The notes under the pieces: model-generated | What the model was told of the DNA's origin: nothing | The model's database searches: none | Seen by the model: the letters and a program-made list of their open reading frames with translations, nothing else | Shown: positions 1 through 6,090 of the stretch, piece after piece | Numbering within the stretch: position 1 is the stretch's first letter | How the letters are laid out: every line of letters starts with the position of its first letter | Source of the DNA: Escherichia phage Lilleven | Sequence record: MK629527.1 | DNA: 6,090 bases | Reading direction: 5' to 3' (one strand) | Translations under genes and position numbers: made by a program

Positions 1-1485
1 ATGGCTACTGAAATCTTCTCTGATGTTGTTAAGTCTGTTTGGTCGCACGCTACGGCTAAGCATGCTCATCTTCGTATGGCTGTTCAGGTTGATAATCGTA
101 GCCGCCTTCTTTCTGACCTCGTTTATCAGTTGGAAAAACGCCTTTCTGAAGAGACTCATTTGGATGGCGATATTTTTGCCGTTTATGAATCTCAGACCGC
201 CCTTCTGGAAGACCATATGGCATTGGTTCGGAAGTGTGCAGCCCAACTTGATAATAGTAACACTATAGACCACCGCACCTCCTTGGATGCCGAATGTGTT
301 TTCCTGTTTGAGATGATTTGTCCAGGTGTTCGTTACGGTAAAACGTTGAATTCTCTTTGGACTAAGTATGTCGCCCAGTGGCCTGAGAAGTTGATTCGTC
401 AGGAGTTGGATATGGTTAAGCCTTTATCCTTTAAGGATGAGGTTGCTAAGTACATGGAGAAAATGCAGGAAAAAACACGCAAGAATCGCATGACTCAGAA
501 AGTCATTAATGAGATGCGTATTGCTCACCAAAAGGGCTGGTTCTTCGTATTTGATACGTTGACCCTTGCTGATGACCGTTTGCAGGCTTTTAATGAAAAC
601 CCCAATGCTCTTCGTGATTATTTTAGGACTGTTGGTCGAGCTGTTCTGCGCGCTGAAGGTCGTTCGGTTAAAGATTCCTACAACGATTGCTATCGCTATC
701 TTTGTGTGCCGGAGTTTGGAGGTCAGCACGGCCGTCTTCATTGGCACGTTGTGCATATGGTGCGGACTCTCCCTTTGGGAAGTCACGACCCTAATTTCGG
801 TCGCAAGGTACGTAATTATCGCCAGATTAACTCGTTCCGTGGCATGTGGCCCTATGGCTTCACGCAACCGATAGCCGTTCGCTATCAGCATGACGCTTAT
901 TCCCGCAAAGGTTGGCTTTGGCCTGTTGACAAAACAGGAAAAGCAATGCAGAGTAAGCCGTATCAGGCGGTCGCATGGTATGTGACCAAGTATGTAGCTA
1001 AGCAATCTGACCAGCGTCAGAAAGCTATTACCGAGAGGCAAAAGAAATGCAAGAATCCATTAATGGCAATCTGTCTGAAGAAAGTATTTCGGGTTCGCAG
1101 CAGTCGGAAGCTTGGAATGGAGCTCCCGTCAATGGCTCACCTGAGCAACAGGGTGCTTCTGGAACTGAGCCGAATCAGTTTCGATTCCAGTCCTCTGTAT
1201 CAGATAGTGAAAGAGAACGCCAAAAAGCAATTGACCTTGAACATCGGCGCGCTGCCTTTGCACGTCATTTTGGATGTGCGCCCGGAAGTGAGAAGCATGT
1301 TGAAAACTATTCGTCGTTTGATGAAAAAGACACCCGAGTTCAATTGGCAGAGTTCTATCGCTTCAATGACGGTCACTTTAAAAAATGGGGATATTTCTGA
1401 TGAAGCACGTCAATACATTATTGATGCAGGAATTACGCCTACTGATTTGCGAGCTAAAGCTACTCAAACTTTCGGCGGTAAGTGA
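1..1485 (+). CDS. A: Replication initiation protein A (rolling-circle nicking-joining endonuclease)
   Basis: 494-aa ORF; translation is collinear with phiX174 gene A protein as I recall it (e.g. DGWFxVFDTLTLADDRLxAFxxNPNALRDYFR, VRYxxDAxSRxGWLWPVD, C-terminal ...GGK). Paired catalytic tyrosines in WYVTKYV (codons 979-981 and 991-993) and an HxH motif (GRLHWHVVH). Contains the 30-nt origin. If the molecule is circular, the upstream frame is closed by TAA at 6040-6042 with no ATG before position 1. Confidence 0.92.
   Translation: MATEIFSDVVKSVWSHATAKHAHLRMAVQVDNRSRLLSDLVYQLEKRLSEETHLDGDIFAVYESQTALLEDHMALVRKCAAQLDNSNTIDHRTSLDAECVFLFEMICPGVRYGKTLNSLWTKYVAQWPEKLIRQELDMVKPLSFKDEVAKYMEKMQEKTRKNRMTQKVINEMRIAHQKGWFFVFDTLTLADDRLQAFNENPNALRDYFRTVGRAVLRAEGRSVKDSYNDCYRYLCVPEFGGQHGRLHWHVVHMVRTLPLGSHDPNFGRKVRNYRQINSFRGMWPYGFTQPIAVRYQHDAYSRKGWLWPVDKTGKAMQSKPYQAVAWYVTKYVAKQSDQRQKAITERQKKCKNPLMAICLKKVFRVRSSRKLGMELPSMAHLSNRVLLELSRISFDSSPLYQIVKENAKKQLTLNIGALPLHVILDVRPEVRSMLKTIRRLMKKTPEFNWQSSIASMTVTLKNGDISDEARQYIIDAGITPTDLRAKATQTFGGK
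244..273 (+). other. Viral (+) strand origin of rolling-circle replication (A-protein recognition and nick site)
   Basis: CAACTTGATAATAGTAACACTATAGACCAC matches the 30-nt phiX174-group origin (CAACTTG^ATATTAATAACACTATAGACCAC) at 28 of 30 positions. Expected nick between G250 and A251. Lies inside gene A as in phiX174 and G4. Confidence 0.85.
454..1485 (+). CDS. A*: A* (in-frame internal restart product of gene A)
   Basis: In phiX-like phages A* starts at an internal in-frame Met about one third into A. ATG at 454 (MEKMQEK...) follows AAGGATGAGG (433-443) and aligns with the phiX A* start region (MKSRRGFAIQRLMNAMRQAH vs MQEKTRKNRMTQKVINEMRIAH). In-frame ATGs at 463 and 490 are alternatives; exact start not resolvable by eye. 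Confidence 0.4.
   Translation: MEKMQEKTRKNRMTQKVINEMRIAHQKGWFFVFDTLTLADDRLQAFNENPNALRDYFRTVGRAVLRAEGRSVKDSYNDCYRYLCVPEFGGQHGRLHWHVVHMVRTLPLGSHDPNFGRKVRNYRQINSFRGMWPYGFTQPIAVRYQHDAYSRKGWLWPVDKTGKAMQSKPYQAVAWYVTKYVAKQSDQRQKAITERQKKCKNPLMAICLKKVFRVRSSRKLGMELPSMAHLSNRVLLELSRISFDSSPLYQIVKENAKKQLTLNIGALPLHVILDVRPEVRSMLKTIRRLMKKTPEFNWQSSIASMTVTLKNGDISDEARQYIIDAGITPTDLRAKATQTFGGK
1047..1400 (+). CDS. B: Internal scaffolding protein B (encoded within A in an alternative frame)
   Basis: 117-aa ORF inside A. C-terminal half resembles phiX174 B (..AEFYRFNDGHFKKWGYF vs phiX ..AEFYRFHDAEVNTFGYF); Gln/Glu/Ser-rich N-terminus. SD GAGG at 1035-1038, 8 nt before ATG 1047. Confidence 0.85.
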   Translation: MQESINGNLSEESISGSQQSEAWNGAPVNGSPEQQGASGTEPNQFRFQSSVSDSERERQKAIDLEHRRAAFARHFGCAPGSEKHVENYSSFDEKDTRVQLAEFYRFNDGHFKKWGYF

Positions 1486-1561
1486 CCCGGATTTTTCTCA
1501 GGAGAAAATTTATGCTGAGCTCGACTCGTTATTATGCAAGTTATCGCGCCACTTTGACTAA
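1400..1561 (+). CDS. K: Protein K (small nonessential protein spanning the A/C junction)
   Basis: Not in the ORF track (53 codons). Manual translation of frame 2: MKHVNTLLMQELRLLICELKLLKLSAVSDPDFSQEKIYAELDSLLCKLSRHFD, stop TAA 1559-1561. Resembles phiX K (MSRKIILIKQELLLLVYEL...AQLEKLLLCDLS). ATG 1400 overlaps the B stop (cTGATGa). An upstream in-frame ATG at 1385 is an alternative start. Confidence 0.6.
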   Translation: MKHVNTLLMQELRLLICELKLLKLSAVSDPDFSQEKIYAELDSLLCKLSRHFD

Positions 1562-1718
1562 GCAGTTGATGTTTCTTACAAAAGCTGACTTTACCAATGA
1601 TGATGGGAAATGGCTTAATGCCTTTGGTAATCTTCTCCGTCAATGGTTTCAGATTGAGGATTGGAAAGGCAATCATAAAAAATTGCTTGACGATTTGAAA
1701 AAACGTGATTATCTTTGA
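1512..1718 (+). CDS. C: Protein C (ssDNA synthesis and packaging switch protein)
   Basis: Translation (..RRKFMLSSTRYYASYRATLTKQLMFLTKADFTNDDGKWLNAFGNLLRQWF..) aligns with phiX174 C (MRKFDLSLRSSRSSYFATFRHQLTILSKTDALDEEKWLNMLGTFVKDWF). Start set at ATG 1512, preceded by GGAG 1501-1504. In-frame GTG at 1482 overlaps the A stop (GTGA, analogous to phiX ATGA) and is an alternative start. Confidence 0.75.
   Translation: MLSSTRYYASYRATLTKQLMFLTKADFTNDDGKWLNAFGNLLRQWFQIEDWKGNHKKLLDDLKKRDYL
1687..1715 (+). promoter_or_regulatory. Candidate sigma70 promoter for the D-E-J-F-G-H transcript (P_D-like)
   Basis: TTGACG (1687-1692), 17-nt spacer, TATCTT (1710-1715), inside the 3' end of C about 30 nt upstream of the D start. 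The position matches the P_D location in phiX-like phages. The -10 is weak; motif-level only. Confidence 0.3.
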
Positions 1719-1744
1719 CCTGAATTTTATACAAGGAGATATTT

Positions 1745-2197
1745 ATGAACATTGTTTCTGATGTTAATTACGCCACTTCTGTCGCTGCTCTTCGTATGCT
1801 TCAGGCTAGTTCTGTTCTGGATATTACTGAGGAAGATTTTGACTTCCTGACTGGTGATAAGATTTGGATTGCTACTGACCGTAATCGCGCACGTCGTTGT
1901 GTAGAGGCTTGTGTTTATGGAACGCTGGACTTTGTCGGCTATCCTCGCTTTCCTGCTCCTGTTGAGTTTATTGCTGCCGTCATTGCTTATTATGTTCATC
2001 CCGTCAACATTCAGACAGCATGCCTCGTTATGGAAGGCGCGGAGTTTAGCGAAAACATTATTAATGGCGTCGAGCGTCCGGTTAATGCCGCTGAGCTCTT
2101 CGCGTACACCCTGCGTATTAAGGCAGGATTCAAAGAAACCGTAATTGATGCCGAAGAGAATGCTCGTCAGAAATTACGCGCAAATGGGTTGAAATAA
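1745..2197 (+). CDS. D: External scaffolding protein D
   Basis: 150-aa ORF. Long identical stretches to phiX174 D as recalled (ARRCVEACVYGTLDFVGYPRFPAPVEFIAAVIAYYVHPVNIQTACL.MEGAEF.ENIINGVERPV). SD AAGGAG 1733-1738, 6 nt before ATG. Confidence 0.93.
   Translation: MNIVSDVNYATSVAALRMLQASSVLDITEEDFDFLTGDKIWIATDRNRARRCVEACVYGTLDFVGYPRFPAPVEFIAAVIAYYVHPVNIQTACLVMEGAEFSENIINGVERPVNAAELFAYTLRIKAGFKETVIDAEENARQKLRANGLK
1917..2144 (+). CDS. E: Lysis protein E (MraY inhibitor), overprinted on D in the +1 frame
   Basis: Translation from ATG 1917: MERWTLSAILAFLLLLSLLLPSLLIMFIPSTF..., near-identical to the phiX174 E N-terminal transmembrane domain (MVRWTLWDTLAFLLLLSLLLPSLLIMFIPSTF) including the conserved Pro in LLPSLL. 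The ORF track starts at GTG 1911; ATG 1917 matches the phiX start. 75 aa, shorter than phiX E. Confidence 0.8.
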   Translation: MERWTLSAILAFLLLLSLLLPSLLIMFIPSTFRQHASLWKARSLAKTLLMASSVRLMPLSSSRTPCVLRQDSKKP

Positions 2198-2198
2198 T

Positions 2199-2273
2199 AT
2201 GAAAAAAGCACGTCGTTCTCCTAGTCGTCGTAAAGGTGCTCGTCTCTGGTATGTAGGCGGTTCTCAGTTTTAA
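2199..2273 (+). CDS. J: Small basic DNA-binding/packaging protein J
   Basis: Not in the ORF track (24 codons). MKKARRSPSRRKGARLWYVGGSQF; its C-terminus matches the phiX174/G4 J C-terminus (KGARLWYVGG.QF). Length fits the short J of G4/alpha3-type phages. ATG lies 1 nt after the D stop (TAATATG). Confidence 0.8.
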   Translation: MKKARRSPSRRKGARLWYVGGSQF

Positions 2274-2277
2274 TTAT

Positions 2278-2293
2278 GGCCTTCGGGCCTTTT
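2278..2293 (+). terminator. J-F intergenic hairpin (GGCC-UUCG-GGCC) followed by TTTT; weak terminator or mRNA-stability element
   Basis: 4-bp G/C stem 2278-2281/2286-2289 with TTCG tetraloop 2282-2285, then TTTT 2290-2293, immediately upstream of the F SD AAGGA (2294-2298). The position matches the leaky T_J terminator of phiX-like phages. Confidence 0.45.
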
Positions 2294-2304
2294 AAGGATT
2301 ATTA

Positions 2305-3600
2305 ATGTCTAATGTACAAACTTCTGCTGAACGTGAAATTGTTGACCTTTCTCATCTTGCCTTTGACTGTGGCATGATTGGTCGTTTGAAAACTGTTTCA
2401 TGGACTCCTGTTATTGCTGGCGATTCCTTTGAGCTTGATGCTGTTGGTGCTTTGCGTCTTTCTCCTCTGCGTCGTGGTTTAGCCATTGACTCTAAGGTTG
2501 ATTTTTTCACTTTTTATATTCCGCATCGCCATGTTTATGGTGACCAGTGGATTAATTTTATGCGTGATGGTGTTGATGCCACGCCACTTCCTTCCGTTAC
2601 TACTACTCAGTATCCGGATGACGCTGGTTATGTTGGTACTATTGTTCCTAAGAGCAACCGTATTCCTAAGTTTCTGCATCAGTCTTATCTGAATATTTAT
2701 AATAACTATTTCCGTGCGCCGTGGATGCCTGAGCGTACTGAAGCCAATCCTTCAAATTTAGACCGTGATGATTCTCGTTTTGGATTCCGTTGCTGCCATC
2801 TTAAAACTATTTGGTCCGCTCCTCTTCCTCCGGAAACTAAGCTCGCTGAGCAAATGGGCATTGAAAGCAATTCCATTGATATTATGGGTTTGCAGGCCGC
2901 TTATGCGCAGCTTCATACTGAGCAGGAGCGTACTTATTTCATGCAGCGTTATCGTGATGTTATCTCCAGCTTTGGCGGTTCAACCTCCTATGATGCCGAT
3001 AACCGACCGTTGCTTGTTATGCATACCGACTTCTGGGCTTCCGGTTACGATGTTGATGGTACCGACCAATCTTCTCTCGGACAGTTCTCAGGTCGAGTTC
3101 AGCAGACGTTTAAACATTCAGTGCCGCGATTCTTCGTGCCTGAGCATGGTGTCATGATGACTTTGATGCTGGTTCGCTTTCCGCCTATCAGTCCTTTGGA
3201 GCATCATTATCTTGTTGGTCGTAATAATTTGACCTATACCGACCTCGCAGGTGACCCGGCTTTGATTGGTAATTTGCCGCCACGTGAGATTTCTTATCAG
3301 GACCTTTTCCGTGATGGTCGCCCGGGCATTAAGATTAAGGTTGCCGAGTCTATCTGGTATCGTACTCATCCGGATTATATTAACTACAAGTATCATTTAC
3401 TTGAAGGTTTTCCGTTCCTTGATGATGCACCCGGCACGACTAGTGGTGATGATCTTCAGAAGGCTATTCTTATTGACCATAATGACTATAATGCCTGTTT
3501 CCAGTCCCAGCAGTTGCTTCAGTGGAATAATCAGGCTCGTTATAATGTTAATGTTTATCGTCATATTCCTACTGTTCGTGATTCTATTATGACCTCTTGA
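2305..3600 (+). CDS. F: Major capsid protein F
   Basis: 431-aa ORF. Extensive identity to phiX174 F as recalled (PVIAGDSFE.DAVGALRLSPLRRGLAIDS.VD.FTFY.PHRHVYG, QRYRDVISSFGG.TSYDADNRPLLVM, SLGQFSGRVQQT.KHSVPRFFVPEHG, C-terminal TRDSIMTS). SD AAGGA 2294-2298. Confidence 0.95.
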   Translation: MSNVQTSAEREIVDLSHLAFDCGMIGRLKTVSWTPVIAGDSFELDAVGALRLSPLRRGLAIDSKVDFFTFYIPHRHVYGDQWINFMRDGVDATPLPSVTTTQYPDDAGYVGTIVPKSNRIPKFLHQSYLNIYNNYFRAPWMPERTEANPSNLDRDDSRFGFRCCHLKTIWSAPLPPETKLAEQMGIESNSIDIMGLQAAYAQLHTEQERTYFMQRYRDVISSFGGSTSYDADNRPLLVMHTDFWASGYDVDGTDQSSLGQFSGRVQQTFKHSVPRFFVPEHGVMMTLMLVRFPPISPLEHHYLVGRNNLTYTDLAGDPALIGNLPPREISYQDLFRDGRPGIKIKVAESIWYRTHPDYINYKYHLLEGFPFLDDAPGTTSGDDLQKAILIDHNDYNACFQSQQLLQWNNQARYNVNVYRHIPTVRDSIMTS

Positions 3601-3603
3601 TTT

Positions 3604-3621
3604 ATGGGCCTTCGGGCCCAT
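3604..3621 (+). terminator. F-G intergenic hairpin (7-bp stem, UUCG tetraloop); weak terminator or mRNA-stability element
   Basis: ATGGGCC (3604-3610) pairs with GGCCCAT (3615-3621) around TTCG (3611-3614), followed by TTAAGGATTTTTC carrying the G SD. Same module as at J-F. Not followed by a clean T-run, so terminator function is uncertain. Confidence 0.45.
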
Positions 3622-3633
3622 TAAGGATTTTTC

Positions 3634-4197
3634 ATGTATCAAAATTTTGTTACTAAGCACGATACCGCTATTCAGACCTCCCGTTTCTCTGTTACTGACA
3701 GTATCACTCCTGTTGCGCCTACTGGTGATATCCCTATTATCAATACTGGTAATATTACTGCTGAGCGTGCTGTTGTTAGTCTTTATGCTAATTTGGCCGC
3801 TGACACCTCTTCTGATGGTTCTTTTATTGTTGCTATGAAGGTTGATACTTCTCCTGCTGATCCTAACTGTGTTATCTCTGCTGGTGTTAACCTTAGCTTT
3901 GCTGGTACCTCATACCCGATTGTTGGCATTGTTCGTTTTGAGTCTGCTTCTGAACAGCCCACTTCTATTGCTGGTAGTCAGATTGAGCGTTACCCTATTG
4001 AAATGTCTGTGGGCTCTGGTGGTGTCTGTTCTGCTCGTGATTGCGTTACTGTTGATATTCATCCTCGCACCTTTGGCAATAATGTTTTTGTTGGTGTGAT
4101 TTGCTCCAGTGCTAAATGGACCTCCGGCCTTGTGCTTGGTACTATCGCTACGACTCAGGTTATTCATGAGTATCAGGTTCTTCAGCCGCTCAAATAA
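3634..4197 (+). CDS. G: Major spike protein G
   Basis: 187-aa ORF at the position of G. Shares the conserved C-terminal region with phiX174 G (VRFES.S..PT.....YP, KDCVT.D..PRT.GNNV.VG, C-terminal QVI.E...LQPLK). SD AAGGA 3623-3627, 6 nt before ATG. Confidence 0.93.
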
Positions 4198-4332
4198 AAG
4201 GCCACCGCACCCCCGGTTATGTGTCTGCCCAGTGTAGGGTGGACCGAGCCGTACGGAGATACCCGATAAACTAGGAACGTGGAAGGCGTTAGCCGCCTTC
4301 CCTCCTGCTAAGCCCAAAAAGGAGCTTACAAT
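4198..4332 (+). other. G-H intergenic region: G+C-rich structured spacer, candidate complementary-strand (primase-dependent) origin
   Basis: 135-nt untranslated spacer, visibly more G+C-rich than the flanking genes. Contains CCACC/GGTGG complementarity (4202-4206 vs 4238-4242), the palindrome CCGTACGG (4249-4256), an 8-bp hairpin (4281-4301), and the H SD AAGGAG (4319-4324). Assigning it as the minus-strand origin rests on analogy with G4-type origins and an uncertain recollection of older alpha3/St-1 work. Confidence 0.35.
4281..4301 (+). terminator. Hairpin in G-H spacer (possible T_G-like leaky terminator or origin stem-loop)
   Basis: GGAAGGCG (4281-4288), loop TTAGC, CGCCTTCC (4294-4301); perfect 8-bp stem. 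No T-run follows, so function is ambiguous. Confidence 0.35.
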
Positions 4333-5331
4333 ATGTTTGGAAGTATCATTGGAGGCATTGGCTCATCGCTGCTCGGAGGACTTGCTTCCGGCGGTATCTC
4401 CAGCCTCCTTAATAAAATGTTCAGTAAAATGCCAGAACATGCCGCTTCTTCTGCTGGTCTTACTAATGGTCAAGGTACTATTGGTATGGATACTGATGCT
4501 GGTATTCAGTCTGCTATTCAGGGCTCTAATGTTCCTCCTGCTGGTCAATTACCCGCTTCCAACACTTCTGGTGTTATGGCTGATGCTGGTAATATGATTC
4601 GTAATGCTGGCAGAGCTTTGCTTGATGGTACGATTCAGGCCGGTTCTGACAAGGTTAAAGAGGCTCTTATTGATAAGTTGGTTGGAGGTAATGATGCTAA
4701 AGACCGAGGAAAGGCAACCCGTGATTACTTGGCGGCAGCTTTCCCTGAGCTCAACCCATGGGAACGTGCTGGAGCTGGTGCTTCCACTGCCGGGTTAGAA
4801 TCTTCTGCTCAGAATCAACAAAAAGAGATGCTTAAAATGCAACTGGATAACCAGAAAGATATTGCAAAAATGCAGATGGATAACAATTTGCAGATTGCTG
4901 GTATTCAGTCTGCTACATCTCGCCAGAACACGAAGGATTCTGTTTATGCCCAGAATGAGATGCTTCAGTATAATCAACGTGAGTCGCAGGCACGCGTTGC
5001 GTCTATCCTCGCCAACACTGACCTTACGACTAAGCAGGCCACCCATGAAATTATGAGGATGGCTCTTACTCGTGCTCAGGAAACCGGTCAGCATTTGACT
5101 AACTCTCAGATTATGGCTTTGGAGAAAAAGGTTTATGCAGAAATTGGAAAAATTCATCAAGATACTCAAAATTCTCGCTATGGTAGCTCTCAAGTTACTG
5201 CCGCCGCGAAAGACGTTACTAACATGATTACTGACGCTTCTTCAGGTTTTGCTGATTGGGCTTCCCAGCAGTGGAATTCGTTCTTTAAAGATGGTAAGTC
5301 TGACGGTATTCCTCTCAATACTAGAAAATAA
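4333..5331 (+). CDS. H: DNA pilot (minor spike) protein H
   Basis: 332-aa ORF. Gly-rich N-terminus MFGSIIGGIGSSLLGG.. and long collinear matches to phiX174 H (AGIQSAIQGSNVP, TRDYLAAAFPELN.WERAGA, KMQLDNQK.IA.MQ, IAGIQSATSRQNTKD.VYAQNEML.Y.Q.ES.ARVASI, QNSRYGSS). SD AAGGAG 4319-4324. Confidence 0.93.
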   Translation: MFGSIIGGIGSSLLGGLASGGISSLLNKMFSKMPEHAASSAGLTNGQGTIGMDTDAGIQSAIQGSNVPPAGQLPASNTSGVMADAGNMIRNAGRALLDGTIQAGSDKVKEALIDKLVGGNDAKDRGKATRDYLAAAFPELNPWERAGAGASTAGLESSAQNQQKEMLKMQLDNQKDIAKMQMDNNLQIAGIQSATSRQNTKDSVYAQNEMLQYNQRESQARVASILANTDLTTKQATHEIMRMALTRAQETGQHLTNSQIMALEKKVYAEIGKIHQDTQNSRYGSSQVTAAAKDVTNMITDASSGFADWASQQWNSFFKDGKSDGIPLNTRK

Positions 5332-5358
5332 TTGTTGACATTCCTTGAACCTTTATGT

Positions 5359-5396
5359 GACTCTTGCTTCAATAAAACGAAGTAGGAGTCTTTTTT
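5359..5396 (+). terminator. Rho-independent terminator-like hairpin downstream of H; 3' arm contains the SD of the next ORF
   Basis: GACTCTTGCTTC (5359-5370) pairs with GAAGTAGGAGTC (5379-5390): 12 bp including two G.U pairs, loop AATAAAAC, followed by TTTTTT (5391-5396). The 3' arm contains AGGAG (5384-5388) and the ORF ATG follows at 5397. A perfect -35 hexamer TTGACA sits at 5335-5340. Confidence 0.6.
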
Positions 5397-5765
5397 ATGA
5401 AACCCGCTCACCGCCTTTATCATCCTGTGCTTGGTTCTTGGTTGTTTAAGTGTCCCGTTTATATTCGTTATGAGTCCCTTCATCATGGCCGCCTCATTAA
5501 GGTTCGTGCTGTTCGTGACCTTTCTCCGCGTCAGCAGTTGATTGCCAATCCTAAAAATTGCTTTGACGTTGTTATTGCTGAAATTGACGTTACTCACCTT
5601 TCTGTCACTTGGTATGATTTTCAAGCCGAAGAGTATGTCGAGTGTGATTCCGGCACTATGGAGCTTCTTCTTTCTCAGGTAAATTCTGGCGAGGTTATTC
5701 GCTCCTCCGAAGACCTGTTTGTTGATGTTGATGATATGGAATGGCTTTATGAAATTGTGGAGTAA
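5397..5765 (+). CDS. Hypothetical protein (122 aa) in the H-A intergenic region; no recognisable family
   Basis: ORF with SD AGGAG (5384-5388) 8 nt before ATG. Codon usage by eye matches the phage's structural genes (T-ending codons cgt, gtt, ctt, tct, gct, gat). Same strand as all known genes. Translation MKPAHRLYHPVLGSW...DVDDMEWLYEIVE has an acidic C-terminus and no motif I recognise. Confidence 0.5.
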   Translation: MKPAHRLYHPVLGSWLFKCPVYIRYESLHHGRLIKVRAVRDLSPRQQLIANPKNCFDVVIAEIDVTHLSVTWYDFQAEEYVECDSGTMELLLSQVNSGEVIRSSEDLFVDVDDMEWLYEIVE

Positions 5766-5768
5766 GTC

Positions 5769-5858
5769 ATGGAAACTGTTATTGGAAAATTTATTGCTCT
5801 GGCCGTTGTTGCTCTTATGCTGTATGGAATTTCTCGCTTGATTCGGAGGTTCCCGTGA
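5769..5858 (+). CDS. Hypothetical small membrane peptide (29 aa, single predicted transmembrane helix)
   Basis: Not in the ORF track. ATG 5769 is 3 nt after the stop of the preceding ORF and 6 nt after GGAG (5759-5762). METVIGKFIALAVVALMLYGISRLIRRFP: about 17 hydrophobic residues followed by a basic tail. Very short, so chance is not excluded. Confidence 0.3.
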   Translation: METVIGKFIALAVVALMLYGISRLIRRFP

Positions 5859-6031
5859 AATATTTTAGTTTTGTAGATGAACATTATGCTTACTGCCCTG
5901 ATACAAGGATTTTGCACATCACTCGCAGTCGTATTTCTGACCCTCGGTATGAGCGTTGCTTTCTTACTGACGAGGAGCATCTTGCACTTTTGGATTGGTT
6001 GAAAAATTATCCAACTTTCATTAATTCTTGA
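5855..6031 (+). CDS. Hypothetical protein (58 aa), GTG start overlapping the upstream stop (GTGA)
   Basis: Not in the ORF track. GTG 5855 overlaps the TGA of the 29-codon ORF, with GGAGG (5845-5849) 5 nt upstream. Translation (M)KYFSFVDEHYAYCPDTRILHITRSRISDPRYERCFLTDEEHLALLDWLKNYPTFINS; T-ending codon bias like the rest of the genome. Stop TGA 6029-6031 overlaps the -35 hexamer of the promoter before A. Confidence 0.35.
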   Translation: MKYFSFVDEHYAYCPDTRILHITRSRISDPRYERCFLTDEEHLALLDWLKNYPTFINS

Positions 6032-6057
6032 CAGACCTTTAAAATACCCTCTATATT
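6028..6057 (+). promoter_or_regulatory. Candidate sigma70 promoter for gene A (P_A)
   Basis: TTGACA (6028-6033), 18-nt spacer, TATATT (6052-6057): consensus -35 and near-consensus -10. Located about 35-60 nt upstream of the gene A ATG if the window is circular (position 6090 joins position 1). Confidence 0.55.
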
Positions 6058-6087
6058 GCCCTCATAGTTTCACTACGAGGGCTTTTT
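6058..6087 (+). terminator. Terminator-like hairpin plus T5 between the P_A -10 and the A start codon (T_H-like)
   Basis: GCCCTC (6058-6063) pairs with GAGGGC (6077-6082), plus inner TAG/CTA pairs (6065-6067 vs 6073-6075), then TTTTT (6083-6087). The 3' arm contains GAGGG, the likely SD for A. The 5' arm starts right after the -10, so P_A-initiated transcripts would probably lack it. Confidence 0.5.
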
Positions 6088-6090
6088 CGC

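Follow-up and report, generated by a model that had tools for sequence, protein, structure and literature searches.

The window analysed here, a 6090-nt stretch of DNA, is the complete genome of an alpha3-like microvirus (Alphatrevirus, 95–96% identical to St-1 and phiK) and carries two UUCG-capped hairpins, one in the spacer between genes J and F and the other in the spacer between F and G. These hairpins are probably, by analogy, the alpha3-lineage intercistronic terminators of the phiX174 type, with the J-F hairpin corresponding to T_J and the F-G hairpin being a copy of it in the T_F slot. The feature is therefore real but largely ordinary, since the J-F element is the T_J counterpart and the F-G element a lineage-specific copy; what is mildly new is that the T_F slot appears to be occupied by a copy of T_J, together with a hint from one genome, NC28, of concerted evolution of the two copies.

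Both spacers displayed the same order of elements, namely the stop codon of the upstream gene, a G/C stem with a C(UUCG)G loop, UAAGGA and an ATG 6 nt further on (Table 1). A preliminary description of this genome had called the two spacers near-copies, and a repeat search of the genome bore this out, with an ungapped match of 31 nt at 87% identity (2278–2308 versus 3607–3637). It had also placed the module ahead of F and G, described as the two most abundant capsid proteins. As putative terminators, however, the hairpins are more aptly said to follow J and F, and the statement on abundance is loose, as F, G and J are each present in 60 copies per virion (phiX174 literature). The window gpF shares 98.8% identity with St-1 gpF. 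At each of the late-gene junctions in the window (J/F, F/G and G/H) a hairpin is followed by a Shine-Dalgarno sequence (SD), with a canonical terminator after H. The G-H hairpin is also part of a G4-type complementary-strand origin cassette, recognised by homology to the G4 origin region. PHROG search gave no match for the H-A ORFs, which carry no annotation.

Table 1 Features of the late-gene junctions in the 6090-nt window
Feature	Coordinates	Strand	Details
Gene J ORF	2199–2273	+	Identified as J by alignment with annotated St-1, phiK and alpha3
Gene J stop codon, TAA	2271–2273	+	4 nt 5′ of J-F hairpin stem
J-F spacer, TTATGGCCTTCGGGCCTTTTAAGGATTATTA	2274–2304 (31 nt)	+	F ATG at 2305
Repeat copy 1	2274–2307	+	Whole J-F module from stop to F ATG; repeat search, pattern search
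J-F hairpin, GGCC(UUCG)GGCC	2278–2289	+	4-bp G/C stem, C(UUCG)G tetraloop, −7.5 kcal/mol
U4 run 3′ of J-F stem	2290–2293	+	Last U is first base of SD UAAGGA
SD of gene F, UAAGGA	2293–2298	+	AAGGA 2294–2298, 6 nt before ATG 2305
Gene F, major capsid protein	2305–3600	+	431 aa; hairpin module on either side
Gene F stop codon, TGA	3598–3600	+	3 nt 5′ of F-G hairpin stem
F-G spacer, TTTATGGGCCTTCGGGCCCATTAAGGATTTTTC	3601–3633 (33 nt)	+	G ATG at 3634
Repeat copy 2	3602–3636	+	Whole F-G module up to G ATG; repeat search, pattern search
F-G hairpin, AUGGGCC(UUCG)GGCCCAU	3604–3621	+	7 bp (5 G/C + 2 A-U), C(UUCG)G tetraloop, −12.8 kcal/mol
SD of gene G, UAAGGA	3622–3627	+	AAGGA 3623–3627, 6 nt before ATG 3634
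G-H spacer hairpin, GGAAGGCG(UUAGC)CGCCUUCC	4281–4301	+	Fold z = −3.9; candidate T_G equivalent
Canonical intrinsic terminator 3′ of gene H	5359–5396	+	12-bp stem, then U6; strong end of series

Each hairpin has a U-N-C-G loop closed by a C-G pair. Only two CTTCGG hexamers occur on the plus strand of the 6090-nt genome, one per hairpin, and both fall within 64 nt of spacer, which for two randomly placed sites has a probability of ~ 1e-4. Folding of the F-G hairpin gave a z-score of −2.3; the local J-F fold was no more stable than shuffles (z = −0.55), and its 4-bp stem is the shortest in the family, level with that of one other genome (L043). Published tetraloop melting data show UUCG to be more stable than other loops. 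In ViennaRNA with Turner 2004 parameters, UUCG had no advantage over UUUG, GAAA or UUUU in the hairpin stem, so the strict conservation of the loop (C(UUCG)G is invariant in alignment A1) is explained only by the experimental tetraloop data. With DNA parameters, the hairpins in viral single-stranded DNA folded at −4.2 (J-F) and −7.8 kcal/mol (F-G). An Rfam search of the whole window (E ≤ 1) returned no match at either spacer; its sole result, a sub-threshold tombusvirus element at 4813–4878, was dismissed as a chance match.

Comparison with relatives, for which the preliminary description had named loss of the module or uncompensated stem changes as grounds for abandoning it, gave no such grounds: a J-F hairpin was present in all 30 Bullavirinae genomes examined, and stem sequences differed among relatives with compensatory changes. 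The J-F loop was CUUCGG in 25 of the 30 genomes, C(CRCG)G in three, UACG in one (L044) and of another kind in one; UACG, itself a member of the UNCG family, was the sole loop variant with the same architecture. At the F-G junction, CUUCGG was found in 16/16 alpha3-like genomes. A pairing test gave 84% of cells paired versus 72% in shuffles, and the covariation score (0.327, versus 0.130 in shuffles) was matched by none of 500 shuffles. One stem position was C-G in 11 rows, G-C in 10 and unpaired in none, and a G-C pair has become A-U in the St-1 stem. RNAalifold consensus folds recovered this core hairpin alone. Among alpha3-like phages alone, only 23–24% of the four-fold degenerate sites of genes F and G were invariant. 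Selection for pairing and for an UNCG-type loop has thus kept the hairpins conserved, although covariation cannot tell a role in RNA from one in single-stranded DNA, as the mRNA sense and the packaged DNA sense are the same. A search for further alpha3-like relatives gave one locus in a metagenome scan with protein F and, in IMG/VR, six loci, then 20 with a profile.

In the phiX174 J-F spacer (taaTTGCAGGGGCTTCGGCCCCTTACTTGAGGATAAATTatg, with T_J at 969–984), the elements follow one another as they do in the window. The window hairpin lies on the sense strand in the slot between the J stop and the F ribosome binding site (RBS), and its G/C stem with CUUCGG loop is homologous across genera; judged by position and homology, it is orthologous to phiX174 T_J. 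As for the second copy, a 23-nt pattern, GGCCTTCGGGCCNNTTAAGGATT, had two matches in the genome, one in each module. The similarity extends past functionally forced positions, as the two copies agree exactly in the 5′ flank TTATG, in loop and closing pair and in spacing, and the spread of the second copy is restricted: it was found only in alpha3-like phages (16/16), while the phiX174-like, G4-like and L042 lineages have unrelated long F-G spacers. We infer that the F-G module arose from the J-F module by duplication, the direction being assigned by parsimony. No remnant of a CUUCGG hairpin was detected in the F-G spacers of phiX174-like and G4-like phages; a CTTCGG in the F-G spacer of PJNS002 was rejected as a module remnant, being part of a long hairpin arm. 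Alpha3-like phages, in turn, do not have the long phiX174/G4 spacer between F and G, and carry a G4-type complementary-strand origin in G-H instead. Cassettes for replication origins and for terminators have evidently moved around between intergenic slots in microviruses.

One genome bears on the later history of the two copies. Throughout J and F, NC28 groups with the WA13 clade, but a ~ 40-nt patch covering its J-F spacer is alpha3-clade-like, and the G-C to C-G flip of its J-F hairpin recurs exactly in its F-G hairpin, whose flanks are still WA13-like. The stem type at the flipped position was equal in both copies in 16/16 alpha3-like genomes, NC28 included. Large-scale recombination was rejected as the source of the alpha3-like J-F spacer of NC28, both sides of which are WA13-like. 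This single genome gives a hint that the two copies may evolve in concert. We consider it unlikely, however, that the modules are a paralogous pair homogenised by intragenomic gene conversion, with the spacer acting as a portable junction cassette exchanged independently of flanking genes; such conversion would proceed by template switching between hairpins in rolling-circle or complementary-strand synthesis.

Both spacers contain a purine-rich SD within the 5–9 nt range before the start codon, complementary to the 16S 3′ end, and UAAGGA is unpaired in the consensus folds. The SD of relatives was AAGGA or GAGGA, with the exception of L042, which has GGA only, and the distance from SD to ATG was 6–8 nt in alpha3-like relatives and 5–7 nt in other genera. 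With this degree of variation in sequence and in spacing, the proposed ‘fixed-strength’ ribosome binding site did not hold up as a conserved property.

Neither hairpin is followed by at least five U in the 8 nt 3′ of its stem: there are four in J-F and three in F-G, and phiX174 T_J has three. Our terminator scan, which requires a stem of at least 5 bp (F-G lies above this with 7 bp and J-F below it with 4 bp), missed both hairpins as well as phiX174 T_J, T_F and T_G, finding only T_H in phiX174. Given the short U-tracts and the failure of the scan to find even T_J, the likeness claimed is to a weak terminator and not to the canonical class; at F-G, where the stem is followed by UAAGGAUU, termination may be very weak or absent. 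The phiX174 terminators T_J, T_F and T_G are Rho-independent and weak, blocking 20–40% of transcription, with 68% read-through at T_J at 37 °C. Mutagenesis of the kind suggested in the preliminary description already exists for phiX174 T_J, as the 1983 work reportedly used J-F mutants. Saturation mutagenesis of phiX174 (2026) found only 14.6% of terminator point mutations to be detrimental, a small share which implies a small selective effect per site in laboratory conditions. According to the account of Hayashi et al. 1983 given in PMC3335065, the longest-lived phiX174 transcripts are those that end at T_J, and disruption of the T_J structure speeds their decay; a paper on the J-F region of phiX174 and G4 has its role in mRNA stability as its declared subject. 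Within these accounts, 3′ ends at the J-F hairpin and faster decay on its disruption are known for phiX174 and G4 only.

By analogy with these phages, late rightward polycistronic transcripts would start at promoters upstream of B and D, and the C(UUCG)G stems would fold quickly behind RNA polymerase. A minority of polymerases would stop at a hairpin, because the U-run is short and imperfect, leaving nested mRNAs whose abundance would fall stepwise from D and J to F, then G, then H. Terminated or 3′-trimmed mRNA would end in a stable tetraloop hairpin, which would block 3′-to-5′ exonucleases and make the upstream message longer-lived. In read-through transcripts, the hairpin would end 1–4 nt before an unpaired UAAGGA, and the downstream gene would be translated from its own strong RBS. 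We infer from the phiX174 case that both hairpins would act in termination and in stabilisation in the window phage, and the earlier idea of a transcript 3′ end or decay barrier joined to an RBS agrees, by this analogy, with what T_J, the orthologue, is known to do. That stop, hairpin, SD and ATG are packed so tightly is a matter of genome compression and not the mark of a special coupled device.

It is conceivable, albeit unlikely, that polymerase does not stop at the hairpins and that they act as a decay barrier only, protecting the upstream message and creating differential stability within the polycistronic mRNA, with 3′ ends made by RNase E-type cleavage in the downstream A/U-rich stretch or by 3′ exonuclease trimming to the hairpin. 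The weak U-tracts and the unmatched terminator pattern, above all at F-G with its tail, point in this direction, as do one model fitted to phiX174 RNA-seq, which puts termination strength near zero even for T_J, and the emphasis that experiments have placed on T_J as a stabiliser; a short stem with an extra-stable tetraloop would also suit an exonuclease block. Against it stand the measured 20–40% drops in transcription at the Rho-independent T_J, T_F and T_G of phiX174 and the UUUU directly 3′ of the window J-F stem. Protection from decay is in any case compatible with the terminator explanation, the sole difference being how the 3′ end arises. A service to the downstream RBS, whether as SD insulation, as a standby platform or as an F-G coupling clamp fixing F:G output, seems improbable. 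The hairpins do end 1–4 nt before the SD and begin 3–4 nt after the stop in both spacers, the SD and its spacing belong to the repeated unit, and single-sequence folds showed a weak outer helix between the upstream gene end and AAGG. With 12 alpha3-like sequences per spacer, however, RNAalifold recovered the core hairpin without any conserved outer helix that takes in the SD, and sequestration of the SD by such a helix (clamp or translational coupling) was dropped as the main explanation. Between genera, moreover, the distance from hairpin to SD ranges over 1–7 nt and that from SD to ATG over 5–8 nt, the gene G RBS of phiX174 and G4 has no such hairpin immediately upstream, and the documented effect of the orthologue T_J is on mRNA, not translation.

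Because the viral plus strand has the sense of the mRNA, the hairpins can also form in viral single-stranded DNA, and they might act at that level instead of in RNA, for instance in cleavage by A/A*, in priming or in packaging or condensation. The distant relative L042 has CAACTTGATATA, the phiX origin core, beside its J-F hairpin, and other long spacers of these phages hold DNA replication signals. We nevertheless judge a role in DNA to be highly improbable: the conserved loop is UNCG-type (UUCG, with UACG in L044), and by tetraloop thermodynamics the UNCG motif is special for RNA, not DNA; the G-H cassette already accounts for the complementary-strand origin of the lineage; and the origin-like CAACTTG is absent from both window spacers. 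Alterations of the phiX174 J-F region, furthermore, act on mRNA stability. That the two hairpins are unrelated and resemble one another only through a shared need for a G/C stem and an SD is scarcely credible. The units are short (~ 33 nt), and likeness in the SD and ATG is functionally forced, but GGCCTTCGGGCCNNTTAAGGATT had no match in 200 dinucleotide-preserving shuffles even with three mismatches allowed, the agreement includes the TTATG flank, loop, closing pair and spacing, both copies are kept in 16/16 alpha3-like genomes, and the stem type matches between them in every one of these, NC28 among them.

The twin hairpins leave the current understanding of microvirus gene expression unchanged. 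Read as terminators, they allow alpha3-like spacers to be labelled T_J and T_J-derived T_F in annotation, completing a phiX174-style promoter and terminator map for the genus. The post-F terminator slot would then have been filled in unrelated ways, in this lineage with nothing more than an UNCG hairpin, in phiX174 and G4 with a hairpin that is fused to a DNA replication signal. The 33-nt unit could also be of use in phage engineering, as a compact natural part combining a leaky terminator with an RBS.

Several known systems can be set beside the two hairpins. Like a canonical Rho-independent terminator, of which that at 5359–5396 is an example, both are G/C-containing sense-strand stem-loops after a stop codon; unlike it, they are not followed by at least five U in 8 nt and have short stems (4–7 bp), and they are expected to leak by design. 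With the UNCG hairpins known from intrinsic terminators and from between the cistrons of bacteria and phages (Tuerk et al. 1988; Cheong et al. 1990) they share the C-G closing pair, the UUCG loop and the intercistronic position, C(UUCG)G/UNCG being a structural motif class and not a functional family, membership of which is by itself silent on termination. The T_F of phiX174 and G4 occupies the same slot as the window F-G hairpin, after F and before G, and presumably the same role as second step of the terminator series, but the two have no sequence relationship: phiX174-like and G4-like F-G spacers are 92–136 nt long and contain a long A/T-looped hairpin overlapping the PriA site/complementary-strand origin, plus a second small hairpin, whereas those of alpha3-like phages are 33–37 nt long and contain the T_J module copy. 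The window J-F hairpin, for its part, shares its slot with phiX174 T_J (Hayashi, Hayashi and Muller 1983; Logel and Jaschke 2020). The window stem has 4 bp and differs in sequence from that of T_J (a compensated C-G/G-C flip), the stem is followed by UUUU in the window and UUACUU in phiX174, and the distance from hairpin to the SD purine run is 4 nt in the window and 5 nt in phiX174, counted from the 5-bp GGGGC/GCCCC core. Both carry the C(UUCG)G loop on a stem of G/C pairs (GGGGCUUCGGCCCC for phiX174 T_J, GGCCUUCGGGCC for the window) and have a similarly poor U-run and the stop-hairpin-SD-ATG order.

The window (6090 nt) was found to represent the entire genome of an alpha3-like microvirus (Microviridae, Bullavirinae, genus Alphatrevirus), linearised so that gene A comes first, with 95% identity to St-1 over its full length. 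In the J-F-G region, identity was 96% to both St-1 and phiK and 88% to alpha3. Genes were assigned using ORF positions and alignment with annotated relatives. The window F protein displayed higher identity to F of phiX174 (~ 71–72%) than to WA13-clade F of its own genus (~ 66%), and sequence comparison points to a mosaic history of this capsid gene within Alphatrevirus. Gene F also contains a 22-nt inverted repeat (86% complementary) between its first codons (2311–2332) and a segment 764 nt downstream (3097–3118). Within gene A, positions 244–273 (CAACTTGATAATAGTAACACTATAGACCAC) share 28 of 30 bases with the viral-strand origin of phiX174, a 30-mer (CAACTTGATATTAATAACACTATAGACCAC).

Coordinates of genes, spacers and other features in the window
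Feature	Position	Description
Gene A	1–1485	
Gene D	1745–2197	
Gene J	2199–2273	
J-F spacer	2274–2304	TTAT-GGCC-TTCG-GGCC-TTTT-AAGGA-TTATTA, then ATG
Gene F	2305–3600	
F-G spacer	3601–3633	TTT-ATGGGCC-TTCG-GGCCCAT-T-AAGGA-TTTTTC, then ATG
Gene G	3634–4197	
Strong hairpin	4281–4301	End of G-H spacer
Gene H	4333–5331	
Canonical terminator	5359–5390	After H, start of H-A region; followed by U6 (to 5396)
Unannotated ORF	5397–5765	122 aa, GGAG upstream
Unannotated ORF	5769–5858	
Unannotated ORF	5855–6031	

Both spacer sequences quoted in the preliminary description were present in the window, and its view of them as near-copies was borne out by a repeat search, which returned a 31-nt direct repeat with 87% identity (2278–2308 and 3607–3637). 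A 23-nt pattern of stem, loop and Shine-Dalgarno (SD) sequence occurred at these two sites only and had no match in 200 shuffled sequences, even with up to three mismatches allowed. The hexamer CTTCGG was seen just twice on the plus strand of the genome, once per spacer, the probability of both copies falling by chance within the combined 64 nt of the two spacers being ~ 1e-4. Predicted hairpins had 4 bp (−7.5 kcal/mol) in J-F and 7 bp (−12.8 kcal/mol) in F-G. The J-F region alone folded no better than shuffled sequence (z = −0.55), its stem being the joint-shortest in the family together with that of L043, another alpha3-like genome. Compared to phiK (GGGCC...GGCCCC), one G is missing from the 5′ arm of the window J-F hairpin (2278–2293) and UU replaces CC after the 3′ arm, resulting in a 4-bp stem but a better U-run. 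These differences could represent genuine tuning or, in a G/C hairpin, an artefact of sequencing compression.

Both spacers were extracted from 30 distinct Bullavirinae genomes, including 16 alpha3-like ones (the window, St-1, phiK, alpha3, ID21, ID32, NC35, WA13, WA45, NC28, ID62, four IMG/VR or metagenome genomes and L043), with the others being G4-like, phiX174-like or unclassified. All 30 had a G/C-rich hairpin downstream of the J stop codon and ahead of the F ribosome-binding site (RBS). Its loop and closing pair were CUUCGG in 25 genomes (GGGGCUUCGGCCCC in phiX174), while the remainder carried GUGGGAC(CGCG or CACG)GUCCCAC (three genomes: G4, at 2555–2599, WA2 and Lilleto), GGGGGC(UACG)GCCCCC (one relative, L044) or GGGGG(CUUGU)CCCCC (one relative, L042). 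The F-G copy was found in 16/16 alpha3-like genomes but was missing from all remaining lineages among the 30, where the F-G spacer was 85–136 nt long and unrelated in sequence. The CRCG hairpin of G4, WA2 and Lilleto occupies the same place as the UUCG hairpin elsewhere; CNNG loops with a C-G closing pair match a motif called a stable DNA tetraloop in the title of one reference.

The twin hairpins are a genuine and conserved feature that is under selection. In a loop-centred alignment of 21 distinct hairpin sequences, standard pairs filled 84% of cells (72% in shuffles), and the covariation score of 0.327, versus 0.130, was reached by none of 500 shuffles. Shifting the partner column by one reduced pairing to 65–67%. 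For the pair adjoining the closing pair, 11 rows had C-G and 10 had G-C; for the next pair outward, 18 had G-C and three had C-G, with no row unpaired at either. In St-1, a G-C pair of its nearest relatives is replaced by A-U, both bases having changed. No alpha3-like genome deviated from the six bases CUUCGG in either spacer; by comparison, the fraction of invariant four-fold degenerate sites amounted to only 23–24% in genes F and G, and to 54% in gene J (11 complete alpha3-like genomes). Disruption of the stem without compensation was limited to shortening from 5 to 4 bp, in J-F of the window and of L043. RNAalifold was run for each spacer on 12 alpha3-like sequences, extended by 17 nt into the coding sequence at both ends. 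It predicted the core hairpin alone, with no conserved structure joining it to the SD, and SD-to-start spacing varied between 5 and 8 nt among relatives. A fixed strength of the RBS was not supported as a conserved property; the RBS within the module is a strong SD of ordinary type.

The current model of phiX174 includes four Rho-independent terminators, T_J, T_F, T_G and T_H, located in the J-F, F-G, G-H and H-A spacers, respectively. By RNA-seq, transcription is blocked by 20–40% at each of T_J, T_F and T_G and by ~ 70% at T_H; quantitative PCR gave 68% read-through of T_J at 37 °C. A 2026 saturation mutagenesis study of phiX174 treated all four as hairpin-dependent and Rho-independent, with only 14.6% of point mutations in the terminators being detrimental. 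Shorter phiX174 transcripts are described as decaying faster once T_J structure is disrupted (Hayashi, Hayashi and Muller 1983, summarised by PMC3335065). Judged by position, sequence and conservation, the window J-F hairpin is the counterpart of T_J, and the original suggestion of a transcript 3′ end or decay barrier agrees with the established function of this phiX174 orthologue. As the F-G hairpin occupies the slot of T_F and has the same build, the same two activities, termination and mRNA stabilisation, are the best inference for it as well, with its U-poorer tail (UAAGGAUU) being an extra caveat for termination. Neither window hairpin passed a simple terminator pattern scan, which in phiX174 detected T_H only and missed T_J, T_F and T_G. 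Uridines made up 4/8 positions after the stem in J-F and 3/8 in F-G, no worse than phiX174 T_J (3/8). The G-H hairpin and the post-H terminator make the rest of the window consistent with a graded series of stops.

None of the three unannotated ORFs in the H-A region (5332–6090) had a PHROG match. This region is mosaic, with 73–80% identity to phiK versus 94–95% to alpha3. At its end (6028–6090), a stable hairpin (6058–6082, z = −4.8) comes directly after a near-consensus promoter (TTGACA-18-TATATT, 11/12), the same promoter-then-terminator layout as phiX174 pA-T_H; the 3′ arm of this hairpin, GAGGG, is likely the SD of gene A.

Covariation does not separate an RNA from a DNA role of the hairpin, because viral strand and mRNA have the same sense. 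Action in RNA is favoured by the UNCG loop with its C-G closing pair, the sole conservative variant being UACG, and by the fact that experiments on the orthologue concern mRNA. The exceptional stability of UUCG tetraloops is known from published melting studies, a literature said to include Cheong et al. 1990, and the stability argument rests on these studies, since ViennaRNA energies did not single UUCG out. An additional role in DNA is possible: an extra-origin protein A/A* cleavage site has been reported directly 3′ of phiX174 T_J, and an origin core adjoins the hairpin of L042, although this motif is absent from the spacers of the window. In L042 (IMGVR_UViG_3300005306_000004, a divergent bullavirus), the phiX174 origin core CAACTTGATATA lies in the J-F spacer immediately 5′ of the hairpin (region ~ 360–390), an arrangement which recalls the cleavage site beside T_J; this is the only relative with a J-F loop neither UNCG nor CRCG.

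The two copies within each alpha3-like genome agreed in stem type at the variable position, GGGCC in the alpha3/phiK/St-1 clade and GGGGC in the WA13 clade, which might by itself reflect just two clades. A lead towards concerted evolution of the copies is hinted at by one case, NC28. Its J and F genes are WA13-like (88% identity to WA13 versus 70–78% to phiK), and its J-F spacer (3054–3085) carries an alpha3-clade-like patch over ~ 40 nt. The NC28 F-G hairpin (within 4370–4406) differs from that of WA13 by exactly two compensating transversions, matching its own J-F hairpin, so that the same G-C to C-G flip is seen in both. This pattern fits either patch recombination with subsequent gene conversion between the copies or two independent compensated changes.

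The phiX174-like group, the G4-like group and the divergent L042 have long F-G spacers, and parsimony consequently favours duplication of the J-F module into F-G, which would have taken place in the alpha3-like ancestor. No statement on twin hairpins of alpha3-like phages was found in the searchable literature, which does not cover the original genome papers. The F-G spacer of G4 holds an annotated primer RNA and the complementary-strand origin, and in that of phiX174, T_F overlaps the PriA site. Over its full length, the window G-H spacer (4198–4332, 135 nt) aligned with the origin region in the G4 F-G spacer, column identity averaging 86% in a four-sequence alignment. The origin cassette of alpha3-like phages is thus placed one slot further downstream. 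In these phages the F-G slot holds a T_J-type module alone, whereas in G4 it holds the origin.

What the first reader, a model, noticed from the sequence alone, without database searches (positions are those of the whole stretch)
4198..4332. G+C-rich structured G-H spacer: candidate complementary-strand origin
This 135-nt spacer stands out in a T-rich genome for its G+C content and dense self-complementarity (CCACC/GGTGG, CCGTACGG palindrome, perfect 8-bp hairpin at 4281-4301). Microviruses need a site on the packaged + strand where host priming begins. G4-type phages use a hairpin-rich primase-dependent origin in an intergenic spacer, whereas phiX174 uses a PriA assembly site in F-G. Here the F-G spacer is only 33 nt, so this is the best candidate. 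I am not certain of the published location for alpha3-group phages; it could alternatively lie in H-A.
Basis: partly seen in the sequence, partly recalled or inferred. Interest (0 to 1): 0.5.

Follow-up and report, generated by a model that had tools for sequence, protein, structure and literature searches.

The report
Known primase-dependent complementary-strand origin

Summary
The window is a complete Alphatrevirus genome, 95% identical to St-1. Positions 4198-4332 are the G-H spacer, and it is the most G+C-rich 135-nt stretch of the genome. It holds the genome's only perfect 8-bp hairpin (4281-4301).

The spacer aligns end to end with the phage G4 F-G spacer. The G4 GenBank record annotates the primer RNA and the complementary-strand origin there. 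Shared features are:
- hairpin I, with one compensatory pair change;
- an invariant CTG start triplet (4305-4307), 3 nt after the hairpin in both phages;
- the flank CT(A/T)AAGCC;
- a 5' stem kept through two further compensatory changes.

The spacer is a conservation island. It is 87-92% identical in relatives whose flanking G and H sequences are only 61-66% identical. The loop motif GCGTTAGC is the one published for hairpin I of the St-1 and alpha3 origins.

Three points do not hold. G4 stem-loop II is not conserved here. The CCGTACGG palindrome is neither foldable nor conserved. Only hairpin I folds better than shuffled sequence.

Interest is low. Related copies on small E. coli plasmids were seen in passing.

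The parts
4198..4332 (+). G-H intergenic spacer: the complementary-strand (minus) origin module plus the ribosome-binding site of gene H. It acts as ssDNA on the packaged + strand.
   Evidence: ORF ends. End-to-end alignment with the annotated G4 origin spacer. It is the only significant G4-origin match in the window (E = 7e-16). Conservation island: 87-92% identity against 61-66% in the flanking genes.
4200..4245 (+). 5' conserved domain, homologous to G4 stem-loop III. The long-range stem pairs 4200-4206 (GGCCACC) with 4238-4245 (GGTGG-A-CC), with A4243 bulged. A competing local hairpin pairs 4225-4230 (CTGCCC) with 4237-4242 (GGGTGG).
   Evidence: Two pairs show changes on both sides. Columns 16/54 change C-G to T-A in alpha3, ID32, WA13 and WA45. 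Columns 17/53 change G-C to A-T in the window (A4204/T4240) and NC28. The local hairpin is also 99% paired, through wobble changes. The two are nearly isoenergetic here (-5.4 vs -6.7 kcal/mol). In G4 the long-range stem clearly wins (-12.5 vs -5.0).
4246..4280 (+). Middle segment: a conserved unpaired block CGGAGATACCCGA (4254-4266), then a variable linker (4267-4280). It occupies the position of G4 stem-loop II but has no stable hairpin.
   Evidence: The G4 stem II pairs (columns 67-72/82-87) are kept at only 1 of 6 positions, plus one G-T, in all Alphatrevirus sequences. The fold of 4244-4285 is -1.5 kcal/mol, z = +1.09. Only a 3-bp CGG/CCG pairing is predicted.
4281..4301 (+). Hairpin I: GGAAGGCG-TTAGC-CGCCTTCC, an 8-bp stem with a 5-nt loop. 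The first ~21 nt of primer RNA after the leader are copied from this template.
   Evidence: 100% complementary. z = -4.24. 100% paired in 19/19 sequences, with A-T here and C-G in the G4 group at columns 97/111. Same stem length and loop length as G4 3972-3992.
4286..4293 (+). GCGTTAGC 'mini-hairpin' motif inside hairpin I.
   Evidence: Single occurrence in the window. PMC13037366 reports this motif for hairpin I of St-1 and alpha3, in place of G4's GCGAAAGC.
4305..4307 (+). 5'-CTG-3' primase initiation triplet. The first primer nucleotide (A) is predicted opposite T4306.
   Evidence: Invariant in 19/19 origins. It lies 3 nt 3' of hairpin I, as in G4, where CTG is 3996-3998 and the annotated primer ends at T3997. 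PMC6783573 states that priming starts at the T of the CTG 3' of the stem-loops.
4279..4306 (+). Predicted template of a full-length 28-nt primer RNA, 5'-AGGAGGGAAGGCGGCUAACGCCUUCCAC-3'. This is inferred by register with G4 3970-3997.
   Evidence: G4 record annotation, alignment register, sequence. Not tested experimentally.
4308..4315 (+). Conserved 3' flank CTAAGCCC (G4: CAAAGCC).
   Evidence: Columns 121-127 are nearly invariant across both phage groups and in the plasmid relatives.
4319..4324 (+). AAGGAG Shine-Dalgarno sequence of gene H, 8 nt before ATG 4333.
   Evidence: Sequence. The alpha3 record M25640 annotates a ribosome_binding_site for H at 194-199, ending 8 nt before the H start codon. 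This is the least conserved end of the spacer.

Best explanation
The G-H spacer is this phage's origin of complementary-strand (SS to RF) DNA synthesis. It is of the G4/St-1/phiK/alpha3 type, which needs only host SSB and DnaG primase.

Proposed mechanism:
1. After the + strand enters the cell, SSB coats it.
2. Hairpin I (4281-4301) and the 5' stem (4200-4245) resist SSB. They leave defined SSB-free DNA around the CTG at 4305-4307.
3. DnaG binds there and starts an RNA primer opposite T4306.
4. DnaG copies back through hairpin I for up to about 28 nt. The predicted primer is 5'-AGGAGGGAAGGCGGCUAACGCCUUCCAC.
5. DNA polymerase III holoenzyme extends the primer around the circle.

Shown here: homology, conserved anatomy, covariation and purifying selection. 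Inferred from G4 biochemistry: the protein requirements, the start point and the primer length. The 3' end of the spacer also carries the ribosome-binding site of gene H.
For: 1. Homology to an annotated, experimentally defined origin. The alignment with G4 3884-4019 has 84% mean column identity in the four-sequence alignment, blastn E = 7e-16, and 70-74% global pairwise identity. The G4 record annotates the primer at 3970-3997 and the rep_origin at 3998.
2. Every sequence-level landmark of the G4 start site is kept in register. These are the 8-bp hairpin I with a 5-nt loop, the invariant CTG 3 nt downstream, and the flank CT(A/T)AAGCC.
3. Covariation. Three pairs change on both sides and stay paired, 11 cells in all. 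0 of 500 shuffles reach the observed score, and every slid control gives 0 compensatory pairs.
4. Selection. The spacer is 87-92% identical in ten Alphatrevirus genomes whose adjacent 240 nt of G and H are only 61-66% identical.
5. Identity with the described element. The spacer is 97.1% identical to St-1 and 96.3% to phiK. It has the same GCGTTAGC hairpin I as published for St-1 and alpha3.
6. Mechanism from the literature: SSB plus primase suffice at G4ori, initiation is at the T of CTG, and the primer is up to 28 nt (PMC6783573).
7. Three further environmental Alphatrevirus genomes carry the same module in the same G-H position.
Against: There is no experiment on this particular phage. G4 stem-loop II, one of the three stem-loops in the G4 model, has no counterpart. 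The stem III homologue is shorter (7 pairs instead of 9) and competes with a local hairpin of similar energy. SSB phasing may therefore differ from G4. Apart from hairpin I, the folding energy is no better than for shuffled sequence. From memory and not checked here: origin-deletion mutants of these phages were reported viable, which would mean that back-up priming routes exist.
Confidence: 0.93

Rival explanations
1. The spacer is mainly a gene-expression signal: an RNA hairpin that terminates or stabilises the G transcript, plus the ribosome-binding site of H. It would not be a replication element.
For: AAGGAG at 4319-4324 precedes the H start, and the alpha3 record annotates an RBS at the same distance from the H start. 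The other structural-gene spacers (J-F and F-G) carry GGCC-TTCG-GGCC hairpins next to an RBS.
Against: No terminator-like site was found here, and hairpin I is followed by CCTCCTGC rather than a T run. Conservation covers about 120 nt, including unpaired blocks, while the RBS end is the most variable part. The homologous module in G4 sits in front of a different gene, between F and G, so it does not track gene H or gene G expression. A secondary RNA-level role is not excluded.
Confidence: 0.05
2. The real complementary-strand origin lies elsewhere. It could be in the long H-A region (5332-6090), or it could be a phiX174-type PriA assembly site. The G-H spacer would then be a relic.
For: The H-A region is long (759 nt) and partly non-coding, with a 12-bp hairpin at 5359-5390. 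The stem III homologue is weaker and stem II is missing compared with G4.
Against: The phiX174 F-G spacer, which carries the PriA site, has no significant match anywhere in the window (best E = 0.9). The G4 origin matches only 4197-4323. A relic would not remain 87-92% identical while the neighbouring genes fall to 61-66%, and it would not accumulate compensatory changes. The 5359-5390 hairpin is followed by a T run and looks like the terminator after gene H.
Confidence: 0.02

Closest known systems
Negative-strand (complementary-strand) origins of phages St-1, phiK and alpha3 (Sims, Capon and Dressler 1979, as cited in PMC13037366)
   Same: Same genus and same G-H spacer position. 97.1%, 96.3% and 91.2% identical respectively. 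Same 8-bp hairpin I with GCGTTAGC, same CTG and same flanks.
   Different: Against St-1 there are three substitutions and one fewer A in the A run. Two of the substitutions (G to A at 4204 and C to T at 4240) form a compensated pair in the 5' stem. That pair is otherwise seen only in NC28.
Phage G4 origin of complementary-strand synthesis (G4oric), F-G spacer, 3884-4019
   Same: Homologous over the full length. Shared are hairpin I (8 bp, 5-nt loop), CTG 3 nt downstream, the flank C(A/T)AAGCC, the 5' closing stem and the block CGGAGATAC. The presumed mechanism is the same: SSB plus DnaG only.
   Different: It lies between F and G, not between G and H. G4 stem-loop II (6 bp) is absent here. Stem III has 9 pairs in G4 and 7 here, and it is unambiguous only in G4. 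The loop motif is GCGAAAGC in G4 and GCGTTAGC here. One stem I pair is C-G in G4 and A-T here.
phiX174 PriA (n') primosome assembly site in its F-G spacer
   Same: Same task, priming the complementary strand on SSB-coated viral ssDNA, and likewise placed in an intergenic spacer among the structural genes. This is established knowledge and was not tested here.
   Different: No sequence similarity. The mechanism differs: PriA-dependent primosome assembly rather than direct recognition by primase.
G4-type single-strand initiation (ssi) signals of plasmids (recalled from memory: Nomura, Masai and colleagues, about 1991), and the related sequences found here on small E. coli plasmids CP057337/CP057350 and NZ_CP062859/NZ_CP062904
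   Same: 72-78% identity to the window's spacer over 100-117 nt. The 5' stem uses the T-A variant, the block AGAGATACCCG is kept, and TCCCTCCTGCTAAGCC including the CTG is identical.
   Different: The hairpin I region is rearranged (GCGAAGC core, interrupted stem) and does not fold better than shuffles. The element lies in an unannotated stretch, and in pRHB29-C22_2 it is on the strand opposite to all annotated genes. Function is untested.

Membership tests
G4-type (DnaG primase + SSB dependent) complementary-strand origin of Bullavirinae | Sequence homology to the experimentally defined G4oric | tested here: met
   Full-length alignment: blastn E = 7e-16 and 70-74% global identity, with the conserved blocks much higher. 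The G4 record annotates the primer and origin in the aligned segment.
G4-type (DnaG primase + SSB dependent) complementary-strand origin of Bullavirinae | Lies in an untranslated spacer of the packaged + strand | tested here: met
   Between the G stop (4197) and the H start (4333). All genes are on the + strand, as in the relatives.
G4-type (DnaG primase + SSB dependent) complementary-strand origin of Bullavirinae | Stem-loop I: stable G+C-rich 8-bp hairpin that is copied into the primer | tested here: met
   4281-4301, -9.4 kcal/mol, z = -4.24. 100% paired in 19/19 sequences with one compensatory pair.
G4-type (DnaG primase + SSB dependent) complementary-strand origin of Bullavirinae | 5'-CTG-3' initiation triplet just 3' of stem-loop I | tested here: met
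   CTG at 4305-4307, invariant in 19/19, 3 nt after the stem as in G4. Its role is described in PMC6783573.
G4-type (DnaG primase + SSB dependent) complementary-strand origin of Bullavirinae | Stem-loop II | tested here: not met
   The G4 pairs are kept at 1 of 6 positions in all 14 Alphatrevirus sequences. No stable fold of 4244-4285. The described St-1, phiK and alpha3 spacers lack the G4 stem II pairs in the same way, so stem II is a G4-group trait rather than a family requirement.
G4-type (DnaG primase + SSB dependent) complementary-strand origin of Bullavirinae | Stem-loop III (5' closing stem) | tested here: inconclusive
   7 of the 9 G4 pairs are kept, with two compensatory changes. However, a mutually exclusive local hairpin is equally compatible and slightly more stable here.
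G4-type (DnaG primase + SSB dependent) complementary-strand origin of Bullavirinae | Specific primer synthesis by DnaG on SSB-coated ssDNA without PriA, DnaB, DnaC or RNA polymerase | not testable with these tools
   This is biochemistry. It is inferred from G4 and from the cited St-1/phiK/alpha3 work.
phiX174-type PriA (n') primosome assembly site | Similarity to the phiX174 F-G spacer hairpin recognised by PriA | tested here: not met
   Best match anywhere in the window is 10 nt, E = 0.9.
Intrinsic transcription terminator | G+C-rich hairpin followed by a T run | tested here: not met
   No terminator-like site in 4198-4332. Hairpin I is followed by CCTCCTGCTAAG.

The most novel reading that the evidence does not exclude
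The origin could be a portable priming cassette rather than a fixed part of the microvirus backbone. The same roughly 120-nt module sits between F and G in G4-like phages and between G and H in alpha3-like phages. A diverged form (72-78% identical, CTG flank intact, hairpin I remodelled) occurs on small cryptic E. coli plasmids. This would imply exchange of a cis-acting priming signal between ssDNA phages and plasmids.

A second, weaker idea concerns the 5' domain in alpha3-like phages. It may switch between two mutually exclusive pairings, since the observed substitutions preserve both of them.
Probability: 0.2. Interest if true: 0.4.

Novelty: already known. Interest (0 to 1): 0.12.

Why it matters
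For this genome the result gives an exact annotation of the minus-strand origin, with a predicted primer start at T4306. It adds no new kind of element.

Two modest additions were found. First, independent compensatory changes support the 5' stem, and G4's stem-loop II is clearly dispensable across the Alphatrevirus group. This bears on how much structure primase and SSB really need. Second, related sequences occur on small E. coli plasmids. These could serve to study how primase-recognition signals move between replicons.

Tried and rejected
- Rfam, E-value mode on the whole window: only a chance hit (Tombus_3_IV, 4813-4878, E = 0.088, below gathering score). There is no family for this DNA element.
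- phiX174 F-G spacer against the window: no similarity, so a PriA-type site was rejected.
- Terminator scan: nothing in the spacer.
- Pattern scan of viral contigs with GGCGN{1,2}AGCCGCCNTCCNTNCTGC: 17 loci. 15 are known or environmental G4-like or alpha3-like genomes. L023 and L029 share one sequence, have no F, G or H homologues and no hairpin, and were treated as chance matches.
- CCGTACGG palindrome as a functional element: rejected, because it is not foldable and not conserved.
- Papers that would state the alpha3-group origin position directly are not held in the library. These are Sims et al. 1979, Fiddes et al. 1978 and Rokyta et al. 2006. The position therefore rests on sequence identity with the published hairpin I and on homology to the annotated G4 record.
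- PHROGs scan of the H-A region ORFs: no hits.
- Rfam on the plasmid loci: no hits.
- E. coli complete genomes: no chromosomal copy, only the two 8-kb plasmids.

Full report
**What the window is**

The 6090 bases are a complete, circularly permuted microvirus genome that starts at the ATG of gene A. It is 95.0% identical to phage St-1, 93.4% to phiK and 91.9% to alpha3, all in genus Alphatrevirus. All genes lie on the + strand. F is 2305-3600, G is 3634-4197 and H is 4333-5331.

**Checking the observation**

- The spacer is 57.0% G+C, against 44.4% (sd 4.6%) for the genome. The only 135-nt windows that reach this value start at 4171-4201, so this locus is the G+C maximum of the genome.
- As ssDNA it folds to -22.1 kcal/mol, z = -2.31 against dinucleotide shuffles. 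Only one other region, inside gene A, folds as stably.
- The structure is not uniform. Hairpin I (4281-4301) accounts for the signal (z = -4.24). The 5' part and the middle fold no better than shuffled sequence.
- A single perfect 8-bp hairpin per genome is close to the chance expectation of 0.66.
- The CCGTACGG palindrome cannot form a hairpin and varies among relatives.

**What it is**

The spacer aligns end to end with the F-G spacer of phage G4. Blastn gives E = 7e-16, and this is the only significant match to the G4 spacer in the window. The G4 GenBank record annotates 'RNA primer of replication' at 3970-3997 and 'origin of compl. strand synthesis' at 3998.

In register with those annotations the window has:
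- an 8-bp, 5-nt-loop hairpin I, GGAAGGCG-TTAGC-CGCCTTCC (G4: GGACGGCG-AAAGC-CGCCGTCC);
- a CTG at 4305-4307, 3 nt after the stem as in G4 (3996-3998);
- the flank CTAAGCC (G4: CAAAGCC).

PMC6783573 describes the G4 mechanism. SSB and DnaG primase alone suffice, synthesis starts at the T of the CTG 3' of the stem-loops, and the primer is up to 28 nt. PMC13037366, citing Sims, Capon and Dressler 1979, states that hairpin I of the St-1 and alpha3 origins has an 8-bp stem and the motif GCGTTAGC instead of G4's GCGAAAGC. GCGTTAGC occurs once in the window, at 4286-4293 inside hairpin I.

**Comparative evidence**

I aligned 19 origin spacers: 14 Alphatrevirus G-H spacers and 5 G4-group F-G spacers.
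- CTG is invariant in 19/19 sequences.
- Hairpin I is paired in 100% of cells, with one pair that is A-T in the alpha3 group and C-G in the G4 group.
- A long-range stem, homologous to the G4 5' stem, pairs window 4200-4206 with 4238-4245. It shows two more double-sided changes. One is C-G to T-A in alpha3, ID32, WA13 and WA45. The other is G-C to A-T in the window and NC28.
- No shuffle reached the observed covariation score, and sliding the partners by 1-3 columns removed all compensatory pairs.
- The spacer is a conservation island. It is 87-92% identical between the window and ten Alphatrevirus genomes whose adjacent 240 nt of G and H are only 61-66% identical.
- Three further environmental genomes carry the module in the same G-H position.

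**Differences from G4**

- G4's stem-loop II (6 bp) has no counterpart. Only 1 of its 6 pairs is kept in any Alphatrevirus sequence, and the segment does not fold.
- The 5' stem keeps 7 of G4's 9 pairs.
- In the window this stem competes with a local hairpin (4225-4230 with 4237-4242). That hairpin is also compatible with all observed substitutions, through wobble pairs, and is slightly more stable (-6.7 vs -5.4 kcal/mol). In G4 the long-range stem wins clearly (-12.5 vs -5.0).
- The module sits in a different spacer: F-G in G4-like phages and G-H here.

**Mechanism proposed**

SSB coats the incoming + strand. Hairpin I and the 5' stem exclude SSB and present the CTG. DnaG starts opposite T4306 and copies back through hairpin I. 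The predicted primer is 5'-AGGAGGGAAGGCGGCUAACGCCUUCCAC, the template is 4279-4306, and the register follows G4 3970-3997. DNA polymerase III then takes over.

Homology, anatomy, covariation and selection are shown here. The protein requirements, the start site and the primer length are inferred from G4 and from the cited work on St-1, phiK and alpha3. The last 15 nt of the spacer also hold the AAGGAG ribosome-binding site of H. The alpha3 record annotates an RBS at the same distance from the H start.

**Rivals**

- *A purely transcriptional or translational role.* This is unlikely. There is no T run after the hairpin. The RBS end is the least conserved part. In G4 the module precedes a different gene.
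- *An origin elsewhere (H-A region) or a PriA-type site.* This is unlikely. There is no similarity to the phiX174 site, and a relic would not be conserved far above the neighbouring genes.

**Comparison with what is known, and novelty**

The element belongs to the described dnaG (primase)-dependent negative-strand origins of St-1, phiK and alpha3. It is 97.1% identical to the St-1 copy. It is already known.

The only feature particular to this genome is a compensated A4204/T4240 pair. I could not read Sims et al. 1979 or the alpha3 genome paper in the held library. My recollection that they place the origin between G and H is from memory. The sequence match to the published hairpin I is a tool result.

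**Seen in passing**

Small E. coli plasmids carry a related sequence, 72-78% identical over 100-117 nt. These are CP057337/CP057350 (9653 bp) and NZ_CP062859/NZ_CP062904 (8009 bp). The stretch TCCCTCCTGCTAAGCC is identical, but the hairpin I region is remodelled and does not fold well. No E. coli chromosome has a copy. This may be a G4-type plasmid ssi signal, a class I recall from the literature but did not verify here. It was not followed further.

Noticed in passing
L038 2501-2619 (CP057337.1 1083-1201, minus strand); also CP057350.1, NZ_CP062859.1 7025-7127, NZ_CP062904.1: Small non-mobilizable E. coli plasmids (9.6 kb and 8.0 kb, from sheep and pig faeces) carry a sequence 72-78% identical to the phage origin spacer. 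TCCCTCCTGCTAAGCC, including the CTG, is identical and the 5' stem is kept. The hairpin I region is rearranged (GCGAAGC core) and folds no better than shuffles. The element lies in an unannotated stretch with no convincing ORF. In pRHB29-C22_2 it is on the strand opposite to all annotated genes. It may be a G4-type plasmid ssi signal or a decayed copy.
   Followed up: partly
window 2275-2304 and 3601-3633: The J-F and F-G spacers carry near-duplicate modules. Each has a GGCC-TTCG-GGCC hairpin followed by TTAAGGATT (the RBS) and the start codon. The stem is 4 bp before F and 7 bp (ATGGGCC/GGCCCAT, 3604-3621) before G. They are probably mRNA-stabilising or terminator hairpins fused to the ribosome-binding sites.
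   Followed up: partly
window 5332-6090: The H-A region is 759 nt long. It has a terminator-like 12-bp hairpin with a T run at 5359-5390, a near-consensus sigma-70 promoter-like site at 6028-6057 (TTGACA-18-TATATT, 11/12), and unannotated ORFs (5397-5765, 122 aa; 5855-6031, 58 aa) with no PHROG match. The St-1, phiK and alpha3 records list only the standard lettered genes (A to H, with A* in St-1) under whole-genome matches. The annotation of this region in those records was not examined.
   Followed up: partly
window 244-273: The 30-nt viral (+) strand origin recognised by protein A lies inside gene A: CAACTTGATAATAGTAACACTATAGACCAC. It is 93% identical to G4 500-529. That this 30-mer is the viral-strand origin is from general knowledge of phiX174-type phages and was not checked here. 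The two origins are about 4 kb apart.
   Followed up: no
window about 831-1045 (inside gene A): This is the only other part of the genome whose 135-nt windows fold as stably as the origin as ssDNA (down to -25.3 kcal/mol at 856). G+C is about 50%. No explanation was sought.
   Followed up: no
window 4204 and 4240: Against St-1 and phiK the window has G to A at 4204 and C to T at 4240, which are the two sides of one pair in the 5' stem. The same A-T pair occurs in the otherwise distant NC28 spacer, which suggests an independent compensatory event or recombination.
   Followed up: yes
L023 414-436 and L029 4851-4873: Two viral contigs of 5.4-5.6 kb share an identical stretch that matches the hairpin-I/CTG pattern (GGCGTAGCCGCCGTCCCTGCTGC). 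They have no 5' hairpin arm and no F, G or H homologues. Judged a chance match.
   Followed up: partly

What the first reader, a model, noticed from the sequence alone, without database searches (positions are those of the whole stretch)
5335..5399. Terminator hairpin after H sequesters the SD of the first intergenic ORF
A 12-bp hairpin plus T6 directly follows a consensus TTGACA, and its 3' arm contains the AGGAG used by the ORF at 5397. Transcripts reading through from H would both terminate here and mask the SD. A transcript initiating inside the hairpin would leave the SD free, which could couple expression of the cassette to promoter choice. The arrangement (TTGACA, about 20 nt, hairpin with SD in 3' arm, T-run, ATG) is mirrored with almost identical spacing upstream of gene A (TTGACA to ATG is 62 nt here versus 63 nt there). 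This suggests a duplicated or convergent regulatory module, although no acceptable -10 is seen for the upstream copy.
Basis: seen in the sequence. Interest (0 to 1): 0.6.

Follow-up and report, generated by a model that had tools for sequence, protein, structure and literature searches.

The report
Duplicated promoter-terminator hairpin after gene H
The hairpin just after spike gene H of this alpha3-like coliphage is a second copy of the known phiX174 "pA-T_H" promoter/terminator/ribosome-site module, so the hairpin is ordinary; the mildly new parts are that the module is duplicated and that it sits in front of three conserved small genes that reference annotations miss.

Summary
A 12-bp hairpin (5359-5390, -17.9 kcal/mol, z = -6.1) plus T6 lies 27 nt after the H stop codon. 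It follows a consensus TTGACA (5335-5340), and its 3' arm holds the AGGAG (5383-5387) of an ORF starting at 5397.

The window is the whole genome of an Alphatrevirus, Escherichia phage Lilleven. The same layout is the described pA-T_H element of phiX174 and also occurs in G4: H stop, TTGAC(A/T), 17-18 nt, a weak -10, a hairpin with the next gene's SD in its 3' arm, a T-run, then ATG. In phiX174 the annotated start site lies inside the hairpin.

Alphatreviruses carry the module twice, once after H and once before gene A (6028-6090). Between the copies lie three ORFs under purifying selection that RefSeq does not annotate.

There is in fact a conserved TRTG extended -10 (TATG, 5354-5357) next to GACTCT, as in phiX174 pA.

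Across about 23 relatives the -35, its spacing, the TRTG and the lower stem are almost invariant. The T-run is not: three contigs lack it.

Best reading: a T_H-type terminator and SD-masking hairpin overlapping a weak promoter. Promoter activity and termination are untested. Known kind, new member.

The parts
5329..5331 (+). Stop codon (TAA) of gene H (4333..5331)
   Evidence: ORF list. Homology to annotated H of alpha3, St-1 and others.
5335..5340 (+). Consensus -35 hexamer TTGACA of the H-proximal pA-like element, 3 nt after the H stop
   Evidence: Sequence. TTGAC is invariant and A is present in 13 of 16 distinct upstream segments. G4 has TTGACT at the same place, 3 nt after its H stop.
5354..5357 (+). 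TATG, a TRTG-type extended -10 motif (inferred)
   Evidence: Conserved as TATG (11 of 16) or TGTG (4 of 16); only phiK has TATT. phiX174 pA has the same motif one nt before its -10, and 9 of 10 substitutions there are detrimental (paper 10.64898/2026.07.25.740675).
5359..5364 (+). GACTCT: candidate degenerate -10 hexamer (A at position 2 and T at position 6 only), 18 nt after the -35. It is also the base of the 5' arm.
   Evidence: Invariant in all relatives, with a fixed 18-nt spacer. A rough PWM ranks this site 8th of 30,450 position/spacer combinations on the + strand. The consensus promoter scan did not call it.
5359..5370 (+). 5' arm of the hairpin (GACTCTTGCTTC)
5371..5378 (+). Loop (AATAAAAC). 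The predicted start site of the embedded promoter is about 5371, 7 nt after the hexamer, as in phiX174.
   Evidence: Geometry by analogy with phiX174: -10 ends at 3955 and the start site is 3962. Inferred.
5379..5390 (+). 3' arm of the hairpin (GAAGTAGGAGTC)
5383..5387 (+). Shine-Dalgarno AGGAG of ORF1, fully inside the 3' arm, 9 nt before the ATG
   Evidence: Sequence. Annotated as a ribosome_binding_site in the alpha3 record M25640. P(unpaired) is 0.001 in read-through RNA.
5391..5396 (+). T6 tract (U-tract of the terminator)
   Evidence: It varies in relatives: T6, T5, T4, TTTATT, TTTATC, TTTGCTT, TCTC, TCTATC.
5397..5765 (+). ORF1, 122 aa: a conserved gene specific to Alphatrevirus and not annotated in RefSeq
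   Evidence: dN/dS is 0.19 overall and 0.07 in the N-terminal half. It is intact in 13 of 15 genomes. Homologs occur only on contigs of about 6 kb or shorter, all microvirus-sized or fragments. The AF2 model has pLDDT 89.
5769..5858 (+). ORF2, 29 aa, hydrophobic peptide
   Evidence: Intact in 15 of 15 genomes. Called as a gene on metagenome contigs.
5855..6031 (+). ORF3, 58 aa. Its GTG start overlaps the ORF2 stop (GTGA), and its own stop TGA lies inside the next TTGACA.
   Evidence: dN/dS is 0.08 and it is intact in 15 of 15 genomes. The start becomes ATGA in NC29; ID32 also has an ATG start. It is 100% identical to 'hypothetical protein [Escherichia phage Lilleven]'.
6028..6057 (+). Gene-A-proximal promoter pA: TTGACA, 18 nt, TATATT
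   Evidence: 11 of 12 consensus matches and the top promoter-like site in the window.
6058..6087 (+). Second hairpin (GCCCTCATAG/TTTCA/CTACGAGGGC, 6058-6082) with the gene A SD GAGGG (6077-6081) in its 3' arm, then T5 (6083-6087). Gene A starts at position 1.
   Evidence: -14.2 kcal/mol. It shows compensatory changes in ID32, ID62, St-1 and L033: 2 pairs changed on both sides, and only 6 of 500 shuffles reach the observed covariation score.

Best explanation
The hairpin 5359-5390 with its U-tract is the alphatrevirus counterpart of the phiX174/G4 T_H terminator. It is embedded in a copy of the 'pA-T_H' module: promoter, terminator hairpin and ribosome site all overlapping. Alphatreviruses have two such modules in tandem, one right after H (this finding) and one right before gene A. 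They bracket three small conserved genes.

Proposed mechanism:

1. Transcripts arriving from gene H (late transcripts from the upstream promoters) fold the hairpin as RNA, and a fraction terminate at the U-tract, near 5396-5400.

2. Transcripts that read through keep the AGGAG of ORF1 locked in the stem, so ORF1 is poorly translated from them.

3. RNA polymerase starting at the embedded weak promoter (-35 TTGACA, 18-nt spacer, TRTG extension, degenerate -10 GACTCT) would begin at about 5371. That RNA lacks the 5' arm, so it neither terminates here nor hides the SD.

Shown: the anatomy, the conservation, the thermodynamics, and the identity of design with phiX174 and G4. Inferred: actual termination, translational masking and, least certain, promoter activity.
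For: - Structure. The hairpin folds at -17.9 kcal/mol (z = -6.1) and is the best hairpin-plus-T-run on the + strand. It is far weaker as DNA (-6.1 kcal/mol, z = -2.8), because two of its pairs are G-U. That points to the + sense RNA as the folded form.

- Same design elsewhere. phiX174 has TTGACA 3927-32, TTTCAT, hairpin 3956-74 with GGAGG in the 3' arm, T6, and ATG of A at 3981. RefSeq places the start site at 3962, inside the hairpin. G4 has TAA-TGC-TTGACT-18-TAATAT-GCCTCC...GGAGGC-TTTT-C-ATG.

- Published phiX174 data. Logel & Jaschke describe a promoter-terminator overlap, 'pA-T_H', with a net 0.29-fold change in transcriptional current. The 2026 saturation mutagenesis shows that the T_H 3' stem is the gene A RBS and that a TATG (TRTG) extension is essential for pA.

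- Conservation in 23 distinct alphatrevirus sequences. TTGAC, the 18-nt spacing, T-R-T-G and GACTCTT/AGGAGTC are essentially invariant while the spacer sequence varies. The single wobble pair that varies becomes G-C (5 sequences) or A-U (2 sequences), never a mismatch. In L031-L034 the upper stem is replaced by different sequence that still pairs (-13.9 and -14.1 kcal/mol, or -18.4 with the 2-bp extension). In L096 ORF1 has diverged to 57% nucleotide identity, yet the leader stays at 80% and the hairpin folds at -16.4 kcal/mol.

- SD masking. The cost of opening the RBS is 17.6 kcal/mol in read-through RNA and 7.3 kcal/mol in RNA starting at 5371. The gene A module gives 15.6 versus 6.7.

- Redundancy. 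NC35 has lost the gene-A-proximal -10 and 5' arm through a 29-nt deletion but keeps this module with T5. L031, L032 and L096 lack the T-run here but keep the gene-A-proximal hairpin with T5. Every genome where both sites could be read keeps at least one hairpin plus T-run.
Against: - There is no transcript-end or expression data for any alphatrevirus.
- No pair shows a change on both sides in the 15-sequence alignment (0 pairs; 213 of 500 shuffles reach the observed covariation score). Structure is therefore supported by conservation and by the remodelled variants, not by classical covariation. The invariant lower stem could be conserved for the SD and the -10 alone.
- The -10 hexamer matches the consensus at only 2 of 6 positions, and the consensus scan did not call a promoter here. 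phiK has lost the G of TRTG.
- The U-tract is degenerate in many relatives and absent in L031, L032 and L096, so termination cannot be the universal function.
- In phiX174, mutations in the T_H 5' stem are mostly tolerated (13% detrimental). The hairpin as such may therefore contribute little to fitness under laboratory conditions.
- RNA starting at 5371 is still predicted to pair its SD weakly with a downstream CAUCCU (P(unpaired) 0.07).
Confidence: 0.6

Rival explanations
1. It is only a terminator and 3'-end stabiliser for H-containing mRNAs. The upstream TTGACA/TRTG is a decayed relic of a duplicated pA with no promoter activity, and the SD overlap is a by-product of squeezing the next gene against the terminator. 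ORF1-3 would then be expressed only from read-through RNA.
For: The -10 hexamer is 2 of 6 and was not called by the consensus scan. The second copy, 690 nt downstream, has a near-consensus promoter (11 of 12), so a promoter here is not obviously needed. The gene-A-proximal module uses the same packing of hairpin, SD and start codon.
Against: A relic should decay. Instead TTGAC, the exact 18-nt spacing and T-R-T-G are conserved in all lineages while the spacer sequence between them varies, and A/G exchange at the R position keeps the motif. This holds even in L096, where ORF1 has dropped to 57% nucleotide identity. NC35 has lost the gene-A-proximal -10 and still must transcribe gene A. phiX174 pA has an equally poor hexamer (TTTCAT) and depends on the same TRTG.
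Confidence: 0.22
2. It is mainly a translational attenuator or RNA-stability hairpin for ORF1, and termination is incidental. The conserved property would be an SD locked in a stem, which keeps ORF1 (and the coupled ORF2/3) at low level on every transcript that contains the 5' arm.
For: The SD-containing hairpin survives where the U-tract does not. L031 and L032 have tail TCTC, with the stem extended to within 2 nt of the ATG (-18.4 kcal/mol). L096 has tail TCTATC (-16.4 kcal/mol). The opening cost is 17.6 kcal/mol.
Against: In the window and most relatives a T4-T6 run, or TTT followed by 3-4 mixed bases (TTTATT, TTTATC, TTTGCTT), directly follows the stem. The homologous phiX174 element measurably removes transcriptional current. 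Every genome keeps at least one hairpin plus T-run between H and A, which suggests termination is selected.
Confidence: 0.12
3. It is a structure of the packaged single-stranded DNA, for example a signal for complementary-strand synthesis, packaging or a host protein, rather than of RNA.
For: The genome is ssDNA of + polarity, so the hairpin could form in the virion strand. phiX174 does use an intergenic hairpin for PriA.
Against: As DNA it is marginal (-6.1 kcal/mol, z = -2.8, 3 of 200 shuffles as good). Two conserved G-T positions are good pairs only in RNA. A much stronger structured region that fits an origin lies in the G-H spacer (-52 kcal/mol). The element has the full promoter/SD/T-run context of pA-T_H.
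Confidence: 0.03
4. It is a chance inverted repeat with no function.
For: The loose terminator scan finds no more sites in the window than in shuffles (3 versus 5.4 expected).
Against: z = -6.1 with 0 of 200 shuffles as good. The element is conserved in all 23 related sequences, in a non-coding stretch where the neighbouring spacer varies freely.
Confidence: 0.01

Closest known systems
phiX174 pA-T_H element (overlapping promoter pA, terminator T_H and gene A ribosome site in the H-A spacer)
   Same: Both lie just after the H stop. Both have a consensus TTGACA, a 17-18 nt spacer, a TRTG extension with a degenerate -10 at or touching the stem, a hairpin whose 3' arm is the SD of the next gene, T6, then ATG.
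   Different: The downstream gene here is ORF1, not gene A. The stem is longer (12 bp versus 7-8) and so swallows the -10 hexamer. The module occurs twice in this genome. Here the -10 keeps A at position 2, where phiX174 has T. Nothing has been measured in alphatreviruses.
G4 H-A junction
   Same: TAA, 3 nt, TTGACT, 18 nt, TAATAT, GCCTCC-loop8-GGAGGC, TTTT, C, ATG. The 3-nt offset from the H stop and the 8-nt loop are the same as in the window. By global alignment it is the best match to the window's gene-A-proximal copy (z = 6.2).
   Different: It is a single copy, directly before gene A, with a good -10 and no TRTG.
Fold-back inhibition of read-through transcripts in insertion sequences (IS10/Tn10, IS50/Tn5). 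Recalled from my own knowledge; no paper was read for this.
   Same: It works the same way. RNA entering from outside contains both arms of a hairpin that hides the ribosome site, while RNA from the element's own promoter starts inside the hairpin and is translatable.
   Different: It is unrelated in sequence and context, and those elements have no associated intrinsic terminator. This is a mechanistic analogy only, not membership.
Ordinary Rho-independent terminators, including the T_J- and T_F-like GGCC-TTCG-GGCC hairpins of this same genome
   Same: A stem-loop followed by a T-run, downstream of a gene, on the coding strand.
   Different: This stem is AU- and GU-rich (5 G-C of 12) with a large 8-nt loop. 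It carries an SD inside the stem and a promoter-like element over its 5' side. In T_J and T_F the SD follows the hairpin instead.

Membership tests
Rho-independent (intrinsic) terminator | Stable stem-loop in the nascent RNA on the transcribed sense | tested here: met
   12 bp, -17.9 kcal/mol, z = -6.1. The G-U pairs make it specific to RNA and to the + strand.
Rho-independent (intrinsic) terminator | U-rich tract immediately 3' of the stem | tested here: met
   T6 at 5391-5396. In relatives it ranges from T6 to TTTGCTT, and it is absent in L031, L032 and L096. The feature is met in this window but is not universal in the genus.
Rho-independent (intrinsic) terminator | Transcript 3' ends are produced at the site | not testable with these tools
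   I found no alphatrevirus transcript data. The homologous phiX174 element lowers transcriptional current to 0.29-fold.
phiX174-type pA-T_H module | Located directly after the gene H stop codon | tested here: met
   TTGACA starts 3 nt after TAA. The gap is 3 nt in G4 and 9 nt in phiX174.
phiX174-type pA-T_H module | Consensus -35 plus TRTG-extended, degenerate -10 abutting the terminator stem | tested here: met
   TTGACA, 13 nt, TATG, 1 nt, GACTCT. This is conserved across 16 distinct upstream segments and matches the phiX174 layout reported. Only the sequence features were tested, not activity.
phiX174-type pA-T_H module | The 3' arm of the hairpin contains the SD of the next gene, followed by a T-run and the start codon | tested here: met
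   AGGAG at 5383-5387 lies inside 5379-5390, followed by T6 and ATG at 5397.
phiX174-type pA-T_H module | The downstream gene is the replication gene A | tested here: not met
   The downstream gene is ORF1 (122 aa, no family match). The second copy at 6028-6090 does precede gene A. This copy is therefore a paralogous or duplicated instance, not the orthologous pA-T_H.
phiX174-type pA-T_H module | Transcription starts inside the hairpin | not testable with these tools
   Predicted at about 5371 by the 7-nt rule used by phiX174: -10 ends at 3955 and the start site is 3962.
Sigma70 promoter (consensus definition) | -10 hexamer with at least 4 of 6 matches to TATAAT | tested here: not met
   GACTCT matches at 2 of 6 (A at position 2, T at position 6) and was not reported by the scan. 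With the TG extension, a rough PWM built from recalled base frequencies still ranks it 8th of 30,450.
SD-sequestering translational control hairpin | The SD is base-paired in one RNA form and free in another | tested here: inconclusive
   P(unpaired) of the SD is 0.001 in read-through RNA, with an opening cost of 17.6 kcal/mol. In RNA starting at 5371 the cost is 7.3 kcal/mol, but a weak alternative pairing remains (P(unpaired) 0.07). The existence of the short RNA is unproven.

The most novel reading that the evidence does not exclude
The H-proximal copy is an active promoter-inside-a-terminator switch. It would make the three conserved, unannotated, Alphatrevirus-only genes (ORF1-3) a separately controlled transcription unit. 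That unit would be shielded from late read-through at both the transcriptional level (terminator) and the translational level (masked SD), and expressed only from its own weak constitutive promoter. The cassette and a duplicated pA-T_H module would have been acquired together, giving alphatreviruses an accessory early operon that phiX174 and G4 lack.
Probability: 0.3. Interest if true: 0.55.

Novelty: new member of a known kind. Interest (0 to 1): 0.35.

Why it matters
The hairpin does not reveal a new mechanism. Recognising it as a second pA-T_H module does three useful things.

1. It gives alphatreviruses (alpha3, St-1, phiK, Lilleven and others) a concrete, testable transcription map for the 759-nt stretch that RefSeq records leave empty.

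2. It draws attention to three genes under purifying selection, with confident predicted folds and no known relatives. Reference annotations omit them, and their expression this element would control.

3. It offers a natural duplicated version of the phiX174 promoter/terminator/RBS overlap, with natural knock-outs of each half: NC35 lacks the second promoter and hairpin arm, and L031 and L096 lack the first T-run. These could be used to separate the contributions of termination, SD masking and internal initiation. In phiX174 that separation is hard, because one copy serves the essential gene A.

Tried and rejected
- Rfam (evalue mode, whole window). Nothing at the site; the only hit is a sub-threshold chance match elsewhere.

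- Classical covariation on the H-proximal hairpin. No pair changed on both sides, and the score is indistinguishable from shuffles. I do not claim covariation support for it. The gene-A-proximal hairpin does show some.

- Metagenome pattern scan, TTGAC-N19-GACTCTT-N10-40-AGGAGTC. It gave 58 stretches, but only 3 (L064, L082, L090) are alphatrevirus; the rest are random matches.

- An upstream in-frame ATG at 5355, which gives a 136-aa ORF1 in alpha3, NC3 and ID62. I rejected it as the real start. In the window it is followed at once by TGA, and the frame is not kept where the T-run or loop length differs.

- An alternative promoter inside the hairpin, TTGAAC-17-(TG)-TTCAAT at 5345-5373. It is specific to this window and not conserved in relatives: alpha3 has CTAAAC and TTCAAC.

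- Pfam, PHROGs and NCBIfam for ORF1-3. No family.

- Profile-profile comparison of ORF1 with ORF3. Unrelated.

- Profile search of 1.8 billion representatives. Only three clusters, all alphatrevirus-like.

- Literature. Rokyta et al. 2006 could not be retrieved. I did not try to retrieve the Kodaira alpha3 papers. I therefore cannot say whether the original alpha3 papers already described this hairpin. The 1980s record M25640 does annotate the AGGAG as a ribosome-binding site.
Full report
**What the window is.** The 6090-nt window is a complete circular microvirus genome that starts at the ATG of gene A. Gene H is 4333..5331, and the 'H-A intergenic region' is 5332..6090. Its 58-aa ORF3 product is 100% identical to 'hypothetical protein [Escherichia phage Lilleven]' on a 6090-nt contig. 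Lilleven is a published Alphatrevirus (MK629527, 6090 nt; PMC7552041). In the phage collection the closest record for the H-A region is alpha3, at 94% identity. All 26 records with a match are alpha3-like.

**Checking the observation.**
- TTGACA at 5335-5340
- 5' arm 5359-5370, loop 5371-5378, 3' arm 5379-5390
- AGGAG at 5383-5387, inside the 3' arm
- T6 at 5391-5396
- ATG at 5397, opening a 122-aa ORF

The terminator scan lists the site as 12 pairs with an 8-nt loop. As RNA the hairpin is -17.9 kcal/mol, against -4.8 +/- 2.1 for shuffles (z = -6.1). It is the strongest hairpin-plus-T-run on the + strand of the genome. As DNA it is only -6.1 kcal/mol (z = -2.8), because two stem positions are G-U pairs. 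That argues for a function in + sense RNA. The mirrored module before gene A is also real: TTGACA-18-TATATT, a 10-bp hairpin at 6058-6082 with GAGGG in its 3' arm, T5, then ATG. The spacings of 62 and 63 nt are correct.

**What it corresponds to.** The same architecture is the textbook H-A junction of the other two Bullavirinae genera.
- phiX174: TAA, 9 nt, TTGACA (3927-32), 17 nt, TTTCAT, hairpin 3956-74 with GGAGG in the 3' arm, T6, ATG of A at 3981. RefSeq annotates the pA start site at 3962, inside the hairpin.
- G4: TAA, 3 nt, TTGACT, 18 nt, TAATAT, GCCTCC-N8-GGAGGC, TTTT, C, ATG of A.

Logel & Jaschke describe this as a promoter-terminator overlap, 'pA-T_H', whose net effect is a 0.29-fold change in transcriptional current. 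A 2026 saturation-mutagenesis preprint adds two points. The T_H 3' stem is the gene A RBS: 63% of detrimental hairpin mutations lie in the 3' stem and 13% in the 5' stem. And pA relies on a TATG (TRTG) extension just upstream of its degenerate -10, where 9 of 10 substitutions are detrimental.

**The missed -10.** But TATG sits at 5354-5357, one nucleotide before GACTCT and 13 nt after TTGACA. This is the phiX174 arrangement with an 18-nt rather than a 17-nt spacer. Across 16 distinct upstream segments from 29 related sequences the profile is TA.tTgTTGACat...c..a.cCcTT.TgaGACTCTT. TTGAC is invariant. The spacer is free in sequence but fixed in length. TRTG is kept as TATG (11) or TGTG (4) and is broken only in phiK. 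A/G exchange at the R position is the one substitution tolerated in phiX174. A rough PWM built from remembered consensus frequencies ranks the site 8th of 30,450 on the + strand. Its top four sites fall where pA, pB and pD are expected, which suggests the PWM is sensible. This is a promoter-like conservation signature, but promoter activity itself is untested.

**Is the hairpin conserved as a structure?** All 23 distinct variants fold, at -13 to -19 kcal/mol. In the 15-sequence alignment no pair changes on both sides, so there is no formal covariation. The only variable wobble pair becomes G-C in five sequences and A-U in two, never a mismatch. Eight of 180 cells are unpaired, all in the upper stem.

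Two more divergent lineages are informative. In L031-L034, where ORF1 carries a 32-aa insertion, the upper stem and loop are replaced by unrelated sequence that still pairs. The pairing is modestly better than shuffled interiors, with 20 of 2000 (L031) and 143 of 2000 (L033) shuffles matching it. In L096, ORF1 is only 57% identical at the nucleotide level, but the 71-nt leader is 80% identical and folds at -16.4 kcal/mol (z = -4.7). For comparison, the gene-A-proximal hairpin does show compensatory changes, in ID32, ID62, St-1 and L033: 2 pairs are changed on both sides, and only 6 of 500 shuffles reach the observed covariation score.

**Termination versus masking.** The U-tract is the least conserved part. 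It is T6, T5 or T4 in some genomes, TTTATT or TTTATC in others, and TTTGCTT, TTTGTTT or TTTACTT in the ID21/ID32-like group. It is missing in L031 and L032 (TCTC) and in L096 (TCTATC). In those three the TC pairs with an upstream GA and lengthens the stem almost to the ATG (-18.4 kcal/mol for L031). The SD-in-stem feature is universal.

The computed cost of opening the ribosome site is 17.6 kcal/mol in read-through RNA and 7.3 kcal/mol in RNA starting at 5371. The gene A module gives the same contrast, 15.6 versus 6.7. There is a pattern of redundancy. NC35 has a 29-nt deletion that removes the gene-A-proximal -10 and the first six bases of its 5' arm, but keeps the H-proximal module with T5. 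The three contigs that lack the H-proximal T-run keep the gene-A-proximal hairpin with T5. No genome in which both sites could be read lacks both. That suggests one terminator between H and A is required, and that the two copies back each other up.

**Duplication.** Both copies begin TAATT(G/C)TTGACA and share ACCTTTA shortly after. Global alignment of the two scores z = 4.9 against shuffles, similar to each copy against phiX174 or G4. Because shared functional motifs drive much of that score, I treat common origin by duplication as likely but not proven. The H-proximal -35 sits at the same 3-nt offset from the H stop as in G4. The gene-A-proximal hairpin/SD/ATG matches G4 best (z = 6.2). This is what one expects if a cassette of about 690 nt, together with a duplicated module, was inserted into an ancestral single pA-T_H.

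**The cassette.** The three ORFs between the two modules look like real genes.
- ORF1 (5397..5765) has dN/dS 0.19, and 0.07 in its N-terminal half. Variable columns by codon position are 43, 34 and 96. The off-frames give dN/dS above 1. It is intact in 13 of 15 genomes. The two exceptions are single-base frameshifts, in the 1992 alpha3 record (the resequenced DQ085810 is intact) and in St-1.
- ORF3 (5855..6031) has dN/dS 0.08. Its GTGA start/stop overlap with ORF2 becomes ATGA in NC29, and ID32 also has an ATG start.
- ORF2 (29 aa, hydrophobic) is intact everywhere.

**Verdict.** It most likely acts as a partial terminator and SD-masking hairpin for transcripts leaving H, overlapped by a weak TRTG-dependent promoter whose transcripts would start in the loop. 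Confidence is good for the hairpin and terminator identity and moderate for masking. It is under one half for promoter activity. Nothing here is experimentally tested in an alphatrevirus.

Noticed in passing
window 5397-6031: Three ORFs in the so-called H-A intergenic region (122, 29 and 58 aa) are conserved across all alphatrevirus genomes examined. dN/dS is 0.19, 0.39 and 0.08. ORF2 and ORF3 are coupled by a GTGA/ATGA overlap. RefSeq records do not annotate them. They have no family match and occur only on microvirus contigs of about 6 kb or shorter.
   Followed up: partly
L006 (NC35, NC_007820) about 700-729, aligned to window 6035-6063: NC35 has a 29-nt deletion that removes the gene-A-proximal -10 (TATATT) and the first six bases of the 5' arm of the second hairpin. 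That leaves TTGACAG|ATAGTTTT...GAGGAC. Gene A in this viable phage must be transcribed from further upstream or from a very poor promoter.
   Followed up: partly
L031/L032 1121-1203; L096 752-822: Three metagenome alphatrevirus contigs have no T-run after the H-proximal hairpin (tails TCTC and TCTATC). Instead the stem is lengthened by GA/TC to within a few nt of the ATG. L031-L034 also carry a 32-aa insertion after codon 3 of ORF1 and a remodelled upper stem.
   Followed up: partly
L003 (NC_001330, alpha3), aligned to window about 5524; L005 (St-1), aligned to window about 5560: Single-base deletions break ORF1 in the 1992 alpha3 record and in the St-1 record. The resequenced alpha3 (DQ085810) is intact, so at least the alpha3 case looks like a sequencing error.
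   Followed up: partly
window 4198-4332 (G-H spacer): This is a very strongly structured 135-nt spacer: -52 kcal/mol over 4190-4340, with several G+C-rich hairpins. From memory of the St-1/phiK/alpha3 literature it is probably the primase-dependent complementary-strand origin. I did not check this.
   Followed up: no
window 2278-2289 and 3604-3621: GGCC-TTCG-GGCC and GGGCC-TTCG-GGCCC tetraloop hairpins follow genes J and F, and each is followed by ...AAGGA and the next start codon. They are likely T_J and T_F equivalents. Here the SD follows the hairpin rather than lying inside it.
   Followed up: no
window 6029-6031 within 6028-6033: The stop codon TGA of ORF3 is part of the -35 hexamer TTGACA of the gene-A-proximal promoter. 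In phiK the hexamer is TTGGCA and ORF3 runs on (70 aa).
   Followed up: no
window 926-954, 1687-1715, 1715-1743: The best promoter-like sites on the + strand after pA lie where phiX174 has pB and pD: TTGACA-17-CAGAGT upstream of gene B, and TTGACG-17-TATCTT plus TTGACC-17-GATATT upstream of gene D.
   Followed up: no
window 5345-5373: A second promoter-like match overlaps the hairpin in this genome only: TTGAAC, 17 nt with TG, TTCAAT. It is not conserved in relatives.
   Followed up: partly
[not shown]
   Followed up: partly
window 4813-4878: A sub-threshold Rfam match to Tombus_3_IV lies inside gene H (24.1 bits against a gathering score of 33, E = 0.09). It is almost certainly chance.
   Followed up: no

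What the first reader, a model, noticed from the sequence alone, without database searches (positions are those of the whole stretch)
5397..6031. Three translationally coupled small ORFs fill the long H-A intergenic region
In phiX174 the H-A spacer is short and noncoding; here it is 759 nt and is almost fully covered by three same-strand ORFs of 122, 29 and 58 codons. Each has a Shine-Dalgarno sequence at proper spacing (AGGAG, GGAG, GGAGG). The ORFs are packed with 3-nt and overlapping (GTGA) junctions, and codon usage looks like the phage's real genes rather than random spacer. The canonical gene set does not account for this, so it is a candidate accessory module of unknown function (host takeover, superinfection exclusion, anti-defence and lysis timing are all speculative). 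The cassette sits between two terminator-like hairpins, resembling a moron-type insertion.
Basis: partly seen in the sequence, partly recalled or inferred. Interest (0 to 1): 0.8.

Follow-up and report, generated by a model that had tools for sequence, protein, structure and literature searches.

The report
Three overlooked genes in alpha3-like microviruses
The long "non-coding" gap between genes H and A of this alpha3-like microvirus (phage Lilleven) holds three small genes that evolution has kept intact across the whole genus, yet they resemble nothing known and their function is still open.

Summary
The window is Escherichia phage Lilleven (Alphatrevirus). Its 759-nt H-A spacer carries ORFs of 122, 29 and 58 codons at the stated coordinates, with the stated Shine-Dalgarno sites and junctions.

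They behave as real genes.
- They are intact in nearly all of 20 relatives.
- dN/dS is 0.18 (ORF1), 0.34 (ORF2) and 0.076 (ORF3). Canonical genes give 0.05-0.59 and off-frames give 1 or more (ORF2's +1 off-frame, 0.26, is the exception).
- Third codon positions are T-rich, as in genes F and H.
- A 36%-identical ORF1 allele keeps the frame.
- AlphaFold models are confident (pLDDT 89 and 83).

The family occurs only in alpha3-like microviruses and has no sequence or fold relatives. ORF2 looks like a one-helix membrane peptide. ORF1 has a conserved basic half and a fast-evolving acidic half.

The spacer contains the compact phiX174/G4 control unit twice: a -35 box, a hairpin holding the next gene's SD, a T-run and an ATG. 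Copy 1 precedes ORF1 and copy 2 precedes gene A. The cassette therefore sits inside the late transcription unit rather than being a classical moron.

The ORFs are already deposited as "hypothetical protein" (QBZ71502-4). I found no paper that discusses them. Function is inferred only: probably a non-structural host-interaction module.

The parts
5335..5340 (+). TTGACA box 3 nt after the H stop codon. It is the -35-like element of 'spacer copy 1', with no consensus -10 at 16-18 nt.
   Evidence: Sequence. TTGAC is invariant in relatives. The same placement is seen in phiX174 and G4. The scan reports no promoter here.
5359..5396 (+). Hairpin T1 (12-bp stem, 8-nt loop) plus T6. It looks like an intrinsic terminator, and its 3' arm contains the ORF1 Shine-Dalgarno site.
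   Evidence: -17.9 kcal/mol, z -5.5. The basal stem GACTCTT/AGGAGTC is invariant, whereas the T-run is degenerate in several relatives.
5397..5765 (+). ORF1, 122 aa. The N half is basic (+7.8) and nearly invariant. The C half is acidic (-17) and variable. SD is AGGAG at 5384-5388.
   Evidence: dN/dS is 0.18 overall (N half 0.06, C half 0.30). A 36%-identical allele, P0050, is in frame. AF2 gives pLDDT 89 and pTM 0.80.
5769..5858 (+). ORF2, 29 aa. It has one hydrophobic helix and a basic C-terminus (RLIRRFP). SD is GGAG at 5759-5762, inside the end of ORF1.
   Evidence: Kyte-Doolittle hydropathy reaches 2.15 over 19 aa. Over 25 codons, variable columns by codon position are 9/0/9, and all amino-acid changes are conservative. 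Gene finders called it on all metagenomic contigs except L046, where the ORF is nonetheless present (1210-1302).
5855..6031 (+). ORF3, 58 aa, with a GTG start overlapping the ORF2 stop (GTGA). SD is GGAGG at 5845-5849. Predicted fold is four strands plus one helix.
   Evidence: dN/dS is 0.076. The start is ATG in NC29/ID32-type genomes, where the junction is rebuilt but the genes stay adjacent. AF2 gives pLDDT 83.
6028..6057 (+). Promoter pA (TTGACA, 18 nt, TATATT). The -35 box overlaps the ORF3 stop codon.
   Evidence: It matches 11 of 12 consensus positions and is the best promoter-like site in the genome. It is collinear with the phiX174/G4 pA region.
6058..6087 (+). Hairpin T2 plus T5, immediately before the gene A ATG (base 1). 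Its 3' arm holds the SD for gene A. It is the equivalent of phiX174 TH.
   Evidence: -14.2 kcal/mol, z -4.8. The architecture is shared with phiX174 and G4. It is conserved in relatives except NC35.

Best explanation
The H-A 'intergenic region' of alphatreviruses is a three-gene accessory operon confined to this genus.

Shown:
- All three ORFs are under protein-level purifying selection.
- They are packed for translational coupling.
- They are restricted to alpha3-like microviruses.
- Their products are a two-domain soluble protein (ORF1), a 29-aa single-helix hydrophobic peptide (ORF2) and a small four-strand-plus-helix protein (ORF3), with no detectable relatives.
- The cassette lies between two copies of the compact H-A control unit seen in phiX174 and G4: a -35 box, a hairpin carrying the next gene's SD, a T-run and an ATG.

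Inferred:
- Origin. The cassette arose when that control unit was duplicated or recombined, so ORF1 now starts where gene A would start.
- Expression. It is transcribed as the tail of the late pD-J-F-G-H transcripts by read-through of the leaky hairpin T1. T1 also sequesters the ORF1 SD, so output is low. Transcripts stop at T2.
- Translation. Ribosomes pass from ORF1 to ORF2 to ORF3 by coupling.
- Location and role. ORF2 inserts in the inner membrane with its C-terminus inside, probably working with ORF3. ORF1 uses its invariant basic half for a constant contact and its fast-evolving acidic half for a variable partner.
- Function. The module is non-structural and acts on the host cell or on competing phages. 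Counter-defence or superinfection exclusion seem most likely. It raises fitness in natural hosts and is at least partly dispensable in the laboratory.
For: Coding status:
- The ORFs are intact across 20 relatives.
- dN/dS is 0.18, 0.34 and 0.076, against 0.05-0.59 for genes A, D, H, F and G and 1.0-2.4 for off-frames, except ORF2's +1 off-frame (0.26).
- ORF2 shows no second-position change in 25 codons.
- An in-frame 34-codon insertion variant exists.
- The ORF3 start switches between GTG and ATG while the junction is rebuilt.
- A divergent ORF1 allele (36% identity) sits in an otherwise typical context.
- AF2 models are confident.

Distribution: only 3 clusters were found among 1.84 billion representative proteins, only alpha3-like records among 50,697 phage records, and nothing in 5,426 E. 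coli genomes.

Architecture:
- Searches show the duplicated control unit.
- The annotated phiX174 pA start at 3962 is the first loop base of its hairpin.

Read-through:
- phiX174 terminators block only 20-70% of transcription.
- NC35 lacks the pA -10 box and the 5' arm of T2 yet is a viable isolate, so its gene A must be transcribed from upstream through the cassette.

Dispensability: St-1 has a 1-nt frameshift in ORF1.

Variable interface: the C half of ORF1 has dN/dS 0.30 and nucleotide diversity up to 0.46.
Against: - There is no direct evidence of transcripts, ribosome occupancy or peptides.
- No homology or fold match assigns a function.
- Selection as strong as on essential genes, together with universal presence, would equally fit an essential role.
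- The St-1 frameshift could be a sequencing error.
- The T1 T-run is degenerate in several relatives, so T1 may be an mRNA-stability or translational element rather than a terminator.
- ORF2 alone has weak statistics. Its dS is only 0.16, and dN/dS in a second frame is also below 1.
- The similarity between the two spacer copies rests on roughly 65-nt alignments with z scores of 4-5 against simple shuffles.
Confidence: 0.45

Rival explanations
1. The cassette is essential, or nearly so, for the alpha3-type life cycle. For example it could supply a replication, DNA-delivery or assembly helper needed on K-12/B-type hosts, rather than being an optional accessory module.
For: It is present in every alphatrevirus examined. 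Purifying selection is as strong as on H, D and F. It costs 11% of a size-limited genome. It sits between the DNA-pilot gene H and the replication gene A.
Against: St-1, a long-propagated laboratory phage, carries a frameshift in ORF1. phiX174 and G4 complete the same cycle without it. The hypervariable C half of ORF1 and the swapped allele in L046 fit an arms-race interface better than a housekeeping contact.
Confidence: 0.15
2. It is a classical moron: foreign DNA acquired horizontally as an autonomous unit with its own promoter and terminator.
For: It is absent from phiX174 and G4 at the same position. Hairpins flank it. A perfect TTGACA lies upstream, and a TG-n-GACTCT sequence follows after 18 nt. 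That could be a weak extended -10 whose transcription start would fall in the T1 loop and free the SD (sequence; my inference).
Against: GC content, AT skew and T-rich third positions are indistinguishable from the rest of the genome. No donor or homologue exists in any database searched. No consensus promoter was found in the window or in NC35. The downstream hairpin is the ancestral TH/pA unit.
Confidence: 0.15
3. Only ORF1 and ORF3 make functional proteins. ORF2 is a coupling or leader ORF, and what matters is that it is translated (bringing ribosomes to the weak GTG start of ORF3), not what peptide it makes.
For: ORF2 is very short. Its dN/dS of 0.34 is the weakest of the three, and a second frame also scores below 1. 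Its stop always overlaps or abuts the ORF3 start, even when the junction is rebuilt. PHROGs gives only marginal hits.
Against: The peptide sequence itself is conserved. There are 0 second-position changes in 25 codons, only hydrophobic-for-hydrophobic replacements and about 11 synonymous variants. Length is constant at 28-30 aa and the basic C-terminus is retained.
Confidence: 0.12
4. The region is non-coding. The ORFs are chance products of a T-rich genome, and conservation reflects DNA- or RNA-level functions such as mRNA stability or replication 'reduction' sequences.
For: Reference records (X60322, the DQ0798xx series, GQ149088) and a 2026 paper list only 10-11 genes. T-rich third positions do create long spurious ORFs in the +1 frame. 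Nucleotide diversity is unusually low across 5720-5840.
Against: Codon-position asymmetry is 44/34/99 for ORF1 and 12/7/30 for ORF3. Off-frame dN/dS is 1 or more in the ORF1 and ORF3 regions. All indels inside the ORFs are in frame. A 36%-identity allele keeps the ORF. AF2 folds are confident despite shallow alignments. There is no Rfam match.
Confidence: 0.03

Closest known systems
H-A intergenic control unit of phiX174 and G4 (promoter pA plus terminator hairpin TH)
   Same: The order of elements is the same: H stop, then TTGACA within 3-9 nt, a hairpin whose 3' arm is the SD of the next gene, a T-run and an ATG. The window has this unit at 6028-6090 before gene A and a second, promoter-degenerate copy at 5332-5399 before ORF1.
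   Different: phiX174 and G4 have one copy and nothing else in the spacer (63 and 58 nt). Here two copies bracket about 630 nt of coding sequence. Copy 1 lacks a recognisable -10 box.
Small non-essential or overprinted microvirus proteins (K, E, A*, B)
   Same: Both are small proteins packed at extreme density with overlapping start and stop signals. Like K and E, ORF2 is a short hydrophobic membrane-type peptide (K and E from my own knowledge; ORF2).
   Different: There is no sequence similarity to any phiX174, G4 or alpha3 gene in any frame. ORF1-3 occupy their own sequence rather than overprinting another gene. They are restricted to one genus.
Morons of lambdoid and other tailed phages
   Same: Both are extra genes at a fixed site between conserved genes, absent from sister lineages and bounded by hairpins.
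   Different: The cassette has no consensus promoter of its own, no compositional signature of foreign origin and no homologue elsewhere. It is fixed across the genus and shares the ancestral downstream terminator.
GenBank hypothetical proteins QBZ71502.1, QBZ71503.1 and QBZ71504.1 (Escherichia phage Lilleven, MK629527)
   Same: They are identical sequences, because the window is this genome.
   Different: They carry only an automatic 'hypothetical protein' label. The describing paper does not discuss them. Reference alphatrevirus records leave the region unannotated.

Membership tests
Protein-coding gene | Reading frame kept open in diverged relatives, with indels in multiples of three | tested here: met
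   The exceptions are a 1-nt deletion in the 1985/1992 alpha3 records that is absent from the resequenced DQ085810.2, and a 1-nt deletion in St-1.
Protein-coding gene | Synonymous-biased substitution (dN/dS well below 1 in the proposed frame only) | tested here: met
   ORF1 gives 0.18 and ORF3 0.076, with off-frames at 1.0-1.9. ORF2 gives 0.34, with one off-frame at 0.26, but variable columns by codon position are 9/0/9.
Protein-coding gene | Product detected (ribosome footprints or peptides) | not testable with these tools
   No expression data are available, and no paper in the searchable library addresses it.
Moron (autonomous inserted transcription unit) | Own promoter upstream of the inserted genes | tested here: not met
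   No sigma-70 consensus site lies upstream of ORF1 in the window or in NC35. Only a -35 box with a poor -10 is present.
Moron (autonomous inserted transcription unit) | Base composition differs from the surrounding genome | tested here: not met
   GC is 0.42-0.43 against 0.44 for the genome. T at third positions is 0.47-0.54, as in F, H and D.
Moron (autonomous inserted transcription unit) | Present in some related genomes and absent from others at the same site | tested here: inconclusive
   It is absent from phiX174 and G4 but present in every alphatrevirus seen. No within-genus polymorphism was found.
Intrinsic (Rho-independent) terminator, applied to hairpin T1 | Stable GC-containing stem-loop followed directly by a U-tract | tested here: met
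   In the window the stem has 12 bp, -17.9 kcal/mol, followed by T6.
Intrinsic (Rho-independent) terminator, applied to hairpin T1 | U-tract conserved in relatives | tested here: not met
   The tract reads TTTATT, TTTGCTT or TTTATC in WA45, ID21 and NC28, and TCTCTATC in L046. The basal stem is invariant.
phiX174-type pA/TH unit, applied to 6028-6090 | -35 and -10 boxes, then a hairpin with the downstream gene's SD in its 3' arm, then a T-run and an ATG | tested here: met
   A transcription start inside the hairpin loop is annotated only for phiX174 and could not be tested here.
Single-pass inner-membrane peptide, applied to ORF2 | Hydrophobic stretch of about 19 or more residues with a positively charged flank | tested here: met
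   Kyte-Doolittle hydropathy over 19 residues is 1.2-2.15, and the C-terminal flank is RLIRRFP. No dedicated topology predictor was available.
OmpR/PhoB-type winged-helix DNA-binding domain, applied to ORF3 and the ORF1 N half | Complete fold including the recognition helix, with a significant structural match | tested here: not met

The most novel reading that the evidence does not exclude
Alphatreviruses would be 13-gene microviruses. The extra operon would have been born when the H-A control unit was duplicated. The 5' copy would still act as a switch of the kind that governs gene A in phiX174. In that switch, read-through transcripts fold hairpin T1, which terminates them or hides the ORF1 SD. 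Transcripts that start in the hairpin loop, from the relic TTGACA / TG-n-GACTCT promoter, leave the SD free. The three products would be new-fold proteins with no relatives among 1.8 billion representatives. They would form a membrane-associated counter-defence or superinfection-exclusion device, with the hypervariable acidic domain of ORF1 setting its specificity.
Probability: 0.15. Interest if true: 0.75.

Novelty: new member of a known kind. Interest (0 to 1): 0.55.

Why it matters
The phiX174-like phages (subfamily Bullavirinae) are among the most completely annotated genomes in biology, and alpha3 is still described as a 10-gene phage. If one of the three genera carries three further genes under selection as strong as on its structural genes, that gene list is incomplete.

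It would also give a very small and tractable system for three things:
- assigning functions to orphan genes with no known relatives;
- studying how new genes settle into a size-limited genome, here by duplication of a regulatory spacer;
- asking what distinguishes alpha3-like phages ecologically from phiX174 and G4.

The practical gain is modest until a function is found.

Tried and rejected
Searches that found no functional relative:
- Sequence profiles: Pfam, PHROGs, NCBIfam and PADLOC gave nothing significant.
- Solved structures: profile searches of PDB sequences gave only chance hits.
- Rfam gave no relevant match.

Ideas about origin that failed:
- ORF1 and ORF3 as paralogues: rejected by hhalign (probability 0.9%).
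- The cassette as a diverged duplicate of gene A or any other genome segment: no significant blastn, tblastn or tblastx hit.
- A host origin: no match in 5,426 E. coli genomes.

A function-related test that was uninformative:
- Anti-restriction prompted by the acidic domain: EcoKI and EcoBI sites are almost absent from the whole clade, and also from phiX174.

Alternative reading frames rejected:
- Minus-strand ORFs of 144 and 77 aa are broken by stops in relatives.
- The +1-frame hydrophobic ORF (5719-5841, up to 123 aa in WA13 and MG945254) is a by-product of T-rich third positions. Its dN/dS exceeds 1 over ORF1, and its 'second' codon positions are variable.
- The upstream in-frame ATG that would give a 136-aa ORF1 is not conserved.

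Data I could not use:
- IMG/VR loci found with protein H were mostly cut at the H stop codon and added nothing.
- Rokyta et al. 2006 and Kodaira et al. 1985 and 1992 are not held in the library.
Full report
**Identity of the window.** The 6090-nt window is a complete circular alpha3-like microvirus. Its three spacer proteins are byte-identical to QBZ71502.1, QBZ71503.1 and QBZ71504.1, all labelled 'hypothetical protein' of Escherichia phage Lilleven. Lilleven is a 6090-nt Alphatrevirus isolated on E. coli MG1655 from Danish wastewater (MK629527; Olsen et al. 2020, PMC7552041). That paper does not mention these ORFs. The nearest relative in the phage collection is alpha3, at 94% identity over the spacer.

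**Check of the observation.**
- Gene H ends at 5331 and gene A starts at base 1, so the H-A spacer is 5332-6090, or 759 nt.
- The three plus-strand ORFs are 5397-5765 (122 aa, ATG), 5769-5858 (29 aa, ATG) and 5855-6031 (58 aa, GTG).
- The SD sequences are AGGAG at 5384-5388, GGAG at 5759-5762 and GGAGG at 5845-5849.
- The junctions are a 3-nt gap and an overlapping GTGA.
- Hairpins flank the cassette at 5359-5390 followed by T6 (-17.9 kcal/mol, z -5.5) and at 6058-6082 followed by T5 (-14.2 kcal/mol, z -4.8).
- The phiX174 spacer is 63 nt and the G4 spacer 58 nt.
- Third codon positions of the ORFs are 47-54% T, like F, H and D at 48-56%.

**Are they genes?** I fetched 14 GenBank relatives and seven metagenomic contigs.
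- Frame conservation. All three frames are open everywhere, with two exceptions.
  - The 1985 and 1992 alpha3 sequences carry a 1-nt deletion that is absent from the resequenced DQ085810.2, so it is almost certainly a sequencing error.
  - St-1 has a 1-nt deletion in ORF1.
- Substitution pattern. Mean pairwise Nei-Gojobori dN/dS is given below.
  - ORF1 is 0.18 overall, with the N half at 0.06 and the C half at 0.30; dS is 0.71.
  - ORF3 is 0.076.
  - ORF2 is 0.34.
  - The two off-frames give 1.0-2.4, except one ORF2 off-frame at 0.26.
  - On the same genomes, the canonical genes give A 0.05, D 0.12, H 0.14, F 0.21 and G 0.59.
- ORF2. It is too short for a firm ratio. Over its first 25 codons in 20 sequences, variable columns by codon position are 9, 0 and 9. 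There are about 11 synonymous variants, and the only replacements are hydrophobic for hydrophobic.
- Indels respect the frames.
  - The L018/L019 lineage has a 34-codon in-frame insertion at the ORF1 N-terminus.
  - NC29- and ID32-type genomes rebuild the ORF2/ORF3 junction. ORF3 then starts with ATG, overlapping the ORF2 stop as ATGA or following it by 3 nt, and the genes stay adjacent.
- A divergent allele gives the strongest single result.
  - An exhaustive profile search of 1.84 billion representative proteins found one distant ORF1 relative, P0050 (E 1e-15).
  - It lies on a contig where H, ORF2, ORF3 and A are ordinary alphatrevirus sequences, but ORF1 is only 36% identical.
  - It is still a full-length ORF in the same slot, with its stop codon abutting the ORF2 ATG.
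- Structure prediction. AlphaFold2 gives confident models from shallow alignments: ORF1 pLDDT 89 and pTM 0.80, ORF3 pLDDT 83.
- Controls.
  - Minus-strand ORFs are interrupted in relatives.
  - The long hydrophobic +1-frame ORFs, one of which is annotated in MG945254, are the expected by-product of T-rich third positions. They fail the substitution test.

**Distribution.** Homologues of ORF1 and ORF3 occur only on contigs of about 6 kb with the order G-H-ORF1-ORF2-ORF3-A.
- tblastn against 50,697 phage records finds only the 26 alpha3-like records.
- The cassette DNA has no match in 5,426 complete E. coli genomes.
- No part of the cassette resembles any other part of the alpha3, G4 or phiX174 genomes in any frame.

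**The proteins.**
- ORF1 is bipolar. Residues 1-56 carry +7.8 and are almost invariant. Residues 57-122 carry -17 and include the most variable stretch of the spacer, with nucleotide diversity up to 0.46 at 5662-5691. They end in a conserved acidic-aromatic motif, DDM(D/E)WLYEI.
- ORF2 is a 29-aa peptide with one hydrophobic helix (Kyte-Doolittle up to 2.15) and a basic C-terminus. By the positive-inside rule this predicts a C-terminus-in orientation in the inner membrane.
- ORF3 is predicted as four strands followed by a helix.
  - Both ORF1 and ORF3 hit, weakly, the N-terminal sheet plus first helix of OmpR/ToxR-type domains. The recognition helix is absent, so this is not a membership.
  - hhalign does not support ORF1 and ORF3 being paralogues.
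- One low-coverage contig (L047) carries a 26-nt deletion that fuses ORF2 in frame to ORF3. This is a weak hint that the two act together.

**Architecture of the spacer.**
- In phiX174 and G4 the whole H-A spacer is one compact unit: the H stop, TTGAC(A/T) a few bases later, a -10 box, a hairpin whose 3' arm is the SD of gene A, a T-run and the ATG of A.
- The phiX174 record places the pA transcription start at 3962. By direct counting this is the first loop base of that hairpin. pA transcripts therefore lack the 5' arm. Read-through transcripts from upstream contain the full terminator hairpin, with the SD buried in it.
- The window has exactly this unit at 6028-6090: TTGACA, 18 nt, TATATT (11 of 12 consensus positions, the best promoter-like site in the genome), then the hairpin, T5, CGC and ATG.
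- It has a second copy at 5332-5399: TAA, TTG, TTGACA, about 18 nt, the hairpin with AGGAG in its 3' arm, T6 and the ATG of ORF1.
- Global alignments against mononucleotide shuffles gave three z scores.
  - The phiX174 spacer against the 5' copy gives z = 4.9.
  - The G4 spacer against the 3' copy gives z = 4.7.
  - The two copies against each other give z = 4.0.
- ORF1 therefore starts where gene A would start. I infer that the cassette arose through duplication of, or recombination within, this control unit. The source of the coding sequence itself is unknown. Composition is fully native.

**Expression (inferred).**
- No consensus promoter precedes ORF1. The simplest route is read-through of T1 by the late transcripts.
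- This is plausible because phiX174 terminators block only 20-40% (TJ, TF, TG) or 70% (TH) of transcription (Logel and Jaschke).
- In several relatives the T1 T-run is degenerate, while the basal stem GACTCTT/AGGAGTC is invariant. This suggests the stem matters mainly for occluding the SD or for mRNA stability.
- NC35 is a natural test. A 29-nt deletion removes the pA -10 box and the 5' arm of T2, and no promoter-like site remains in its spacer. NC35 was isolated as a viable phage, so its essential gene A must be transcribed from upstream, through the cassette.
- An alternative is that the perfect -35 box with TG-n-GACTCT at 18 nt acts as a weak extended -10 promoter. Its start would fall in the T1 loop and free the SD, mirroring pA. 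I rate this as possible but unsupported.

**Function.** Nothing assigns a function directly. The relevant observations are:
- no virion-related homology;
- a membrane peptide coupled to a small soluble protein;
- a conserved domain joined to a hypervariable, allele-swapping acidic domain;
- fixation across a genus despite costing 11% of a size-limited genome;
- a frameshift tolerated in laboratory strain St-1.

Together these point, in my judgement, to a non-structural host- or competitor-interaction module, such as counter-defence or superinfection exclusion. An essential lineage-specific role is not excluded. A test of the anti-restriction idea was uninformative, because EcoKI and EcoBI sites are nearly absent from the whole clade and from phiX174.

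**What was already known.**
- The 1985 alpha3 H-gene record (M25640) annotates ribosome-binding sites exactly at the three SD sequences. It carries the 1-nt deletion that splits ORF1.
- The 1992 genome record and all Rokyta-series and St-1 records annotate 10-11 genes and leave the spacer blank.
- A 2026 description of a new alphatrevirus still lists ten genes.
- Automatic annotation of Lilleven and of MG945254 calls ORFs here as hypothetical proteins.
- I found no paper in the searchable library that discusses them.

**Verdict.**
- The coding interpretation is strongly supported for ORF1 and ORF3 and well supported for ORF2.
- The moron analogy is weak.
- The function is unknown.

The finding is a genuine but uncharacterised addition to the gene list of a classic model phage group.

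Noticed in passing
window 2278-2304 and 3606-3633: The J-F and F-G intergenic regions carry near-identical GGCCTTCGGGCC hairpins with UUCG tetraloops. Each is followed by TTAAGGATT (an SD) and the ATG of F or G. This repeats the 'hairpin plus SD plus ATG' unit seen in the H-A spacer.
   Followed up: no
L007 (NC35) 695-730; corresponds to window 6035-6063: A 29-nt deletion removes the pA spacer, the -10 box and the 5' arm of hairpin T2. No promoter-like site is left in the NC35 H-A region, so gene A there must depend on transcription from upstream.
   Followed up: partly
L006 (St-1) about position 230 of the spacer; L003 and L001 (alpha3 1992 and 1985) about position 193: Single-base deletions split ORF1. 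The alpha3 deletion is absent from the resequenced DQ085810.2, so it is probably a sequencing error that hid the ORF from the original annotators. The St-1 deletion may be a real laboratory-strain frameshift.
   Followed up: partly
L046 820-1209 (Logan SRR20337160): ORF1 is replaced here by an allele only 36% identical, while the flanking H, ORF2, ORF3 and A are typical. This mosaic points to recombination breakpoints at the ORF1 borders. The T-run after the hairpin is also lost (TCTCTATC).
   Followed up: partly
L018/L019 1927-2110: The upper part of hairpin T1 is remodelled and lengthened, and ORF1 gains 34 in-frame codons after Met-Lys-Pro (154 aa). The basal stem, the T5 run and the ATG are unchanged.
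   Followed up: partly
L047 298-534 (ENA contig, coverage 2.2): A 26-nt deletion fuses ORF2 (codons 1-24) in frame to ORF3 (from codon 5), giving a 78-aa membrane-anchored ORF3. With a single low-coverage contig, this could be an assembly artefact.
   Followed up: partly
L012 (phiK) 522-734: The ORF3 stop codon is lost (TGA to TGG), extending the protein to 70 aa. The same change turns the pA -35 box into TTGGCA.
   Followed up: no
window 5719-5841 (+1 frame) and L002 3533-3904: Long leucine-rich ORFs lie in the +1 frame of ORF1 and ORF2, reaching 123 aa in WA13, WA45 and MG945254, where one is annotated. They behave as a by-product of T-rich third codon positions and not as genes.
   Followed up: yes
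window 5720-5840: This is the most conserved nucleotide stretch of the spacer (diversity 0.06-0.12), even at synonymous sites. The region runs from the ORF1 C-terminus through ORF2. dS is also low in the first 348 codons of gene A (0.29), so shared recombination history may explain it, but an overlapping RNA- or DNA-level constraint is not excluded.
   Followed up: partly
window 4198-4332 (G-H intergenic): This 135-nt GC-rich spacer contains strong hairpins, for example GGAAGGCGTTAGCCGCCTTCC at 4281-4301. From memory, this is where St-1, phiK and alpha3 carry the primase-dependent complementary-strand origin. I did not test it.
   Followed up: no

Follow-up and report, generated by a model that had tools for sequence, protein, structure and literature searches.

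Does the 29-codon open reading frame (ORF) that lies between genes H and A of Escherichia phage Lilleven encode a protein, and if it does, what would so small a protein contribute to a phage of this size? The window analyzed here, 6,090 bases long, is the complete genome of this alphatrevirus, an alpha3-type microvirus of the Bullavirinae, and its first base is the first base of the gene A ATG. The gene order read from the list of ORFs, A(/B/K/C)-D(/E)-J-F-G-H, agrees with that of annotated relatives. Gene H ends at position 5331, leaving an H-A spacer of 759 nt (5332–6090) that is 82% to 94% identical to the spacers of 13 distinct alphatreviruses. In Lilleven this spacer holds three conserved genes that are absent from the standard alpha3-type gene list, ORF122, ORF29, and ORF58, very probably so in the case of ORF29, the 29-codon frame.

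These frames have had an uneven history in the databases. The Lilleven record lists ORF29 as a “hypothetical protein” (QBZ71503.1) and ORF58 as another, and independent gene callers list ORF29 on many contigs and in GenBank. The GenBank/RefSeq records of 13 distinct relatives have no CDS in the H-A spacer, and a record from dog faeces (MG945254) carries only misc_features described as “similar to hypothetical protein.” The ORFs had been noticed earlier, since an alpha3 H-gene record (M25640) marks a ribosome-binding site before each of them. No paper analyzing the ORFs of the alpha3 H-A spacer was found in the literature searched, where an older mention is possible, and no alphatrevirus expression data were found in the searchable literature. 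The annotation of phiX174 has been declared complete in a study that took in only ORFs common to phiX174 (PMC6883844), and a genome description from 2026 omits the three ORFs (PMC13029530).

ORF29 occupies positions 5769 to 5858 of the + strand, exactly where the preliminary description had placed it, running through 29 codons from an ATG to a TGA, with the predicted product METVIGKFIALAVVALMLYGISRLIRRFP. Peptides to be expected from this product include the N-terminal fMETVIGK and FIALAVVALMLYGISR. The frame had been credited with a Shine-Dalgarno (SD) sequence of its own, and this is found as a GGAG at 5759–5762 (+ strand), within the last codons of ORF122 and 6 nt 5′ of the ATG. The duplex that it forms with the anti-SD, at −5.9 kcal/mol, is the same as those of genes B, E, F, and G and falls in the top 7.7% of genome positions. 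The proposed coupling to both flanking ORFs also holds, and its geometry is conserved. The stop codon of ORF122 (5763–5765) and the start of ORF29 form a TAA-N3-ATG junction, and the GTG start of ORF58 (5855–5857) overlaps the ORF29 stop as GTGA, which is the sole overlap of ORF29 with another ORF; codons 1 to 25 are free of any other ORF or signal. The SD of ORF58, a GGAGG at 5845–5849 (+ strand), is made by codons 26 and 27 of ORF29, so that the arginine codons CGG AGG of the ORF29 tail double as a ribosome-binding sequence. With a duplex of −10.2 kcal/mol it is the strongest SD in the genome, in the top 0.4% of positions. Among relatives the ATG of ORF29 is present in all loci, TAA-N3-ATG is invariant, and the ORF29 SD reads GGAG in 23 of the 26 unique spacers, GGGG in 2, and GGAA in 1; the start and ribosome-binding site are thus conserved and comparable to those of known genes.

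Relatives were gathered by way of the neighboring genes, giving a sample without bias toward an intact ORF29. It comprises 15 GenBank sequences (the window included), 15 metagenomic loci with ORF122 homologs, and 4 JGI contigs. Preservation of the reading frame in relatives had been set beforehand as a check, and the frame is indeed intact, at 28 to 30 aa, in 34 of 35 GenBank and metagenome loci. This result barely discriminates, however, because the frame would stay open with P = 0.91 when the observed changes are placed at random. The one exception (L039, positions 298–534; ENA ERZ13405072) is a 761-nt contig with 2.2x coverage, in which a 26-nt deletion (ATTCGGAGGTTCCCGTGAAATATTTT) makes ORF29 codons 1 to 24 continuous with the reading frame of ORF58, entered at its codon 5, so that a protein of 78 aa is encoded. 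This ORF29::ORF58 fusion could be a true variant hinting at a joint function, or it could be an artefact of assembly or sequencing.

The kinds of substitution that have accumulated in ORF29 are more informative than the openness of its frame. Each distinct change was counted once across the 26 unique spacers, over ORF29 codons 1 to 25, and the null placed the same base changes randomly at sites of the same base; counting in this way avoids the inflation that recombination and homoplasy bring to a tree-based count of events. On codon positions 1, 2, and 3 there are 11, 1, and 10 of the 22 distinct nucleotide changes. Twelve are synonymous and 10 nonsynonymous, against about 7 and about 15 under the null (P = 0.005–0.007). 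The summed hydropathy change is 15.3, where the null gives about 42 (P = 0.0001–0.0002), and the replacements have a BLOSUM score of 11 versus a null mean of −2.6 (P = 0.007). Within the helix all replacements exchange one hydrophobic residue for another or one small residue for another (I/V, F/L, A/V, V/I, L/F, A/S, V/A). Among the six frames, the ORF29 frame alone carries the full hydropathy-preservation signal. Coding in a shifted frame was rejected, with P of at least 0.39 in both of the shifted sense frames. In the codon-aligned antisense frame there is a faint signal (P about 0.013), of the kind that a middle codon position shared with the ORF29 frame should produce; antisense coding was rejected as well, on a stop in one variant and the absence of any window ORF of at least 20 aa there. 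To our knowledge, all microvirus mRNAs have the sense of the viral (+) strand, and promoter-like sites on the minus strand are only weak (9 of 12 matches). Pairwise dN/dS, which draws on only about 22 variable sites and is too weak a measure for an ORF of 29 codons, is 0.38 for ORF29 and 0.28 for one off-frame. Taken together, the frame-specific pattern of changes indicates that purifying selection is acting on the ORF29 peptide in its own frame.

Selection at this site might instead be concerned with ORF58. ORF29 could be a relay whose translation is all that matters, ferrying ribosomes from ORF122 to ORF58 and opening its SD region, while the peptide itself is functionless. The arrangement of the junction is what such a device would need: the genome's strongest SD lies inside the last ORF29 codons, and in every genome but one the stop of ORF29 and the start of ORF58 overlap. 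The junction occurs in two forms, apart by a 3-nt indel and several substitutions, and both keep the geometry, in that the frame of ORF29 is unbroken and its end falls on the start of ORF58. Between the two forms, the ORF58 start codon co-varies with the SD, GTG occurring with GGAGG and, in the alternative form, ATG with AGGA. The tail sequence of ORF29 is also free to vary, existing in two unrelated versions, ...RRFP and ...[DNSG]R[TI]LK/R (the tails include RRFP, WRFP, LRFP, SRTLK, DRTLR, NRTLK, and GRILK), and the Arg-rich C-terminus suggested in the preliminary description does not survive this comparison as a conserved feature. What is kept is charge, with a net C-tail charge of +2 to +3 in 17 of 17 tail variants, spanning both versions, and charge kept across unrelated tails is not something that a relay calls for. 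An open frame would suffice for it, yet the changes in the helix are strongly biased toward synonymous or hydropathy-preserving ones (P = 0.0001), and codon position 2 is near-invariant. Because openness itself would be kept by chance, the constraint on ORF29 exceeds the needs of a relay, and we consider a functionless peptide unlikely.

If the peptide is the target of selection, its physical character becomes the next question. ORF29 has a short N-terminus with a net charge of 0, a hydrophobic helix from about residue 3 to residue 21 or 25, and a basic C-tail. The mean Kyte-Doolittle (KD) hydropathy over 19 residues is 2.15, compared with 2.50 for the toxin TisB. The summed, uncorrected insertion energy on a translocon (Hessa-type) scale is marginal, at about +0.9 kcal/mol, compared with +2.0 kcal/mol for TisB. 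At 29 aa and a KD value of 2.15, ORF29 has the properties of a short peptide with one hydrophobic helix able to insert in a membrane. The layout of a membrane peptide, which had first drawn attention to the frame, is real as regards its hydrophobic-helix composition and charge asymmetry, but as a sign of function it is no better than chance: the + strand has 23 unannotated ORFs that reach 25 aa or more, and among these a transmembrane (TM)-like window of 19 residues is present in 14, while 10 equal or exceed ORF29 in hydrophobicity. Off-frame ORFs are routinely TM-like because the viral + strand is 32% T. Two off-frame ORFs, at 3647–3838 and 3842–4099, have mean KD values above 3.3. Hydropathy alone is unfit for nominating small genes in microviruses and T-rich ssDNA phages, and frame preservation is likewise unreliable.

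The genes on either side of ORF29 are less ambiguous. ORF122 (5397–5765, + strand), the first gene of the cassette, is predicted to be soluble and beta-rich and belongs to no known family. ORF58 (5855–6031, + strand), the third gene, begins on the ORF29 stop codon, and the TGA that ends it is part of the −35 hexamer of a candidate promoter for gene A. Their dN/dS values are 0.19 and 0.08, respectively, compared with 1.0 to 1.9 for off-frames, and on these substitution ratios both are clearly coding. The predicted folds have pLDDT values of 89 for ORF122 (AF2) and 81 for ORF58, the ORF122 model being beta-rich with two helices and the ORF58 model consisting of four strands and one helix. A comparison of the predicted ORF122 fold with the PDB gave no significant relative, and no significant fold relatives were found for the cassette proteins. 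The idea that ORF58 is a paralog of ORF122 was rejected, their profile-profile probability being 1%.

Several relatives depart from this arrangement in one gene or another. In phiK the TGA of ORF58 is changed to TGG, extending the reading to 70 aa. One metagenomic lineage (L024 to L027; for example, L026 1501–1965) has an ORF122 of 154 aa with an acidic N-terminal extension of 32 residues (MKPLTSSEI...), and in this lineage ORF29 and ORF58 are unaltered. ORF122 is cut short by the loss of a single base in each of two records, the old alpha3 sequence (L003; NC_001330/X60322), at about position 190 of the spacer, and St-1 (L006; NC_012868), at about position 230. The alpha3 deletion is probably a sequencing error because it is absent from the resequenced DQ085810. 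Should the St-1 deletion be genuine, that laboratory strain can do without ORF122, and its ORF29 and ORF58 are still intact.

The cassette is bounded by regulatory elements on both sides. Directly 3′ of gene H, a terminator scan located a terminator-like hairpin followed by a T6 run at 5359–5396 (+ strand; 12-bp stem, 5359–5390). This hairpin has a predicted stability of −18.3 kcal/mol (z = −3.15, with 0 of 200 shuffles equally stable) and is kept across relatives, some of which (e.g., L036 and ID21) have altered stems that still pair. It is likely the equivalent of T_H, gating transcription into the cassette. Its 3′ arm holds the AGGAG SD of ORF122, and by terminating most transcripts and sequestering this SD, the hairpin may keep cassette expression very low. 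A promoter scan upstream of the cassette returned no convincing promoter. In phiX174, T_H stops about 70% of transcription (bioRxiv 10.1101/2020.03.05.979765), and since the block there is only partial, some read-through is to be expected here; by analogy, fewer than half of the late transcripts should extend past the post-H hairpin into the cassette.

At the downstream edge, a sigma-70-type sequence, TTGACA-18-TATATT (6028–6057, + strand), with 11 of 12 matches, is likely, from its sequence and position, the P_A promoter of gene A. It is kept in most relatives and partly deleted in NC35. It is followed by a second hairpin, GCCCTCATAG...CTACGAGGGC, with a T5 run (6058–6087, + strand), just 5′ of the ATG of gene A, where the numbering of the circular genome starts at position 1. 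This pre-A hairpin has a stability of −14 to −16 kcal/mol in nearly all relatives, with compensatory changes in ID62 and ID32. In NC35 a deletion of 29 nt (L007, about 700–730, aligned to window positions 6037–6065) removes the −10 element of P_A together with the 5′ arm of this second hairpin, and expression of gene A in this phage may depend on read-through transcripts. The two cassette ends (5335–5396 and 6028–6090) share one layout, consisting of TTGACA, about 18 to 25 nt, a hairpin, a T-run, and an ATG, the upstream copy being without a recognizable −10. Judged by this repeated order of elements, the two ends look as if an ancestral P_A/T_H region had been duplicated or split and had received the cassette as an insertion.

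The reading that we favor, with some reserve, is that ORF29 is a gene for a translated membrane microprotein within an accessory cassette. Its parts differ in strength. From the substitution pattern and the conserved translation signals, we are fairly confident that ORF29 is a real translated gene; that its product forms a membrane-inserted helix is likely, if less assured; and that it acts jointly with its cassette neighbors is a tentative suggestion. In this scheme late transcripts reading past the post-H terminator would bring the cassette, and ORF29 would be translated either by ribosomes finishing ORF122, across the TAA-N3-ATG junction, or by ribosomes binding the GGAG SD. Ribosomes ending ORF29 on the (G/A)TGA overlap would then move straight to ORF58, with its SD in the tail codons of ORF29, and termination-reinitiation of this kind would make the three proteins in fixed proportion. 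The ORF29 product, of 29 to 30 residues, would insert in the inner membrane with its N-terminus out and its C-terminus in, the basic tail being cytoplasmic by the positive-inside rule. It could serve as a small partner or anchor for ORF58 and/or ORF122, or for a membrane protein of the host. Gene order, coupling, and the single fusion contig of 2x coverage offer a weak hint of a partnership between ORF29 and ORF58. The role would be accessory and non-essential, for example, keeping out competing phages or tuning the infected cell, and any one named phenotype, be it exclusion or lysis timing, is unlikely when taken singly.

Precedents for a membrane microprotein of this kind come from the bacterial host. 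KdpF (29 aa), MgtR (30 aa), MgtS, AcrZ, and PmrR are single-pass peptides of about 30 aa that bind a larger membrane protein, and small membrane proteins of enterobacteria often share a transcript with their partners and are coupled to them in translation. ORF29 resembles KdpF, MgtR, and AcrZ in size, predicted topology, and proposed co-translation with partners. It differs from the KdpF/MgtR class in having no sequence relationship to it and in that the cassette encodes no membrane-protein partner, because ORF122 and ORF58 are both predicted to be soluble. By analogy, an action of the KdpF/MgtR type, in which the peptide would bind a larger membrane protein, is the most likely for ORF29. Among the small membrane microproteins already known from phages, the peptide itself is likely an orphan addition.

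A peptide with this layout might also act alone, along the lines raised in the preliminary description, damaging or depolarizing the membrane in the manner of a type I toxin or tuning the lysis that is mediated by protein E. TisB is a validated membrane peptide of 29 aa, and ORF29 resembles TisB and the other type I toxins (Hok, Ldr, Ibs, and ShoB) in its length class, its one hydrophobic helix with flanking charges, and a hydropathy about that of TisB. The phage lyses its host through a membrane protein, so membrane physiology matters to it. Type I toxins differ in their setting, since ORF29 lies in a coupled three-gene unit of a lytic phage, not in a solitary toxin/antitoxin locus, and has no evident antisense RNA partner. 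Membership in a curated type I toxin family was rejected, as ORF29 has no NCBIfam match at E ≤ 10, and none of the searches of NCBIfam, Pfam, PHROGs, and PADLOC connects it with a family of type I toxins, holins, or lysis proteins.

The comparison with lysis protein E is similarly instructive. E is encoded in the same genome at 1917–2144, out of frame (+1) within the scaffolding gene D, and according to the record annotation this single protein carries out microvirus lysis. The E protein inhibits MraY and has an essential proline in its helix. ORF29 is like E (Microvir_lysis, PF04517-type) in being a small microvirus protein with a single N-terminal TM-type helix followed by a basic region. 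The E of Lilleven has 75 aa and an LLLP sequence in its helix, whereas ORF29 has 29 aa, stands free in the H-A spacer, has no proline in its helix, is much less hydrophobic, and is without a Pfam match. An assignment of ORF29 to the E family was rejected on the missing profile match, the wrong location, and the missing proline. The candidates holin, pinholin, and antiholin were rejected too, as the window contains no endolysin or muralytic domain and the neighbors of ORF29 have no Pfam or PHROG family. The tight coupling of ORF29 to two soluble proteins suggests a joint function rather than a solitary one, and phages of the phiX174 and G4 types lyse normally without the cassette. A stand-alone toxin or lysis modulator is, on balance, improbable.

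The position of the cassette invites comparison with two phenomena described in other phages. The “reduction effect” of phiX174, which inhibits superinfecting phage, maps to the 3′ part of H, the 63-nt H-A spacer, and the 5′ part of A (PMC8310164). This is the same genomic slot as that of the cassette, but in phiX174, whose spacer is without ORFs, the effect is credited either to the segment of DNA or to fragments of H. No alpha3 data on the effect were found in the literature. The moron cassettes of tailed phages are similarly compact, clade-specific, and family-less sets between core genes, with hairpin and promoter flanks. Classical morons have their own promoter and belong to temperate dsDNA phages, whereas ORF122-ORF29-ORF58 has no convincing promoter and sits in a 6-kb lytic ssDNA phage. 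A more ambitious version of the favored reading would have the TM microprotein born de novo from the T-rich spacer and anchoring or activating ORF58 and/or ORF122 at the inner membrane in a protein-based device for superinfection exclusion or host takeover, as an alphatrevirus-specific counterpart to the phiX174 “reduction effect”; we regard this full combination as a long shot.

It is very unlikely that ORF29 is not a gene but an accidental frame, with the spacer kept for reasons at the level of DNA or RNA (replication, packaging, or transcript stability) or through recent ancestry: synonymous diversity is low (pS 0.14, versus 0.44 and 0.31 in the neighboring ORFs), hydrophobic ORFs arise commonly by chance on the + strand, and the GenBank records of the 13 distinct relatives lack a CDS here, but nucleotide conservation is ordinary (12th percentile of the genome's 60-nt windows, with a third-position diversity of 0.106 versus 0.131 in gene A), the RNA structure is not unusual (z = +1.06), the variation follows a period of 3 nt in register with a single frame, and the SD and junction geometry are conserved. 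A cis element marked by exceptional nucleotide conservation was rejected on the percentile, and a structured RNA on the z-score.

The genomes of phiX174, G4, and alpha3 (Bullavirinae) are among the best studied of all, yet the alpha3 branch carries three conserved genes under purifying selection, one of them for a membrane-type microprotein, that the RefSeq annotations omit in every alphatrevirus reference genome examined. At the least, alphatrevirus annotations should gain ORF122, ORF29, and ORF58. A functional ORF29 would provide a minimal system, open to genetic manipulation, for studying the action of phage microproteins on the host membrane, and would explain the roughly 650 extra bases that alpha3-type genomes carry despite strong size pressure. 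Were the de novo anchor or exclusion reading true, the gene count of a textbook phage group would rise from 11 to 14.

The cassette has a narrow distribution. Among 50,697 phage records, one set of 26, all from alphatreviruses, contains ORF122, ORF29, and ORF58; IMG/VR matches are to reference genomes only, and complete E. coli genomes and plasmids gave no match. Searches of Pfam, PHROGs, NCBIfam, and PADLOC with the three proteins returned nothing usable, and no homolog of known function was found for any cassette gene. ORF29 has no match in Pfam even at E ≤ 1 and none in NCBIfam or among PDB sequences at E ≤ 10, and the PADLOC defence profiles match none of the three proteins at E ≤ 10. The PHROGs matches of ORF29 are only weak (E of 0.026 to 0.14) and are to families of unknown function or labeled “membrane protein,” with no lysis family among them. 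The ORF122 profile matches three clusters among 1.84 billion representative proteins. The sole divergent ORF122 relative found is a protein of 129 aa (P0042) on one 1,962-nt Logan contig, with 36% identity (E = 1e-15), which has the motifs AHR..HP..G.WLFK.PVY and LANPKNC in common with ORF122.

What the first reader, a model, noticed from the sequence alone, without database searches (positions are those of the whole stretch)
5855..6031. 58-codon GTG-initiated ORF whose stop overlaps the -35 of the gene A promoter
This ORF is invisible to the ORF track. It starts at a GTG overlapping the preceding stop (GTGA) with a strong GGAGG 5 nt upstream, and ends with a TGA that overlaps the TTGACA -35 hexamer of the promoter before A. 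This economical overlap of coding and regulatory sequence is typical of microvirus genome compression and argues that the ORF is constrained rather than accidental.
Basis: seen in the sequence. Interest (0 to 1): 0.5.

Follow-up and report, generated by a model that had tools for sequence, protein, structure and literature searches.

The report
Conserved small orphan gene in alpha3-like phages
The 58-codon reading frame is a real gene under purifying selection, the last of three small genes lying in what reference annotations of alpha3-like microviruses call the H-A intergenic region; what its protein does is unknown.

Summary

The window is an alpha3-like microvirus, almost certainly Escherichia phage Lilleven, whose record already lists this ORF as a hypothetical protein (QBZ71504.1). 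The other 25 alpha3-group records annotate nothing there.

Across 26 distinct alpha3-like genomes:
- The frame is open in all of them, with no internal indels. It is 58 codons in 24; phiK has 70 and L017 has 56.
- The start codon is GTG in 17 and ATG in 9.
- Substitutions fall 33/20/86 by codon position (p = 3.5e-12).
- pN/pS is 0.21 in frame, against 0.97 and 1.61 in the other + frames.

AlphaFold2 gives a confident model (pLDDT 83) of four beta-strands followed by a helix. No homolog turned up outside this clade among 1.84 billion representative proteins, and nothing matched in Pfam, PHROGs, NCBIfam, PADLOC or Rfam. Fold searches gave no specific match.

ORF58 closes a conserved trio (122-aa protein, 29-aa membrane peptide, ORF58) bounded by two terminator-like hairpins.

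It is a real, clade-restricted orphan gene, probably translated by coupling to ORF29. Its function is unknown. The stop/-35 overlap is real but is not itself evidence of constraint.

The parts
5855..6031 (+). ORF58 coding sequence: 58 codons plus TGA, GTG start. Product: VKYFSFVDEHYAYCPDTRILHITRSRISDPRYERCFLTDEEHLALLDWLKNYPTFINS.
   Evidence: Open in 26 of 26 relatives. Codon-position bias 33/20/86. pN/pS 0.21. AlphaFold2 pLDDT 83. 100% identical to QBZ71504.1.
5845..5849 (+). Shine-Dalgarno GGAGG, 5 nt upstream of the GTG. It is encoded by the Arg-Arg codons (CGG AGG) of ORF29.
   Evidence: All 17 GTG-start genomes carry an SD here: GGAGG in 16, GAGG in phiK. It is replaced by AGGA about 8 nt upstream in the 9 ATG-start genomes. 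Annotated as a ribosome binding site in the old alpha3 record M25640. The initiation region 5835-5875 is unstructured.
5855..5858 (+). GTGA start/stop overlap: ORF58 start GTG and ORF29 stop TGA.
   Evidence: The tetranucleotide NTGA is present in all 26 genomes, as GTGA in 17 and ATGA in 9. In ID32, ORF29 ends a few bases earlier.
5769..5858 (+). ORF29: a 29-aa single-pass hydrophobic peptide, METVIGKFIALAVVALMLYGISRLIRRFP. Its SD is GGAG at 5759-5762.
   Evidence: Called as a gene in metagenomic contigs. Very low nucleotide diversity.
5397..5765 (+). ORF122: first gene of the trio, with a basic N-terminal half and an acidic C-terminal half that includes a hypervariable stretch.
   Evidence: pN/pS 0.27. 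Codon-position bias 100/58/293. AlphaFold2 pLDDT 89. Homologs found only on contigs up to about 6.3 kb, the size of an alpha3-like genome or smaller.
5359..5396 (+). Terminator-like hairpin (5359-5390) plus a T6 run, directly after gene H. The SD of ORF122 (AGGAG, 5384-5388) lies in its 3' arm.
   Evidence: -17.9 kcal/mol, z = -5.65.
6028..6033 (+). TTGACA, predicted -35 of the gene A promoter. It contains the ORF58 stop codon (6029-6031).
   Evidence: ORF58 stops inside TTGACA in 24 of 26 genomes. phiK has TTGGCA instead. L017 keeps the hexamer but stops a few bases upstream of it.
6052..6057 (+). TATATT, predicted -10, 18 nt after the -35.
   Evidence: TATATT in 21 genomes at this spacing and TATAGT in 2. 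Deleted in NC35. phiK (no TTGACA) and L017 were not scored by the tally, but both show TATATT. The spacer sequence diverges while its length is kept.
6058..6087 (+). Hairpin (6058-6082) plus a U5 run, between the predicted promoter and the gene A ATG. The gene A SD (GAGGG, 6077-6081) lies in its 3' arm.
   Evidence: -14.2 kcal/mol, z = -4.79. Conserved across 12 genomes, with one compensatory pair.

Best explanation
ORF58 is a genuine protein-coding gene of alpha3-like microviruses (genus Alphatrevirus). It is the last gene of a conserved three-gene accessory module, ORF122-ORF29-ORF58, which fills the 759-nt region between genes H and A that reference annotations leave empty.

Shown here: the frame, its length, a start codon with a matching Shine-Dalgarno sequence and the NTGA junction are kept across the clade, and the amino-acid sequence is under purifying selection.

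Inferred mechanism of expression: the module has no recognisable promoter of its own. It would be transcribed on + strand mRNAs that read through the hairpin after gene H and end at the hairpin before gene A. ORF58 would be translated from its own SD in an unstructured initiation region, and probably also by termination-reinitiation coupling to ORF29 through the GTGA/ATGA overlap.

The product is a small soluble domain of four beta-strands plus a C-terminal amphipathic helix, with an arginine-rich beta3-beta4 hairpin.

Inferred function, at low confidence: an accessory, non-structural protein that acts with its two neighbours on a host or competitor target. Candidates are superinfection exclusion, host takeover or anti-restriction. 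It is unlikely to be a core replication or assembly factor, because phiX174-like and G4-like phages lack it.

The stop codon lies in the -35 of the gene A promoter simply because the frame runs on into TTGACA.

The confidence given applies to 'real, translated, selected gene within a three-gene module'. Any specific function carries a confidence below 0.2.
For: - Identity and context: the window is 78-94% identical to alpha3-group genomes across the H-A region. Gene H ends at 5331 and gene A starts at 1.
- Open frame: no internal indels in 14 reference genomes, 6 metagenomic genomes and 6 more contigs anchored on gene A, independently of the cassette. The length is 58 codons in 24 of 26.
- Start signals: GTG with GGAGG (GAGG in phiK) at 5 nt in 17 genomes, ATG with AGGA at about 8 nt in 9 genomes.
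- Selection: parsimony changes by codon position are 33/20/86, p = 3.5e-12, while the flanking non-coding stretches give 15/14/16 and 20/14/20. pN/pS is 0.10 over 14 genomes and 0.21 over 20, against about 1.0-1.8 in the other + frames. Bona fide genes give H 0.28, D 0.13 and A 0.08.
- Fold: AlphaFold2 pLDDT 83, pTM 0.64.
- Initiation region: unstructured, -2.5 kcal/mol, z = +1.3.
- Independent gene calls: all three ORFs are called in metagenomic contigs between Microvir_H and Phage_GPA.
- Clade restriction: only alpha3-like hits in 5.8 billion clusters, in 1.84 billion representatives and by tblastn against 50,697 phage records. The H-A region DNA has no match in E. coli genomes.
- Flanking hairpins.
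Against: - There is no direct evidence of expression: no proteomics, ribosome profiling or genetics for any alpha3-like phage was found in the literature held.
- The post-H hairpin looks like a strong terminator and no promoter was found for the module, so expression could be low.
- Against the four most divergent genomes alone, ORF58 pN/pS rises to 0.38.
- Two natural variants alter the C-terminus (phiK 70 aa, L017 56 aa), so the tail is dispensable or those sequences contain errors.
- The sample is 26 fairly close genomes with shared ancestry and recombination.
Confidence: 0.85

Rival explanations
1. The region is a conserved non-coding cis-element, for example an RNA or ssDNA structure or a replication or packaging signal. 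The open frame would be a by-product.
For: Nucleotide diversity in 5855-6031 is fairly low, 0.10-0.15. The H-A region of phiX174 harbours cis-acting effects, the 'reduction sequence'.
Against: Substitutions show a three-base periodicity in exactly this frame, and synonymous divergence is high (pS 0.33), the opposite of nucleotide-level constraint. The RNA fold is no better than shuffles (z = +1.0). No Rfam match. The start codon switches between GTG and ATG with a matching change of SD.
Confidence: 0.03
2. ORF58 is translated, but only the act of translation matters. It would be a regulatory upstream ORF that tunes the gene A promoter, terminator or translation, and the peptide itself would have no function.
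For: It ends 59 nt before the gene A ATG, its stop lies in the predicted -35, and the hairpin that sequesters the gene A SD lies just downstream.
Against: The amino-acid sequence is strongly conserved: 24 invariant positions in 9 sequences at 72-90% identity to the window protein, and pN/pS 0.19 for codons 2-50. The protein folds confidently. A ribosome stopping at 6031 would not reach the hairpin at 6058 (geometry read; inference).
Confidence: 0.05
3. The conserved gene is really the antisense ORF 5747-5980 (minus strand, 77 aa), and ORF58 is its shadow.
For: The antisense frame is open in 16 of 20 genomes and shows a lowered pN/pS of 0.38.
Against: It is interrupted by stops or a frameshift in NC3, ID32, L017 and L020. 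Its wobble positions coincide with those of ORF58, which explains the lowered ratio, and the ORF58 ratio is lower still (0.21). By established knowledge of Bullavirinae, microviruses transcribe only mRNAs of + strand sense. The only minus-strand promoter-like site near the region is a weak 9-of-12 match (6034-6006) that lies downstream of the antisense ATG at 5980.
Confidence: 0.01
4. ORF58 is a decaying remnant of a cassette acquired by the ancestor of the alpha3 group. It is still open but no longer functional.
For: It has no homologs and no known function. Its neighbour ORF122 is frameshifted in the St-1 record and in the old alpha3 record X60322. The C-terminus varies in phiK and L017.
Against: There are 86 third-position changes against 20 second-position changes with no disruption in 26 genomes, and a neutral sequence at this divergence would have accumulated stops as the other frames have. 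The alpha3 frameshift is absent from the resequenced genome DQ085810.2, so it is probably a sequencing error.
Confidence: 0.04

Closest known systems
QBZ71504.1 / UniProt A0A4D6DYU6, hypothetical protein of Escherichia phage Lilleven (MK629527)
   Same: 100% identical over all 58 residues, on a 6090-nt contig. Lilleven is described as a 6090-bp Alphatrevirus with 9 CDS. This is almost certainly the same locus.
   Different: It is only an automatic 'hypothetical protein' call. There is no description, evidence or discussion in the paper, and no counterpart is annotated in the other 25 alpha3-group records.
Small accessory genes of Bullavirinae (genes K and E of phiX174, G4 and alpha3)
   Same: Small (56-91 aa in phiX174, by established knowledge), non-structural, on the + strand, tightly packed, with start/stop overlaps that suggest translational coupling.
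   Different: K and E are overprinted inside other genes and occur in all three genera. ORF58 occupies its own sequence space, is confined to the alpha3 group and matches no Pfam family. The canonical genes on related contigs carry Pfam microvirus families and the trio carries none.
Moron-type accessory cassettes of tailed phages
   Same: A compact group of small orphan genes, including a membrane peptide, inserted between core genes and bracketed by terminator-like hairpins. It is absent from sister lineages.
   Different: No cassette-specific promoter was detected. The host genome here is a 6-kb ssDNA microvirus. No donor sequence was found in phages, E. coli genomes or 1.84 billion representative proteins. 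The two bracketing modules resemble each other, which suggests a local duplication.
N-terminal beta-sheet plus helix of OmpR/ToxR-type winged-helix DNA-binding domains (PDB 8b4b_W)
   Different: Only a sub-structure aligns, at 13% identity. Mago nashi and arylamine N-acetyltransferases score the same, so the match is generic topology. No Trans_reg_C Pfam hit, and the protein is too short to hold a recognition helix and wing.

Membership tests
Bona fide protein-coding gene (as opposed to a chance ORF) | The reading frame is kept open, without frame-breaking indels, in diverged relatives. | tested here: met
   26 of 26 genomes at 78-95% nucleotide identity. 24 have exactly 58 codons. The exceptions are phiK (stop lost, 70 codons) and L017 (1-nt insertion 8 codons from the end)..
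Bona fide protein-coding gene (as opposed to a chance ORF) | Purifying selection on the encoded protein: third-position excess and dN/dS well below 1, in this frame only. | tested here: met
   Codon positions 33/20/86, p = 3.5e-12. pN/pS 0.21 against 0.97 and 1.61 in the other + frames. Comparable to gene H at 0.28.
Bona fide protein-coding gene (as opposed to a chance ORF) | Conserved translation-initiation signals. | tested here: met
   GTG with GGAGG (GAGG in phiK) at 5 nt in 17 genomes, ATG with AGGA at about 8 nt in 9 genomes. The initiation region is unstructured.
Bona fide protein-coding gene (as opposed to a chance ORF) | The protein product is detected in infected cells. | not testable with these tools
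   No proteomic or ribosome-profiling data for alpha3-like phages were found in the literature held.
Translationally coupled gene pair (stop/start overlap) | The upstream stop overlaps or abuts the downstream start. | tested here: met
   GTGA or ATGA in all 26 genomes. In ID32, ORF29 stops a few bases earlier.
Translationally coupled gene pair (stop/start overlap) | Downstream translation depends on upstream translation. | not testable with these tools
   This needs reporter fusions with and without an early stop in ORF29.
Sigma-70 promoter of gene A | -35 and -10 hexamers at 16-18 nt spacing, conserved while the spacer sequence drifts. | tested here: met
   TTGACA-18-TATATT, 11 of 12 matches. 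Both hexamers are kept at this spacing in 23 of the 26 genomes (TATATT 21, TATAGT 2), with at least five different spacer sequences. L017 also shows TTGACA and TATATT, though the tally did not score it. phiK has TTGGCA, and NC35 lacks the -10.
Sigma-70 promoter of gene A | A mapped transcription start. | not testable with these tools
   No transcript map for alpha3-like phages is available here. A start at about 6064, inside the 5' arm of the hairpin, is an inference from the hexamer positions.
OmpR/ToxR winged-helix DNA-binding domain | A helix-turn-helix recognition helix and a C-terminal wing, and a match to the Trans_reg_C profile. | tested here: not met
   [not shown]
Canonical microvirus gene families (A, B, C, D, E, F, G, H, J, K) | Sequence similarity to a Pfam or PHROG microvirus family. 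| tested here: not met
   No significant Pfam or PHROG hit. On related contigs the canonical genes carry Pfam families and the trio carries none.
Known defence-system proteins (PADLOC models) | A match to a PADLOC model or a named NCBIfam family. | tested here: not met
   No hits at E <= 1.
Structured non-coding RNA | An Rfam match or a fold more stable than shuffled sequence. | tested here: not met
   No Rfam match at E <= 1. z = +1.0 for 5855-6031.

The most novel reading that the evidence does not exclude
Alpha3-like microviruses carry a conserved, clade-specific three-gene accessory module of orphan proteins: a bipolar basic/acidic 122-aa protein with a hypervariable acidic stretch, a 29-aa membrane peptide, and the 58-aa beta-plus-helix protein. 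On this reading the textbook eleven-gene inventory of Bullavirinae is incomplete for this genus. The module would be a host-interaction or competition system, such as anti-restriction, anti-defence or superinfection exclusion, that helps explain why this lineage, unlike phiX174 and G4, grows on E. coli K-12 and B backgrounds.
Probability: 0.2. Interest if true: 0.65.

Novelty: new member of a known kind. Interest (0 to 1): 0.42.

Why it matters
Bullavirinae are the textbook minimal-genome phages, and phiX174 has been declared fully annotated by synthesis (PMC6883844). Papers as recent as 2026 still describe alpha3-group genomes as carrying only the 11 canonical genes, and the reference records leave about 12% of the genome (759 of 6090 nt) unannotated.

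Showing that this region holds three genes under purifying selection, of which ORF58 is one, corrects the annotation of a model phage genus. It also defines three orphan protein families with confident predicted folds, and gives a small, tractable target for finding out what accessory functions a 6-kb ssDNA phage can afford.

The kind of feature is ordinary: a small phage accessory gene with coupled translation. Gene callers already predict it.

Tried and rejected
- Function by homology. Pfam, PHROGs, NCBIfam, PADLOC and a PDB sequence profile gave nothing significant.
- Exhaustive HMMER over 1.84 billion representatives gave two extra hits, P0020 and P0021. On inspection one is a tandem-repeat translation and the other an Ig-like repeat protein whose scores are summed over many weak repeats. 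Both were rejected.
- Origin of the cassette. No match to the H-A region DNA in 5,426 E. coli genomes, and no ORF58 relative in other phages.
- Structured-RNA explanation. Rfam and fold z-scores were negative.
- Antisense gene. Broken in 4 of 20 genomes.
- A promoter for the module at TTGACA 5335-5340. No acceptable -10 was found.
- Literature. Rokyta et al. 2006 is not held, and the Kodaira alpha3 papers did not turn up in any search. The seven literature searches, one of them rejected by the tool, found no discussion of ORFs in the alpha3 H-A region.
- A wider natural sample. IMG/VR and JGI metagenomes added only 6 new genomes.

Full report
**What the window is.** The 6090-nt window begins at the gene A ATG. 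Gene H ends at 5331, and 5332-6090 is the H-A "intergenic" region. That region is 78-94% identical to the alpha3-group microviruses alpha3, NC3, St-1, NC35, ID62, WA45, WA13, ID21, phiK, NC28, NC29, ID32 and MG945254.

The ORF58 product is 100% identical to QBZ71504.1, "hypothetical protein [Escherichia phage Lilleven]", on a 6090-nt contig. Lilleven is described as a 6090-bp Alphatrevirus with 9 CDS (PMC7552041). The window is therefore almost certainly Lilleven.

**The observation.**
- GGAGG at 5845-5849, then a 5-nt spacer, then GTG at 5855-5857.
- TGA at 5856-5858 closes a preceding 29-codon ORF, giving GTGA.
- The ORF58 stop TGA at 6029-6031 lies inside TTGACA at 6028-6033.
- TATATT follows after 18 nt, for an 11-of-12 match to the sigma-70 consensus.

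The mechanical ORF list includes 5855..6031. Taken in this one genome, none of this is decisive:
- ORFs of 58 codons or more are common, even on the minus strand, which by established knowledge is not transcribed.
- GGAGG-N5-start occurs twice against 0.38 expected.
- TTGACA is not enriched, and it contains TGA, so it will stop any ORF in that frame.

**Comparative test.** I aligned the H-A region of 14 reference genomes. I then added six metagenomic alpha3-like genomes reached through ORF58 homologs, and six more contigs anchored on gene A, which is independent of the cassette.
- ORF58 is open in all 26, with no indel between the start and codon 50. It has 58 codons in 24. phiK has TGG instead of TGA and reads on to 70 codons. 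L017 has a 1-nt insertion 8 codons from the end.
- The start is GTG in 17 genomes, 16 with GGAGG and phiK with GAGG, 5 nt upstream. It is ATG in 9 genomes, with AGGA about 8 nt upstream. So the weak start codon goes with the strong SD and the strong start codon with the weaker SD.
- Parsimony changes by codon position are 33/20/86 (p = 3.5e-12). The two flanking non-coding stretches give 15/14/16 and 20/14/20.
- pN/pS is 0.10 over 14 genomes and 0.21 over 20 genomes, against 0.97 and 1.61 in the other + frames.
- Bona fide genes in a five-genome subset give H 0.28, D 0.13 and A 0.08. In that most divergent subset ORF58 gives 0.38.
- The antisense ORF 5747-5980 shares wobble positions with ORF58. 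It is broken in NC3, ID32, L017 and L020.
- The RNA folds no better than shuffles (z = +1.0), and Rfam finds nothing.

The ORF is a protein-coding gene under purifying selection.

**Context.** ORF58 is the third of three tandem + strand ORFs that fill the region.
- ORF122 (5397-5765) has AGGAG 8 nt upstream of its ATG.
- ORF29 (5769-5858) has GGAG 6 nt upstream. It encodes a single-pass hydrophobic peptide, METVIGKFIALAVVALMLYGISRLIRRFP.
- ORF58 follows.

All three are conserved, and gene callers predict all three between Microvir_H and Phage_GPA in metagenomic contigs. ORF122 has pN/pS 0.27 and codon-position counts of 100/58/293.

The SD of ORF58 is encoded by the Arg-Arg codons (CGG AGG) of the cytoplasmic tail of ORF29.

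The module is bracketed by two stable hairpins, each followed by a U-run:
- 5359-5390 (-17.9 kcal/mol, z = -5.65) directly after gene H, with the ORF122 SD in its 3' arm.
- 6058-6082 (-14.2 kcal/mol, z = -4.79) directly before gene A, with the gene A SD in its 3' arm.

No promoter for the module was detected. The model that follows is inference, not shown: + strand transcripts reading through the post-H hairpin carry the trio and end at the pre-A hairpin.

**The promoter claim.** The hexamers and their 18-nt spacing are kept while the spacer sequence diverges. At least five different spacers occur. That is a good phylogenetic footprint of a real promoter.

There are exceptions. phiK has TTGGCA. 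NC35 has a 29-nt deletion that removes the -10 and the 5' arm of the hairpin.

The stop/-35 overlap holds in 24 of 26 genomes, but it is weak evidence for coding constraint:
- The C-terminal 8 residues are the least conserved part (pN/pS 0.31 against 0.19).
- They have low model confidence: mean pLDDT 57 for residues 51-58, and below 50 for 56-58.
- Two natural variants end elsewhere.

The simplest reading is that the frame runs on until the promoter supplies a stop.

**The protein.** AlphaFold2 on nine homologs gives pLDDT 83 and pTM 0.64. The model has strands at 2-6, 9-14, 19-26 and 29-36 and a helix at 39-51. The 24 invariant residues include an arginine-rich beta3-beta4 hairpin (R18, R24, R26, R31) and the EEHxALxDWL helix.
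- No Pfam, PHROG, NCBIfam, PADLOC or PDB-sequence match is significant.
- In BFVD the only strong hit is the protein itself.
- In 5.8 billion clusters and 1.84 billion representatives the only true relatives sit on contigs no larger than an alpha3-like genome, most of them about 6 kb.
- tblastn finds it in every complete alpha3-group record, unannotated, and in no other phage. The H-A region DNA has no match in E. coli genomes.

**Function.** This is inference at low confidence. The module is absent from phiX174-like and G4-like phages, so it is unlikely to be a core replication or assembly function. An orphan trio containing a membrane peptide and a protein with a hypervariable acidic stretch (nucleotide diversity 0.4-0.48 at 5646-5720) looks like an accessory host-interaction or competition module. 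I cannot discriminate between superinfection exclusion, host takeover and anti-restriction.

**Novelty.** The ORF exists in databases as an unnamed hypothetical protein. It is not annotated in any classical alpha3-group record. A 2026 paper still lists only the 11 canonical CDS for an alpha3-like phage (PMC13029530). The old alpha3 gene H record M25640 marks ribosome binding sites at the positions preceding these ORFs, so early workers had noticed the signals.

I could not read Rokyta et al. 2006 or Kodaira et al. 1992, so an earlier textual mention cannot be excluded. The feature is a new, uncharacterised member of an ordinary kind: a small phage accessory gene with coupled translation.

Noticed in passing
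[not shown]
   Followed up: partly
window 5769-5858: ORF29 encodes a 29-aa single-pass hydrophobic peptide with a positively charged C-terminus. Synonymous divergence is unusually low (pS 0.12, against 0.32-0.44 in its neighbours), and 5736-5825 is the most conserved stretch of the whole H-A region (diversity 0.05-0.08). The RNA there is less structured than shuffles (z = +1.8), so the extra nucleotide-level constraint is unexplained.
   Followed up: partly
window 5332-5399 versus 6025-6090 plus the gene A ATG: The sequence just after gene H and the sequence just before gene A are parallel modules: TTnTTGACA, about 20 nt, a hairpin carrying the next gene's SD in its 3' arm, a U-run, then ATG. 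They align better than any of 500 shuffles (score 9 against -9.3 +/- 4.3). This suggests that the trio sits between duplicated copies of the ancestral H-A promoter/terminator module.
   Followed up: partly
window 6052-6082: With the -10 at 6052-6057, transcription from the predicted gene A promoter should start near 6064. That is inside the 5' arm of the 6058-6082 hairpin. Promoter-A transcripts would then lack the terminator stem and have a free gene A SD, while read-through transcripts from upstream would form the hairpin. This is inference only.
   Followed up: no
L007 (phage NC35), aligned to window 6035-6063: NC35 carries a 29-nt deletion that removes the predicted -10 of the gene A promoter and the 5' arm of the pre-A hairpin, yet it is a viable natural isolate.
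   Followed up: no
P0005 (ENA contig, 761 nt): This is a 78-aa predicted protein that fuses ORF29 residues 1-22 in frame to ORF58 from residue 6. It is either a natural deletion variant or an assembly artefact.
   Followed up: no
clusters of P0010 and P0008: The 90%-identity clusters of two ORF58 homologs also list a 450-aa M28 peptidase from Haladaptatus (P0014) and a 370-aa protein (P0016). These look like clustering artefacts.
   Followed up: no
window 4684-4696: The only other GGAGG-N5-ATG in the genome lies inside gene H, in the +1 frame of the 4604-4798 ORF. Its conservation was not examined.
   Followed up: no
window 5747-5980 (minus strand): A 77-codon antisense ORF stays open in 16 of 20 genomes. 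This is explained as a shadow of ORF58, because the wobble positions coincide, and it is broken in NC3, ID32, L017 and L020.
   Followed up: yes

What the first reader, a model, noticed from the sequence alone, without database searches (positions are those of the whole stretch)
6028..6090. Promoter and terminator interleaved immediately upstream of gene A
The -10 hexamer TATATT ends at 6057 and the hairpin's 5' arm begins at 6058. Transcripts started at this promoter would begin inside the hairpin and escape termination, whereas readthrough transcripts from upstream would form the full hairpin and stop. This is a compact way to insulate A expression from the upstream late transcript, consistent with my recollection of overlapping P_A and T_H in phiX174. 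The inference depends on the window being a circular genome joined at 6090/1.
Basis: partly seen in the sequence, partly recalled or inferred. Interest (0 to 1): 0.45.

Follow-up and report, generated by a model that had tools for sequence, protein, structure and literature searches.

The report
Overlapping gene-A promoter and terminator
Just upstream of the replication gene A of this small circular phage, a strong promoter runs directly into a terminator hairpin; this is the already documented phiX174 "pA-TH" design, here in an alpha3-type relative, so it is real but ordinary.

Summary
TTGACA (6028-6033), an 18-nt spacer and TATATT (6052-6057) are followed at 6058 by a hairpin (6058-6082, -14.2 kcal/mol) and T5 (6083-6087). 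Then come CGC and, across the circular junction, the ATG of gene A.

The window is a complete alpha3-like microvirus genome (Alphatrevirus). More than 20 relatives, linearised at other points, read straight through 6090/1.

- **Promoter:** it is the only sigma-70 match of at least 10/12 in the genome.
- **Hairpin:** it is conserved, with G-U and compensatory changes.
- **Spacing:** only 0-1 nt ever separates the -10 from the stem.
- **Other genera:** phiX174 and G4 share the layout. In phiX174 the start site is annotated 7 nt into the stem, and RNA-seq shows a combined "pA-TH" element.

- The hairpin's invariant 3' arm is gene A's Shine-Dalgarno sequence.
- H has its own, stronger hairpin at 5359-5396.
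- The 759-nt H-A "spacer" carries three conserved ORFs that RefSeq does not annotate (122, 29 and 58 aa). The nearest upstream gene is therefore ORF58, not H.
- Phage NC35 has lost both the -10 and the 5' arm in one 29-nt deletion.

No transcript ends have been mapped in this phage group. Verdict: a real orthologue of a known element, of low novelty.

The parts
6028..6033 (+). -35 hexamer TTGACA of the gene-A promoter (pA). It also contains the stop codon TGA 6029-6031 of ORF58.
   Evidence: Invariant in 22 of 23 alpha3-like sequences; phiK has TTGGCA, which also removes the ORF58 stop.
6034..6051 (+). 18-nt promoter spacer
   Evidence: The length is fixed in all 23 relatives while the sequence varies freely, as expected for a promoter spacer.
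6052..6057 (+). -10 hexamer TATATT
   Evidence: TATA is invariant; the only variant is TATAGT in ID32.
6058..6082 (+). Terminator-type hairpin: 6 bp GCCCTC/GAGGGC, an A.C mismatch (6064/6076), 4 bp TAGT/ACTA, loop TTC. Bases 6058-6063 also serve as the G/C-rich discriminator of pA.
   Evidence: Fold -14.2 kcal/mol, z -6.5. The outer helix is 100% paired in 20 distinct sequences, with 6 G-U variants and a UA<->AU compensatory pair.
6064..6064 (+). Predicted transcription start of pA (A, 7 nt after the -10; +/-2 nt)
   Evidence: Inferred from sigma-70 geometry and from phiX174, whose annotated start 3962 is also the 7th base of its hairpin. This position is a purine in all 23 relatives.
6077..6081 (+). 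Shine-Dalgarno GAGGG of gene A, inside the 3' arm of the hairpin
   Evidence: Invariant in all 23 sequences. The same arrangement occurs in phiX174 and G4 (GGAGG).
6083..6087 (+). T-run (U-tract) of the terminator; also the spacer between the SD and the AUG
   Evidence: T4-T6 in all relatives.
1..1485 (+). Gene A (replication initiator, 494 aa), the gene this element controls
   Evidence: same length and position as A of alpha3 and St-1.
5855..6031 (+). ORF58, a conserved ORF not annotated in RefSeq. It is the gene immediately upstream, so it defines the transcript that reaches the hairpin.
   Evidence: Intact in 17 of 19 aligned relatives (phiK has lost the stop; contig L034 is frameshifted near the 3' end). 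Variable sites by codon position 17/12/33. Gene callers predict it on metagenomic contigs.
5769..5858 (+). ORF29, a conserved hydrophobic 29-aa ORF (METVIGKFIALAVVALMLYGISRLIRRFP). Its stop overlaps the ORF58 start (GTGA).
5397..5765 (+). ORF122, a conserved ORF not annotated in RefSeq
   Evidence: Variable sites by codon position 45/36/100. 19 homologues, 17 of them 120-122 aa, most on contigs of alpha3-like genome size (~6 kb). Confident model, pLDDT 89.
5335..5396 (+). Post-H module: TTGACA 5335-5340, 18 nt, then a 12-bp hairpin 5359-5390 containing AGGAG, T6 5391-5396, then the ATG of ORF122. This is the terminator actually adjacent to H.
   Evidence: terminator scan; -17.9 kcal/mol, z -6.1; conservation; the T-run is interrupted in some clades.

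Best explanation
This is the Alphatrevirus orthologue of the phiX174 pA-TH composite element. One 63-nt stretch carries four functions:
- a near-consensus sigma-70 promoter for gene A;
- a G/C-rich discriminator that is also the 5' arm of a hairpin;
- an intrinsic-terminator hairpin plus U-tract;
- gene A's ribosome-binding site, which lies in the 3' arm.

RNA arriving from upstream is late transcript that has read through the post-H hairpin and the ORF122-ORF29-ORF58 cassette. It contains both arms and folds the hairpin. Most of it terminates in the U-tract at about 6083-6090. Any that escapes has the Shine-Dalgarno sequence paired.

RNA started at pA begins at about A6064, after the GCCCTC arm. 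It cannot form the stem, so it escapes termination and carries a free Shine-Dalgarno on a 27-nt leader. Gene A expression is thus set mainly by its own promoter and not by the much larger flow of late transcripts around the circle.

Shown here: the sequence features, their statistical excess, conservation and covariation, and the layout shared with phiX174 and G4. Taken from phiX174 experiments: a start site inside the stem and net termination across the element. Inferred for this phage: the start site, the termination efficiency and the masking of the Shine-Dalgarno.
For: - **Coordinates and promoter score:**
- **Hairpin energy and rank:**
- **RNA from 6064 is unstructured:**
- **Circular contiguity:**
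- **Conservation in 23 alpha3-like sequences:** hexamers conserved, spacer length fixed but sequence variable, 0-1 nt between the -10 and the stem.
- **Pairing:** 90.5% of cells are paired, against 36-52% for slid controls. The outer helix is always paired. C-to-U changes occur only in the 5' arm, giving G-U pairs that work only in the + sense. There is a UA<->AU compensatory pair, and the A.C mismatch is repaired to A-U or G-C in 7 sequences.
- **Same layout in other genera:** phiX174, G4, ID18, ID52 and ID8. There are two compensatory swaps between genera (GCCTCC/GGAGGC versus GCCCTC/GAGGGC).
- **phiX174 data:** start site 3962 annotated in NC_001422; pA given as 3927..3962 in PMC11527146 Table 1; Logel & Jaschke report the overlap and a net 0.29-fold current across it.
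- **No sense ORF covers 6032-6090:**
Against: - No 5' or 3' ends have been mapped in any alpha3-type phage that I could find.
- The U-tract is short (T5, T4 in NC3 and L019) and the stem has a mismatch, so termination may be weak.
- A stronger hairpin+T6 directly after H (5359-5396) may already remove most late transcripts.
- Phage NC35 lacks the -10 and the 5' arm through a 29-nt deletion and has no promoter-like site in its spacer. The element is therefore not indispensable.
- Conservation of the -35 is partly explained by the ORF58 stop codon, and conservation of the 3' arm by its role as Shine-Dalgarno.
Confidence: 0.78

Rival explanations
1. The hairpin is kept mainly for RNA-level roles other than termination. 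It would mask gene A's Shine-Dalgarno on read-through transcripts, or protect the 3' ends of late mRNAs from exonucleases. The post-H hairpin would do the real terminating. The promoter reading is unchanged.
For: - The invariant 3' arm is the SD.
- The post-H hairpin is stronger (-17.9 versus -14.2 kcal/mol, T6 versus T5).
- The T-run is only T4 in NC3 and L019.
Against: - The T-run directly after the stem is kept at T4-T6 in all 23 relatives, although SD masking or 3'-end protection alone would not need it. The T-run also spaces the SD from the AUG, which could constrain it too.
- The post-H T-run is interrupted (TTTGCTT, TTTATT) in several clades.
- The orthologous phiX174 element measurably lowers transcript levels.
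- These roles are not mutually exclusive with termination.
Confidence: 0.13
2. Attenuator model: gene A transcripts start upstream of the hairpin, for example from the TAAAAT at 6040-6045. They include the whole terminator, which then throttles A expression as a leader terminator.
For: - TAAAAT at 6040-6045 is a 5/6 match to a -10.
- Protein A is needed only in small amounts (Logel & Jaschke discussion).
Against: - The best -35 for TAAAAT is TTCATT (3/6; 8/12 overall), below the scan threshold.
- TAAAAT is not conserved: relatives have TGAAAT, TAACCC, TAAATC, GATACA.
- The conserved -10 abuts the stem, leaving no room for a start upstream of the 5' arm.
- The phiX174 start is inside the stem.
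Confidence: 0.04
3. The hairpin is a structure of the packaged single-stranded (+) DNA, with a role in replication or packaging and none in RNA. Its position next to a promoter would be incidental.
For: - The genome is ssDNA of the same sense.
- The G-T wobble changes are confined to the + strand, which a DNA hairpin would also tolerate to some degree.
Against: - The T-run, the SD in the 3' arm and the abutting -10 are all unexplained by a DNA role.
- From my own knowledge, not tested here: the known origins of these phages lie elsewhere (viral-strand origin inside gene A, complementary-strand origin in the G-H gap).
- NC35 is viable without the 5' arm.
Confidence: 0.03
4. Chance co-occurrence of a promoter-like and a terminator-like string with no function.
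For: Consensus scans give about 10 weak promoter-like hits per shuffled genome.
Against: - An 11/12 match is expected 0.13 times per genome, and this one sits on the right strand about 60 nt before gene A.
- Hairpin z = -6.5.
- Conservation, covariation and recurrence in three genera.
Confidence: 0.01

Closest known systems
phiX174 pA-TH composite promoter/terminator (H-A intergenic region, nt 3927-3980 of NC_001422)
   Same: - Position immediately before the gene A ATG on a circular genome.
- TTGACA -35, and a -10 region ending exactly where a G/C-rich stem begins.
- The SD lies in the 3' arm, followed by a T-run and then the ATG.
- The predicted start (7th stem base) matches the annotated phiX174 start at 3962.
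- The overlap is documented, with a net 0.29-fold transcript change.
   Different: - The -10 here is near-consensus (TATATT), whereas phiX174 has a poor one (TTTCAT at the 17-nt spacing).
- The stem is longer and interrupted (6+4 bp with an A.C mismatch, versus 8 bp).
- Three extra bases (CGC) lie between the T-run and the ATG.
- In phiX174 the element follows H directly and is the only H terminator. Here it is 727 nt from H, behind a separate post-H hairpin and three conserved ORFs.
- No transcript mapping exists for this phage group.
G4-type gene-A upstream element (Gequatrovirus: G4, ID52, ID8, ID18)
   Same: TTGACT, 18 nt, TAATAT, then directly GCCTCC...GGAGGC, TTTT(C) and ATG. Of the other three modules compared (post-H, phiX174, G4), this one aligns best with the window's element (z 4.8).
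   Different: - The stem is 6 bp with an 8-nt loop.
- The stem sequence differs by two compensatory swaps.
- H abuts the element, as in phiX174.
Generic Rho-independent (intrinsic) terminator
   Same: A G/C-rich stem-loop followed at once by a U-tract. The energy is comparable with the phiX174 TH hairpin (-12.8 kcal/mol).
   Different: A promoter is nested in front of it, so that one class of transcripts starts inside the stem. The 3' arm doubles as a ribosome-binding site.
Leader-terminator attenuators (e.g. trp, pyrBI)
   Same: A terminator lies between a promoter and the start codon of the regulated gene.
   Different: In attenuators the transcript contains the whole terminator, and an alternative fold decides the outcome. 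Here the promoter's own transcripts lack the 5' arm, so the decision depends on where the transcript began. No antiterminator alternative was seen.

Membership tests
phiX174-type pA-TH composite element (Bullavirinae) | [quoted passage not shown] | tested here: met
   Element 6028-6087, ATG at 1. The junction is confirmed by more than 20 relatives.
phiX174-type pA-TH composite element (Bullavirinae) | The end of the promoter (-10) is immediately followed by the first base of the terminator stem | tested here: met
   The -10 ends at 6057 and the stem starts at 6058. The gap is 0 nt in 20 and 1 nt in 3 of the 23 relatives, and 0 nt in phiX174, G4 and ID18.
phiX174-type pA-TH composite element (Bullavirinae) | G/C-rich hairpin followed by a T-run | tested here: met
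   -14.2 kcal/mol, z -6.5, T5. Covariation and G-U changes support it.
phiX174-type pA-TH composite element (Bullavirinae) | Gene A's Shine-Dalgarno lies in the 3' arm, and the T-run is the SD-AUG spacer | tested here: met
   GAGGG 6077-6081 is invariant. phiX174 and G4 have GGAGG in the 3' arm.
phiX174-type pA-TH composite element (Bullavirinae) | The transcription start lies inside the 5' arm of the stem (phiX174: 3962) | not testable with these tools
   Predicted at A6064 from the -10 position. This site is a purine in all relatives. It needs 5' end mapping.
phiX174-type pA-TH composite element (Bullavirinae) | Measured net loss of transcripts arriving from upstream | not testable with these tools
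   Known only for phiX174 (0.29-fold). No alpha3-group RNA data were found.
phiX174-type pA-TH composite element (Bullavirinae) | Follows gene H directly (hence the name TH) | tested here: not met
   H ends at 5331. A separate hairpin+T6 (5359-5396) and ORF122/29/58 lie in between. This is a difference of context, not of the element itself.
Sigma-70 promoter | -35 and -10 hexamers at 16-18 nt spacing, with hexamers conserved and spacer sequence free | tested here: met
   11/12 match and the only site of at least 10/12. Conservation pattern. Activity was not tested.
Leader-terminator attenuator | The transcript starts upstream of the complete terminator | tested here: not met
   The conserved -10 abuts the stem, and the alternative -10 TAAAAT is not conserved.
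Rfam-curated RNA families | A match at gathering score | tested here: not met
   0 matches in the whole window.

The most novel reading that the evidence does not exclude
The 759-nt H-A 'intergenic region' of alpha3-type phages is an accessory cassette of three genes that RefSeq does not annotate (ORF122, the membrane-like ORF29, and ORF58). It is bracketed by two diverged copies of one module: TTGACA, then a hairpin containing an SD, then a T-run and an ATG. Recombination between the two copies would gain or lose the cassette, which would explain the size difference between 6.1-kb alpha3-type and 5.4-5.6-kb phiX174/G4-type genomes. The gene A copy would act as a start-site-dependent switch on both the transcription and the translation of A.
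Probability: 0.3. Interest if true: 0.45.

Novelty: new member of a known kind. Interest (0 to 1): 0.2.

Why it matters
This instance adds little. It shows that the phiX174 solution to transcribing a circular genome is conserved, with compensatory changes, across all three Bullavirinae genera. That solution nests gene A's promoter inside the terminator that stops the late transcripts, and places A's ribosome-binding site in the same stem.

It is useful for annotating and re-engineering alpha3-type genomes. No promoters, terminators or H-A ORFs are annotated in the GenBank/RefSeq genome records I inspected (two of the ORFs appear as misc_features in MG945254).

The more useful by-products:
- A natural deletion (NC35) removes the promoter -10 and the terminator arm together.
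- The so-called intergenic region upstream holds three conserved ORFs of unknown function.

Tried and rejected
- **Simple terminator scan:** it did not list the hairpin because it allows no mismatch. I re-scanned with constrained folding at every T-run.
- **Alternative -10 TAAAAT 6040-6045 (attenuator model):** rejected. It is 8/12 overall and not conserved.
- **Minus-strand promoter-like site 6034->6006** (a possible parallel to phiX174 pR12): its -10 is not conserved in relatives.
- **Minus-strand ORF 273->6073 across the junction:** antisense to A, and treated as spurious.
- **Rfam, PHROGs, Pfam:** nothing.
- **More sequence diversity:** IMG/VR gave 3 new loci and the metagenome scan gave 4. 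Homologues of ORF122 gave 7 more. Covarying pairs remain few and probably reflect only 2-3 independent events.
- **Literature on alpha3 transcription:** not found. Rokyta 2006 (PMC1347346) is not held, searches were unproductive, and searches had nothing on this region.
- **Function of ORF122:** the model is confident, but there was no fold match in PDB or BFVD beyond an identical unnamed entry. The afdb50 library was unavailable.
- **Similarity of the post-H module to the pre-A and phiX174 modules:** z 3.9-5.1 on short sequences sharing obvious motifs. This is suggestive only and is not used as evidence for the main claim.

Full report
**What the window is.** The 6090-nt window is a complete genome of an alpha3-like microvirus (Microviridae, Bullavirinae, Alphatrevirus), linearised at the ATG of gene A.
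- Overall it is closest to St-1 (95%), then phiK (93%) and alpha3 (92%).
- The last 760 nt are closest to alpha3 (94%).
- The gene order is A/B/K/C/D/E/J/F/G/H, with A at 1-1485 and H at 4333-5331. This matches the annotated alpha3 and St-1 records.

**The observation.**
- TTGACA is at 6028-6033, followed by an 18-nt spacer and TATATT at 6052-6057.
- The hairpin starts at G6058 and runs GCCCTC-a-TAGT / loop TTC / ACTA-c-GAGGGC to 6082.
- T5 follows at 6083-6087, then CGC, then the ATG at position 1.

The promoter is the best in the genome, at 11/12, and is the only site of at least 10/12 on either strand. Dinucleotide shuffles give 0.13 such sites per genome. The hairpin folds at -14.2 kcal/mol (z -6.5) and survives in a 151-nt context.

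The simple scan missed the hairpin because of its one mismatch. A constrained-fold scan of all T-runs ranks it third on the + strand, and the top three all lie in non-coding gaps between ORFs: after H, after F, and before A.

**The circular junction.**
- In 13 GenBank genomes linearised elsewhere (most start just after H; MG945254 starts inside D), the sequence matching 5991-6090 runs straight into ATGGCTAC... of gene A.
- The same holds in about 10 metagenomic contigs.
- An in-frame TAA at 6040-6042 with no later start codon fixes the start of A at position 1.

**Comparative evidence.** I aligned 23 alpha3-like sequences, 20 of them distinct.
- The two hexamers are essentially invariant, while the spacer keeps its length and varies in sequence. 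This is the expected signature of a promoter.
- Only 0-1 nt ever separates the -10 from the stem.
- The outer 6-bp helix is paired in every sequence. Its only changes are C-to-U in the 5' arm and one C-to-U at the closing base, giving six G-U pairs that are viable only in the + sense.
- The pair 6065/6075 switches U-A to A-U in six sequences.
- The A.C mismatch 6064/6076 becomes A-U in six sequences and G-C in St-1.
- Overall, 90.5% of cells are paired, against 36-52% when the partner is slid.
- These changes probably represent only a few independent events, so the covariation is supportive but not overwhelming.
- The 3' arm GAGGG is invariant because it is also gene A's Shine-Dalgarno sequence.

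**The same design in the other genera.**
- phiX174 reads TTGACA(3927-3932)...TTTCAT|GCCTCCAAatcTTGGAGGC|TTTTTT|ATG(3981).
- G4, ID52 and ID8 read TTGACT-18-TAATAT|GCCTCC...GGAGGC|TTTTC|ATG, and ID18 is similar.
- Between genera the stem differs by two fully compensatory swaps (GCCTCC/GGAGGC versus GCCCTC/GAGGGC).

For phiX174 there is direct evidence.
- NC_001422 annotates a transcription start at 3962, the seventh base of the stem.
- PMC11527146 lists pA as 3927..3962.
[quoted passage not shown] They measure a net 0.29-fold change in transcript level across the 'combined pA-TH element'.

**Mechanism.** With the -10 at 6052-6057, initiation is expected at about A6064. This position is a purine in all relatives and is the same stem position as the phiX174 start.
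- Such RNA lacks GCCCTC and has no significant structure (-4.6 kcal/mol, z 0.3). It therefore cannot be terminated by this hairpin, and it has a free Shine-Dalgarno on a 27-nt leader.
- RNA entering from upstream has both arms and forms the stem directly before the U-tract. Any that reads through keeps the Shine-Dalgarno paired.
- As inference only, the G/C-rich 5' arm also occupies the discriminator position of the promoter, which may temper an otherwise near-consensus promoter.

For this phage, the start site, the termination efficiency and the translational masking are all inferred.

1. H has its own hairpin. The stretch 5359-5390 (-17.9 kcal/mol) plus T6 lies 28 nt after the H stop. It contains AGGAG and is followed at once by an ATG at 5397, and a conserved TTGACA lies 18 nt before it. 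The layout is the same as before gene A, but without a recognisable -10.
2. The 759-nt H-A 'intergenic region' is not empty. It holds ORF122 (5397-5765), ORF29 (5769-5858, hydrophobic) and ORF58 (5855-6031, with a GTGA start/stop overlap).
   - They are preserved, with few exceptions, across the 19 aligned genomes. The exceptions are frameshifts in ORF122 of the alpha3 (X60322/NC_001330) and St-1 records, possibly sequencing errors, and ORF58 changes in phiK (lost stop) and contig L034 (3' frameshift).
   - ORF122 and ORF58 show third-position-biased variation (45/36/100 and 17/12/33). ORF29 shows 16/5/11, without that bias.
   - ORF122 has 19 homologues, most on alpha3-like contigs of about 6 kb. 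It gives a confident model (pLDDT 89) with no fold match. An identical unnamed entry exists in BFVD.
   - The ORF58 stop codon lies inside the -35 hexamer.
   - The hairpin before A is therefore the terminator of a transcript whose last gene is ORF58. 'T_H' is a name borrowed from phiX174.
3. The post-H T-run is interrupted in several clades, while the pre-A T-run is always T4-T6. Which hairpin does most of the terminating may therefore differ between clades.
4. NC35 carries a 29-nt deletion that removes the -10 and the 5' arm together and leaves no promoter-like site in its spacer. The element is dispensable in at least one natural isolate. As inference, losing the promoter and the terminator arm together would let read-through supply gene A.

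**Rivals.**
- An attenuator reading fails because there is no room or conserved -10 for a start upstream of the stem.
- A purely ssDNA structural role leaves the T-run, the SD and the abutting -10 unexplained.
- Chance is excluded by the statistics and by recurrence in three genera.
- The only serious alternative is one of emphasis: in this group the hairpin may matter more for SD masking or 3'-end stability than for termination.

**Verdict.** I rate it a new member of a known kind, of low interest. The conserved three-ORF cassette and the duplicated module around it are the more open questions.

Noticed in passing
window 5397-5765, 5769-5858, 5855-6031: The H-A 'intergenic region' contains three tightly packed ORFs (122 aa; 29 aa hydrophobic; 58 aa, with a GTGA start/stop overlap), preserved with few exceptions in the 19 aligned alpha3-like relatives. 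None is annotated as a gene in the RefSeq records. ORF122 and ORF58 show third-codon-position-biased variation. ORF122 gives a confident beta-rich model (pLDDT 89) with no PDB fold match and no Pfam or PHROG family. BFVD holds an identical unnamed entry (A0A4D6DYX2).
   Followed up: partly
window 5335-5399: Directly after gene H there is a second module with the same layout as the one before gene A: a conserved TTGACA, 18 nt, a 12-bp hairpin containing AGGAG, T6, then the ATG of ORF122. It has no recognisable -10. It aligns best with the phiX174 pA-TH sequence (z 5.1), which hints at duplication or at gain or loss of the cassette between two module copies.
   Followed up: partly
L005 (phage NC35) 700-729, corresponding to window 6036-6064: A natural 29-nt deletion removes the -10 hexamer and the 5' arm of the hairpin together, and the 3' arm is changed to GAGGAC. 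No promoter-like site remains in the NC35 H-A spacer.
   Followed up: partly
L001 (alpha3, NC_001330) 24-433 and L002 (St-1) 23-432: ORF122 is frameshifted in the alpha3 (X60322/NC_001330) and St-1 records but intact in all other relatives. These are possibly sequencing errors in those records.
   Followed up: no
window 6034->6006, minus strand: A promoter-like site, CTGTCA-17-GATAAT (9/12), lies back-to-back with the pA -35. It recalls the antisense promoter pR12 reported near pA in phiX174, but its -10 is not conserved in relatives (ATTATC is ATCGCC there).
   Followed up: partly
window 273->6073, minus strand (across the circular junction): A 96-aa GTG-initiated ORF lies antisense to the 5' end of gene A and ends inside the hairpin's 3' arm. 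It is probably spurious.
   Followed up: no
window 2278-2304 and 3604-3633: The J-F and F-G gaps carry GGCCTTCGGGCC-type hairpins plus T-runs, followed by AAGGA and the next ATG. They look like counterparts of phiX174 TJ and TF. Two overlapping promoter-like sites (1687-1715 and 1715-1743) lie just before gene D.
   Followed up: no
L003 (phiK) 700-734: phiK has TTGGCA in place of TTGACA. The same change weakens the -35 and removes the ORF58 stop codon, extending that ORF to 70 aa so that it ends inside the hairpin.
   Followed up: no
whole window: The genome is a mosaic relative to known phages. It is closest overall to St-1 (95%), but its H-A region is closest to alpha3 (94% versus 90.5%), consistent with recombination among alpha3-like phages.
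   Followed up: no
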